From contig OZ252299.1 in assembly GCA_965250285.1 (NCBI GenBank), positions 1,184,001 through 1,248,000 of the forward strand: a DNA stretch of 64,000 bases, given 5' to 3'. Position numbers and translations under genes: made by a program. The stretch's first letter is position 1. Each line of letters opens with the position of its first letter. Source of the stretch: Myxococcota bacterium (GTDB lineage: Bacteria; Myxococcota_A; UBA9160; UBA4427). The notes beneath the pieces were generated by a model, which did no database searches, was not told where the DNA came from, and saw only the letters and a list, made by a program, of their open reading frames with translations. This document shows, one piece after another, positions 1 through 64,000 of the stretch.

Positions 1-198
1 TCCGATGCGCTCTTCCAGGGCGACTTCGTGCTCGTGATGGGCGCCGAGGGGCGGGGGCTGCGGCCCAGCACGCGCGCTGCGCTCGATCTCGCCGTCGAGA
101 TTCCGATGGCCGGCCAGGTCGCCTCGCTCAACGTGGCCACCGCCACCGCGGTCCTGCTCTTCGAGGCGATGAGGCGTTCTGCCCCCAGCGGGGAATGA
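1..198 (+). CDS. rlmB: 23S rRNA 2'-O-methyltransferase RlmB/TrmH (SPOUT) family, C-terminal fragment
   Basis: Frame 1 reads ...LVMGAEGRGLR...VEIPMAGQVASLNVATATAVLLFE...* with SpoU motifs GxEGxGL and IPMxGxxxSLNV; truncated by window start. Confidence 0.85.
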   Translation, partial: SDALFQGDFVLVMGAEGRGLRPSTRAALDLAVEIPMAGQVASLNVATATAVLLFEAMRRSAPSGE

Positions 199-283
199 GT
201 CAGGCTTCACCGACCATTCGAGTTTGCCCGACCAGACGGCAAAAAATCTTGCAAGGACGTGTGGATCCGGGCCTTCCCCCGGG

Positions 284-311
284 TTGCCGGGCCGACTTCC
301 TCCGCTATGTT
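284..311 (+). promoter_or_regulatory. Possible sigma70 promoter for the tRNA-tuf operon
   Basis: TTGCCG-N16-TATGTT ending 18 nt before tRNA-Thr. Confidence 0.4.
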
Positions 312-329
312 CTGCGCCCTCGATTCCAG

Positions 330-405
330 GCTGGCGTAGCTCAACTGGTAGAGCACCGGATTTGTAATCCGAAGGTTATGGGTTCGAGTCCCCTCGCCAG
401 CTCCA
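330..405 (+). tRNA. tRNA-Thr(TGT)
   Basis: GCTGGCG acceptor stem, D-arm GCTC/GAGC, anticodon loop TT-TGT-AA, TTCGAGT T-loop, encoded CCA. Confidence 0.95.
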
Positions 406-941
406 TTCGGTGTGTTTCGGATCCGCTCCGACGCCCGTTGGAGCAGCACAGGTGGCACGCGCATTGCGTAGCCACCATCATGTGTCGGGCGACGGGGCGG
501 GTCTGGCGCGAGCGCGGTCCGACGCACACGGTCCGCACGATGCAACGCGCACGAGACGGGCACGGCGAGCGAAGCGGCGAAGCGAGACGGCAGGAAGCAC
601 GGCGATTAGGCGTAGGCGTAAGGGCGACGGCGGCCGCAATGGCCGAGAGATAGACGACAGACAAAGACAGATCAGGTTCCAAGGGGTCGACGGACTCTCC
701 CGCACGTTGGAGTGCCGACCTTCCCGACGACGCATCGAGGCTAGCCACAGTGCAGGCTCGATGAAGCAACCCAGCGTCGATCGGGTCGGTGCATTCGTGA
801 CAGCGGGCTTCGTGCGCTCTGCACGAAGAGAGTAAAGAGTCGACGTCGAACGCGCCCAGCGAACCGATCGTGGAATGAACGACGACGGATCACCAGGGAG
901 GGTGTCGCGAGCGAACGTGCTGAGCACACCCGCCTGGACCT

Positions 942-1027
942 GGAGAGGTACCGAAGCGGTCAACCGGGGCAGACTGTAAATCTGCTGGCTCATGCCTACG
1001 GAGGTTCGAATCCTCCCCTCTCCACCA
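942..1027 (+). tRNA. tRNA-Tyr(GTA)
   Basis: GGAGAGG/CCTCTCC acceptor stem, GCAGA-CT-GTA-AA-TCTGC anticodon arm, long variable arm, CCA. Confidence 0.95.
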
Positions 1028-1173
1028 CATATCGACCATCCACCACGCGCGCGTGCGAACGCGGGCGTGCGGCATGGGAAGGAAACGAAGCGGACGCCCC
1101 TGAACGGGTCGGATGCGGGCCCGTTGCGGGTCGGGATCCGGACGGCAATGCGCGAAACATGCGCCGGGAATGC

Positions 1174-1247
1174 GCGGGAATAGCTCAGTTGGCTAGAGCA
1201 CAAGCCTTCCAAGCTTGGGGTCGCGGGTTCGAGTCCCGTTTCCCGCT
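1174..1247 (+). tRNA. tRNA-Gly(TCC)
   Basis: GCGGGAA/TTCCCGC acceptor stem, CAAGC-CT-TCC-AA-GCTTG anticodon arm; followed by CCG rather than CCA. Confidence 0.95.
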
Positions 1248-1260
1248 CCGCCCAGCCCGA

Positions 1261-1316
1261 GAGTCGCAAGCCGAGAGTCGAGAGCTGCGAGCCGAGAGCC
1301 GAAAGCCAAGAGTCGA
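1261..1316 (+). repeat. Degenerate 7-nt tandem repeat (approx. GAGYCGA x8)
   Basis: gagtcgc aagccga gagtcga gagctgc gagccga gagccga aagccaa gagtcga. Confidence 0.75.
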
Positions 1317-1430
1317 GTCGGTGCCCGACCGGCATGGAGAGGGTCGAGGCGGTCGAGGCGGTCGAGACGGATGGGGCGCGAAGAGCTGCGACGGAGCGAC
1401 GTTCGAGGAAGAGCCGCTGCAAAGTAAGAC

Positions 1431-1506
<76 letters not shown>

Positions 1507-1763
1507 GACAACGCCCGGCCCGGGCGCACGCGAACACGGTTCACGTGGCAGGGGCAGAAGCGGGAAGCAAGGAGCAGGAAGCAAGACCCGAGAAGCAAGC
1601 ACCGTACGCAAGTCGATCGAAGCAACGAAACCCAAGCAAGGCCAGAAAAACGCCAACCAACGCCAACCAAGGCACGCAGCACCGCGGGGTGCGAGCTCGG
1701 TGAGCCGAGCAGGGCGCGAGAGAGCGTCTGCTCCAGCCGAGCGGAGAAAAGGAACGAACGAGG

Positions 1764-2954
1764 ATGGCCAAGGAGAAGTTCGAGCGGACGAAGCCCCACG
1801 TGAACGTGGGAACGATCGGACACGTTGACCACGGCAAGACGACGCTGACGGCAGCGATCACGCAGCGGCAGGCTGCGAAGGGTCTGGCGGATCAGATGCG
1901 TTTCGACCAGATCGACAAGGCACCGGAGGAGCGCGAGCGCGGTATTACGATCGCGACGGCGCACGTCGAGTACCAGACCGAGGGTCGCCACTACGCGCAC
2001 GTCGACTGCCCCGGCCACGCGGACTACGTGAAGAACATGATCACGGGTGCCGCTCAGATGGACGGCGCGATCCTGGTGGTGTCGGCAGCCGATGGCCCGA
2101 TGCCGCAGACGCGCGAGCACGTTCTGTTGGCTCGCCAGGTGAACGTTCCGTACATCGTGGTGTTCCTGAACAAGGTGGATCAGGTCGACGACGAGGAGCT
2201 GCTCGAGCTGGTCGACATGGAGATCCGCGAGCTTCTGAACGGCTACGAGTTCCCGGGCGACGACATCCCGATCATCCCGGGCTCGGCGCTGAACGCGCTC
2301 GAGGATCCTTCGAACGACGAGAACAACAAGTGCATCGATGATCTGATGGATGCGCTGGACGCGACGATCCCCGAGCCTGAGCGTGCTCTGGACAAGGACT
2401 TCCTGATGCCGATCGAGGACGTGTTCTCGATCACGGGCCGCGGGACGGTTGTGACGGGCCGCATCGAGCAGGGCGTGATCCACACGGGTGATGAAGTCGA
2501 GATCGTGGGCATCAAGGACACGACGACGACGACGATCACGGGCGTGGAGATGTTCCGGAAGCTCCTCGATGAGGGTCAGGCGGGCGACAACGTGGGCTGC
2601 CTGCTTCGCGGTACGGCGAAGGAAGAGGTGGAGCGCGGTCAGGTTCTGGCCAAGCCCGGCTCGATCACGCCGCACACGAAGTTCAAGGCTCAGGCGTACA
2701 TCCTGACGAAGGACGAGGGTGGTCGTCATACGCCGTTCTTCAACGGGTACCGGCCGCAGTTCTACTTCCGGACGACGGACGTGACGGGTGTCGCGAACCT
2801 TCCGGACGGGACGGAGATGGTGATGCCGGGCGACAACGTCGAGATGACGGTGGAGCTGATCACGCCGATCGCGATGGACAAGGAGCTTCGGTTCGCCATC
2901 CGTGAGGGTGGCCGCACCGTCGGCGCCGGCGTCGTCGCCGAGATCATCGAGTAG
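1764..2954 (+). CDS. tuf: Elongation factor Tu (tRNA-linked copy)
   Basis: [19 protein letters not shown], NKxD motifs; 396 aa. Confidence 0.99.
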
Positions 2955-3009
2955 GTCATTCGTTTCGCTCACCGAGGGCCGGGTCGGCCCTCGGTGAGCT
3001 GAATGACCT
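2953..3009 (+). terminator. Strong hairpin directly after tuf (terminator-like or processing stem)
   Basis: GCTCACCGAGGGCCG-ggt-CGGCCCTCGGTGAGC with outer AGGTCATTC/GAATGACCT; no U-tract. Confidence 0.5.
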
Positions 3010-3105
3010 GGAGTGCGTTCGGGTGACGGGAGCGTGAATCGGTCTCGTCATGCGGGCAGAGGCGGAATCTTCGATCGACAGGGTGAAAATCAAGTCGATC
3101 GATCT

Positions 3106-3181
3106 AGGCGCGTAGCACAATTGGTAGTGCATCGGACTCCAAATCCGGAGGTTGGGGGTTCAAGTCCCTCCGCGCCTGCCA
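3106..3181 (+). tRNA. tRNA-Trp(CCA)
   Basis: AGGCGCG/CGCGCCT acceptor stem, anticodon loop CT-CCA-AA, CCA end; usual position before secE. Confidence 0.95.
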
Positions 3182-3217
3182 CATCAAGCGCTGCTTCGAG
3201 CTGTAGGTGACACCGCA

Positions 3218-3424
3218 ATGGCCGACGAATCGACGAACCCCGTGAAGAACGCGACCTCGTATCTGAGCGAGGTGCGTGGCGAGGTCGACAAGATCGTTTG
3301 GCCGCAGCAGGACGAGGCGATCGCCGGCACAGTCGGCGTGCTCGTCATCGTCGCCGTCATTGCGACGGTGCTCGGTCTGGTCGATTTCGGCTTGAGCCGG
3401 GTGATGCAGGTGATCCTGCAGTAG
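3218..3424 (+). CDS. secE: Preprotein translocase subunit SecE
   Basis: EVRGEVDKIVWP motif plus one TM helix; between tRNA-Trp and nusG. Confidence 0.92.
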   Translation: MADESTNPVKNATSYLSEVRGEVDKIVWPQQDEAIAGTVGVLVIVAVIATVLGLVDFGLSRVMQVILQ

Positions 3425-3510
3425 CAGGCAGCTCGTCGGGGCCTCGCCCCGATCAATGGATGCGGTCGATTGAGTCACGGCCGTGTGTGCGACGACACCA
3501 GGGGGGTCGG

Positions 3511-4041
3511 ATGTCCAAGAAGTGGTACATCGTCCACACCTACTCCGGGCAGGAGAACAGGGCGAAGAAGGCGCTGCTCGAGCGGGCCGCTTCGCTGGGC
3601 TTCGAAGAAGCCATCGACGAAGTGCTCGTCCCCGAGGAGAGCGTCGTCGAGACGGTGTCGGGTCAGAAGCGCACGTCGAAGCGCAAGTTCTTTCCGGGCT
3701 ACATCATGGTCCGGATGGAGCTGAACGACGAGACGTGGCACGTGGTCAAGGGCACGCCCAAGATCACGGGCTTCGTTGGTAACGCGACGGATCCGCCGTC
3801 GATCTCCGATGAGGAGGTCGCGCAGATGACGCAGCGGGTGAAGGAAGGGGTGGCCAAGCCCAAGCCGCTCATCCGCTTCGATGAGGGCGAGAGCGTGCGA
3901 GTGGTCACTGGGCCGTTCGCCAACTTCTCGGGCTTCGTCGACGAAGTGATGGAAGACAAAGAGAAGCTCAAGGTGATGGTTCAGGTGTTCGGGCGAGCGA
4001 CGCCCGTCGTGCTGGACTACGCGAGCGTAGAGAAGGCCTAG
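3511..4041 (+). CDS. nusG: Transcription factor NusG
   Basis: KWYIVHTYSGQE, FFPGY, KOW GPFANFSG, FGRATPV. Confidence 0.97.
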   Translation: MSKKWYIVHTYSGQENRAKKALLERAASLGFEEAIDEVLVPEESVVETVSGQKRTSKRKFFPGYIMVRMELNDETWHVVKGTPKITGFVGNATDPPSISDEEVAQMTQRVKEGVAKPKPLIRFDEGESVRVVTGPFANFSGFVDEVMEDKEKLKVMVQVFGRATPVVLDYASVEKA

Positions 4042-4050
4042 GAGAATCCG

Positions 4051-4476
4051 GTGGCCAAGAAACTGAAGGCAATCGTCAAGCTGCAGTGCCCGGCGGGCCA
4101 GGCGAATCCTGCGCCGCCCGTGGGTCCGGCACTCGGCCAGCATGGCGTGAACATCATGGAGTTCTGCAAGGCGTTCAACGCGCGCACGCAGGACCAGCAG
4201 GGGATGATCATCCCCGCTGAGATCTCGATCTTCGCGGACAACAGCTTCACGTTCGTCCTCAAGTCGCCGCCCGCGGCCGTCCTCCTGAAGAAGGCGGCCA
4301 AGATCAACAAGGGCTCGGGCGAGCCGAACCGCACCAAGGTCGGCAAGGTGACGCAGGCGCAGCTGGCCGAGATCGTCGAGATCAAGAAGAACGACCTCAA
4401 TGCCCACGACCTCGAGCAGGCGAAGAAGATCATCGCCGGCACGGCGCGCTCGATGGGCCTCGAGGTGGAGGGCTAG
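4051..4476 (+). CDS. rplK: 50S ribosomal protein L11
   Basis: [26 protein letters not shown]. Confidence 0.98.
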
Positions 4477-4478
4477 GC

Positions 4479-5189
4479 ATGCCGAGTCAGAGCAAGCGAT
4501 ACAAGCAGGCCTTCGAAGCCGTCGACGCCGACCGGCTCTATTCGCTCGAGGACGCCTTCGAGACGATGCTGGAGCTGCCCACCGCGAAGTTCGACGAGAG
4601 CGTCGACATCGCCATCAACCTTGGCGTCGATCCGAAGCACGCCGATCAGATGGTGCGCGGCGCGATCGTGCTGCCGCACGGCGTGGGCAAGGACGTTCGG
4701 GTGCTCGTGTTCGCCAAGGGCGACAAGGAGAAGGAGGCCCAGGAAGCAGGGGCCGACTTCGTGGGCGGCGACGAGCTGGCGAAGAAGATCACGGACGAGG
4801 GTTGGCTCGAGTTCGACCGGGTGATCGCGACCCCCGACATGATGGGCGTGGTCGGCCGTCTCGGTAAGGTGCTCGGCCCGCGCGGCCTGATGCCGAACCC
4901 GAAGCTCGGCACGGTCACGCCGAACGTGGCCCAGGCCGTTTCGGATCAGAAGTCGGGCAAGGTCGAGTACCGCGTCGACAAGAGCGGGATCATCCACTGC
5001 GCGATTGGCAAGCGCTCGTTTTCGCACGAGAAGCTCGTCGAGAACGCGTCGGCCCTGATCGACGTCGTGCTCAAGGCCAAGCCTGCCTCGGCCAAGGGCA
5101 CTTACATGAAGAAGATCGCCGTCAGCACGACGATGGGGCCGGGTATCAAGGTCGATCCCGCCGCTCGCCTGACGGTCGACGCCGCATAG
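4479..5189 (+). CDS. rplA: 50S ribosomal protein L1
   Basis: [30 protein letters not shown]. Confidence 0.98.
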
Positions 5190-5203
5190 GGAGGAGTCGA
5201 ATC

Positions 5204-5743
5204 ATGCTGACCCGTGCGCAGAAAGAAGAAGCGGTCACCACGCTGAGCGACAAGTTCACCCGCGCTACGAGCGTGGTCGTCGCCGATTACCGTGGTCTCA
5301 ACGTTCCCGAGCAGGAGGAGCTCCGCAGCAAGCTGCGCGAGGCCACCGATGGGGAGACCGAGTACCAGGTGGCGAAGAACTCGCTGCTGAAGCTCGCGGC
5401 CAATGGCTCGACCACCGAGGTGCTCAGCGAGCACTTCCAGGGCCCCACCGCCGTGGCAATCTCGTTCGGGGATCCGGTGAGCGCGGCGAAGGTGCTCGTC
5501 GACTACGCCAAGGATCACGACGCGTTCGAGATCAAGGGCGCAATGCTCGACGGCAAGGCCCTCGACGAAGGCGAGTTCGCGAAGCTCGCGACGCTGCCGA
5601 GTCTGCAGGAGCTGCGCGGCAAGCTGGTGGGGCTGCTCCAGGCCCCGGCCGGCAAGCTCGCCCGCCTGCTGAACGAGCCCGCAGGCCAGATGGCCCGCAT
5701 CGTCGCCGCTCGCAAGGACGCCCTCGGCGAGGCCGAGGGATAG
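5204..5743 (+). CDS. rplJ: 50S ribosomal protein L10
   Basis: DYRGL, VAKNSLLKLA, LATLPS motifs; synteny. Confidence 0.96.
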   Translation: MLTRAQKEEAVTTLSDKFTRATSVVVADYRGLNVPEQEELRSKLREATDGETEYQVAKNSLLKLAANGSTTEVLSEHFQGPTAVAISFGDPVSAAKVLVDYAKDHDAFEIKGAMLDGKALDEGEFAKLATLPSLQELRGKLVGLLQAPAGKLARLLNEPAGQMARIVAARKDALGEAEG

Positions 5744-5911
5744 AAGAAGGAAGACGCCGGAGCCGGAACGGCCGGCTCCGGGCAACGATCGAATTGCCGC
5801 TCGCTCATGCATGGGTGCTCGGCAGAAGAAATTCGAGATTGAAAACGCGGGCGGGAGGAGGGGGCACCCCTCTGTTCGACCGCCCCGAACCCAAGAAGGA
5901 ATCGTTCCAAA

Positions 5912-6292
5912 ATGGCCGATCTGAACGAAATCGCAGAAACGCTTTCGAGCCTCACGGTGATGGAGGCGGCCGAGCTCGCCACGCTTCTCGAGGAGAAGTG
6001 GGGCGTCAGCGCCGCCGCGCCCGTGGCCGTCGCTGCTGCCGCTGGTCCCGCCGCTGCAGGGGGCGAGGCCGCCGCTGACAAGACGGACTTCGACGTGATC
6101 CTGACCGCCTTCGGTGACAAGAAGATCCAGGTCATCAAGGAGGTGCGCGGCATCACGGGCCTCGGTCTCAAGGAGGCCAAGGAGCTCGTCGAGGGCGTGC
6201 CGAAGCCGCTGAAGGAAGGCGTCGAGAAGGATGAGGCCGACAAGATCAAGGCTGCAATCGAAGAAGCGGGCGGTCAGGTCGACATCAAGTGA
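5912..6292 (+). CDS. rplL: 50S ribosomal protein L7/L12
   Basis: [12 protein letters not shown] hinge, [24 protein letters not shown]. Confidence 0.98.
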
Positions 6293-6489
6293 GGCTCGCT
6301 CCTTGTGAGCCTCGCAGAGCGCTCACGCCCACAGGGGCGTCGAGCGCCAAACTCGCTTCGTGGTCGCGAGTGACGCATTCGTGCGTCGCATCGCGTCGTT
6401 TGCGGGTGGTGCATTCGTGCGCCGATTTGTGCTTCACGCTGGCGGTGCCCACGTGCACCGCCAGCGCTTGACCGGGGGGATCGGTACCC

Positions 6490-10668
<4,179 letters not shown>

Positions 10669-10784
10669 AAGTCATTCCACCCGGGTCGGCCGCATGTCGA
10701 CCCGGGGCCCAGCCCACCCGGCCGGCCGTGCCGTTCGGGTCAAGCAGTTCCGAGTATCGAGAACGAAGAAGGGAGACAGCCACC

Positions 10785-14966
<4,182 letters not shown>

Positions 14967-14995
14967 GCCCACACGGCACTGAAGCCGAGAACCAA

Positions 14996-15032
14996 ACACC
15001 GGCCGGGTGTCCTTCGGGACCCCGGCCGGTGT
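14996..15032 (+). terminator. Terminator-like hairpin after rpoC
   Basis: ACACCGGCCGGG-tgtcc-TTCG-ggac-CCCGGCCGGTGT with cUUCGg loop. Confidence 0.65.
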
Positions 15033-15190
15033 CGTTCAGGGCGGCCGATCGGCGAGGTGGGATGCCCCCGAACGGTGTCTTAGGCGCTACGGCCCGGGGG
15101 GACGCGGCGTCGATTCGGAGCGCCCGGTCGCCGGCACCCGCAGCGGCGGGCAGTCGGTCTATGTGCCTGAAATTCCGTGCTGGGGCGGCG

Positions 15191-15218
15191 TTGACACCCA
15201 CCTTGGGCTGGCTAGAAT
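15191..15218 (+). promoter_or_regulatory. sigma70-type promoter of the str operon
   Basis: TTGACA-N16-TAGAAT, near-consensus in a GC-rich intergenic region. Confidence 0.7.
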
Positions 15219-15478
15219 GCGCCCGCTTCTGCGACAGGGGCCGCTCTCCGCGGTCCGCTTTCAGTCCCTCGGAGAGAGGGCCCGAGTCAGGCGCCAACGA
15301 CTCCGGTCTCTTCGATGCTGGAAAGCGGTACCGGGGGGACATGCGTCTCTGGCTTTCCCCTTTTCCGCGAGCGACCACTGGCGATCGACTTCGCCGAGTT
15401 CGTTCGTGCTCCGGTTCCAACGACATCCCCACCGCGCATCACGACGCATGTGCGGTACCAGGAGGCGGTCAAGCACTC

Positions 15479-15853
15479 ATGCCGACCATCCAGCAGCTCA
15501 TTCGCAAGCGACGCAAGCCGAAGCCGGCCAAGTCGAAGTCGCCCGACCTCGCCAAGTGCCCCCAGCGGCGCGGCGTGTGCCTGCGCGTCTTCACGAAGAC
15601 GCCGAAGAAGCCGAACTCGGCCCTTCGCAAGGTCGCGCGTGTGCGTCTCACCAACGGCAACGAGGTGAACGCGTACATCGGCGGTGTCGCGCACACGCTG
15701 CAGGAGCACTCGGTCGTGCTCGTGCGCGGTGGCCGCGTCAAGGACCTGCCCGGCGTCCGCTACCACATCGTGCGTGGCACGCTGGATGCGACGGCCGTAG
15801 AGGGGCGCAACCGCGGCCGCTCGAAGTACGGCACGAAGCGCCCGAAGAGCTGA
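15479..15853 (+). CDS. rpsL: 30S ribosomal protein S12
   Basis: [31 protein letters not shown]; upstream GGAGG. Confidence 0.98.
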
Positions 15854-15860
15854 TCCATTT

Positions 15861-15908
15861 CTCGTCGAGGCGCGGCCTCGGCGACTCGTCGAGGCGCGGC
15901 CTCGGCGA
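15861..15908 (+). repeat. Exact 24-nt tandem duplication, each unit a hairpin
   Basis: CTCGTCGAGGCGCGGCCTCGGCGA x2. Confidence 0.9.
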
Positions 15909-15959
15909 GATGATTCGAAGAGCGAATCGATCGAATCGCTCGAGTCGAGAGACGAATAG

Positions 15960-16430
15960 ATGCCGAGACGCCGAGAAGTACCGAAGCGCGAAACCCCCGC
16001 CGACCCCAAGCACGGCGACAAGCTCGTGGGCCGCTTCATCAATGTGTTGATGAACGATGGCAAGAAGAGCACCGCCGAGGGGATCATCTACGGGGCGTTC
16101 GACGAGATCGAGAACAAGATGCGCAGCGACCCGCTCGCGATGTTCCGCCGCGCCCTCGACAACATCCGGCCGCGCCTCGAGGTGAAGAGCCGCCGTGTGG
16201 GTGGTGCCACCTACCAGGTGCCGGTCGAGATCTCGCCGCAGCGCGCGACGTCGCTGGCGATGCGTTGGCTGGCGCTGTACTCGCGGGCGCGTCCCGGCAA
16301 GAGCATGCGAGAGAAGCTCGCGAACGAAATCATCGACGCGGCCAACGAGCGGGGCGAGAGCGTGAAGAAGCGCGAAGACACGCACCGCATGGCCGACGCC
16401 AACAAGGCCTTCGCCCACTATCGATGGTGA
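15960..16430 (+). CDS. rpsG: 30S ribosomal protein S7
   Basis: [30 protein letters not shown]. Confidence 0.98.
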
Positions 16431-16540
16431 GCCTTCGCCCTATGTCGACCCGGCCCTAGGCTGGGCGGCGCGGGGTCGAGCGGGCATCTCGAGCGTGTGC
16501 GAAGACGGGAAGCGCGGGTCACCGCGAGCCGAGTAGAGAC

Positions 16541-18610
16541 ATGGCCCAACGCATCCCGCTCGAGCAGACGCGCAACATCGGCATCATGGCGCACATCGAT
16601 GCCGGCAAGACCACGACGACCGAACGGATCCTCTACTACACGGGCGTCAACTACAAGATCGGTGAGGTGCACGACGGCGCCGCCACCATGGATTGGATGC
16701 AGCAGGAGCAGGAGCGCGGCATCACCATCACGTCGGCCGCGACGACCTGCGAGTGGAAGGGCCACCGCATCAACATCATCGACACCCCGGGCCACGTCGA
16801 CTTCACGATCGAAGTCGAACGCTCGCTGCGGGTGCTGGACGGCGCGGTGGCCGTCTTTTGTGGAGTGAGCGGCGTCGAGCCGCAATCGGAGACTGTCTGG
16901 CGACAGGCTGACAAGTACCGGGTTCCCCGGATTGCCTTCGTCAACAAGATGGATCGCATGGGCGCAAACTTCGAAAACGCAGTGGAGATGATCCGAGATC
17001 GCCTCGGCGCGAACCCGCTGCCTCTTCAGCTGCCGATCGGGGCAGAGGAGGGGTTCGAGGGGGTCGTCGACGTGCTGCGCGGCCGTGCGCTGTATTGGGA
17101 AAGTGACGATCTCGGCGCCGAGACTCGCGAAGACGACGTACCGACCTCGCTCGTCGACGCGACCGCCGCCGCGCGCGAGCAGGTCGTCGAAGCGGCGGCC
17201 GACTTCGATGACGAGCTGATGGCCCGCTATCTCGACGGCGAAGAGATCGGCGAAGACGAGCTCCGCAAGGCCCTGCGCCGCGGCACGCTCGAGCTGGGCC
17301 TCGTGCCCGTGCTCTGCGGCAGCGCCTTCAAGAACAAGGGCGTTCAGCCGCTGCTCGACGCGGTCAACGATTACCTGCCTTCGCCGCTCGACGTGCCGCC
17401 GGTCGAAGGCACGCGACCGAAGGACGGCGAGACGGTCACGCGCAAGGCCGACGAGAAGGAGCCGTTCTCGGCGCTCGCGTTCAAGATCATGAGCGACAAG
17501 CACGCCGGCTCGCTGACGTATCTGCGCGTCTACTCGGGCCATGTGAAGACGGGCGACCAGGTCCTCAACGTCAACAAGAACAAGAAGGCGCGCATCGGCA
17601 AGCTGCTTCAGATGCATGCGAACAAGCGCCAGGAGATCGATGAGGTCTTCGCCGGCGACATCGTCGCCGCGGTCGGCCTGAAGGGCATCACGACCGGCGA
17701 GAGCCTCGCTGCCGTGAAGCAGCCGGTGCTGCTCGAGAGCCTCGACTTCCCCGACCCCGTCATCTCGATCGCGATCGAGCCGAAGACCACGGCCGACATG
17801 GACAAGCTGGGGAGCTCGCTGGAGCGCCTCGAGATGGAGGATCCGTCCTTCCAGGTCTCGACCGACGCCGACACGGGGCAGACGCTCATTTCGGGCATGG
17901 GCGAGCTGCACCTCGAGATCATCACCGACCGCCTGCTGCGCGAGTTCAACGTCGACGCCAACGTGGGTCGTCCGCAGGTCGCCTACAAGGAGGCGATCAC
18001 CAAGACCGTCGAGGTCGAGGGGCGCTACGAGAAGCAGACCGGCACGACCAACGAGTACGCGGTCGTGCAGCTCGAGCTCTCGCCCGGTGATCGGGGTGAA
18101 GGCTTCGTCTTCGAAGACGCGTCGAAGGGCAGCCCGATTCCCCGCGACGCGGTCTCGCACATCGAACAGGCGTGCCTCGAGTCGACCCAGAGCGGGATGC
18201 TCGGCGGGTTTCCGGTCGCCGACGTCCGGGTGAAGCTGACTGGCGGCGAGTTCCGCGACGAGGAGTCGACCGAGCAGGCGTACATGGTCGCCGCCAGCAT
18301 GGGCATGGCCCAGGGGCTGCGCGAAGCCGACCCGGTGCTGCTCGAGCCGGTGATGAAGGTCGAGGTCGTGACGCCGGATGAGTATCACGGAGCCGTGCAG
18401 GGCGATCTCAGCAGTCGGCGCGGTCAGATCACCGGCATCGGCCTTCGCGGTCCCGCTCAGGTGATCGACGCAGAGGTGCCGCTCTCGGAGATGTTCGGAT
18501 ACGTCAGCGCGGTGCGGTCGATGACCCAGGGCCGTGCCAGCTACACGATGCAGTTTTCGCACTACGCACAGGCACCCGAGTCGGTGTCGAGCAAGGTCGT
18601 GGCCTTCTGA
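16541..18610 (+). CDS. fusA: Elongation factor G (str-operon copy, divergent domain IV)
   Basis: [41 protein letters not shown]. Confidence 0.95.
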
Positions 18611-18690
18611 TTCGAAGAGAAGGTCGAAGATCAATCCGCCCCGATGCGGGGCAGGTCGGAGCGCCGAGGCGCTCGTAGAAGGAAGACAGG

Positions 18691-19881
18691 ATGGCCAAGG
18701 AGAAGTTCGAGCGGACGAAGCCCCACGTGAACGTGGGAACGATCGGACACGTTGACCACGGCAAGACGACGCTGACGGCAGCGATCACGCAGCGGCAGGC
18801 TGCGAAGGGTCTGGCGGATCAGATGCGTTTCGACCAGATCGACAAGGCGCCGGAGGAGCGCGAGCGCGGTATTACGATCGCGACGGCGCACGTCGAGTAC
18901 CAGACCGAGGGTCGCCACTACGCGCACGTCGACTGCCCCGGCCACGCGGACTACGTGAAGAACATGATCACGGGTGCCGCTCAGATGGACGGCGCGATCC
19001 TGGTGGTGTCGGCAGCCGATGGCCCGATGCCGCAGACGCGCGAGCACGTTCTGCTGGCTCGCCAGGTGAACGTTCCGTACATCGTGGTGTTCCTGAACAA
19101 GGTGGATCAGGTCGACGACGAGGAGCTGCTCGAGCTGGTCGACATGGAGATCCGCGAGCTTCTGAACGGCTACGAGTTCCCGGGCGACGACATCCCGATC
19201 ATCCCGGGCTCGGCGCTGAACGCGCTCGAGGATCCTTCGAACGACGAGAACAACAAGTGCATCGATGATCTGATGGATGCGCTGGACGCGACGATCCCCG
19301 AGCCTGAGCGTGCTCTGGACAAGGACTTCCTGATGCCGATCGAGGACGTGTTCTCGATCACGGGCCGCGGGACGGTTGTGACGGGCCGCATCGAGCAGGG
19401 CGTGATCCACACGGGTGATGAAGTCGAGATCGTGGGCATCAAGGACACGACGACGACGACGATCACGGGCGTGGAGATGTTCCGGAAGCTCCTCGATGAG
19501 GGTCAGGCGGGCGACAACGTGGGCTGCCTGCTTCGCGGTACGGCGAAGGAAGAGGTGGAGCGCGGTCAGGTTCTGGCCAAGCCCGGCTCGATCACGCCGC
19601 ACACGAAGTTCAAGGCTCAGGCGTACATCCTGACGAAGGACGAGGGTGGTCGTCATACGCCGTTCTTCAACGGGTACCGGCCGCAGTTCTACTTCCGGAC
19701 GACGGACGTGACGGGCGTCGCGAACCTTCCGGACGGGACGGAGATGGTGATGCCGGGCGACAACGTCGAGATGACGGTGGAGCTGATCACGCCGATCGCG
19801 ATGGACAAGGAGCTTCGGTTCGCCATCCGTGAGGGTGGCCGCACCGTCGGCGCCGGCGTCGTCGCCGAGATCATCGAGTAA
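18691..19881 (+). CDS. tuf: Elongation factor Tu (str-operon copy)
   Basis: Protein identical to the copy at 1764-2954. Confidence 0.99.
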
Positions 19882-19889
19882 CTGTTTTC

Positions 19890-19918
19890 GCTCACGGCGA
19901 CTTGGGGTCGCCGTGAGC
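19890..19918 (+). terminator. Hairpin after second tuf
   Basis: GCTCACGGCGAC-ttggg-GTCGCCGTGAGC; no U-tract. Confidence 0.45.
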
Positions 19919-19979
19919 TGAGCGATATGAAGCTGCTTCCGGGTAACCGGTCTCGAGCTGAGCGACATGGAGCCACTGC

Positions 19980-20294
19980 ATGGCTGACGCAACGGCAAAG
20001 ATTCGCATTCGCATGAAGGCGTTCGACTACAAGCTGCTCGATCAGAGCGCGGGCGAGATCGTCGACACCGCCCTTCGGACGGGTGCGCGCGTGGCGGGGC
20101 CGATCCCGCTGCCGACGGACATCAACAAGTACACCGTGCTGCGTGGCCCGCACATCGACAAGAAGTCGCGGGAGCAGTTCGAGGTGCGCACCCACAAGCG
20201 CCTGATCGACATCCTCGATCCGACGCCGCAGACGGTGGATGCGCTGATGAAGCTCGAGCTCGCCGCGGGTGTCGACGTGGAGATCAAGCTGTAG
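19980..20294 (+). CDS. rpsJ: 30S ribosomal protein S10
   Basis: [37 protein letters not shown]. Confidence 0.98.
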
Positions 20295-20296
20295 CC

Positions 20297-20947
20297 ATGG
20301 CGAACATCGACGTCGTCAACATGAAGAATGAGAAGGCGGGCTCCGTCGAGCTGGCCCCGGCCGTGTTCGAGGCCGAGGTCAAGGAGCACCTCTTTCATGC
20401 CGAGGTGCGGCGACAGCTCGCTCTGCGCCGCGCGGGTACGCATGCGACCAAGAACCGCGCGCTGGTGTCGGGCGGCGGTGCGAAGCCGTATCGCCAGAAG
20501 GGCACGGGCCGCGCCCGGCAGGGTACGACGCGTGCGCCGCAGTTCGCCGGTGGTGGTGTGGTCTTCGGCCCGGTGCCGCGTGCGTACGACCACAAGCTGC
20601 CCAAGAAGGTGCGGGCCGCTGCGCTGAAGAGCGCGCTCTCGCTGCGCCAGGGCGAAGGGGCCATCAAGGTCGTCGACGCCTTCGACGTGCCCGAGTTCAA
20701 GACGAAGCAGATCGTCGCGATGCTCGAGGCGCTCGGCGTGGCCGGCCAGAAGACGCTGATCGTGAGCGCCGAGCCGAACGTGCAGCTCGAAGCGTCGGCC
20801 CGCAACATCCCGGGCGTATCGGTGATCCGAGCCGAGGGCCTGAACGTGTACGACGTGCTCCGACACGGCCAGCTCGTGCTCGCGCAGGACGCCGTCGCCG
20901 CACTGACTTCGCGGTTCGATCGCAAAGCTGCGGGAGAGGAGGCCTAG
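20297..20947 (+). CDS. rplD: 50S ribosomal protein L4
   Basis: [22 protein letters not shown]. Confidence 0.98.
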
Positions 20948-20949
20948 TC

Positions 20950-21237
20950 ATGGAGCTGCATCAGGTCATCCAGAAGCCGCTCATCACCGAGAAGAGCTCG
21001 ATCGGTCGTGAGGAACAGAACCTCGCGACGTTCGCCGTCGACCCGAACGCCACCAAGCACGACATCCGGCGCGCGGTCGAGACGCTCTTCGAGGTCGAGG
21101 TGAAGACCGTTCGGACGATGCGCCAGCCCCGCAAGAGCCGCCGCGTGGGCATGAAGATCGGCCGCCGAGCGGAGTGGAAGAAGGCCATCGTGGAGCTCGC
21201 CGAGGGCCACTCGATCGAGTTCTTCGAGGGAGTGTAG
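20950..21237 (+). CDS. rplW: 50S ribosomal protein L23
   Basis: PLITEKS, WKKAIV. Confidence 0.96.
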
Positions 21238-21241
21238 AGAG

Positions 21242-22075
21242 ATGGGCATCAAGGTCTACAAGCCGACGAGCGCCGGCCGACGCAACATGAGCGTCAACGA
21301 CTTCGCCGAGCTGACGAAGGGCAACAGCCCCCAGCGCAGCCTGGTCGATGGCGGCATCGGCAAGAGTGGTGGCCGCAACAACCGCGGACGCATCACGTCG
21401 TTCAGCCGGGGTGGTGGCCACAAGCGCCGCTATCGCAAGATCGACTTTCGCCGCGAGAAGACGGGCATCCCCGCGCGTGTTGCGGCGATCGAGTACGACC
21501 CGAACCGGTCGGCGAACATCGCGCTGCTGAACTACGCCGACGGCGAGAAGCGATACATCCTCTCGCCGCTGGGCCTGAAGGTCGGCGACACCGTTTCGTC
21601 GGGCGTCGACGCCGAGATCCGTCCCGGCAACGCGCTGCCCATCGCGAACATCCCGCTCGGTACGCAGCTGCACGCCATCGAGCTCAAGCCGGGCAAGGGT
21701 GCGCAGATGGTGCGCTCGGCCGGGACGAGCGCTCAGCTGATGGCGCGTGAGGGCAAGCTCGCAACGTTGCGCCTGCCGAGCGGCGAGATGCGGCAGGTTC
21801 ACATCACGTGCATGGCGACGATCGGTCTCGTCGGCAACAGCGACCACGAGAACCAGCGCATCGGCAAGGCCGGTCGGAATCGCTGGAAGGGCCGACGCCC
21901 GATCGTGCGTGGCGTTGCCATGAACCCCGTCGATCACCCGATGGGTGGCGGCGAGGGGCGATCGTCGGGTGGCCGACACCCGTGCACGCCGTGGGGCAAG
22001 CCCACCAAGGGGCGCAAGACGCGCAACAACCCGCAGTCGGACAAGTACATCGTGAAGCGGCGAGGTAAGAAGTAA
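21242..22075 (+). CDS. rplB: 50S ribosomal protein L2
   Basis: [30 protein letters not shown]. Confidence 0.99.
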
Positions 22076-22350
22076 TGGCACGTTCCCTTCGGAAGGGGCC
22101 CTTCGTCGACCCCAGCCTCCAGAAGAAGATCGACCGCCTGCAGGCGTCGGGCGCGAAGCAGGTCATCAAGACCTGGTCGCGACGCTCGATGATCACGCCG
22201 GATTTCGTCGGTCTCACCTTTCATGTCCACAACGGCAAGCTCTTCATGCCCGTCTTCGTGACGGAGAACATGGTGGGTCATCGCCTGGGAGAGTTCGCGC
22301 CGACCCGAAAGTTCACGGGTCACGCGAGCGACAAGAAAGTGAAGCGCTGA
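22075..22350 (+). CDS. rpsS: 30S ribosomal protein S19
   Basis: [23 protein letters not shown]. Confidence 0.98.
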
Positions 22351-22351
22351 C

Positions 22352-22699
22352 ATGGACGTCAAGGCCAGCCTCAAGAACTACCGGGTGAGCGCTCAGAAGG
22401 CGCGCCTGCTCGCGGACCAGATCCGTGGCAAGGGCGTCGAAGAGGCGCTGACCCTGCTCACTCTGTCGCAGAAGCGGTTCGCCAAGCCGCTCGCGAAGCT
22501 CGTTCGCTCGGCCGTCTCGAACGCCGAGTTCAAGAACGAGCAGCAGGAGTCGGGCATCGACATCGACAACCTGGTCGTCTCGACGATCACCGTGAACGAA
22601 GGGCCGAGCCTCTGGCGGATCCGCCCTCGCGCTCAGGGCCGCGCCACGTGGATCCAGAAGCGCACCAGTCACATCACCCTGGTTCTCTCGGAAGACTAA
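22352..22699 (+). CDS. rplV: 50S ribosomal protein L22
   Basis: [29 protein letters not shown]. Confidence 0.97.
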
Positions 22700-22746
22700 T
22701 TCCAAGCGCTAGGCAAGCAGGTCTCCCACAGAGACGAGGAGCGAAC

Positions 22747-23430
22747 GTGGGTCAGAAGGTTCATCCCTACGGATTTCGGGTCGGCACCCTCTACGGGTGG
22801 CAGTCGAACTGGTTCAACGACAAGCACTACGCGAGCCAGCTGCACGAAGATCTCGAGGTCCGCAAGTACATCAAGAAGAAACTCTTTCACGCGGGCATCT
22901 CGAAGGTCGTCATCGAGCGCACCGGCGAGAAGATGGTGATCAACATCCATACCGCGCGGCCGGGCATCTTGATCGGCAAGCGCGGCGCCGAGATCGACGT
23001 GCTCCGCAAGGATCTCAAGCAGTTCACGAGCGCCGACATCTTCGTGAACGTGAAGGAGATCCGGAAGGCTGAGCTCGACGCCCAGCTCGTGGCCGAGAAC
23101 ATCGCCTCGCAGATGGAGCGCCGCGTGGCGTTCCGGCGCGCGATGAAGAAGGCCATGGTGTCGACGATGAAGTTTGGCGCCGAGGGCATCCGTATCCAGT
23201 GCTCGGGTCGCCTCGGCGGTGCGGACATGGGTCGACGTGAGTGGTACCGCGACGGACGCGTCCCGCTGCACACGCTGCGCGCCGACATCGATTACGGCTT
23301 CGCCGAAGCCCGGACCACGTACGGTGTCATCGGCGTGAAGGTCTGGATCTTCAAGGGCGAAGTCGGTGACAAGGATCTCCGCAAGGGCCCGCTCAACGAG
23401 TCGTCGGCGCCCGAGCAGGGGGCGAGGTAG
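22747..23430 (+). CDS. rpsC: 30S ribosomal protein S3
   Basis: [28 protein letters not shown] start after GAGGAG. Confidence 0.98.
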
Positions 23431-23432
23431 TC

Positions 23433-23843
23433 ATGCTTCAGCCGAAGAAGGTCAAGCATCGCAAGATGTTCAAGGGGCGTCTGCGCGGCCAGGCGCATCG
23501 CGGCAACGAGGTTTCGTTCGGCGACTATGGGCTGCAGGCGACTTCGACCGGGTTCATCACGGCGCGCCAGATCGAGGCCGCTCGTATCGCGATGACCCGG
23601 CACATCAAGCGCGGTGGCAAGGTGTGGATTCGCATCTTCCCCGACAAGCCGATCACGAAGAAGCCGGCCGAAACCCGAATGGGTAAGGGCAAGGGCAATC
23701 TCGAAGCCTGGGTGTGCCCCGTGAAGCGCGGCCGCATGCTCTACGAGATGGAGGGCGTGACGCCGGAGATCGCCCGCGAGGCGTTTCGCCTGGCCGCCCA
23801 CAAGCTGCCCGTCTCGACCCGCTTCGTGATGCGGGAGGACTGA
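23433..23843 (+). CDS. rplP: 50S ribosomal protein L16
   Basis: [16 protein letters not shown]. Confidence 0.98.
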
Positions 23844-23845
23844 TC

Positions 23846-24043
23846 ATGAAGGCGTCCGAATTGAGGGATCTCGGCGTCGAGGAGCTCGAGCAGAAGGCGC
23901 TCGAGACCCGCCGCGAGCTGTTCAACGCGAAGGTCAAGCACGCGACCGGACAGCTCGAGAACACCGCATTGCTGGGCACCCTGCGCAAGGACGTTGCGCG
24001 GGTCGAAACCGTGCTGGCTGGAAAGCGCGAGGCGACGAAGTGA
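23846..24043 (+). CDS. rpmC: 50S ribosomal protein L29
   Basis: MKASELR...ATGQLEN...RKDVARVETVL. Confidence 0.95.
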   Translation: MKASELRDLGVEELEQKALETRRELFNAKVKHATGQLENTALLGTLRKDVARVETVLAGKREATK

Positions 24044-24303
24044 GCGAGCGAGGAAGTCGAAGAACGCTGGTCGGAACCGTGGTCAGCGACAAAATGGACA
24101 AGACCGTCGTTGTGCGTGTGGAGCGCCTGGTTCAGGACTCCCGGTACAAGAAGTACATCCGTCGCTATTCGCGGTTCATGGCCCATGACGAGGGCAACGA
24201 CTGCAAGAACGGTGACCGTGTGCGGATCATCGAGCACCGTCCGCTCTCCAAGCGGAAGAAGTGGAAGGTGCAGGAGACGCTCGTCAAGGCGACGGGGGTC
24301 TAG
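24040..24303 (+). CDS. rpsQ: 30S ribosomal protein S17
   Basis: [23 protein letters not shown]. Confidence 0.98.
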
Positions 24304-24314
24304 CGGAGAGAGCC

Positions 24315-24683
24315 ATGATCCAGCCCGAATCCACACTGCAGGTCGCAGACAACTCCGGCGCGCGCAAGGTCAAGTGCATCCGCGTGCTGGGTGGCTCGAA
24401 GCGCAAATTCGCTTCGGTCGGCGACATCATCGTGGTCGCCGTCAAGGAGGCGATCCCGAACGGCCGCGTCAAGAAGGGCGACGTGCGCCGGGCGGTCATC
24501 GTCCGAACCAAGAACGCGATCAATCGCCGCGACGGCTCGCACATCCAGTTCGATGAGAACGCCGCCGTGCTGATCAACAACGAGAAGGAAGTGGTGGGGA
24601 CACGCATTTTCGGTCCCGTCGCGCGAGAGCTGCGCGGCGCGGGTTTCATGCGAATCGTGTCCCTGGCGCCGGAGGTCCTCTGA
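24315..24683 (+). CDS. rplN: 50S ribosomal protein L14
   Basis: [26 protein letters not shown]. Confidence 0.98.
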
Positions 24684-24684
24684 G

Positions 24685-25227
24685 ATGAATCCGAGGCTCC
24701 AGACCAGATACCGCGAAGAGGTGGTGCCGAAGCTCAAGGACGAGTTCGGTTACGCCAACCCTCATCAGGTGCCGAAGGTCGAGAAGGTCGTGATCAACAT
24801 GGGCCTGGGCGAGGCCGCCCAGAACCCGAAGATCATCGACCGCGCGCTCGAGGAGCTGGCCCAGATCACCGGCCAGCGCCCCGTCGTGCGTCGCGCGACG
24901 AAGAGCGTCTCGAACTTCAAGCTGCGCGAAGGGCAGGCCATCGGCTGCATGGTGACCCTGCGCGGTGCACGTCAGTGGGAGTTCCTGGATCGCCTGATGA
25001 GCGTTGCGCTGCCGCGCGTGCGCGACTTCAGCGGCGTGTCGGCGCGGGCCTTCGATGGCCGCGGCAACTACACGCTCGGGCTGAAGGATCAGACGATCTT
25101 TCCTGAAGTCGACTATGACGCCGTCGAGCGCACCACGGGCATGAACGTGAGTGTGGTGACGACGGCGAAGACGGATGCCGAAGGGCGAGCGCTGCTCACC
25201 CATCTCGGTATGCCGTTCCGTAAGTGA
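24685..25227 (+). CDS. rplE: 50S ribosomal protein L5
   Basis: [21 protein letters not shown]. Confidence 0.98.
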
Positions 25228-25237
25228 GGATTCGACC

Positions 25238-25636
25238 ATGATGACCGATCCGATCGGTGACATGCTGACCCGCATCCGCAATGCGGGTTCGGTCAAGCAC
25301 GCCGCGACGTCGTGCCCGAGCTCGAAGCTGAAGCTCTCCATCGCCAAGGTGCTGAGCGATGAGGGGTTCATCTCCGACTACTCGGCCGAGCCCGGCGACA
25401 ACAACAAGACGACGCTCCACCTGACGCTCCGCTACACGGACTCGGGCGATCACATGATCGATGAGATCCACCGTGTGTCGAAGCCGGGCTGCCGGGTGTA
25501 CGTCGGCTCCAACGAGATCCCCAAGGTGCGCAACGGCCTCGGCATGGCCGTGCTGTCCACCTCGAAGGGGGTGATGTGCGATCGAGACGCCCGCGAACAG
25601 AAGGTGGGCGGCGAGATCCTCTGCGAGGTCTGGTAG
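25238..25636 (+). CDS. rpsH: 30S ribosomal protein S8
   Basis: DPIGDMLTRIRNA, STSKGVM, GGEILCEVW. Confidence 0.97.
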   Translation: MMTDPIGDMLTRIRNAGSVKHAATSCPSSKLKLSIAKVLSDEGFISDYSAEPGDNNKTTLHLTLRYTDSGDHMIDEIHRVSKPGCRVYVGSNEIPKVRNGLGMAVLSTSKGVMCDRDAREQKVGGEILCEVW

Positions 25637-25638
25637 CC

Positions 25639-26178
25639 ATGTCCCGAATCGGCAAGAAGCCGGTCGCGATTCCCGACGGCGTCACCGTCACGCTGAACGA
25701 CTCGGCGATCGAGGTGAAGGGCCCGAAGGGCACGCTTTCCGGCACCGTTCCGGCTCAGATCGAGGCGAAGGTCGAAGACGGCCAGGTCGTGTTCGCGCCG
25801 CTGGCGCAGGACAAGCACACCCGCTCGCTCTTCGGTCTGGCGCGCGCGCTGACCAACAACATGGTCACGGGCGTGACCGAGGGCTTCGCGAAGGAGCTCG
25901 AGATTCAGGGCGTCGGCTACCGCGCCGACGTGAAGGGCAAGAACCTGAATCTCACCCTCGGCTTCTCGCACCCGGTGGAGATGCCGGTGCCCGAGGGCCT
26001 CGAGATCAAGATGGACGGCAATACGAAGATCCGGATCGAGGGCATCGACAAGCAGGCCGTAGGGCAGTTCGCGGCCGAGATCCGCAAGCTGCGGCCGCCG
26101 GAGCCCTACAAGGGCAAGGGTGTGCGCTACGTCGATGAGCATGTCCGGCGCAAGGTCGGCAAGACCGGAGCGAAGTGA
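25639..26178 (+). CDS. rplF: 50S ribosomal protein L6
   Basis: MSRIGKKP, RPPEPYKGKGVRY. Confidence 0.98.
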   Translation: MSRIGKKPVAIPDGVTVTLNDSAIEVKGPKGTLSGTVPAQIEAKVEDGQVVFAPLAQDKHTRSLFGLARALTNNMVTGVTEGFAKELEIQGVGYRADVKGKNLNLTLGFSHPVEMPVPEGLEIKMDGNTKIRIEGIDKQAVGQFAAEIRKLRPPEPYKGKGVRYVDEHVRRKVGKTGAK

Positions 26179-26186
26179 GGTCAGTC

Positions 26187-26555
26187 ATGAAGCCCAAGGT
26201 GCAAAACGACAATCGACGGAAGTGGCTGGCGCGCCGCCAGCGCACCCGCAACTCACTCGGCCGCACGGATCGCGTGATGCTCTCGGTCTTTCGCAGCTCG
26301 AAGCACATCTACGCCCAGCTGATCGAGCCCGAGTCGGGTAAGACGCTCGGTACGGTCTCGAGCCGAAACAAGAGCATCTGCCCGGGTGGCAACGGCGGCA
26401 ACATCGAGGCTGCCAAGCAGGTGGGTACGGCCGTGGCCGAGCTGGCCAAGAACAACCAGGTCGGCGAGGTGGTCTTCAATCGAAACGGGTTCCTCTACCA
26501 CGGCCGCGTGAAGGCTCTGGCAGATGCGGCTCGCGAAGCGGGGTTGCAGTTCTGA
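26187..26555 (+). CDS. rplR: 50S ribosomal protein L18
   Basis: [32 protein letters not shown]. Confidence 0.97.
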
Positions 26556-27061
26556 TGTCCAAGCTCATCAAGTCATCGATGATCAACCCGAACGACTTCG
26601 AGCTGAACGACCGGGTGATCCACATCAACCGCGTCGCGAAGGTGGTGAAGGGCGGTCGTCGCTTCAGCTTCAGCGCGCTCGTCGTCGTCGGTGACGGCAA
26701 CGGCGTCGTCGGCGTCGGGCTCGGCAAGGCGGGAGAGGTGCCCGAGGCGATTCGCAAGGGCGTCGAGAAGGCGCGCCGCTCGCTGATCCGGCTGCCGTTG
26801 GTCGACGGGACGCTGCCTCACGAGGTGATCGGGCGCTTCGGCGCGGGCAGCGTGCTGATGAAGCCCGCTTCGGCCGGTACCGGCGTGATCGCGGGCGGAC
26901 CCGTGCGCGCCGTGGTCGAGACGGCCGGTGTGCACGACATCCTCACGAAGACGCTCGGGACCAACAACCCGCGCAACGTCGTGAACGCCGTGATGGCCGG
27001 CCTGCAGAGCCTGCGCTCGCCCGAAGAGCGGCTGGCGGAGCTCGGAAGGAGGGCGTCGTGA
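26555..27061 (+). CDS. rpsE: 30S ribosomal protein S5
   Basis: [24 protein letters not shown]. Confidence 0.98.
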
Positions 27062-27246
27062 GCGACAAGCCCACGCTCAAGGTCAAGCAGACCAAGAGCG
27101 AGATCGGATACAACCGCCGCCAGCGCGCGACCCTCAAGGGGCTCGGGCTGCGCCGCCTGAACCAGGTGAGCGAGCTCGAGGACACGCCGGCGGTGCGAGG
27201 CATGATCAACAAGGTCATCCACCTCGTCGAGATCGTGGAGGAGTAG
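27058..27246 (+). CDS. rpmD: 50S ribosomal protein L30
   Basis: [22 protein letters not shown]. Confidence 0.96.
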
Positions 27247-27250
27247 GTCG

Positions 27251-27688
27251 ATGTTGGATCGACTCAGCCCCAACGCCGGATCCCGCAAGCCGCGCAAGCG
27301 CGTCGGCCGAGGTCCCGGTTCGGGCAAGGGAAAGACCTGCGGGTCGGGCGTGAAGGGGCAGGGCACCCGCTCGGGTGGCAACACCCCCGCCTGGTTCGAA
27401 GGCGGACAGATGAATCTGCTGCAGCGCGTACCGAAGCGCGGCTTCACGAACATCTTTCGCAAGGACACCGAGGTGGTGAACGTCGGTGCGCTCGCGGTGT
27501 TCGGTGACGGCGCGACGGTGGACGCGAAGGCACTCGCCGAGCGCGGTCTGATCCGTGGCTCGGGTTGCGCCGTGAAGCTGCTCGGCGAGGGCGATGCCCC
27601 GAAGAACCTGACGGTCAAGCTCGATCGCGTGAGCGCTGGTGCGCGCACGAAGATCGAGTCGGCCGGCGGTACGGTGGAGCTGGTCTAG
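27251..27688 (+). CDS. rplO: 50S ribosomal protein L15
   Basis: RVGRGPGSGKGKT, FEGGQ, PKRGF. Confidence 0.98.
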   Translation: MLDRLSPNAGSRKPRKRVGRGPGSGKGKTCGSGVKGQGTRSGGNTPAWFEGGQMNLLQRVPKRGFTNIFRKDTEVVNVGALAVFGDGATVDAKALAERGLIRGSGCAVKLLGEGDAPKNLTVKLDRVSAGARTKIESAGGTVELV

Positions 27689-27723
27689 TGCCCGTTCGTC
27701 GGTTGAACATGGAGTGGGTCTAG
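27688..27723 (+). CDS. Putative coupled mini-ORF 1 (MPVRRLNMEWV)
   Basis: GTG overlaps the rplO TAG; its own TAG overlaps the next GTG; translation not demonstrated. Confidence 0.4.
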   Translation: MPVRRLNMEWV

Positions 27724-27757
27724 TGCCCGGTCGTCGCCTGAACATGGAGTGGGTCTA

Positions 27758-27758
<1 letters not shown>
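27723..27758 (+). CDS. Putative coupled mini-ORF 2 (MPGRRLNMEWV)
   Basis: GTG overlaps the mini-ORF1 TAG; its own TAG overlaps the secY GTG; translation not demonstrated. Confidence 0.4.
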
Positions 27759-29064
<1,306 letters not shown>

Positions 29065-29068
<4 letters not shown>

Positions 29069-29637
29069 GCGCGACGAAGATCGTATTGATGGGCGCCCCG
29101 GGCGCTGGCAAGGGGACGCAGGCGGCGCTGCTGATCGAGACGCTCGGCATCCCGCACATCTCGACCGGCGACATGCTTCGGGCTGCGGTGAAGGCCGAGA
29201 CCGAGGTCGGGCTGAAGGCGAAGGCGGTCATGGACTCTGGCCAGCTCGTCAGCGACGAGATCGTCATCGCGATCGCCGAGGAGCGACTGGCGCAGGCGGA
29301 TTGCAAGAAGGGCTTCATCCTCGACGGCTTCCCGCGCACCCTGGCGCAGGCCGAGGCGCTGACCGAGGTGCTCGAGCGTATCGGCTCGAGCCTCGACTGC
29401 TGCCTCGCGATCACGGTCGACAACGATGAGGTCGTGAAGCGCCTGCTGAAGCGCGCCGAGATCGAAGGGCGCGCGGACGACAACGAGGAGACGATTCGCG
29501 AGCGGATGAGCGTCTACGACGAACAGACGGCGCCGCTGCTCGACTACTACCGGGGTCGTGGCCTGCTGAAGGAGGTCGACGGCATGGGAAGCGTCGAACA
29601 GGTGTCGGAGGCCCTTGCGGGAGCGCTCGGCGCGTGA
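29065..29637 (+). CDS. adk: Adenylate kinase (short-LID type)
   Basis: GAPGAGKGTQA, HISTGDMLR, LDGFPRT, GRADD. Confidence 0.97.
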
Positions 29638-30422
29638 GCTTCGCAGAGCGCATCCAGGTCAAGACCCGGCGCGAGGTCGAGAAGATGCGGGAGGTCGGCC
29701 GCCAAACGGCGGAGATTCTCCTGACCTTGAGAGAAGAGGCAAAGGAAGGAGTGACGACGGGCGAGCTCAACGAGCACGCCGCGCGGGAGCTGAAGAAGAG
29801 AGGCCTGAACTCACCGTTCCTGGACTACGCGCCGGGCGGTGTGCCGCCGTACCCGGCGGTGCTGTGTACGTCGGTCAACGACGAGATCGTCCACGGCATT
29901 CCTGGCTCGAGGGTGTTGAAGAACGGCGACATCCTCAGCCTCGACTTCGGTGTGGAGAGTGAGGGCTGGCACGGTGACTCGGCCCTCACGATCGCCATCG
30001 GCGACATCCCCGGCGAGGTGCAGCACCTGCTCGAAGCGACGCATCGATCACTCTACGACGGCGTTGAGAAGATGGTGGCCGGGAAGAGGCTCTCGGACAT
30101 TGGCAACGCGGTACAGAAGACGGCAGAAGGAGCCGGCTACTCGGTGGTGAGACAGTTCGTGGGGCACGGGATCGGTCGGCAGATGCACGAGCCGCCGCAG
30201 ATCCCGAACTACGGACGCCCTGGACGGGGGCCGCGGCTGCTGCCGGGCATGGTCTTCGCGATCGAGCCCATGGTGAACGTGGGCACCGAGCGAGTCCGAA
30301 TGCTGGACGACGAATGGACGGCGGTCACCGCCGACGGAGAGCTGAGCGCGCACTTCGAGCACACGGTGCTCATCACAGACCACGGTCCCGAGGTGCTCAC
30401 CCGGGTCGAGGGGTCGCACTGA
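29634..30422 (+). CDS. map: Methionine aminopeptidase type I
   Basis: [34 protein letters not shown]. Confidence 0.97.
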
Positions 30423-30481
30423 GAGCCCGAGCGAGGGGTGCGAGAGCGAGATCGCCGCGCAGAGCGCGGGAGGAGAGAGAG

Positions 30482-30595
30482 ATGAAGGTCCGAGCTTCGG
30501 TCCGAAAGATGTGTGACAAGTGCCGGATCATCCGGCGTCGCGGCGTCGTTCGGGTGATCTGCGAAAACCCCAAGCACAAGCAGCGCCAGGGCTGA
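30482..30595 (+). CDS. rpmJ: 50S ribosomal protein L36 (zinc-ribbon type)
   Basis: [14 protein letters not shown]...[11 protein letters not shown]. Confidence 0.97.
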
Positions 30596-30661
30596 GGCGC
30601 GAGACGATTTCGTACGCGTCGAATCGGCTGAACCTGCCGGCGCGTACACGGAGGTAATCCA

Positions 30662-31042
30662 ATGGCCCGTATCGCGGGTGTCGATCTTCCGCGCAACAAG
30701 CGCATCGAGGTCTCGCTCACGTATATCTTCGGCGTGGGCAAGACTTCGGCCGGCAAGATCTGTGACAAGGCGGAGATCGAGCGGTCGACGAAGACCGATC
30801 ACCTGAGTGAGTCCGAGGTGATCCGGCTGCGCGAGATCATCGAGCGCGAGTACAAGGTCGAGGGTGACCTGCGCCGTGAGGTCAGCCAGAACATCAAGAT
30901 GCTGATGGACATCGGCTGCTATCGCGGGCTGCGGCATCGCCGAGGCCTGCCCGTGCGTGGCCAGCGCACGCACACCAATGCTCGGACGCGCAAGGGTCCG
31001 AAGAAGACCGTCGCGGGCAAGAAGCTCGCGCCCCGGAAGTAG
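30662..31042 (+). CDS. rpsM: 30S ribosomal protein S13
   Basis: [28 protein letters not shown]. Confidence 0.98.
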
Positions 31043-31051
31043 AGGCGATTC

Positions 31052-31444
31052 ATGGTCGCGAAGAAGACCGTCAAGGGTAAGAAGAGGGTCAAGAAGAACG
31101 TCCCCAGTGGGGTCGCTCATATTCAGTCGACCTTCAACAACACGATCATCACGATCACCGACCCGGCCGGCAATGCCCTGTCGTGGGCGAGCGCTGGCCA
31201 GCAGGGCTTCAAGGGCAGTCGTAAGTCGACGCCCTTCGCCGCCCAGATGGCTGCCGAAGAAGCCGCTCGCAAGGCGATGGAGCACGGTGTTCGCAGCATC
31301 GGTGTGGTGGTCAAGGGCCCGGGTGCGGGCCGCGAGTCGGCGCTGCGTTCACTGCAGGCTGCCGGTCTGAAGATCACGATGATTCGGGATGTCACTCCCA
31401 TCCCGCACAACGGCTGCCGGCCGCCCAAGCGGCGCCGGGTCTGA
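31052..31444 (+). CDS. rpsK: 30S ribosomal protein S11
   Basis: [25 protein letters not shown]. Confidence 0.98.
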
Positions 31445-31457
31445 GTCGGAGCGAGAC

Positions 31458-32084
31458 ATGGCACGATATCGAGGTTCTGTCTGCCGGTTGTGCCGGCGCG
31501 AAGGCACCAAGCTCTTTCTGAAGGGCGATCGCTGCTTCAGCGAGAAGTGCGCCATCGAGCGCCGCGCGTATCCGCCGGGCATGCATGGGCAGGGTCGCGC
31601 GCGGTTCAGCGACTACGGCTTGCAGCTGCGCGAGAAGCAGAAGGTGAAGCGCATGTACGGTCTGCTCGAGAAGCAGTTCCGCGCCACTTTCGACAAGGCG
31701 TCGGCGATGAAGGGTCGAGCGGGTGAGAACCTGCTGATCCTGCTCGAGCGTCGGCTCGACAACGTCGTGTTCCGTCTCGGCTACGCGACGTCGCGGGCCG
31801 AAGCGCGCCAGCTGGTGAAGCACGGTCACTTCCTGCTCGACGGGCAGAAGGTGAAGACGCCGTCGATCATGGTGAAGCCGGGCCAGAAGGTCACTCTGCG
31901 TGAACGCTCGCAGAAGGTCGAGCGAATCACCGCGGCCCTTGACGCGCTCGAGGGCAAGAGCGTGCCGCAGTGGCTCGAGATCGACCGGGAGCAGCTGGCT
32001 GGCAACGTCAAGCAGCTGCCCGTGCGAGACGACATCACGCTGCCGATCGACGAGCAGTTGATCGTGGAGCTCTACTCGCGCTGA
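31458..32084 (+). CDS. rpsD: 30S ribosomal protein S4
   Basis: CRLCRREG...[22 protein letters not shown]. Confidence 0.98.
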
Positions 32085-32194
32085 TCGGGGAGCGCTCCGC
32101 CGCACGGAGCGTACCCATGAACGTCAGCGCTGAATGATTCGAACGCTCCGCCCGAAGGCGGAGTCGACCCGAAAGGGACGAAAGGGGGGTTCCG

Positions 32195-33223
32195 ATGCAG
32201 CAGGAACTGATGGCCCAGAACTGGCGGGCGCTGATCCGCCCGCGCCGCCTCGAAGTCGATGAGGCGTCGCACACGGCGTCCTACGGCAAGTTCTCGTGTG
32301 AGCCGCTCGAGCGCGGCTTCGGCACGACGCTCGGCAACGCGCTGCGCCGCGTGCTGATCTCGTCGCTCCAGGGCGCCGCGATCACGCAGATTCGCGTCGC
32401 CAACGTGCTTCACGAGTTCTCGACGATCCCCGGCGTCATGGAAGACGTCAGCGAGGTCGTGCTGAACCTCAAGGAGGTGCGGCTCCGCATGCACACCGAG
32501 GGGCCGAAGTCGATCACCATTCGCCGCAACGGCGAGGGCGAGGTCTTCGCGCGCGACTTCACGAGCGACGATCAGACGGTCGAGATCGTGAATGGCGATC
32601 ACAAGATCTGCACGATGTCGCCCGACGCCGAGTTCGAGCTCGAGGCCACCGTCGGTCATGGCAAGGGCTACGTGCTCGCCGATAAGAACAAGACCGAAGA
32701 GATGCCCATCGGCACGATCCCGATCGACTCGGTGTTCTCGCCCATCCGCCGTGTGAACTACACGGTGACGCCCGCCCGCGTGGGTCGCGAGACCGACTTC
32801 GACAAGCTGACGATGGAGATCTGGACCGACGGCACCGTCGACCCGGTCGACGCGCTCGCCTTCGCGGCCAAGATCGTCAAGGAGCAGATGACGATCTTCA
32901 TCAACTTCATCGAGGAGCCCGAGTCGGTGCCCGCGGTGGAGGACGAGCCCGAGCCGCTCAACCCGAACCTCTACAAGAGCGTCGACGAACTCGAGCTCTC
33001 GGTTCGGTCGGCGAACTGCCTCCAGAACGCGAACATCCGGTTCATCGGTGAGCTCGTGCAGCGCACCGAGGCCGAGATGCTCAAGACCAAGAACTTCGGG
33101 CGGAAGTCCCTCAACGAGATCAAGGAGGTGCTCGCCTCCATGGGACTCGCGCTCGGCTCGACCATCGAGAACTTGCCCTCGCGCAAGGATCTCGAGAAGC
33201 TGCGCGAGCAGCGCGAGGCCTGA
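32195..33223 (+). CDS. rpoA: RNA polymerase alpha subunit
   Basis: [38 protein letters not shown]. Confidence 0.99.
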
Positions 33224-33224
33224 C

Positions 33225-33596
33225 ATGCGACACGGCAAGAGCGGAAGAAAGCTCGGACGCGACCAGAGCCACAGGAAGGCCATGTTTCGCAACATGGTGA
33301 CCTCGTTGCTCGAGCACGAGCGGATCGAGACCACCCACGCCAAGGCGAAGGAGCTGCGCGGCGTGGCCGAGCGGATGATCACGCTCGGCAAGCGCGGCGA
33401 TCTCCACGCCCGGCGCCAGGCGGCGGCCTACATCCGAAGCAAGGACGTGACGTCGAAGCTCTTCGACGAGCTGGCCGATCGCTATCGCGACCGCCCGGGC
33501 GGCTACACGCGCGTGATCAAGGTGGGCAACCGCGTGGGTGACGCGGCACCGATGTCGATCATCGAGCTCGTCGACCGCGCCGAAGGCGACGCGTAG
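33225..33596 (+). CDS. rplQ: 50S ribosomal protein L17
   Basis: [19 protein letters not shown]. Confidence 0.98.
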
Positions 33597-33606
33597 CCCG
33601 CTTCGA

Positions 33607-34194
33607 ATGGCGGGCGAAGCGGACGAGACGCCCACCACCGGCGCGCCCGAAGAGTCGGGCGCGGGTGGCGGCCTCGGCGGCACGGGTTGGCTGCTCGCCA
33701 TCGCGATCATCGCGATGGCGGGCGCTTTGATCCTGCTGGGCGAGGGCGGGCCTGCCCCGCTTCGACGGGGCGACCCGGCGCCGGGCTTCGAGCTGGCGCG
33801 CCTCGGTTCGGCTGCGCCGATGTCTCTCGACGACCTCCGCGGTGAGGTCGTGCTGCTCAACTTCTGGGCCACCTGGTGCAAGCCCTGCGAAGACGAGATG
33901 CCGGCCATGCAGCGGCTCTACGAAGCCACGCATGAGCGTGGGTTCGAGCTCGTGGCCATCTCGGTGGACGACGAGCCCGGGCTCGTCGACGCCTTCGTCG
34001 CGCGCATGGGCCTGACCTTCCCCGTGCTGCTCGACCCCGACCAGGCGACTTCTCGCCTCTATCAGACGATGGGCTACCCCGAGTCGCTGCTGATCGACCG
34101 CAGTGGCGTGATCGTCGAGCGCTACGTCGGACCCAAGCCCTGGGACGAGCCGGGCTACGTCGCGCGGGTCGAGCGCCTGCTCGCGCAACCCTGA
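33607..34194 (+). CDS. Membrane-anchored TlpA/ResA-like thiol:disulfide oxidoreductase
   Basis: N-terminal TM, LNFWATWCKPC motif, YPESLLIDRSG. Confidence 0.88.
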   Translation: MAGEADETPTTGAPEESGAGGGLGGTGWLLAIAIIAMAGALILLGEGGPAPLRRGDPAPGFELARLGSAAPMSLDDLRGEVVLLNFWATWCKPCEDEMPAMQRLYEATHERGFELVAISVDDEPGLVDAFVARMGLTFPVLLDPDQATSRLYQTMGYPESLLIDRSGVIVERYVGPKPWDEPGYVARVERLLAQP

Positions 34195-34372
34195 CGATCC
34201 GCCGGTCACACCCGACCCACGCTCACCGAAGCGCTTACCCGAGATGCCCCGCAGGGCTGACGGACTTGCTGTGCAGATGGCGGCTCGCTCGGGGGGCACT
34301 CCCCGCACGATTCGGTACGATCCCCGCCGGAGAGGGGCGAGAGCCCTTCCATCCGGGTCCACGGGGGGTGGA

Positions 34373-34684
34373 TTGAGATCGTCGCTGCTGGTGCTGGGGC
34401 TCGCGGTGTGCGCCGCGACGCTCGTGGTCGTGGATCGCGATTCGGGCGTCGGGACGTGGCTCAGGCTGCGTTCGGAGCTCGCTGAGTCGTCCACGCGCAT
34501 TCGCCAGCTCGAGGCCGAGACGGTCTCGCTCCGGCGGCAGATCGAAGAGCTCCGCACCCATCCCTGGGCCATCGAGCGAGCGATTCGAGAGGATCTCGAT
34601 CTGGCTCGGCCAGGTGAGGTGCTGATCCGATTTCGACCGGCGAGCACCGGCGAAGCGGGGCGCGCCAGCGCCGACCGCGGCTGA
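34373..34684 (+). CDS. Septum formation initiator (FtsB/DivIC family)
   Basis: TM helix, coiled coil, IERAIREDLDLARPGEVL; TTG start uncertain. Confidence 0.75.
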   Translation: MRSSLLVLGLAVCAATLVVVDRDSGVGTWLRLRSELAESSTRIRQLEAETVSLRRQIEELRTHPWAIERAIREDLDLARPGEVLIRFRPASTGEAGRASADRG

Positions 34685-34704
34685 GAACGGAGACGGCGAG
34701 GCCG

Positions 34705-35337
34705 ATGACACGCGAGTCCAGCACACGCAAGCGATCGACGGAGTCGCGCCTGATCTTCACGCTGCTCGGCGTGACGGTCTGGATCGCCGCAGGCTTCGTG
34801 ATCGGCCTGGTCGCAGGCGTGGTCTCCGAAGAGCCGGAGCTGCTCGTGGGACACATGGCCGGCCGCGACACCGAGATCGAGTGGGCCGCAGGTGGCAGCG
34901 AGTCGGGCGACACCGTCGCCCTCATCGAGGCGAATGACGATGGCGGGGCGCTCGCACCGGTCGGCGCAGCGCCGCGGTCGCTGCTCGACGACCCGCCGCC
35001 GCAGACGACGTCGATCCTGAAGGACGAGACCGCGTCGGTCGAGGCCGCGCAGTTCGCGGCCGCGAAGAAGGCCGGCGAAGCGAAGCCGCCGACGACCGCG
35101 GGCCCTCGCTTCCTGATCCAGGTCGGGGCGTACGACAGCCGCGCATCGGCGAGCGAGGTGGCCGAGACCCTGCGCGGCAAGGGGTACGCGGTCGAGGTGC
35201 TGAGCAACTCCGACGACGGCCGCTACCGCGTGCGCGTCGGTCCAGTCGCCGCGCGGGATCGCGCCGAAGGGCTTGCGAAGCGTCTCGAGGACGACGAGGG
35301 GCTCCCCACCTGGATCCTGCGCGTCCGCGAGAGCTGA
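34705..35337 (+). CDS. Membrane-anchored SPOR domain protein
   Basis: N-terminal TM, low-complexity linker, IQVGAY...YRVRVGP. Confidence 0.85.
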   Translation: MTRESSTRKRSTESRLIFTLLGVTVWIAAGFVIGLVAGVVSEEPELLVGHMAGRDTEIEWAAGGSESGDTVALIEANDDGGALAPVGAAPRSLLDDPPPQTTSILKDETASVEAAQFAAAKKAGEAKPPTTAGPRFLIQVGAYDSRASASEVAETLRGKGYAVEVLSNSDDGRYRVRVGPVAARDRAEGLAKRLEDDEGLPTWILRVRES

Positions 35338-35357
35338 GCACCGATCGGAGTTTCGAG

Positions 35358-36301
35358 ATGCGTTGTGGGGTGACCGGGAGCGGCGGCCAGCTGGGTCGAT
35401 GCCTCGTCGCGCGCCTCGAGGCGGCGCCGAAACACACTCTCGCGTTTGCCACCGGTCATGCCGACTGCGATCTGGGGCGCGCGGATCACGTCGACGCGCT
35501 CTTCGACGACGGACCCGCGGCCGGGGCCGACGTCGTCTTCAATGCCGCCGCGTACACGGCGGTCGACCGGTGCGAGCAGGAAGAGCCGCTCGCCCACGAC
35601 ATCAATGCCGACGGCGTCGCCCACCTGGCGCGCCGCTGTCAGGAAAGCGGAACCCTTCTCGTGCACGTTTCGACCGACTACGTCTTCGCCGGCGACGCCC
35701 GTGCGCCCTACGCAGAAGGGGACGCGACCGCGCCGGTCAACGCCTATGGCCGGACGAAGCGGGCGGGGGAGCAGGCTGCGCTCGAGGCCGCCCCCGACGC
35801 CCTCGTGGTGCGCACCAGCTGGGTCTTCGGGCCCGGGCGCAACTTCGTCGTCGCGATCCTCGAGCAGGCTCGCAAGCGACGCTCCGGCGAGCTCGAGGGG
35901 CCGCTCAGCGTCGTCGATGACCAGGTCGGGGCACCGACGTATGCCGACCACCTCGCCCAGGGGCTGATCGGGCTCGCCGAGCTGGCCCGCCCTGCGCCCG
36001 GCGACAAAGCCACGCCCAAGCCGGATGAACCCGTTCGGGGCCTCTACCATCTGACAGGGGGTGGCTCGACCACGTGGTGGGGGTTCGCCCGCCGCATCCT
36101 CGACCGGACCGGGCACGCAGATCTTGCGATCGACCGCGCCGCAACGGCCGGTCTCGATCTGCCTGCTGCGCGGCCGGCGTACTCGGTGCTCGATACCCGC
36201 CGGGCGGCGGGGCTCGGCGTCGCGCTGCCCGCGTGGGAGCAGGGCTTGGACGACTATCTCGCGTCGCACGATGGTGCGGCGCTGCTGGAGGCGCGGGCCT
36301 G

Positions 36302-36302
<1 letters not shown>
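35358..36302 (+). CDS. rmlD: dTDP-4-dehydrorhamnose reductase
   Basis: [38 protein letters not shown]. Confidence 0.92.
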
Positions 36303-38106
<1,804 letters not shown>

Positions 38107-38110
<4 letters not shown>

Positions 38111-39054
38111 GCGCGTCCACCGACGAGTCCGCCCTCGAGGAGGGCGCCGAGGCCGAAGGTCAGACCCGCGCCGGAGCAATCTGGGAGCAGGTCTGGACGC
38201 TCGCCCTCGCGATCCTCATCGCCCTCGGCATTCGCGCCTTCGTGATCGAGCCCTTCCGGATCCCGTCCGGCTCGATGCTGCCGACGCTGTTGATCGGCGA
38301 TCACCTGTTCGTGAACAAGTTCGTGTACGGGCCCCGGATCCCCTTCACCGACATCCGACTGCCGGGGCTGCGCGAGCCGGAGCGCGGCGACATCGTCGTG
38401 TTCGAGGTCGCGCGCGGGCCGGGGGGCCTCGACTCGGGGATCTTCCCGGCCGACGAACGTCCCGAGCTGACCCAGGACGACTTCGTGAAGCGCATCGTCG
38501 GGCTGCCGGGCGACGAGCTCTCCGTCGTGAATGGCCGCATCTTCGTCAACGGCGAAGAGATGGCCTGGGCCGAGACCGGCAAGACTTTCGTCGATGCCCA
38601 TGGCCGAACGCTCACCTGGTACCGAGAGAACCTCGATGGCTGCGTCCACGACGTGCTCGACGACCCGGTGCCGGGGGTCGGGGGCGCGCCGCCGCGCAGC
38701 CTCGTCGTGCCCGAGGGCCGCTACTTCATGATGGGCGACAACCGCGACTGGTCGAACGACAGCCGCGGCTGGGGCACCGTGCGCCTCGAAGAAATGAAGG
38801 GCCCGGCGTTCTTCCTGTACTGGTCGTGGGACGTGAACGGCAGCGCGATCCAGTTCCTGAACCCGGTCAACTGGGTGACGGCCGACAAGCGCTGGGATCG
38901 CGTCTTCACGCGGGTCGGCTGTGACTCGGTGAGCGACGGCGCCGCGGCGCGGCGGTCGCCGCCGGCCGAGCCCGCGCAGGTCGCGAGCCAGCCGATGTCC
39001 GTCGCCGCGCCCCGGGCGCCGGTCATGGCCGCGGCGGGGCCTGCGGCCGGCTGA
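38107..39054 (+). CDS. lepB: Signal peptidase I
   Basis: [33 protein letters not shown]. Confidence 0.96.
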
Positions 39055-39268
39055 GCGGCGATTCGCAGCCCACCCGCGCCGGGTGCGCCCGCCTCGCCCC
39101 TCGGCTCTTCGGCCGCAGCGGGGCGCACAGCGCCGCTCAGGTGCAGGCGAGCGCGAACCGGCCCGGGCCGGCGCGAATTCACACCCCCATCCGCCGCTGA
39201 AAGGGCACTCACATCGGGTGCGCCCCTTTTGGGCGTGCGCGATCCGCGATAGATTCCGGCCGCGCAGA

Positions 39269-39303
39269 ACCTTTTAAGCTCGTCCCGAGAGACGGGTAAA
39301 GGT
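39269..39303 (+). promoter_or_regulatory. PyrR-binding RNA stem-loop overlapping the pyrR ribosome-binding site
   Basis: ACCTTTTAAG-CTC-GTCCCGAGAGAC-GGGT-AAAGGT matches the PyrR binding-loop pattern (CUUUAA...GUCCNGNGAG...AAGG). Confidence 0.8.
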
Positions 39304-39308
39304 GACTG

Positions 39309-39947
39309 GTGACCAGCCCCACGCCCCCCAGCTTGCGGCCCGAAGAGGCCCGCCCGCCCGCGCGCACGCGTGTCGTGCTCGACGACGTCGCGATCCGACG
39401 CGCGTTGATGCGCATCGCGCACGAGATCGTCGAGACGGGCGACGAGCTCTCCGACCTCTACCTCGTGGCGATCCCGAACGGCGGCGTTCCACTCGGACGA
39501 ATCCTCGTCGAGAACCTCGCTCAGGTGGCCGACGCCTCGCTGTCGATGGGCATCCTCGACACCACGCTGTATCGCGACGACCTGACGACCCGCGGTACGC
39601 GGCCGAGACTGCGCCGGACCGAGATGCCTTCGACCGTCGACGACCGCGTCGTCGTGCTGGTCGAAGACGTGGTGAACACGGGCCGTACGATCCGCGCCGC
39701 CATGGATGCGCTGATGGATTTCGGTCGTCCGCGCGCGGTGCGCGTGGTCGCGCTGGTCGACCGGGGGCACCGCGAGCTGCCCATCAAGATCGATTACGTC
39801 GGCAAGAACATCCCGACCCAGCCCGGCGACAAGGTCCGGCTGCGGGCGGGGGGTGACGGGGCGGAGCTGGAGGGCGCCGAAGCCCTCGAGGTCGTGATCG
39901 AGGCCTTTCCGCGCGTCGGGACAGAGTCGAGCGAGGGGGTCTCATGA
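39309..39947 (+). CDS. pyrR: Pyrimidine regulatory protein / uracil phosphoribosyltransferase PyrR
   Basis: RALMRIAHEI, LYRDDL, TGRTIRAAMDAL, DRGHRELPI. Confidence 0.95.
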   Translation: MTSPTPPSLRPEEARPPARTRVVLDDVAIRRALMRIAHEIVETGDELSDLYLVAIPNGGVPLGRILVENLAQVADASLSMGILDTTLYRDDLTTRGTRPRLRRTEMPSTVDDRVVVLVEDVVNTGRTIRAAMDALMDFGRPRAVRVVALVDRGHRELPIKIDYVGKNIPTQPGDKVRLRAGGDGAELEGAEALEVVIEAFPRVGTESSEGVS

Positions 39948-40873
39948 TCGGACAGGATCTGCTTGGGATCGAAGATCTCTCACGCCAGGACATCGAGTTG
40001 ATCCTCGAGACCGCCGAGCGCATGCAAGAGATCGGGACGCGCGAGGTCAAGAAGGTGCCGACCCTGCGCGGTCGCACGATCGTGAATCTCTTCTTCGAGC
40101 CGTCGACCCGCACGCTGGCGAGCTTCGAGATCGCCGGCAAGCGTCTCGCCGCCGACGTCGTGAACTTCTCCGCATCGAGCTCGAGCCTGACGAAGGCCGA
40201 GAGCCTGCTCGACACGGCACGCACCCTCGACGCGATGGATCCCGACGCCGTCGTCGTGCGCCACAAGGTCGCGGGCGTGCCCCAGCGAATCGCCGACGTG
40301 CTCGACTGTCCCGTCATCAACGCGGGCGACGGCGCGCACGAGCATCCCTCCCAGGCGCTGCTCGACATGCTGACCGTGCAGCAGGCCAAGCAGCGCATCG
40401 AAGGCCTGACCGTCGCGATCATCGGCGACATCGCGCATTCGCGGGTGGCACGCTCGAACATCTACGGCTTCACGAAGCTCGGCGCCGAGGTGCGCGTCTG
40501 CGGCCCCCCGACCATGCTGCCGCCCAATGTCGAGGCGCTCGGCGTCAAGGCGTATACGCGCCTGCGCGAGGCCCTCGACGGGGTCGACGTGGTGATGGCG
40601 CTGCGCATCCAGAACGAGCGGCTCGAGGGCGCCTGTTTTCCGAGCGTACGCGAGTACTCGGCGACGTTCGGCATCGACCGCCAGAAGCTGCGCTTTGCGC
40701 GTCCCGACGCGATCGTGATGCATCCCGGGCCAGTGAACCGCGGCGTCGAGCTCAGCCATGAGCTGACCGACCACAAGCCGAGCGTGATCCTCGATCAGGT
40801 GCGCAATGGCGTCGCCCTGCGCATGGCGCTGCTCTACCTGATCGCCGGACGCCACCGCGACGGAGGCGCATAG
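39944..40873 (+). CDS. pyrB: Aspartate carbamoyltransferase
   Basis: FFEPSTRT, HEHPSQALLD, MHPGPVNRGVE. Confidence 0.97.
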   Translation: MIGQDLLGIEDLSRQDIELILETAERMQEIGTREVKKVPTLRGRTIVNLFFEPSTRTLASFEIAGKRLAADVVNFSASSSSLTKAESLLDTARTLDAMDPDAVVVRHKVAGVPQRIADVLDCPVINAGDGAHEHPSQALLDMLTVQQAKQRIEGLTVAIIGDIAHSRVARSNIYGFTKLGAEVRVCGPPTMLPPNVEALGVKAYTRLREALDGVDVVMALRIQNERLEGACFPSVREYSATFGIDRQKLRFARPDAIVMHPGPVNRGVELSHELTDHKPSVILDQVRNGVALRMALLYLIAGRHRDGGA

Positions 40874-40875
40874 CC

Positions 40876-42180
40876 ATGGCGAAGACGCTGATTCGCGGCG
40901 GCCGACTGCTCGACCCGAAGAAGGGGCGGGACGAGACGCTCGACCTGATGATCGACGGCGAGACGGTCGCCGCCGTCGGTTCGGGCCTGTCCGACGACGG
41001 CGCTCAGGTCGTCGACGCTGCGGGCTGCTGGGTGGTCCCCGGCTTCGTCGACATGCACACGCACCTGCGTGAACCCGGCGAAGAGTACAAGGAAGATCTC
41101 GCCTCGGGCGGCCGCGCGGCCGTTGCCGGCGGCTTCACGGCGATCGCGTGCATGGCGAACACGCACCCGGTCAACGACGACCCCTCGGTGACGAAGTACA
41201 TCCTCGACCGTGCGGCCAAGGATTCGCCCGCGCGCGTGCACCCGATCGCCGCGGCGACGAAGGGGCTCGACGGCAAGGTGATGACCGAGATGGCCGCGCT
41301 CGTCGAGGCCGGGGCCGTGGCGTTCAGCGACGACGGCGCGACGATCATGAACACGTCGGTCATGCGCTCGGTGCTCGAGTATTCGCGCCTCGTCGACAAG
41401 CCGGTCATCGTGCACGCCGAAGACTGTGGCCTGCGCGGCGAGGGCGTCGTCAACGAAGGCCGGGTCTCGACGCTGATCGGCCTGCCGGGCAACCCGGTCG
41501 AGGCCGAGGAGATCATGGTCGCGCGCGATCTACGCCTGGCCGCGCTGACGGGGGCGCGGCTCCACATCGCCCACGTGTCGGCCGGGGGGTCGGTGCAACT
41601 CATTCGCGAGGCGCGGGAGGCGGGGCTGGCGGTCACCGCCGAGGTGACGCCGCATCACCTCACGCTGACCGACGAGGCGACGAGCGGTTACGACACGAAC
41701 TTCAAGATGGCCCCGCCGCTGCGTACGGCCGAAGACGTCGCCGCGCTGCGCGCGGGTCTGGTCGACGGCGTGATCGACGCGATCGCGACCGACCACGCTC
41801 CTCACGCCGAGCACGAGAAGGACGTCGAGTTCACGGCGGCCCCATTCGGCGTCACGGGCTTCGAGACGGCGCTGCCGGTCTGTCTCGATCTCGTGCGCGC
41901 AGGCGAGCTGGCGCCCCTCGAGTTGGTGCGGCGGCTGGCGACATCCCCGGCTGCGATCCTCGGGCTCCAAGGCGGCGGCCTCGCCGAGGGCGCCATCGCG
42001 GACGTCGCTTTGGTCGATCCCGAAGAGCGCTGGGTCTACGACCCGACGGTGGGTGCGTCGAAGAGCCGCAACTCGCCCTGGGCCGGCCATGAGATGCACG
42101 GCCGCGTGCGAATGACATGGGTTTCGGGCCGCCGCGTCCACGACGTCACGCAGCGAGACCGAGAAGGAGAAGCAAGGTGA
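40876..42180 (+). CDS. pyrC: Dihydroorotase
   Basis: [17 protein letters not shown]. Confidence 0.95.
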
Positions 42181-43430
42181 GCCCCAACCCCCCGAACGAC
42201 GCCCCCCAGCACGAGGGCCGCGTGGGCATTCGTCAGCCCGGTCGACCGGCCGCGCTCGCGCTGGCCGACGGCACCGTCTATCGCGGTCAGGCGTTCGGCG
42301 CCGAGACCGTGACCGATGGCGAGGTCGTCTTCAACACGAGCATGACGGGCTACCAGGAGATCCTCACCGATCCTTCGTACGCCGGGCAGATCGTGACCAT
42401 GACGTACACGCAGATCGGCAACGTCGGCGTGAATGCCCAGGACGAAGAGAGCCTGCGCCCGTTCCTGTCGGGCTTCGTCGTCAAGGAGCTCTTCGAGGTG
42501 CACTCGAACTGGCGCGCCGAGAGCGGTCTCTCGGCGCGCATGCGCGACGCCGGAGTGCCCGGGCTGGCGGGCATCGACACCCGCGCGCTCGTCCGCCGCA
42601 TCCGCACCGGGGGGGCTCAGGTCGGCGTGATCTCGACCGACCCCGCCGTGCAGAACGACGCCGAGCTGGTCGAGCGCGCGCGCAGCGCGCCGGGTCTCGA
42701 CGGCCGAGACCTCGTCGCCGACGTCACCTGCCAAGCGGCCTACGACTGGTCGGAAGGGCGCTGGGAAGGTGTCTCGGGCCAGGTGCCCCGCGATGGCCGG
42801 CCCGACAAGAAGCTCAAGCTCGTGGCCTACGACTTTGGCGTGAAGCGCAACATCCTGCGCATGCTCGTCGACGAGGGCTTCGATGTGACGGTCGTGCCGG
42901 CGACCACGCCCGCGGCCGATGCGCTCGCGCGCGAGCCCGACGCGATCTTTCTCTCGAACGGCCCGGGGGATCCGGCCGCCGTGCAGGGGGTGCAGCCCAT
43001 CGTCCGCGAGCTCGCGGCCCGCAAGCCTCTGTTCGGCATCTGTCTCGGGCACCAGATCCTCGGTCTCTCGCTCGGTGGCAAGACGACGAAGCTCAAGTTC
43101 GGGCACCACGGTGGCAATCAGCCCGGGCAGGACGTCGCCACGGGCAAGGTCGCGATCTGCGCCGAGAACCACGGCTACGCCGTCGATGCGCAGTCGCTGC
43201 GCGACGCCGGCGAACCCGTCGACATCACGCACATCAATCTGAACGACGGCACCGTCGAAGGGCTGGCCCACGTCGAGAAGCCGATTTTCTCGGTGCAGTA
43301 CCACCCCGAAGCTTCGCCGGGCCCGCACGACGCAGCGTATCTCTTTCGTCGCTTCCGCCGCATGGTCGAGCGGAGCGTCGACGGTGACCCGATCTCGGGC
43401 GCCGCGATCGCGAAGGAAGATGCTGCCTGA
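42177..43430 (+). CDS. carA: Carbamoyl-phosphate synthase small subunit
   Basis: [34 protein letters not shown] overlaps pyrC stop. Confidence 0.96.
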
Positions 43431-43528
43431 ACCCGACCCGGGACGCCGCCCGCGAGGGCCGACCCGGGTCCCATGCCCCTCGTTCGACGCGCCGCCGCGC
43501 AGCGCGGCGACCCGAAGGATCTCAAAAC

Positions 43529-46753
<3,225 letters not shown>

Positions 46754-46823
46754 AGCCGCCGGCCAGGGTCGACGTTCGGGGCTGCTCGCATCGCCGAGCC
46801 ATGAGGCAGGAGCCCGAGGCGAG

Positions 46824-49376
46824 ATGGGGCAGGGAGAGCGCCGAGCGAGTCGCAGACGGGGGACCGACGGCCCGGGAGCCGCGTCCGGTCTCGTCGGCGC
46901 GATGGCGGCACTGCTGCGGCCGCTCGAGTTTGCCGGCCGCGACGAGGGCCGGGCCATCGAGCGTGTGAGCGGGCTCGAGGCCAGCCTCGTCGCCGCCTGT
47001 GACGGCATTCTCGCGCACCGGCTTCCGGCCGATTTTCGACGATCCGTCGAGGGTTTACGCGCAGGCTTCGAGGCGCCACTCGAAGTCGCCGAGCGCGCCG
47101 AGCGGGTGGCCGCGGCCCTCGAGTGGCTCGCTCCGTTTCGCGAACCCGACTGGCCCGAGGGGTTTCTCGCGCGGCCGCTCTCGGTCCTCCCCGGTGTCGG
47201 GCCGAAGCGCGCCGAGGCGCTCGGGCGCCGCGGCCTCGCGCGCATCGACGATCTGCTCTTTCACCTGCCGCATCGCTACGACGATCGCCGCGCGCTCTCG
47301 GGGGTGGGCGAGCTCGAGGTCGGCCGGCGGGCGACGTTCATCGCAGAAGTACTGGTCGCCGACTACACGTCGCGGCGATCGGGCGGCCGCTCCCGGCGGG
47401 TCTTCGAAGCCGTCGTCGGAGACGGCAGCGGCACCGTCAACCTCAAGTGGTTTCGGGCCAGCGACCTGCTGGCGAAGCAGGTCAAGAAGGGCCAGTGGCT
47501 CCTCGTGACCGGAGACGTCAAGCGCTACCGCTTCTCGAAGGAGCTCGTGCATCCCGAGGTCGAGCCGATCGATCCGCCGGAGGGGGCAGCGGAGACCGTC
47601 TCGAACGAATCGCGGGCCGAGCCCGAAGCGAACCCGAACGGCACGCCGCCGACCCACCCGACCGATGGCACATCGGATCCGGCCGCTGCGGATGCGCTGC
47701 GCGCGATCGTGCCCGACTACCCGGTGCCCGACGGCGTGAACGGTCGCACCCTGCGCCGGCTCGTCGCGCAGTCGGTCGAAGAGTATGCCGACCTCGTCGA
47801 AGGGCACCTGCCGCCCGAGACCGCCGAGAAGCTGGGTCTGCCTTCGGCCGCCGACGCGCTCGTGCAGGTGCATCATCCCGACCCCGAAGCGCGCGTCGAC
47901 GACTACCGAGAGCGCGTGTCGCCGGCGCACACGCGTCTGGTGCTCGAAGAGCTCTATCTGCTCGAACTCGGTCTGGCGCTGCGACGGGGCGATCAGGCGG
48001 CGTTGCCCGGGATCGCGATGGCGCGCTCGGCGGCGGGTGAACGCGCTTCGGCCGCGTCGCTGCCGTTCGCATTGACGGGCGCCCAGGCGCGGGTCGTCGA
48101 AGAGATCCAGAGCGATCTCGCTCGGCCCTCGCCGATGAACCGATTGGTGCAGGGGGACGTGGGCAGCGGCAAGACGGCGGTTGCGCTGCTCGCCGCGGCC
48201 GCGGTGGCGCGTGCCGGACACCAGGCCGCGCTCATGGCGCCGACCGAGCTGCTCGCCGAGCAGCATGCCCGTACGATTCGCGGCCTCGTCGAGTCGGGGG
48301 GCGAAGGGCTGGGGCAGCTCCAGGTGGCCCGGCTCACGGCGTCGATGCCGAAGCCCGTGGCCGACACGGTGCGGGCGCGGCTGGCCGCCGGCGACGTCGA
48401 CCTCGTGATCGGCACCCACGCGCTCGTGCAGGAGGGCGTCGCGTTTCGCTCGCTGGGCCTCGCCGTGATCGACGAGCAGCATCGCTTCGGCGTGCGCCAG
48501 CGGGCCGCGCTCGCTCAGTCGAATGCCGACGGCCGGCATCCCCACGCGCTCGTCATGACGGCGACGCCGATCCCGCGCACCCTGGCGCTCACGCTCTACG
48601 GCGATCTCGACGTGTCGGTGATCGACGAGCTGCCGCCCGGACGCACACCCGTCGAGACGCTGCTGTTGCGGGAGGGCGAAGGGCGGCGGCTCACCGACAT
48701 GGTCCGCGCGACCGTGGATCGCGGCGAGCAGGTGTACGTCGTCTACCCGCTGGTCGAGGAGAGTGAGAAGACCGACCTGCGGTCGGCGATCGAGAGTGCG
48801 CACCGTATCCAGGCGGCCTTTCGCGACGTGAAGGTCGATCTGGTGCACGGTCGCCTCGACGCCGGGGCCCGGGCCGAGGCGATGGAGCGCTTCATTCGCG
48901 GCGAGACCCGCATCCTCGTCTCGACCACCGTGATCGAGGTCGGCGTCGACGTGCCCGCAGCCACGCTCATGGTCATCGAGCACGCCGAGCGGTTCGGGCT
49001 CGCGCAGCTGCATCAGCTGCGGGGACGGGTCGGCCGCGGCGACAAGCCGGGGCGCTGTGTGCTCGTGGCGCGGTCGAGCAGCGAGAAGAGCGAGGCGCGA
49101 TTTCGGGCCATGCTCGACACGCACAGTGGGTTCGAGATTGCGGATGCCGACCTGCGGCTACGCGGTCCGGGCGAGTTCCTCGGAACCCGCCAGAGCGGAC
49201 ATCTGCCGGATCTGCGCATCGCCGATCTCGTGCGCGACGCCGACCACGTCGCGACGGCGCGCCAGGCCGCGTGGGACACGGTCGCGCGCGACCCCGGCCT
49301 CGCCGAGCACGAGCGCGTGCGTCGCGCGGTGCTCGCGCGCTGGGGCGATCGCCTCGCGCTCGTGGGGGTCGGGTAG
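46824..49376 (+). CDS. recG: ATP-dependent DNA helicase RecG
   Basis: QGDVGSGKT, DEQHRFGV, MTATPIPRT, QLRGRVGR, RGPGEFLGTRQSG; alternative start 46902. Confidence 0.95.
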   Translation: MGQGERRASRRRGTDGPGAASGLVGAMAALLRPLEFAGRDEGRAIERVSGLEASLVAACDGILAHRLPADFRRSVEGLRAGFEAPLEVAERAERVAAALEWLAPFREPDWPEGFLARPLSVLPGVGPKRAEALGRRGLARIDDLLFHLPHRYDDRRALSGVGELEVGRRATFIAEVLVADYTSRRSGGRSRRVFEAVVGDGSGTVNLKWFRASDLLAKQVKKGQWLLVTGDVKRYRFSKELVHPEVEPIDPPEGAAETVSNESRAEPEANPNGTPPTHPTDGTSDPAAADALRAIVPDYPVPDGVNGRTLRRLVAQSVEEYADLVEGHLPPETAEKLGLPSAADALVQVHHPDPEARVDDYRERVSPAHTRLVLEELYLLELGLALRRGDQAALPGIAMARSAAGERASAASLPFALTGAQARVVEEIQSDLARPSPMNRLVQGDVGSGKTAVALLAAAAVARAGHQAALMAPTELLAEQHARTIRGLVESGGEGLGQLQVARLTASMPKPVADTVRARLAAGDVDLVIGTHALVQEGVAFRSLGLAVIDEQHRFGVRQRAALAQSNADGRHPHALVMTATPIPRTLALTLYGDLDVSVIDELPPGRTPVETLLLREGEGRRLTDMVRATVDRGEQVYVVYPLVEESEKTDLRSAIESAHRIQAAFRDVKVDLVHGRLDAGARAEAMERFIRGETRILVSTTVIEVGVDVPAATLMVIEHAERFGLAQLHQLRGRVGRGDKPGRCVLVARSSSEKSEARFRAMLDTHSGFEIADADLRLRGPGEFLGTRQSGHLPDLRIADLVRDADHVATARQAAWDTVARDPGLAEHERVRRAVLARWGDRLALVGVG

Positions 49377-49477
49377 GGCGCGCAGGCGGCGCGCTCAAGG
49401 CGCGAGCGCGCATCGCCGAAGGGTCGAAGGATGGAAGGCCGCGAACGCGCCGTCATCGGCGCGCGCCGGTGGATCGC

Positions 49478-49506
49478 TTGACCCCCGCGTCGCCCTCAGG
49501 TACACC
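49478..49506 (+). promoter_or_regulatory. Putative promoter giving a leaderless leader-peptide transcript
   Basis: TTGACC-N17-TACACC; the ATG at 49513 follows the -10 by 6 nt and lacks an SD. Confidence 0.5.
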
Positions 49507-49512
49507 CCGCTC

Positions 49513-49617
49513 ATGCACCGGACCGCACGCACCCTGCGCCTCGCCCTATCCCACGCCCTGCTTCTAGGCAGGGCGGGAGAGGGCCTCTGCGTCGCGGCTC
49601 CGATCCCCGCTCGCTGA
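49513..49617 (+). CDS. Leu-rich leader peptide of leuA (34 aa)
   Basis: MHRTARTLRLALSHALLLGRAGEGLCVAAPIPAR; Leu codons include CTA x2 and CTT, rare in surrounding genes. Confidence 0.7.
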   Translation: MHRTARTLRLALSHALLLGRAGEGLCVAAPIPAR

Positions 49618-49777
49618 CGCTGCGTTTCTGCGCGGTGCCCAGAGCGAGCGGGCCTCGACCCCGGACACGGACGATCTGCCCACGGACCCGAGCCTTCGGG
49701 ACGTTCAGGCACGACGTGCGATTCGAGATCGAGTGAGATGAGACCGACGACCCGGGAACGTCGCACGGTGTGACGAT

Positions 49778-49835
49778 CCCCGACCGAAGCCCCCTCCTGC
49801 CGCAGCCGGCTGGAGGGGGCTTCGGCGTTTCGGGG
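49778..49835 (+). terminator. Attenuator terminator-like hairpin upstream of leuA
   Basis: CCGAAGCCCCCTCC...GGAGGGGGCTTCGG followed by CGTTTC. Confidence 0.65.
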
Positions 49836-49928
49836 CGGGATCGACCGCTGCGAGGTGCCGGGCTGGCCGGCCGGAGCGGCGCGAGGAGGGCGAACGAGAA
49901 CGCAGCACGAACGAGACAGGAGCAACCG

Positions 49929-51644
49929 ATGAAGACCGAGCCTCGCATGGACGCGCGCCGCTACGCCGCGGCCCCCGTCCTCGACCGAAGCGACCGACGC
50001 TGGCCGGGTCGCACACTGACGCGGCCGCCCAGGTGGTGCAGCGTCGATCTGCGCGACGGCAACCAGGCCCTCGCCCTGCCGATGGGCCTCGACCGCAAGC
50101 ACCGATTCTTCGATCTGCTCGTCGGCCTCGGCCTGCGCGAGATCGAGGTCGGCTATCCGGCGGCCTCGCAGATCGAGTGGGATTTCGTGCGCGCGCTCGT
50201 CGAGGCCGATCGAGTGCCCGAGGACGTCCGGATGCAGGTGCTCACCGCGGCGCGCCCCGATCTGATCGATCGCACCTTGGATTCGGTCGAAGGGGCGCGC
50301 GAGGCGATCGTGCATCTCTACAACTCGACCTCGACGGTGCAGCGGCGGGTCGTGTTCGAGATGGGCCGCGCCGGCGTGAAGGCGCTCGCCGTGCGCGGCG
50401 CGGAGCAGATTCGTGCGCGCGCCGAGCGGATGCCGGGGACGCGCATCACGCTCGAGTACTCGCCCGAGTCGTACACCGGCACCGAGGACGACTTTGCGCT
50501 CGAGATCTGTGAGGCCGTGGCCGAAGTCTGGTCGCCCTCGGCCGAGCGGCCGATGATCGTCAATCTGCCAGCGACGGTCGAATCGACGATGCCGAACGTG
50601 TTCGCCGACCGCATCGAGTGGTTCGGCGATCACTTCTCGTGGCGCGACGCGGTGACGCTCTCGGTGCATCCGCACAACGATCGGGGCACGGCCGTCGCTG
50701 CGGCCGAAATGGCGCTGCTCGCCGGTGCCGATCGCGTCGAGGGCACGCTCTTCGGCAACGGCGAGCGCACGGGCAACGTCGACCTCGTGACGCTGGCGCT
50801 CAATCTCTACACCCAGGGCGTCGATCCCGGGGTCGACCTCTCCGACCTCGACCGCGTCGTGGCCGAGGTGGAGCACTGCAATCGCATGCCGGTGCCCGCG
50901 CGTCATCCCTACGCAGGTGAGCTCGTGTACACCGCCTTCAGCGGCTCGCACCAGGATGCGGTGAAGAAGGGCCTCGCGGCCCTCGCGCGCGAGACGAGCC
51001 CGACATGGGACGTGCCCTACCTGCCGATCGACCCGGCCGACGTCGGCCGCAGCTACGAAGAAGTGATTCGCGTCAATGCCCAGAGTGGCAAGGGCGGGAT
51101 CGCTTACCTGATGGAGCGCGACCACGGTCTCACGTTGCCGCGCTTCGTGCAGGTCGACTTCGCACGCCACGTGCAACGCATCGCCGATGCGAACGGCGAC
51201 GAGATCACGAGCCGAGTGCTCGGTGAGATCTTCGAACGCACGTACCTCGGCGAGGCGGCCCCGGTGCGGCTGCTCGAAGTCGAGACCTTCAGTCGGGTCG
51301 AGCCCGGTGAGGCGGCGTGCCGCATCGGTGCGTGGCTCGAGCTGCACGGGCACAAGTGCCGGGTCGAGGGGGAAGGGCGGGGGCCGATCGACGCGTGGAC
51401 CCACGCGCTCGATGCGGCCGGTGTGCCGTGCAGCGTGGTCGACTATCACGAGCAGGCGCTCGGAGCCGGCGCCGACGCCAGCGCGATCGCGTTCGTCTCG
51501 GTCGAGCGGGCCGCAGGCGGGCGCCATGTCGGCGTGGGTCGCGGCCCGGACATCGTGCGCGCCTCGCTCGAAGCGATCGTTCGGGCGCTGGCCGACGAGG
51601 TGCGCGGCATCGATCGACCGTCGGCCGGCGACGCGGGCGCGTGA
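49929..51644 (+). CDS. leuA: 2-isopropylmalate synthase (yeast/actinobacterial type)
   Basis: WCSVDLRDGNQAL, SVHPHNDRGT, AFSGSHQDA, IRVNAQSGKGG; AGGAG before ATG. Confidence 0.95.
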   Translation: MKTEPRMDARRYAAAPVLDRSDRRWPGRTLTRPPRWCSVDLRDGNQALALPMGLDRKHRFFDLLVGLGLREIEVGYPAASQIEWDFVRALVEADRVPEDVRMQVLTAARPDLIDRTLDSVEGAREAIVHLYNSTSTVQRRVVFEMGRAGVKALAVRGAEQIRARAERMPGTRITLEYSPESYTGTEDDFALEICEAVAEVWSPSAERPMIVNLPATVESTMPNVFADRIEWFGDHFSWRDAVTLSVHPHNDRGTAVAAAEMALLAGADRVEGTLFGNGERTGNVDLVTLALNLYTQGVDPGVDLSDLDRVVAEVEHCNRMPVPARHPYAGELVYTAFSGSHQDAVKKGLAALARETSPTWDVPYLPIDPADVGRSYEEVIRVNAQSGKGGIAYLMERDHGLTLPRFVQVDFARHVQRIADANGDEITSRVLGEIFERTYLGEAAPVRLLEVETFSRVEPGEAACRIGAWLELHGHKCRVEGEGRGPIDAWTHALDAAGVPCSVVDYHEQALGAGADASAIAFVSVERAAGGRHVGVGRGPDIVRASLEAIVRALADEVRGIDRPSAGDAGA

Positions 51645-51948
51645 GCGAACGGGACGCCCGAGCCGGGTTGGGGGGCCGGCTCGGGCGACCTGCTGCGCCC
51701 GGGGCGTTGGGCCGGGCGCTCGCGTTCCGGTGCAGTTCGAGGGAACCCCACGGTGCCCGGCTCGGTCCAACGTCTGGGCGGATCGCGCGCGCGAGGGTGC
51801 GCCGGCCGCCCGGATGCCCGCCTACACGGGCTGTGCGAAAGTCGGGGGCCATTCCTCGCCACTCCTGCTGCTCGGCCGCCGGTGGGCGGTACCGGGCCCG
51901 AATCAGGCCGGCACCGTGCCGGTATGGACGACCCGCCGGAAGAATTCG

Positions 51949-54792
51949 ATGCGCCCCCGACCGACCGCAAAGCTCCTGCTCGCGTGCCTGCCGATGCTCA
52001 TCGCCGGTGCCGCTGGTGCGGATCCCTGGGTGAACCCGGGTGGACCGACCGAGGCCATCTGCGACGTATCGCACGTGGCCGAAGATCAGTCCGGCCAGTC
52101 GGCGGTCGACTTCGTCTTCGACGGCGTGCCGTTCACCGCGGCCAACCTGACGAACGTCGACTTCAAGGGCGCCTCGCTGATCTGCATCCCCGAGACCAAC
52201 GGCTGGTCGTGCGACGGCCGCTGCGTCGACTTCTCGGCGGCCCTGCTCGACGGCGCCCAGTTCCAGCGGGCCGATGCGACGGGGGCGAGCTTCGTCGGCA
52301 GCGACGCCCCGAACGCCGCGTTCTCGGGTGCGACGCTCGTCGACGCTCAGTTTCTGGGGGCCAAGCTCCGCGGCACGAGCTGGGACGGCGCCAACGCGTC
52401 GGGTGCCCGCTTCGACCAGGCCGACCTCACGGATGCGCGCGCGCTCGAGGGCGACGCGACCGACTTCTCGGGGGCGAGTCTCCAGGGGGCCACGCTGCTG
52501 CGCATCGACTTCGGCGGGAGCAACACGACGCAGCGCGTCTCGTTCACCGGCGCCGACTTGAGCCGCAGTACGAGCGACTGCCGCTACACCGAAGTCAGCG
52601 GGTCGGACGGGACGACCACCGAGGTCAGTGACTGCCCCGACTTCAGCTTTGCCGACTTCACGGGCGCCGATCTGCGCAGCGCCGTATGGCGCGGGGCCGA
52701 CCTGGGTGGTGCCGACTTCAGCGGGGCCTCGACCCGGTTCGACAACGCCCGCTTCGACGACGTCGATCTGACCAGCGAAGGGAGTGCAGGCGCCGATTTC
52801 ACCGGCGCCGTGCTGACGAACATGGCCCTGCGCGAGGCCATCTTCATCGATCAGAGCGACTTCGACATGATGGTGCGCAGCGCGACATTCGCCGGCGCGA
52901 GCCTGGCCCGGGCCGATCTGTCGGACGGTCAGCTGTGCTTCCCGTTCACGTTCGACGAAGACGAAGAAGATCCGGCCGCAGACGATGCGGCGGACATGGA
53001 CGACGCCGATTCGGTCGCCGATGCCGACGAGCCCATCCGCTGCGATGAAGCGCCCTATACCGACGTCGTGTGTGTCGACTGGGTCGACACCGCAGGGGGC
53101 GGGGCCGCGTCGATCGCCGACCGCTCGCTGGCGCAGTCGACGCTCGTGGGCGTCTGGGCGCCCGGGATCGACTTCACGCAGTTCACGCTGAGCGGCGCCG
53201 ACCTGCGCCTGATCGAGATGCCCTGCGCGACCCTCGAGGGCGCCGACCTGACCGACACGTTGATCGACGGCGCGAACTTCGCCGGCGCCTCGTTCGTGCT
53301 CGCGGCCGGGGGGGGCGGCGCCGATCTGCCCGCCGATCTGAGTCGCGCGGCGGGCGCATGCATCTTTCCGCCGGCCGAAGGCGACACTCAGCCCGACCCG
53401 CTGTGCCCGCGCTTCGACGAGGCCCTGCTCGAAGGCGTGTCGTTCACGTCGGGCATCATCGACGGGGGCACCTTCGTGGGCGCCCAGCTCGCGGGCGCCG
53501 ACTTCTCGAGCCTGCGGAACCTGTGTCAGCAGCTGCCGGTCGACCCAGACCAGAACGAGGGGCTGACCACGCGGACGTTTTGCAACGACTACACCGGCGC
53601 CGATCTTGGTCCCGATTCATCGGGCACCCCCGCGCGGTTCACCGGCGCTTCGATGGTCGGGCCGATCTTCGATTCGGCGACGGCCGATCAGCTCGTGCTG
53701 AACGAGATGCAGACCGACTGCATCGCCGGGCAGCTCCCCGGTGACGAAGAGGGCACCGTCGTCAGTCACGTCTTCTGCGCGAGCTTCTTCGACACGACGA
53801 TCACGCGGGCCGACTTCAGCGATGCTTCGCTCTTCCAGGCGCGCTTCGGCTGCCTCGACGAGAGCGGCGACGGGCCGCCCGTGTGGGCGTGCAGCGACGT
53901 GCGCGGCAGTGTCTTCGAGCGCGCCGAGCTCTCGGGCTCGCAGTGGGTCGGACCGGTCGACCTGACGAACTTCGATGCGGGCACACCCACCGACCTGGCG
54001 AACGCCCGCCTCGACCAGGCACTCATCACGTGCCAGGGCACGACCTACACCATGACCGTCGACGATGAGGACGTCGTGATGGCCGAAGCCCGTTGCCCGC
54101 AGTTCGCCGGCGCGGTCATGACGCCGGGCCTCGACCTCTCGGATGCGAGCGTGCTCGGCATCGATTGGTCGAACCAGGATCTGACAGGGGCCGATCTCTC
54201 CGGCGCGACGCTCGGCTGCTTCGTCTACACCTACGAAGACGCCGCCGGCGAGTCGCAGTCCCTCGACCCGATCTGCACCGAGCTCGCTGGTGCGACGCTC
54301 GTCGACGTCGACCTCACAGACGTCGAGATCGACGCCGACATCTCGCTTGCGGGGCTCGCGCTCTCGGGCGCCGATCTCACGCGCGCCGATCTGCGCGGGA
54401 TCGACCTATCGGGCGCCGATCTGAGCGGCAGCAACCTCGAGGATGCGCTGATGGACGCGGATACCCGGTTCAATGCCGGCTACGAGCCCGATCCCGATGC
54501 CAGCGCCGAGCAGAAGAAAGAAGACTGTACCCTCGAGGCGGGCGAGATCGCGACCGACGTTCGCGGTGCCCACCTGGGTGGCGTGAACTTCACGCCGGTC
54601 GTCGACTTCGGCGGCGAGTGCATCCTGTACGACGTGTACACGACGTACACGGCACAGACGCAGGGCCTCACCGAGACCGAGCGGCGTGGGATGACGCTGG
54701 TGCCCGAGCCGGGCGCGCTCGTCTCTCAGCTGGCCGCGCTGCTGACCCTCGGGCTCATCGCTCGCCGCGGCCACGTGAGCCGCCGAGGCTGA
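51949..54792 (+). CDS. Secreted pentapeptide-repeat protein with PEP-CTERM-like sorting signal (947 aa)
   Basis: Signal peptide ending AGA, many A(D/N)(L/F)xx repeats, C-terminal VPEP + TM + RR. Confidence 0.85.
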   Translation: MRPRPTAKLLLACLPMLIAGAAGADPWVNPGGPTEAICDVSHVAEDQSGQSAVDFVFDGVPFTAANLTNVDFKGASLICIPETNGWSCDGRCVDFSAALLDGAQFQRADATGASFVGSDAPNAAFSGATLVDAQFLGAKLRGTSWDGANASGARFDQADLTDARALEGDATDFSGASLQGATLLRIDFGGSNTTQRVSFTGADLSRSTSDCRYTEVSGSDGTTTEVSDCPDFSFADFTGADLRSAVWRGADLGGADFSGASTRFDNARFDDVDLTSEGSAGADFTGAVLTNMALREAIFIDQSDFDMMVRSATFAGASLARADLSDGQLCFPFTFDEDEEDPAADDAADMDDADSVADADEPIRCDEAPYTDVVCVDWVDTAGGGAASIADRSLAQSTLVGVWAPGIDFTQFTLSGADLRLIEMPCATLEGADLTDTLIDGANFAGASFVLAAGGGGADLPADLSRAAGACIFPPAEGDTQPDPLCPRFDEALLEGVSFTSGIIDGGTFVGAQLAGADFSSLRNLCQQLPVDPDQNEGLTTRTFCNDYTGADLGPDSSGTPARFTGASMVGPIFDSATADQLVLNEMQTDCIAGQLPGDEEGTVVSHVFCASFFDTTITRADFSDASLFQARFGCLDESGDGPPVWACSDVRGSVFERAELSGSQWVGPVDLTNFDAGTPTDLANARLDQALITCQGTTYTMTVDDEDVVMAEARCPQFAGAVMTPGLDLSDASVLGIDWSNQDLTGADLSGATLGCFVYTYEDAAGESQSLDPICTELAGATLVDVDLTDVEIDADISLAGLALSGADLTRADLRGIDLSGADLSGSNLEDALMDADTRFNAGYEPDPDASAEQKKEDCTLEAGEIATDVRGAHLGGVNFTPVVDFGGECILYDVYTTYTAQTQGLTETERRGMTLVPEPGALVSQLAALLTLGLIARRGHVSRRG

Positions 54793-54846
54793 GCCGCGCA
54801 CCGGGCCGCGCCGCATGGGCCCAGCCGCGCGTGCGCCGGCGTCGCA

Positions 54847-56400
54847 TCAGCCGAGCACCATCTCGATGAGGCGCGGCCCCTTGCTCTGCATCGCGCTGGG
54901 CAGCGCCTTGGCGAGCTCCTCGACGGTTTCGACTCGCTCGGCATCGACGCCGAAGCCCCGCGCGAGGCTGACCCAGTCGAGAGCCGGCGGGCCGAGTTCG
55001 GTGAGCGCCCGAGCCTGTGGCCCGGGCTCGATCACACCCGAGCGGCCGAGCTCGACCTGCAGGATGCGATAGCTGCGATTCGAGCAGAGCAGCGTGAGCA
55101 CGTCGAGGCCCTCCCGGGCCTGTGTCCAGAGCGATTGCACGGTGTAGAGCCCGCTTCCATCTGCCTGGAAGTCGATCACCTTGCGATCGGGGCAGGCGAT
55201 GGCGGCGCCCGTCGCGCACGGCGGGCCCTGGCCGATCGCGCCGCCGGTCAGCGACATCACCGTGTGTCTGGGCACGTCCCGCTTGTGCAGGTAGAAGGGG
55301 AGGCTGCTCGTCGCCGCTTCTTCGACCACGATCGCATCGCTCGGCAGATGGCGCGCCAGGAGCCCCCCCACCGCCGCGACGTCGAGGGCGCCGCTCTCGG
55401 CAACGGGCACCATCGGCGGGGTCGGCAGGGCTTCGCCGCCCGGACCCATCGCGTCGGCGAGCGCCTCGAGCGCCTCGCCCGCCGCCTCTTCGGGCTCGGC
55501 GAGGCTCACGAGCCGGTCGGCTTCGACGATCTCGCTTCGCCCGCCGCGGTACCCGAAGAACGCCACCGGATCGCGTGTGCCCGCCAGCACCACGATCGGC
55601 GCCGGCGCGAGCGCTTCGGTGGCCTGCTCGGGGAAGTAGGGCAGGCGATCGAATGCGGGCAGGGCGCCACCGCGCTCCCAACGCGCAGGGAACGTCTCGA
55701 CCATCACGCGCACGCCATGCGCCGTGAGGCGCTCGGCTGCGACCAGGCCGGTCTCGTCGAGTGCCCGACCACCGAGGAGCAGCGCGGGCTCGCCCTTCGA
55801 CTTGGCCTCGCGCAGCCGCTCGGCCACCCGCTCGACGCGGGTCGATGTCACGCTGCGGGGCGGCCGAATGCCGCCGGCCGGCAGATGAGCAGGCCCGGAC
55901 GACTCTTCCCACTGATGATCGACGGGCACGATGAGGCTGGCCGGACCGCGCTCGCCCGACTGCGACGCGACGATCGCGTCGAGCGTTTGCTGCGGGAGCT
56001 CGACGGCCGACTCACTCGTACCGACCCAGGTCGAGACCGGAACGGCGAGCGACGTGATGTCGCTGGTCAGGGGCGCATCGGCGGCCAGATGCCAGCTCGC
56101 CTGATCACCGATGACGTTGAGCACCGGGCTGCGGGCGCGCCGCGCATTGTGGAGGTTCGCGATGCCATTGGCGAAGCCCGGCCCGAGATGCAGGATCGTC
56201 ATCGCGGGGCGGCCCGTCATGCGTGCGTAGCCGTCTGCGGCGCCGGTGCACACGCCTTCGAAGAGGCCGAGGACGGCGCGCATCCCGGGCACGTCGTCGA
56301 GCGCGGCCACGAGGGGCATCTCGGTCGTGCCCGGGTTTGCGAAGCACACATCGACCCCGCAGCTGAGGGCGGTCTTCACCAGACACTCGGCGCCGTTCAT
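54847..56400 (-). CDS. Thiamine-diphosphate enzyme, acetolactate synthase large subunit-like
   Basis: FANPGTTEM, EGVCTGAADGYAR, ADGSGLY...SN TPP motif. Confidence 0.88.
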   Translation of the reverse strand: MNGAECLVKTALSCGVDVCFANPGTTEMPLVAALDDVPGMRAVLGLFEGVCTGAADGYARMTGRPAMTILHLGPGFANGIANLHNARRARSPVLNVIGDQASWHLAADAPLTSDITSLAVPVSTWVGTSESAVELPQQTLDAIVASQSGERGPASLIVPVDHQWEESSGPAHLPAGGIRPPRSVTSTRVERVAERLREAKSKGEPALLLGGRALDETGLVAAERLTAHGVRVMVETFPARWERGGALPAFDRLPYFPEQATEALAPAPIVVLAGTRDPVAFFGYRGGRSEIVEADRLVSLAEPEEAAGEALEALADAMGPGGEALPTPPMVPVAESGALDVAAVGGLLARHLPSDAIVVEEAATSSLPFYLHKRDVPRHTVMSLTGGAIGQGPPCATGAAIACPDRKVIDFQADGSGLYTVQSLWTQAREGLDVLTLLCSNRSYRILQVELGRSGVIEPGPQARALTELGPPALDWVSLARGFGVDAERVETVEELAKALPSAMQSKGPRLIEMVLG

Positions 56401-56708
56401 GGGCTTCTCACTCTCCGTTGGCTGCGCGACCTGTGCGTGGATCGGCTCGGGCGCCAGGGGTGCCGGCCGGCCCGAGCGCGGTGCACCGACCTCGCGATCA
56501 TGGCACTGAAGGGAGGGCGGCGCATGGCGCGGCGGTCGAGGCGCTCCGCGCCGATCTCGGCCCGGTCGCGCCTCGGCGTGAGCCGGCCTTCGCCCCCGCC
56601 GGCCTGGTCCAGTGGTCGGGGCTCGCCGACGGCACTGCGGCCGGTGGCCCCCACGCGGTGGAGCGTGCGGGAGGGCAAGCGGCGGCGGTCATGTAGAGTC
56701 GTCGGCCG

Positions 56709-58097
56709 ATGACCGAGTCGGCCTCCGCCCATCCCCGGGATCAGCTGAAGCGCGAACTCTCGCTCACCGACGCGACCATGTTGATCGTCGCGTCGGTGAT
56801 CGGCGGCGGCATCTTCTTCACGCCCGCCGAGGTCGCGACCCTGCTGCCGGCGCCGGGCTGGATCATGGCGGCGTGGGGCGCCGGCGCGCTCCTCTCTCTG
56901 GCGGGGGCCCTCGCGAACGCCGAGCTCGGCGCGATGTTCCCGCGCGCCGGGGGCGACTACGTCTATCTCTCCGAAGCGATGCATCCGATCGCCGGCTTCC
57001 TCGTCGGCTGGCTCAGCTTCATCGCGATCTACGCAGGCACGATCGCGGCCCTCGCGGCGATCCTCGCCGAGGGGATCACCGAGCGACTGGCTCTGAGCGC
57101 CGAGTGGATCGTGCCGCTCGCCATCGCGGTGACGCTCGCCGTCTCGGGCATCAACTACGCCGGCGTCCGCTGGGGGGCGCGCGCCAACAACGTGACGTCG
57201 TTCTTCAAGCTCATCGCGCTCGGGGCCTTCGTCGTGCTGGGGCCGATCCTCGGAGAGGGCGACGCCTCGCGCATCGTCACCGCGCCGACGGGCGCCCGCG
57301 ACGGAATCACCGCGGCCGCTTTCGGCCAGGCGCTCTCGCCGATCCTGTTCAGCTACCTCGGCTGGAACGCCTCGGTCTACGTGGCCAGCGAGATCAAGCA
57401 GCCGCAGCGCAACCTGCCGCGCTCCCTGTTCCTGGGGCTGGCGCTCTGCGGCGGACTCTATCTGGCGGTCAACGCCGTGTACCTGTTCGCGCTGCCGATG
57501 GCCGAGCTGCAGCGCTCGGCCGATACCGGCCATGCTGCCGCGCTGGCCCTGTTCGGCCCGGTGGGCGGCACGCTGGTCGCGGCGTTCGTCCTGATCTCGG
57601 TGCTCGGCACACTGAACGCGACGGTGCTGGTCGGGCCACGCATCGCATACGCGATGGCGCTCGACGGGCTCTTCCCGGGCGGCGTCGACCGCGTCACGCG
57701 CGCCTTTCGCACCCCGGGCGTCGCGATCGGCGTGCAGACCGTCGTGACGGTCGGGCTGCTGGTCCTGCTGCAGCGGTTTCCGGCGGCGCTCAGCTTCACC
57801 GTGTTCGCGATTCTGCTCGCGACGATGGCCGACGTGGTTGCGCTCTACCTGCTGCGCCTGCGCCGGCCCGAGCATCCGCGCCCCTATCGGGCCTGGGGCT
57901 ATCCCTGGGTTCCGGCCTTCTATCTTCTCGCGAACGGCGGGATCGCCGTGGCGATGCTCGTCGGTCAGCCGCGGGAGTGTCTGATCAGCGTGGCGCTGCT
58001 CGCGAGCGGGCTCCCCTTCTACTGGCTGTTCTCTCGGCTCTCGGGCGGCCCCGCAGCCGGCGATTCGGGGCCAGAACCGGGGGCCGGGACCGGCTAG
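56709..58097 (+). CDS. APC-family amino acid permease
   Basis: IGGGIFFTP, AELGAMFPRAGGDYVYL, YLGWN, RPYRAWGYP; multiple TM helices. Confidence 0.92.
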   Translation: MTESASAHPRDQLKRELSLTDATMLIVASVIGGGIFFTPAEVATLLPAPGWIMAAWGAGALLSLAGALANAELGAMFPRAGGDYVYLSEAMHPIAGFLVGWLSFIAIYAGTIAALAAILAEGITERLALSAEWIVPLAIAVTLAVSGINYAGVRWGARANNVTSFFKLIALGAFVVLGPILGEGDASRIVTAPTGARDGITAAAFGQALSPILFSYLGWNASVYVASEIKQPQRNLPRSLFLGLALCGGLYLAVNAVYLFALPMAELQRSADTGHAAALALFGPVGGTLVAAFVLISVLGTLNATVLVGPRIAYAMALDGLFPGGVDRVTRAFRTPGVAIGVQTVVTVGLLVLLQRFPAALSFTVFAILLATMADVVALYLLRLRRPEHPRPYRAWGYPWVPAFYLLANGGIAVAMLVGQPRECLISVALLASGLPFYWLFSRLSGGPAAGDSGPEPGAGTG

Positions 58098-58550
58098 AAC
58101 CCTGCAGATCCAGTACCTTCCGGGCCTGCCCGAGGATCCGGATCCCATGATCACCCCCAGGCGAATCCACGGCTTCCCCCCTCGCGCGAGGCGGTCTGCG
58201 AACGGGCCCCTCTGCACGCGCGAGACGTGTGCCTGCGCCGCGGCGCCGACGACGCCCTCGTCGGCGGCACCGACGTGGGCCGCGACGCAGCAGCCGGCGA
58301 CGGCCGCGCGCGCGACCTAGCCCGTCGCAACGCCTCGAGCAGCAGTTCGAGGGACGCGGCGGGCGGCGCATCGCGCAAGCGGATCGGCGAGAGCGGTTCG
58401 GGAGACGAGGGGCCGGGCGGTCCCCGCAACAGGGAGCAGAGACCCGTCGCACAGGGCGCGTGAGATGCGCGAGCAGCGCGATCGTCATGCGAGCACCGAG
58501 ACGGGCCGGAGGGATCGCAGCGCGAAGCGATCCGTCAGAGGGATTGGATC

Positions 58551-59828
58551 ATGAAGGAAGACGAACGACACGAGGACTGGCGCGGGGACCCGGGCGCGAA
58601 GCCCGTCGCCGACGAGCGACCGAAGCCGCGCCACGACTTTCACAAGCTGAACCGGCTGCCCCCCTACATCCTGGCCGAGGTCACCGACCTGACGCGCGCC
58701 GGTCGCCGAGCGGGGGAAGACATCATCGATCTCGGTATGGGCAACCCCGACATGCCGACGCCCGACCACGTGGTCGAGAAGATCTGTGAGGCGGCACGCG
58801 ATCCGCGCAATCACCGCTACTCGTCGAGTCCAGGCATTCCGAACCTGCGCGCAGCGATCACCGAGTGGTACGCGCGCCGGCATCAGATCGAGCTCGATCC
58901 GAATCAAGAGGCCATCGCGGTGATCGGCGCGAAGGAGGGGCTCTCGCACTTCGTCCTGATGACGATCGGTCCCGGTGATGTGGTGCTCTGTCAGGATCCT
59001 GCCTATCCGATCCACCAGTACTCGGTGGCGATCGCAGGCGGTGATCTGCGCAAGGTGCCGCTCACCGACGACACCGATTTCATCGCGAATCTCGAGCAGG
59101 CCGTGGCCCGCACCTGGCCGAAGCCGAAGATGCTGATCCTGTCGTTTCCCGCGAACCCGACGACGACGATCGTCGACCGTGCGTTCTTCGAGCGCATCGT
59201 CGCGTTCGCGCGTGAGAACGACCTGATGGTGATCCATGACTTCGCCTACGCCGAGATCTGCTTCGACGGCTATCGCCCGCCGTCGATCCTCGAGGTGCCC
59301 GGGGCCCGCGACGTTGCGATCGAGTTCGGGTCGCTCTCGAAGAGTCACTCGATGGCGGGCTGGCGCGTCGGCTTCGCGGCGGGCAACCGGGACATGATCC
59401 ACGCGCTGCGCCGGATCAAGAGCTACCTCGACTACGGCATGCCCCAGGCGATTCAGATCGCCGCGATCACCGCGCTGCGGGGGCCACAGGACTGCGTCGA
59501 AGAGAACGTGCAGGAGTACAAGGAGCGCCGCGACGCGCTGATCGACGGGCTCGGCGCGCCGGGCGAGGGCAGCTGGAAGATCGAGAAGCCCCTGGCGACG
59601 ATGTTCGTGTGGGCCCGGCTCCCCGAGGCGTTCGAAGAGATGGGCAGCCTCGAGTTCTCGAAGCGCCTGCTCAAGGAGGCGAAGGTCGCCGTGTCGCCGG
59701 GCGTCGGCTTCGGTGACGCGGGCGAGGGCTACGTCCGCTTCGCTCTCGTCGAGAACAGGCACCGCATTCGTCAAGCCGTGCGCGGCATCCGTCGCTTCTT
59801 GCGCGAATACGGCGTGAGCGAGAATTGA
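58551..59828 (+). CDS. alaC: Class I/II PLP aminotransferase, AlaC-like
   Basis: [43 protein letters not shown]; upstream of hom. Confidence 0.8.
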
Positions 59829-59913
59829 GCCGGCCGGCCGTGCCAGCGCGCAGACCGCGCCCAGAGCCGGCATCGAACGGACGAGCACGCAAACGAGAGG
59901 AAAGAGGCGAGTC

Positions 59914-61236
59914 ATGAAGAATCGAGTCGGCGTCGGCCTGATCGGCTTGGGCACCATCGGTACGGGCGTCGCGAAGGTGTTGCGCGGCAACGCGGACGTG
60001 ATCCAGCAGCGGCTGGGCTTTGCCCTCGACCTCGTGCGAATCGCCGATCTCGATCTCGACACCGATCGCGGCATCGACCTCGACGGCATCCGCTTCGACG
60101 ACGATGCTGCGGGGCTGGTCGCCGACGCAGAGGTCGACATCGTCATCGAGCTCGTCGGGGGCTACGGCGCGGCCAAGAAGTTCACGCTCGACGCGATCTC
60201 GCACGGCAAGCACGTCGTCACGGCGAACAAGGCGCTGCTGGCCCTGCACGGCAAGGAGATCTTCGACGCCGCCGACAAGCAGGGCGTCGGCGTGCTCTTC
60301 GAGGCGGCCGTCGGGGGCGGCATCCCGATTCTGCGCTCGCTGCGCGAGGGGCTCGCAGCGAACCACATCGAGAGCGTCCACGGCATCCTGAACGGCACGA
60401 CCAACTACGTGCTGACCGAGATGGAAACGACGGGCGAGGATTTCGAGGTCGTGCTCAAGCGCGCGCAAGATCTCGGCTATGCCGAGGCCGACCCGACGTT
60501 CGATGTCGATGGCATCGACGCGGCGCACAAGCTCGCGATCCTGGTCGGCATGGCGTTCGGCGCCGAGGTGACGCACGAGGACATTCCCACCGAGGGCATT
60601 CGCGGCCTGTTGCCCGTCGACTTCGAGCAGGCCGCCGAGTTCGGCTATCGCATCAAGCTGCTCGGGATCGCGAAGGCGAGCGCGGGGCCCGGGGGTGACG
60701 CGCGGATCGAGGCGCGGGTGCATCCGACCATGGTGCCGAAGGCGAGCATGCTCGCCGGCGTCGACGCCGCGATGAACGCGGTCGAGGTGCACGGCGACGC
60801 GGTCGGGCCGACGCTCTACTACGGCGCGGGTGCGGGCGAGATGCCCACCGCGAGCGCGGTGGTCGCCGACTTGATGGAGATCGCGCGCGAGATCCAGCGC
60901 GGCAGCAACCGTCCGGTGGCGCCGCTGTCGTATCGCCCCGATCACCTCGCGCGAAAGCCGAGCGTGCCCCTCGATGAGATCGAGGGCCGCTACTACCTGC
61001 GATTCGAGTGCGTCGACCGGCCGGGCGTGCTGTCGCACATCACGGGCGAGCTCGGCGAGCACGGCGTGGGGATCGCCTCGGCGGTGCAGCACGGCAGCGG
61101 GGGCGGCCCGGTGCCGCTGATTCTGCTGACGCATCCGGCGGGCGAGGGCGCGCTGCGCGCGGCCGTCACGGCCATCGACGGGCTCGACGACGTGACCGCC
61201 CCCACGCGTGTGATCCGCATCGAAGAAGGGCTCTGA
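59914..61236 (+). CDS. hom: Homoserine dehydrogenase with ACT domain
   Basis: [41 protein letters not shown]. Confidence 0.96.
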
Positions 61237-61237
61237 G

Positions 61238-62587
61238 ATGAGCGAGAAGCCGCGGTACGCCGCCTGGTTCGAGAGCCTCGCCGATCCGAGCGAGCGCTAC
61301 GGCCTCGACGAGGTCGTCTATACCGATCGTGAAGGCGGACTGTTGCAGGTCGTCCACGACGTCGACGAGTTGAAGAAGACGTCGGCGGACGAGTGGCGGG
61401 CTCGCTTCGAGTCGCGTGCCCGCGGCGGGGAATGGCCGTATGGGTCGGGTGTCTGGGGCTTCAAGGAGATGGTCCTGCCCGAGATCGACGCCGACAACGT
61501 CGTGTCGATGTACGAAGGGCACTCGAATCTCTTCTGGGCCGAGCGCTACGGCAAGCAGATCGGCATCGAGGATCTGTGGATCAAGCTCTGCGGCAACTCG
61601 CATACGGGCTCGTTCAAGGATCTCGGCATGACGGTGCTCGTCAGCCAGGTGAAGGAGATGATCTCGAAGGGCGTCGGGATCCCGGCCGTGGGCTGCGCAT
61701 CGACCGGCGATACGAGCGCCGCGCTCTCGGCGTACGCCGCGGCCGCCGGTATTCCGGCCGTCGTGTTCCTGCCGCGCGGCAAGATCTCGCTGGCTCAGCT
61801 GATCCAGCCCGTCGCGAACGGCGCCATCGTCTTCGCCCTCGATACCGACTTCGATGGCTGCATGGAGATCGTCAAGCAGATCTCGGCGAAGGACGGCGTC
61901 TATCTCGCGAACTCGATGAACAGCCTGCGCATCGAAGGCCAGAAGACGGTGTCGATGGAGATCTGCGCGCAGTTCGACTGGGAGGTGCCCGACTGGATCG
62001 TGATCCCGGGTGGCAATCTCGGCAACGTGTCCGCCCTCGCGAAGGGGCTCGACCTCATGCTCGAGGTCGGGCTCATCGACAAGCGGCCGCGCATCTGCGT
62101 CGGCCAGGCTCAGGCGGCGAACCCGCTCTACCTCTCGTACCTGAAGGATTTCGAGGTGTTCGAGCCCATCGCGGCGCGGCCGACGGTGGCCTCGGCGATC
62201 CAGATCGGCAACCCGGTCTCGCGAGACAAGGCGATTTCGGCGTTGAAGCGCTACGACGGCGTCGTCGAGGAGGCGACCGAGGCCGAGATCATGGAGGCCT
62301 GTGCTGCGGCCGACCGGACCGGGCTCTTCAACTGTCCGCACACGGGCGTGGCGCTCGTCGCACTGAACAAGCTCAAGCAGCGCGGCCTCATACGGTCGAG
62401 CGACCGCGTCGTCGTGGTCTCGACGGCGCACGGTCTGAAGTTCACCGAGTTCAAGCTCCGCTATCACCAGATGGAGACCGAAGGGGTCGTGCCCGAGCTG
62501 CCCAACCCGCCGATCGAGCTCGATGCTCGATACGACACGGTGCGCGACCGGCTGCTCGCCGAGATCGACACCCGCTTCGGCGCCTGA
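61238..62587 (+). CDS. thrC: Threonine synthase
   Basis: [34 protein letters not shown]. Confidence 0.93.
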
Positions 62588-62644
62588 GCCCGCGCGGAGG
62601 CCGAGAGCCTCCAAGCGAAGCGACATCGCCCGCCGGGCAACACT

Positions 62645-64000
62645 GTGAAGGGAACAAGCTTGCATCGAATCGGGGTGGCGACGCTCGTCTGCGCGGTCGC
62701 ATGGATGGGGCTCGGCCTGGGTACGGCTGCCCGGGCTCAGTCGAATGGTTGGCAGAAGACGATCGACCGGGTGACGCCGGCGGTCGTAGCGCTTCGTGTG
62801 AATTCACCCCGCGCCTTCGACGGCGGCACGACCGGCTACTCGGTCGCGACCGGCTTCGTCGTCGACGCCGAACGAGGCTTGATCCTCACCAATCGGCACG
62901 TCGTGACACCGGGCCCCGTGGTGGCGGAAGCGGTCTTCCTCGACAACGAGGAGGTCGACGTGCGTGCGGTCTACCGCGATCCCGTGCACGACTTCGGCTT
63001 CTTTCGCTTCGACCCGGCCGACGTTCAGTTCATGGAGCTCGAAGAGCTCGAGCTCGATCCGGCCGGTGCTCAGGTCGGCACCGAGATCCGCGTGATCGGC
63101 AACGACGCGGGCGAGAAGCTCTCGATTCTGGCCGGCACCATCGCACGCCTCGACCGCTCGGCGCCGCGCTACGGCTCGAACACCTACAACGACTTCAACA
63201 CGTTCTATATCCAGGCCGCCTCCGGCACGTCGGGCGGGTCGTCGGGCTCGCCGGTCGTCGACATCGCGGGCCGCGCCGTCGCGATCAACGCCGGCGGCAA
63301 GCGCATGGCGGCTTCGAGCTTCTATCTGCCGCTCGACCGGGTGGCGCGGGCGCTCGCTCTGATCCAAGAGGGTGAGCCGGTGACACGGGGCACGCTGCAG
63401 ACCGTGTTTCGCTATCTGCCCTACGACGAGATTCGGCGGCTCAAGCTGCGCGTCGAGACGGAAGGCGCCGTACGACGCGCGTTCCCGGACGGCCAGGGCA
63501 TGATCGTGGTGGCCGAGATCGTCCCGGGCGGGCCGGCCGACGGGGTGCTCGCGCCCGGCGACGTGGTCGTGAAGATCGACGGCCAGATGGTCAACGCGTT
63601 CATTCCGATCGAAGCCGTGCTCGACGAGCGTGTGGGCGAGCAGGTCGAGCTCGAGATCGAGCGGGCCGGCGTGCCGATGACGGTGCAGCTCGACGTCGAC
63701 GACCTGCACGCGATCACGCCCGACGAGTACCTCGAGACCGGTGGCTCGGTCCTGAACAAGCTCTCCTATCAGCAGGCGCGCAATCAGTCGGTGCCCGTCG
63801 GCGGCGTTCAGGTCGCGAGCGACGGCTACTGGCTCTCGCGCGCCGGCGTGCCGCGCGGCTCAGTCATCGTCGAACTCGACGGGACGCCGACACCGACGCT
63901 CGACGCCTTCGAAGAGGCGCTCGTCGCGCTGCCCGATCGTGCGCGGGTGCCGCTTCGCTTCTGGATGCCCGGGCAATCGCGCTCGCCGCTGGTGCGCGTC
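62645..64000 (+). CDS. Secreted HtrA-type serine protease, Nma111/DEG7-like with PDZ domains (partial)
   Basis: Open frame from GTG 62645 (or TTG 62660) to window end: signal peptide, ATGFVVD...[36 protein letters not shown]. Confidence 0.88.

Follow-up and report, generated by a model that had tools for sequence, protein, structure and literature searches.

A likely reinitiation relay built from two diverged junction copies between rplO and secY in a Myxococcota bacterium

The rplO and secY genes of a Myxococcota bacterium are separated by a 70-nt insert that probably consists of two diverged tandem copies of the junction between these genes. The insert likely persists as a reinitiation relay that has kept secY translation coupled to that of rplO, with selection acting on the geometry of the relay. 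It lies in a 64,000-nt stretch of DNA (the window), within a ribosomal-protein cluster with the gene order rpmD, rplO, secY, adk. The features of the junction are listed below.

27251..27688, plus strand: rplO, 50S protein L15 (TIGR01071, E 1.5e-45)
27675..27691, plus strand: original junction block, comprising the rplO tail, GGAG (27676-27679) and TAG/GTG; copy 1 of 3 of a 17-nt direct repeat
27688..27723, plus strand: mini-ORF of unit 1, VPVRRLNMEWV and stop; the 35-nt unit spans 27688-27722, with GGAG at 27711-27714
27723..27758, plus strand: mini-ORF of unit 2, VPGRRLNMEWV and stop; the 35-nt unit spans 27723-27757, with GGAG at 27746-27749
27749..27751, plus strand: second GTG in the secY frame, 9 nt upstream of GTG 27758, opening an ORF at 27749..29068
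27758..29068, plus strand: secY, preprotein translocase, start GTG 27758 (TIGR00967, E 1.4e-126)

Each unit is an 11-codon ORF, and successive ORFs share one base from rplO through unit 1 and unit 2 to secY. The rplO stop codon TAG occupies 27686-27688, and its last G doubles as the G of the unit-1 GTG at 27688. The secY GTG at 27758 overlaps the unit-2 TAG in the same manner and aligns with residue 1 in relatives. A GGAG resembling a Shine-Dalgarno (SD) sequence is present 8 nt 5' of all three GTGs (27676-79, 27711-14 and 27746-49). The first-pass annotation had described this stop/start relay of two 35-nt units, and its coordinates, GGAG motifs and three differences between the units were all borne out. 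The units are identical at 32 of 35 positions and differ at position 8 (GTT/GGT, Val/Gly), position 15 (CGG/CGC, synonymous) and position 16 (TTG/CTG, synonymous). The 17-nt direct repeat begins at 27675, 27710 and 27745, with the original block 15/17 identical to the other two copies, and the two-unit array is the top-scoring tandem repeat of the window (score 139). Contigs of three metagenome runs (X1, X2 and X3) cross the whole cassette with 0 differences; these runs belong to a single study, and the source sample is possibly among them. The secY frame is open upstream to the GTG at 27749, which arose from a change in the unit tail at positions 28-29. Since this codon overlaps the GGAG, it is probably not the secY start in use.

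The surrounding S10-spc cluster has an unusual gene content. It is without rplC (rpsJ abuts rplD at 20294-20297 of the window), rplX (rplN abuts rplE, 24683-24685) and rpsN (rplE abuts rpsH, 25227-25238); one distant match each was found in the genome for L3 (C1:4836625), L24 (C1:6234099) and S14 (C1:5397926). Two 396-codon ORFs with identical short repeats at equal offsets (1764-2954 and 18691-19881) are probably two tuf copies.

The 35-nt unit is most likely a tandem duplication of the rplO-secY junction, as judged from its resemblance to both flanking genes. The repeat register continues into these genes: unit positions 1-23 read as a diverged copy of the secY head, and positions 24-35 as a copied rplO tail, with 10/12 positions identical in each unit. 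Over the opening 35 nt of secY, unit 2 agrees at 22/35. When compared with a head-plus-tail junction duplicate constructed in silico, unit 1 matches at 24/35, unit 2 at 26/35, and the unit of a related metagenome locus (L033) at 29/38. For secY head positions 4-23, unit 1 matches at 11/20 (empirical P 0.013), unit 2 at 13/20 (P 0.0012), and the L033 unit has a P of 0.0045; the empirical P is the share of window 20-mers that reach the match (1.3% for unit 1 and 0.12% for unit 2). Constrained originals at the ends and drifted, free copies in the middle are what a tandem junction duplication predicts. The regeneration of GGAG before each start, on which the first-pass annotation remarked, is real, but it follows automatically, as does TAG/GTG, because the junction itself was duplicated, and therefore it is no evidence of design.

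The arithmetic of copy length determines what such a duplication produces. A length of 2 mod 3 creates a relay ORF, 0 mod 3 creates an N-terminal extension, and 1 mod 3 creates wrong-frame read-through. A hypothetical 37-nt copy, possible via a 5-nt sequence common to both genes, would open a 364-codon wrong-frame ORF over secY. The unit itself appears to be confined to this locus. No further copy of either unit exists in the 6.25-Mb genome, where the next-best match is 24-25/35, and so the search for the unit at other gene junctions, proposed earlier as a check, found a single locus. There was no match to the unit among 72,556 plasmids and no exact 21-mer of it in viral contigs; among 185,579 GTDB genomes, the sole exact 21-mer match sits in an unrelated Neobacillus sequence. 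A CRISPR-like reading of the array was rejected, as the 'spacers' are 16/19 alike.

The ancestral state of the junction is a direct overlap. A first set of GTDB relatives (41 genomes searched, 35 with matched secY, 30 loci fetched including our own) and a second set from the family (68 searched, 60 matched, 30 loci fetched) gave 43 distinct relatives. All 43 have direct junctions with the unit absent, the rplO-secY gap being -4 in 34, -1 in three, 0 in four and +1 in two. A member of the same genus (G001) carries the same TAG/GTG with no insert. Two relatives, G009 (L017/L038) and G082 (L051), have rplO C-terminal extensions of 11 and 31 codons beyond the match, and the extended rplO still ends at -4 or +1 from the secY start, so that these are geometry-keeping insertions.

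Close relatives differ in the number of units. Four loci came from scanning metagenomes with a secY-start motif: three are without the unit, and L033 has a single 38-nt unit encoding VIARGMHIMELV followed by a stop, with the frame intact and the last 12 nt identical to the rplO tail. Eight metagenome runs were also compared, and the junction was readable in X1-X4, X6 and X7, with none for X5 and X8 among the pieces listed. Two units are present in X1-X3. In X4, from another study and 98% identical, 35 nt are skipped, leaving one unit; this comes from one contig at depth 4.6, in which an exact repeat could conceivably have collapsed. No unit is present in X6 (95% identical). X7 contains an L033-type strain whose unit differs from that of L033 at 1 of 21 nt read. 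The first nine letters of the X7 contig, at its loose end, resemble what we take to be the end of a sequencing adapter; only the 21 L033-matching nt were used, and the idea of a different 5' flank of the unit was dropped. Copy number thus ranges over 0, 1 (35 or 38 nt, frame kept) and 2. A six-sequence tree groups the two unit carriers, this genome and L033 (SH-aLRT 92.9, UFBoot 90). The AU test does not reject trees without this sisterhood (p 0.125 and 0.098), and for that reason two unit origins are possible; from the sequences, a single origin is favoured, not proven.

The body of the unit has diverged about as fast as synonymous sites. Between this genome and L033, 36 of 128 fourfold sites differ in the flanking genes, and 9-10 of 35 sites differ between units along with one 3-nt indel (9/35 versus 36/128, Fisher p 0.83). 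The flanking proteins retain 204 of 209 residues (5/209 differ), whereas the unit peptides share only 5 of 11, and hence the peptide is not what selection keeps. A functional mini-ORF peptide was rejected on this ground; the peptides are also too short for family searches. The earlier observation that two of the three unit differences are synonymous stands for this genome, but a synonymous bias does not extend across species, where only 5 of 11 peptide residues agree.

The start, GGAG and stop sites present a different picture, as none has changed. By hand tally, 14-18 substitutions all miss these eight sites (P 0.008-0.023). Without GGAG, the conservation of start and stop sites is not significant (P 0.11-0.17), and a single comparison of this genome with L033 gives p 0.07-0.11 for the kept sites. 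In a lineage with 9-11 changes, the chance of gaining an internal stop is about 21-24%. The indel, a CAT/CATCAT slip, is inherently in frame, and the comparison of the two-unit and 38-nt forms involves only two unit lineages. Conservation of the tail could also reflect fresh copying of the rplO tail through repeated duplication and deletion. Taken with these limits, the comparison offers modest evidence of apparent selection on relay geometry, with start, GGAG, stop and frame intact. The notion of a coupling-preserving cassette, put forward in the first-pass annotation, gains support in that the 43 relatives have direct junctions, start, GGAG and stop are retained against a drifting background, and the -1 relay is preserved at both observed unit lengths (35 and 38 nt); a frame-breaking length, which would have counted against it, was not among them.

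Junction duplication is not restricted to rplO-secY. Custom gene calls gave 5119 genes, and mini-ORF chains bridge 151 of 2031 short co-directional gaps; since 200 shuffles give 112 (maximum 129), most of these bridged gaps are due to chance. A strict test for duplicated junctions (at least 18/24 identity, 1146 junction tests) yielded 20 rows, which represent 19 loci; control runs gave 0.2 each, a value that is somewhat low since only draws of the same overlap type were counted. By length mod 3, the 19 loci divide into 13 relay-making, four in-frame and two frame-breaking (chi-square p 0.004 versus uniform). Relay-making lengths thus account for 13/19 (p 0.002 versus 1/3), and coupling-preserving lengths for 17/19 (p 0.024). 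Each duplicated junction uses its own local sequence, which indicates that a process recurs, not an element. One array, near C1 4687631 on the minus strand, has three 41-nt units forming 14-codon ORFs with -4 overlaps that bridge two genes, and is a younger, larger case of junction duplication. Single duplicated junctions with relay ORFs are found near C1 1102877, 4302270, 582851, 1337652 and 3420751, with lengths of 35, 26, 83, 77 and 80 nt, respectively. Four of the duplicated loci were looked up in G001, and the two that were readable (near 1102877 and 4302270) are without the duplicate there. A 43-nt duplication near C1 5104362 (minus strand) is of the frame-breaking class and an exception to the length rule.

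The junction has no special RNA structure. The 141-nt region folds like its shuffles (z -0.05), the unit ends do not pair in predicted folds, Rfam has no match at E<=1, and no sigma-70 promoter-like or terminator-like site was found in 27400-27900. A hairpin between the rplO tail and unit 1 has a z of -1.57, and the zero-unit junction of G001 gives -1.72. The predicted opening costs of the starts at 27688, 27723 and 27758 are 20.1, 12.8 and 14.9 kcal/mol, with genome medians of 14.9 for overlapped and 10.7 for stand-alone genes (300 sampled per class). The unit-1 start is at the 88th percentile and is predicted to be occluded, and the secY start is at the 50th percentile for overlapped genes. 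On this model, the first start would need rplO translation, and the later two would be ordinary. Relatives' secY starts are not unusually occluded either (median 13.5 kcal/mol over 32 loci, versus 14.9 for overlapped genes here). A fresh duplicate would cost 23.3 versus 17.9 kcal/mol for a zero-unit junction with 30 nt of upstream context, and 19.0 versus 20.6 with 60 nt; the extra closure is not robust, because it is lost with the longer context. Two selective accounts of the unit mutations were rejected: 65%, 80% and 38% of 300 random mutants leave the secY start as open as observed, and 18-73% of 250 random mutants leave the first start as closed. The two RNA-labelled runs listed contained only 0.06 of the words.

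A plausible course of events begins with the direct rplO-secY overlap. One duplication of about 12-14 nt of rplO tail plus 23-24 nt of secY head would then have occurred, probably before this species and L033 split from their common ancestor. The copy would restore GGAG and TAG/GTG by itself and form a relay if its length is 2 mod 3. The internal copy then diverged at roughly the rate of synonymous sites and picked up one 3-nt indel, without loss of start, GGAG, stop or frame. The unit may later have doubled in the lineage of this genome, or a two-unit form may have contracted in X4. Ribosomes finishing rplO would reinitiate at 27688, 27723 and 27758, with the peptides as by-products. Published work in its accessible parts agrees with such a dependence on geometry. 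A gap of about 20 nt nearly abolishes reinitiation, which needs an overlap or a very short gap (PMC10666635), and on that account coupling would be lost across a bare 69-nt gap. Of 14 overlapping pairs tested, 13 were strictly coupled (PMC6728339), and removal of the leader stop codon leaves minimal downstream translation in bicistronic designs (bioRxiv 10.1101/2023.02.09.527918). Short ORFs that serve only ribosome delivery have been proposed for MIRUs (PMC12548453) and are used in those bicistronic designs.

The same duplication could also have left a neutral relic, with secY initiating de novo at its own GGAG and GTG, the mini-ORFs dispensable and selection limited to the last SD and start. 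De novo initiation is possible since a GGAG precedes the secY start by 8 nt and this start is of median accessibility; it is even predicted to be more open with the units (14.9) than at an in-silico zero-unit junction (17.9 kcal/mol). Unit drift at the synonymous rate and the lack of significance for start and stop conservation alone would fit as well, as would chance, given that one third of duplication lengths make a relay and shuffles account for 112 of the 151 relay-bridged gaps. What makes this account unlikely is that the unit-1 GGAG and TAG and both units' GTG are intact though they do not adjoin secY, that both unit lengths keep the frame, and that relay-making lengths dominate genome-wide (13/19). 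The unit has moreover outlasted about 28% fourfold-site divergence, although direct repeats permit clean excision. If the relay is nevertheless selected, the number of units could itself be the target, setting SecY relative to ribosomal proteins, with the ratio shifted by each additional reinitiation step or SD. Such tuning was suggested in the first-pass annotation, and its support is limited to the 0/1/2 variation among close relatives, which slippage between direct repeats explains equally well. The unit is retained at an essential, highly expressed junction, and a tail change in the lineage of this genome makes the predicted pairing of the SD with secY codons less stable. We nonetheless regard such a rheostat as improbable: random mutants do as well as the observed units in opening the secY start or closing the first, similar duplications occur at 18 unrelated junctions, and a single unit lineage stands against 43 genomes without units.

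A mobile element of MIRU or MITE type, inserted at the secY start and harmless because it restored coupling, would account for the layout, which is as described for MIRUs in the accessible text of PMC12548453, and would make the 17-nt repeat a target duplication. The unit middle is only 55-65% like the secY head. That resemblance is nevertheless in register and beyond chance, the other duplicated junctions are each made of their own local sequence, and the unit occupies a single genome locus and gave no match in the plasmid and viral collections, its one exact 21-mer match among GTDB genomes being the Neobacillus sequence. The tiny insertion element once considered for this site is consequently very improbable, as the unit is built from the local junction. 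An assembly or sequencing artefact is hardly credible; tandem repeats are prone to misassembly, but three sites distinguish the copies, three runs have contigs that cross the cassette with 0 differences, and homologous units are present in L033, X4 and X7. The preferred reading therefore remains a duplicated junction kept as a relay. A broader proposal is doubtful, namely that relay mini-ORFs keep arising by junction duplication and are filtered by selection for frame geometry, and that at rplO-secY such a relay has become an obligatory 0/1/2-step link that resets SecY per operon transcript.

Should the relay be both translated and required, what looks like a noncoding gap would be kept solely for its reading-frame geometry, its sequence being otherwise neutral. 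Junction duplication would also offer a simple route to ribosome-delivering small ORFs without a mobile element, even within the conserved spc operon. The 0/1/2-unit alleles, with units of 35 and 38 nt, provide a ready test of termination-reinitiation, and if the obligatory link is true, they would be a natural allelic series in which the efficiency of each reinitiation step could be measured at an essential gene. For annotation, it would be wrong to take the 11-codon ORFs for functional peptides, and 27749 is a start that gene callers may mistakenly assign to secY.

Our literature search, in which subscription journals were thinly covered and supplements lay outside the scope, turned up no description of repeats or mini-ORFs at rplO-secY, nor of relays made by junction duplication. 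Several known systems are similar in part. MIRUs, according to the accessible text of PMC12548453, are likewise short repeats at gene starts, with an ORF stop overlapping the downstream start and variable copy number. They form one sequence family over many loci, are described as mobile and have -4 overlaps, whereas the unit here is single-locus, junction-derived and joined by -1 TAG/GTG overlaps. It occurs as two tandem copies only and, being secY head plus rplO tail with no related copy found elsewhere, it is neither foreign to its site nor evidently mobile; the multiple dispersed copies typical of IS or MITE families are also absent from the genome. Termination-reinitiation pairs (PMC6728339, PMC10666635, as far as accessible) resemble the relay, in which every step has a -1 overlap and an SD within the upstream ORF. 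In its ancestral form the rplO-secY junction belongs to this -1/-4 type, with 37 of the 43 relatives at -4 or -1 and six at 0 or +1. The GGAG in the 3' end of each upstream ORF, a feature typical of coupled pairs but not obligatory, is judged here by motif alone. The difference lies in three consecutive -1 overlaps through two non-conserved 11-codon ORFs, and in coupling that is predicted here from the sequence. The bicistronic design (bioRxiv 10.1101/2023.02.09.527918, accessible part) shares a short leader cistron with an internal, downstream SD and a 1-nt stop/start overlap. Its leader is engineered and has its own strong, independent first SD, whereas the relay described here is natural and duplication-born, and its leader is fed by the upstream gene, the unit-1 start overlapping the rplO stop. 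The functional principle is thus already known from MIRUs and bicistronic designs, and the surprise offered by the rplO-secY relay is moderate.

What the first reader, a model, noticed from the sequence alone, without database searches (positions are those of the whole stretch)
51949..54792. Surface-anchored pentapeptide beta-helix carrying repeated Cys-bracketed acidic loops
The repeat register is interrupted about nine times by inserts that open with Cys and close with C-x-x-hydrophobic before repeats resume. Examples: CRYTEVSGSDGTTTEVSDCPDF, CIFPPAEGDTQPDPLCPRF, CQQLPVDPDQNEGLTTRTFCNDY, CIAGQLPGDEEGTVVSHVFCASF, CLDESGDGPPVWACSDV, CFVYTYEDAAGESQSLDPICTEL, and a long Asp-rich loop (DEDEEDPAADDAADMDDADS). 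The loops are unrelated in sequence, acidic and nearly Lys-free. Well-studied pentapeptide proteins (Qnr, MfpA) are cytoplasmic gyrase-binding DNA mimics, whereas this one has a signal peptide and a VPEP-TM-RR exosortase-type tail. Inference: a rigid scaffold displaying disulfide-stapled variable loops for cation/mineral binding, adhesion, or decoying DNA-binding proteins.
Basis: partly seen in the sequence, partly recalled or inferred. Interest (0 to 1): 0.75.

Follow-up and report, generated by a model that had tools for sequence, protein, structure and literature searches.

The report
Pentapeptide rod with cysteine-stapled loops
This gene encodes a long, very acidic pentapeptide-repeat protein, predicted to be exported and anchored at the cell surface, whose repeat pattern is broken nine times by loops with a cysteine at each end that likely form disulfide staples; the design defines a small family in one group of Myxococcota-type bacteria, likely serves a structural or adhesive role, and is a natural counterpart of loop-bearing solenoids that protein engineers have built.

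Summary
Observation confirmed. Window 51949-54792 encodes a 947-aa pentapeptide-repeat protein with a signal peptide, a divergent VPEP-TM-Arg tail and nine Cys-bracketed inserts. Across 21 relatives, both Cys of a loop fall at the same repeat position (i+2): 98 of 186 pairs, against 0-14 for shifted phases. None of 214 other pentapeptide hits has three such pairs. The AlphaFold model is an Rfr beta-helix (HetL Z 24); five loops form hairpins with strands symmetric about the Cys pair. S-S distances could not be measured. The genome has six exosortase-family genes, DsbB and DsbA-like genes. A shared C-terminal cap defines a single-copy family found in 14 of 68 genomes of one family and 0 of 157 others in the class; length (about 500-1780 aa) and loop number vary widely. 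Corrections: the loops are conserved among orthologues, not hypervariable. Lys-poverty is general to this genome's PEP-tail proteins. No DxDxDG calcium motif is present. Best reading: a rigid, disulfide-stapled, finned surface rod with a structural or adhesive role in the envelope or matrix; that function is inferred. New variant of a known fold, not found in the papers searched.

The parts
51949..54792 (+). Whole gene, 947 aa (P0001): exported pentapeptide-repeat (Rfr) beta-helix, about 31 coils, net charge -107, single copy in the genome
   Evidence: frame uninterrupted in contigs of 3 DNA runs of one study, one of which may be the source
51949..52020 (+). Predicted Sec signal peptide, aa 1-24, ending A-G-A; Cys13 is not conserved, so a lipoprotein is unlikely
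   Evidence: sequence; A24 invariant, C13 in 2 of 5 orthologues; no signal-peptide predictor was available
52021..52083 (+). N-terminal cap with conserved C38; degenerate form of the His-rich N-cap of relatives (one His here)
52183..52224 (+). Loop 1, C79-C92, with internal C88 (likely paired with C38, by elimination)
52579..52635 (+). Loop 2, C211-C229, predicted beta-hairpin (strands 212-217 and 223-228)
52936..53073 (+). Loop 3, C330-C375, with internal C365 and an Asp-rich low-confidence stretch found only in this copy; C330 and C375 are lost together in P0006
53224..53226 (+). C426, a lone invariant Cys on the helix, likely partner of C365
   Evidence: kept in P0006 together with C365; pairing inferred
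53359..53406 (+). Loop 4, C471-C486, no hairpin in the model
53524..53583 (+). Loop 5, C526-C545, predicted hairpin (527-530, 541-544); V-D-P-x-x-N invariant in five orthologues; eight repeats after loop 4
53719..53778 (+). Loop 6, C591-C610, predicted hairpin (592-597, 604-609)
53851..53892 (+). Loop 7, C635-C648, five repeats after loop 6, so at the next corner
54031..54096 (+). Loop 8, C695-C716, long predicted hairpin (696-704, 707-715); eight repeats after loop 7
54217..54276 (+). Loop 9, C757-C776, predicted hairpin (761-763, 769-771); eight repeats after loop 8
54481..54696 (+). Family-defining C-terminal cap with invariant C860 and C891 (likely a disulfide)
54700..54789 (+). VPEP + hydrophobic helix + Arg cluster: divergent PEP-CTERM-like tail, with a Gln in the helix as in many relatives
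49770..51644 (+). leuA (2-isopropylmalate synthase), conserved upstream neighbour in 7 of the 14 carrier genomes; a marker of orthology, not of function
54847..56400 (-). TPP-dependent enzyme (PRK07586 type), convergent downstream neighbour in 4 carrier genomes

Best explanation
The protein is a pentapeptide-repeat beta-helix with nine Cys-bracketed inserts that is predicted to be exported, likely oxidised into about twelve disulfides, likely processed by an exosortase, and likely acts as a rigid, acidic, finned rod with a structural or adhesive role in the envelope or extracellular matrix. Shown: the repeats, the inserts, the conservation of the Cys, and the rule that both Cys of a loop occupy the same i+2 repeat position. 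Modelled: the Rfr fold and hairpins flanked symmetrically by the Cys pairs. Inferred: each disulfide closes the neck of an insertion at a helix corner, so the solenoid resumes in register and tolerates loops of about 4-45 residues. Loops 4-6 likely leave one corner and loops 7-9 the next, mostly two coils apart, which would line them up as fins along a rod of about 15 nm. Inferred by analogy with other PEP-CTERM cargo: the rod helps build or cross-link the surface or matrix layer, through self-association or binding to polysaccharide or protein partners, with divalent ions screening its charge.
For: Register rule: L/F at -7 and -12 from the opening Cys in 69% and 59% of 186 pairs, and at +3 and +8 from the closing Cys in 68% and 54%, other nearby offsets 23% or less. 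It holds in nine representatives (44 and 49 of 80; background 17%) and in 15 proteins picked later by the cap alone (73 and 77 of 115). 22 of 24 mature Cys are invariant in five orthologues, and the two exceptions are lost together. Mature Cys counts are even in 17 of 19 near-full-length members (my count). Model pLDDT 78 with symmetric hairpins; HetL Z 24.2, rmsd 2.3 over 223. DsbB and two DsbA-like genes. Six exosortase-family genes and 72 TIGR02595 tails over cut-off. All 15 cap-selected proteins end in a PEP tail. Length and loop number vary about three- to six-fold at one locus, which suits a structural spacer or display protein better than an enzyme. PEP-CTERM proteins are needed for floc formation in Zoogloea (10.1101/2023.06.07.544157, passages).
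Against: No coordinates, so no S-S distance was measured. In the model of relative P0009 the Cys loops are short coils, not hairpins, and its one long mid-body hairpin has no Cys, so 'fins' do not generalise. Successive loops are at the same corner in only 29-33 of 73 intervals and at the next corner in 28-30. This protein's own tail gives no TIGR02595 match; only 2 of 10 family tails pass the cut-off. PEP-CTERM cargo is normally Cys-poor, 0.4% (PMC1569441), so the analogy with floc proteins is loose. The gene is missing from 54 of 68 genomes of the family searched, so it is dispensable for the lineage. The neighbours are housekeeping genes and say nothing about function. Family members are kin, so the counts are not independent.
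Confidence: 0.5

Rival explanations
1. The stapled loops chelate Ca2+ or other cations, or template mineral or metal-oxide binding, and that is the main job; the rod spaces the sites regularly.
For: Net charge -107; among the two most acidic of 68 PEP-tail proteins in the genome, 17% D/E against a median of 12%; family loops 25% D/E against 15% overall; Asp runs in loop 3 and in P0168; a D-x-D-x-D-G in the loop-3 equivalent of 2 of 4 orthologues.
Against: No D-x-[DN]-x-[DN]-G in P0001, and the motif occurs in only 4 of 21 family proteins, whereas a 3128-aa ORF in the same genome is packed with such repeats. Loop acidity is not significant without loop 3, and that Asp-rich stretch is not conserved.
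Confidence: 0.2
2. The rod is a specific recognition protein (kin, host, prey or phage contact), with the loops as lineage-specific binding determinants.
For: Single copy per genome. Loops diverge faster than the scaffold in 3 of 6 groups tested (p 3e-5, 0.008, 0.006). Loop sets differ wholesale between genera at the same locus. Loops on QnrB1 are functional contacts (PMC8145042).
Against: Loops are nearly invariant within close clusters (1 of 68 loop columns variable among 15 proteins; 5 of 111 among 3) and not significantly faster in this protein's own group (p 0.11). Faster change is expected of any surface loop. No partner gene is conserved nearby.
Confidence: 0.15
3. It works like pectate-lyase or tailspike beta-helices: loops on two adjacent corners wall off a face into a groove that binds or cuts a polysaccharide.
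For: Loops use the same or the next corner. Lyases and tailspikes appear in the fold search, at lower Z (13.8-16.8, 6-12% identity). PEP-CTERM systems go with exopolysaccharide loci (PMC1569441).
Against: Those hits reflect a generic beta-helix and rank below true Rfr chains. By my parse, loops 4-6 and 7-9 are staggered along the axis, not facing each other. The profile comparison of two subgroups matched repeats but showed no shared catalytic-looking motif in the part displayed. Body length varies about threefold.
Confidence: 0.08
4. It is an extracellular DNA mimic that decoys nucleases, DNA-binding proteins or cationic peptides, as MfpA and Qnr mimic DNA for gyrase.
For: Same fold as MfpA and Qnr (Z 16-19) and strongly negative.
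Against: Scores are far below the Qnr and MfpA cut-offs (47 against 240; 51 against 360). Export removes it from gyrase. The C-terminus carries a cap and membrane tail, not the dimer helix described for Qnr (PMC8145042). Nine protruding loops would spoil a duplex-like surface (inference).
Confidence: 0.05

Closest known systems
Pentapeptide repeat (Rfr) superfamily, PF00805; closest solved structure HetL (3du1)
   Same: Right-handed quadrilateral beta-helix (Z 24.2, rmsd 2.3, 223 aligned); HetL also has loop insertions at a corner (PMC8145042 passage).
   Different: About three times as many coils, nine Cys-bracketed loops instead of two short ones, signal peptide and PEP tail; NF047416 score 112 against a cut-off of 260.
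Rfr23 (2O6W) and Rfr32 of Cyanothece
   Same: Rfr23 has a 24-residue insertion and a disulfide bracket; Rfr32 has a signal peptide and a capping disulfide (PMC8145042, section 25 and passages).
   Different: The Rfr23 bracket joins C39 and C42, three residues apart, occurs once, and its insertion is basic. Here the Cys flank whole acidic inserts and the device is repeated 3-18 times per protein. The original Rfr23 paper was not held.
Engineered beta1/SynRFR solenoids with designed loop or beta-hairpin extensions (PDB 4yfo, 5dqa, 5dn0, 5dns, 5di5; MacDonald et al. 2016)
   Same: Rfr scaffold carrying inserted loops; ranks 2-9 in the structural comparison (Z 19-24).
   Different: Synthetic and, judging by entry titles and lengths, single-loop variants. 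The paper was not held; I saw only its title in a reference list, so I cannot say where its loop is inserted or whether disulfides were used.
PEP-CTERM/exosortase cargo (TIGR02595, PF07589; PepA of Zoogloea)
   Same: Signal peptide, Pro-Glu-Pro + hydrophobic helix + Arg cluster, few basic residues, exosortases in the genome.
   Different: Tail below the TIGR02595 model; 2.7% Cys against 0.4% typical (PMC1569441 passage). The 14 PEP-tailed pentapeptide proteins outside the family have 0-11 Cys in 790-2100 aa.
Qnr/MfpA gyrase-protecting DNA mimics
   Same: Fold, negative charge, loops projecting from the coil (QnrB1).
   Different: Exported, much longer, no match near the cut-offs, different C-terminus.

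Membership tests
Pentapeptide repeat (Rfr) superfamily | At least eight tandem A-[DN]-L-x-x type repeats; Pfam PF00805 over cut-off | tested here: met
   160 bits against 20.2; about 124 repeats parsed
Pentapeptide repeat (Rfr) superfamily | Right-handed quadrilateral beta-helix | tested here: met
   Predicted model matches HetL at Z 24.2, rmsd 2.3 over 223 residues; rows mostly span residues 23-433
PEP-CTERM cargo | C-terminal PEP motif + transmembrane helix + basic cluster | tested here: met
   V918-P-E-P, helix 923-943, Arg cluster; 15 of 15 cap-selected relatives have a PEP-type tail
PEP-CTERM cargo | Match to TIGR02595 over its cut-off | tested here: not met
   No row for this tail, only weak hits to the tail ends of PEP-CTERM family models (best E 0.0035); the closest orthologue passes (19.4 against 16); 2 of 10 tails pass
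PEP-CTERM cargo | N-terminal signal peptide, no internal membrane helix | tested here: met
   Read from sequence and alignment; no dedicated predictor was run
PEP-CTERM cargo | Exosortase in the genome | tested here: met
   6 PF09721 matches over cut-off; 2 of 6 over TIGR02602, 6 of 6 over TIGR04178
PEP-CTERM cargo | Actual cleavage and surface delivery | not testable with these tools
   needs proteomics
Qnr/MfpA DNA mimics | NCBIfam Qnr or MfpA model over cut-off | tested here: not met
   47.3 against 240; 50.7 against 360
Qnr/MfpA DNA mimics | Cytoplasmic, dimer through a C-terminal helix | tested here: not met
   Signal peptide, Cys-bearing cap and membrane tail; oligomer state itself not tested
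HetL / Alr5209 equivalogs | NCBIfam model over cut-off | tested here: not met
   112.5 against 260; 105.2 against 125
Dx[DN]xDG calcium-binding repeat proteins | D-x-[DN]-x-[DN]-G motifs | tested here: not met
   0 in P0001; present in 4 of 21 family proteins
Disulfide-stapled insertion (claimed here) | S-S bonding between the two Cys of each loop | tested here: inconclusive
   Register rule, co-loss and symmetric hairpins fit; no coordinates or chemistry

The most novel reading that the evidence does not exclude
An undescribed family of natural display scaffolds. A bacterial lineage has turned the Rfr beta-helix into a surface rod of 7-30 nm that accepts arbitrary inserts through one rule, a disulfide staple at the i+2 corner. 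It gains, loses and swaps 3-18 loops at a single locus, and these loops carry lineage-specific binding functions (adhesion, recognition or ion/mineral capture). The rule would transfer directly to engineered multivalent solenoids.
Probability: 0.3. Interest if true: 0.72.

Novelty: new variant of a known kind. Interest (0 to 1): 0.5.

Why it matters
Most pentapeptide proteins have no known function and the solved ones are short, with at most a few loops (PMC8145042). This family shows a repeated natural way to graft long loops onto the fold without breaking its register, which protein designers have attempted with single-loop variants. It gives a concrete design rule that can be tested in a standard expression system. 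It also extends PEP-CTERM cargo, normally Cys-poor, to a Cys-rich rod, and gives a marker for a surface structure in a poorly studied Myxococcota-type lineage. It does not answer a long-standing question, and the biological role is inferred only.

Tried and rejected
Lipoprotein reading of Cys13: rejected, Cys present in 2 of 5 orthologues. Earlier start codons (992 or 1201 aa): rejected, orthologues start at the same Met. Canonical Ca-loop motif: absent. Repeated homologous loops within the protein: none beyond chance. Hypervariable loops: not seen in close clusters. Paralogues in the genome: none; the only other ORF flagged by my repeat pattern is an Asp-rich repeat protein, not a pentapeptide protein. 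Organism names through the search for related loci: two alignments had no searchable stretch and one single-protein scan found nothing; lineage rests on source names of relatives. VKOR not found in this 95%-complete genome; DsbB fills that role. No sigma-70-type promoter or terminator site in 51600-52000. Expression: no RNA holder listed, which is no evidence either way. ESM Atlas: only generic pentapeptide clusters at 0.89-0.91. The cap matched solved structures mainly over its repeat part. The profile comparison of two subgroups was dominated by repeat matching. Literature: searches for pentapeptide repeat + PEP-CTERM, + exosortase, and two five-term searches returned 0 papers; 'disulfide bracket' and 'loop excursion' returned only the 2021 review. 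Subscription papers are not covered; the Rfr23 and SynRFR papers were not held. No supplements were read. No complex prediction was run, as no partner is claimed. No earlier finding of this scan matched by sequence or words.
Full report
THE GENE. Window 51949-54792 (+) encodes 947 aa, between leuA and a convergent TPP enzyme. Four full-length orthologues at 44-48% identity start at the same Met. Contigs of three DNA runs from one study show no frame change; one may be the source of the assembly. Pfam finds only pentapeptide families. NCBIfam finds 18 families, none over cut-off. The genome is 6.25 Mb, 69% G+C, 95% complete. Named relatives are labelled Myxococcota, Myxococcales or Deltaproteobacteria by their sources; I have no direct name for this genome.

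THE OBSERVATION. The mature chain has 24 Cys. Eighteen bracket nine inserts; the others are C38, C88, C365, C426, C860 and C891. In five orthologues 22 of 24 are invariant, and the two exceptions, C330 and C375, are lost together in P0006, which keeps C365 and C426. That suggests the pairs 330-375 and 365-426. C860 and C891 are invariant in nine caps.

THE REGISTER RULE. I paired consecutive Cys with no repeat between them in 21 family proteins, without using the flanks: 186 pairs, holding 372 of 486 Cys; the rest are triple-Cys loops, cap Cys or singles, and a few pairs are mis-assigned by the simple rule. L/F lies 7 and 12 residues before the opening Cys (69%, 59%) and 3 and 8 after the closing Cys (68%, 54%); other offsets between the flanks and the Cys give 23% or less. 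Both Cys therefore sit at position i+2 of the repeat, and the helix resumes as if the loop replaced one corner residue. Both conditions hold in 98 of 186 pairs, against 0-14 for 12 shifted phases. In nine representatives the counts are 44 and 49 of 80, on a 17% background. Sixteen of 21 family proteins have three or more such pairs; 0 of 214 other pentapeptide hits do, though many of those have few Cys. Fifteen of 52 new proteins from a cap-only search carry the cap, and all 15 end in a PEP tail. They repeat the pattern: 73 and 77 of 115 pairs, other phases 20 or less. The 37 without the cap have at most one such pair. Several of the 15 are near-copies of earlier members, and all are kin, so these counts are not independent trials. 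Loop 3 is an exception: it opens at i+1.

STRUCTURE. The AlphaFold model from five sequences has pLDDT 78 and pTM 0.70. It aligns best to HetL (Z 24.2, rmsd 2.3, 223 residues), then to synthetic beta1 solenoids and their loop variants (Z 19-24), then Qnr, AlbG and MfpA. Loops 2, 5, 6 and 8 form hairpins whose strands are exactly symmetric about the two Cys, and loop 9 nearly so. Loops 1, 3, 4 and 7 show no such hairpin, and 335-361 is below pLDDT 50. No coordinates were returned, so disulfides are inferred. In a second model (P0009, pLDDT 81) the Cys loops are short coils and the long mid-body hairpin has no Cys: the staple generalises, the hairpin does not. A repeat parse gives about 124 repeats, or 31 coils; at 0.48 nm per coil (recalled) that is about 15 nm, and 7-30 nm across eight members parsed (approximate). 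Repeats between successive loops, modulo four, are 0 in 29-33, 1 in 28-30, 2 in 6-10 and 3 in 4-5 of 73 intervals. Here loops 4-5, 7-8 and 8-9 are eight repeats apart and 6-7 five; 5-6 parses as nine by script, but eight by the model's strand pattern and by the 40-residue spacing in P0004. Loops 4-6 thus likely share one corner and 7-9 the next.

EXPORT AND ANCHOR. The signal peptide is read from the sequence. The genome has six exosortase-family genes, 72 TIGR02595 tails over cut-off among 75 matches (150 of 156 candidates scored), DsbB and two DsbA-like genes. This tail itself is not matched by TIGR02595; the closest orthologue's is, and 2 of 10 family tails pass. It is a divergent PEP-CTERM-like tail, so exosortase processing is likely, not shown.

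FAMILY. A profile of the C-terminal cap finds one match in each of 14 of 225 genomes of the class: 14 of 68 in this family, 0 of 157 in the others. In a phylum sample it finds 6 of 401, none among 375 outside the family (only 14 candidates scored per genome). leuA lies directly upstream in 7 of the 14 carriers, and recG beyond it in 3 related loci by Pfam plus the window by recalled motifs; the TPP enzyme lies downstream in 4 (three loci are cut by contig ends). So this is a vertically inherited single-copy gene whose body ranges from about 500 to 1780 aa with 3-18 stapled loops. Mature Cys counts are even in 17 of 19 near-full-length members (my count, signal-region Cys excluded).

WHAT THE LOOPS ARE NOT. 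They are unrelated to each other but conserved by position: 42% identity against 48% for the scaffold among five orthologues. They change faster than the scaffold in 3 of 6 groups, not in this protein's group (p 0.11), and hardly at all within close clusters. Their acidity depends largely on a non-conserved stretch of loop 3. Low Lys is general among the genome's PEP-tail proteins, while overall acidity (top 2 of 68) and Cys content (top 3 of 68) are unusual. There is no DxDxDG motif.

MECHANISM. Shown: repeats, inserts, Cys conservation, register rule, family distribution. Modelled: fold and hairpins. Inferred: Sec export, Dsb oxidation, staples that let a solenoid carry long inserts, exosortase processing, and a structural or adhesive role in the envelope or matrix (0.5). 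Rivals: cation or mineral binding (0.2), specific recognition (0.15), glycan groove (0.08), DNA mimicry (0.05).

KNOWN WORK. PMC8145042 (passages and section 25 seen): corner loops in HetL and QnrB1, a single C39-C42 bracket beside a 24-residue basic insertion in Rfr23, a signal peptide and capping disulfide in Rfr32. PMC1569441 (passages): PEP-CTERM cargo has few basic residues and 0.4% Cys. 10.1101/2023.06.07.544157 (passages): PEP-CTERM proteins are needed for flocs in Zoogloea. PMC12775518 (passages and reference list): title of the SynRFR hairpin paper, which I could not read. Four searches for this combination returned nothing and two returned only the review; closed-access papers are not covered. 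PEP-tailed pentapeptide proteins as such are not rare: 14 among the non-family hits, all Cys-poor.

VERDICT. A real feature, a member of the Rfr superfamily, PEP-CTERM-like but failing the TIGR02595 test, and not a Qnr, MfpA or HetL. New variant of a known kind. Interest 0.5: a clean, testable structural rule in an apparently undescribed family, with function inferred only.

Noticed in passing
N-termini of family members, e.g. P0047, P0009, P0166; also a short loop-free PEP-tailed pentapeptide protein, L037:3539-4429: A His-rich first coil (H-x-G-x-D-H-S-x-H-D-H type) with His at or near the inward-facing repeat position, in 12 of 21 family proteins; a possible internal metal site capping the helix. 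Reduced to one His in P0001.
   Followed up: partly
P0022, P0046, P0130, P0139, P0163, P0224: A second, unrelated class of pentapeptide proteins with repeated, mutually similar Cys loops (C-P-x-x-L-P-x-x-W-x-C, 3-17 copies). Cys-free versions of the same insert seem to occur in other secreted pentapeptide proteins such as P0038.
   Followed up: partly
family tails, window 54700-54789: Many family tails carry a Gln in the membrane helix five to six residues after PEP (invariant in alignment A3) and score poorly with TIGR02595; possibly a subtype served by one of the six exosortases.
   Followed up: partly
G000:C1:3941443-3950829 (-), L046: 3128-aa open frame with what look like galactose-oxidase-type and cytochrome-c-peroxidase-type parts (recalled motifs, not scanned), more than 20 Asp-rich Cys-paired tandem repeats, and a non-PEP C-terminal sorting-like tail.
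   Followed up: no
L044:10309-15999 (-) and L045:1-6306 (+): In two genomes of genus g7 the gene follows, and abuts, a very large acidic ORF (over 1890 aa) with no Pfam match at 1e-5; a possible partner adhesin.
   Followed up: partly
L038:7557-9493 (-): The family gene in G138 is split over two frames near its C-terminus, while a similar protein (P0263) is intact; assembly error or recent frameshift.
   Followed up: no
P0038, P0057, P0104, P0138, P0145, P0154, P0171, P0178, P0183, P0192, P0197, P0203, P0215, P0221: Fourteen long PEP-tailed pentapeptide proteins without Cys loops; the pentapeptide + PEP-CTERM combination returned no paper in two searches.
   Followed up: partly
window 43529-49376 and 58551-62587: Housekeeping context by recalled motifs, not scanned: carbamoyl-phosphate synthase large subunit, recG, an aminotransferase, homoserine dehydrogenase, threonine synthase.
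   Followed up: no
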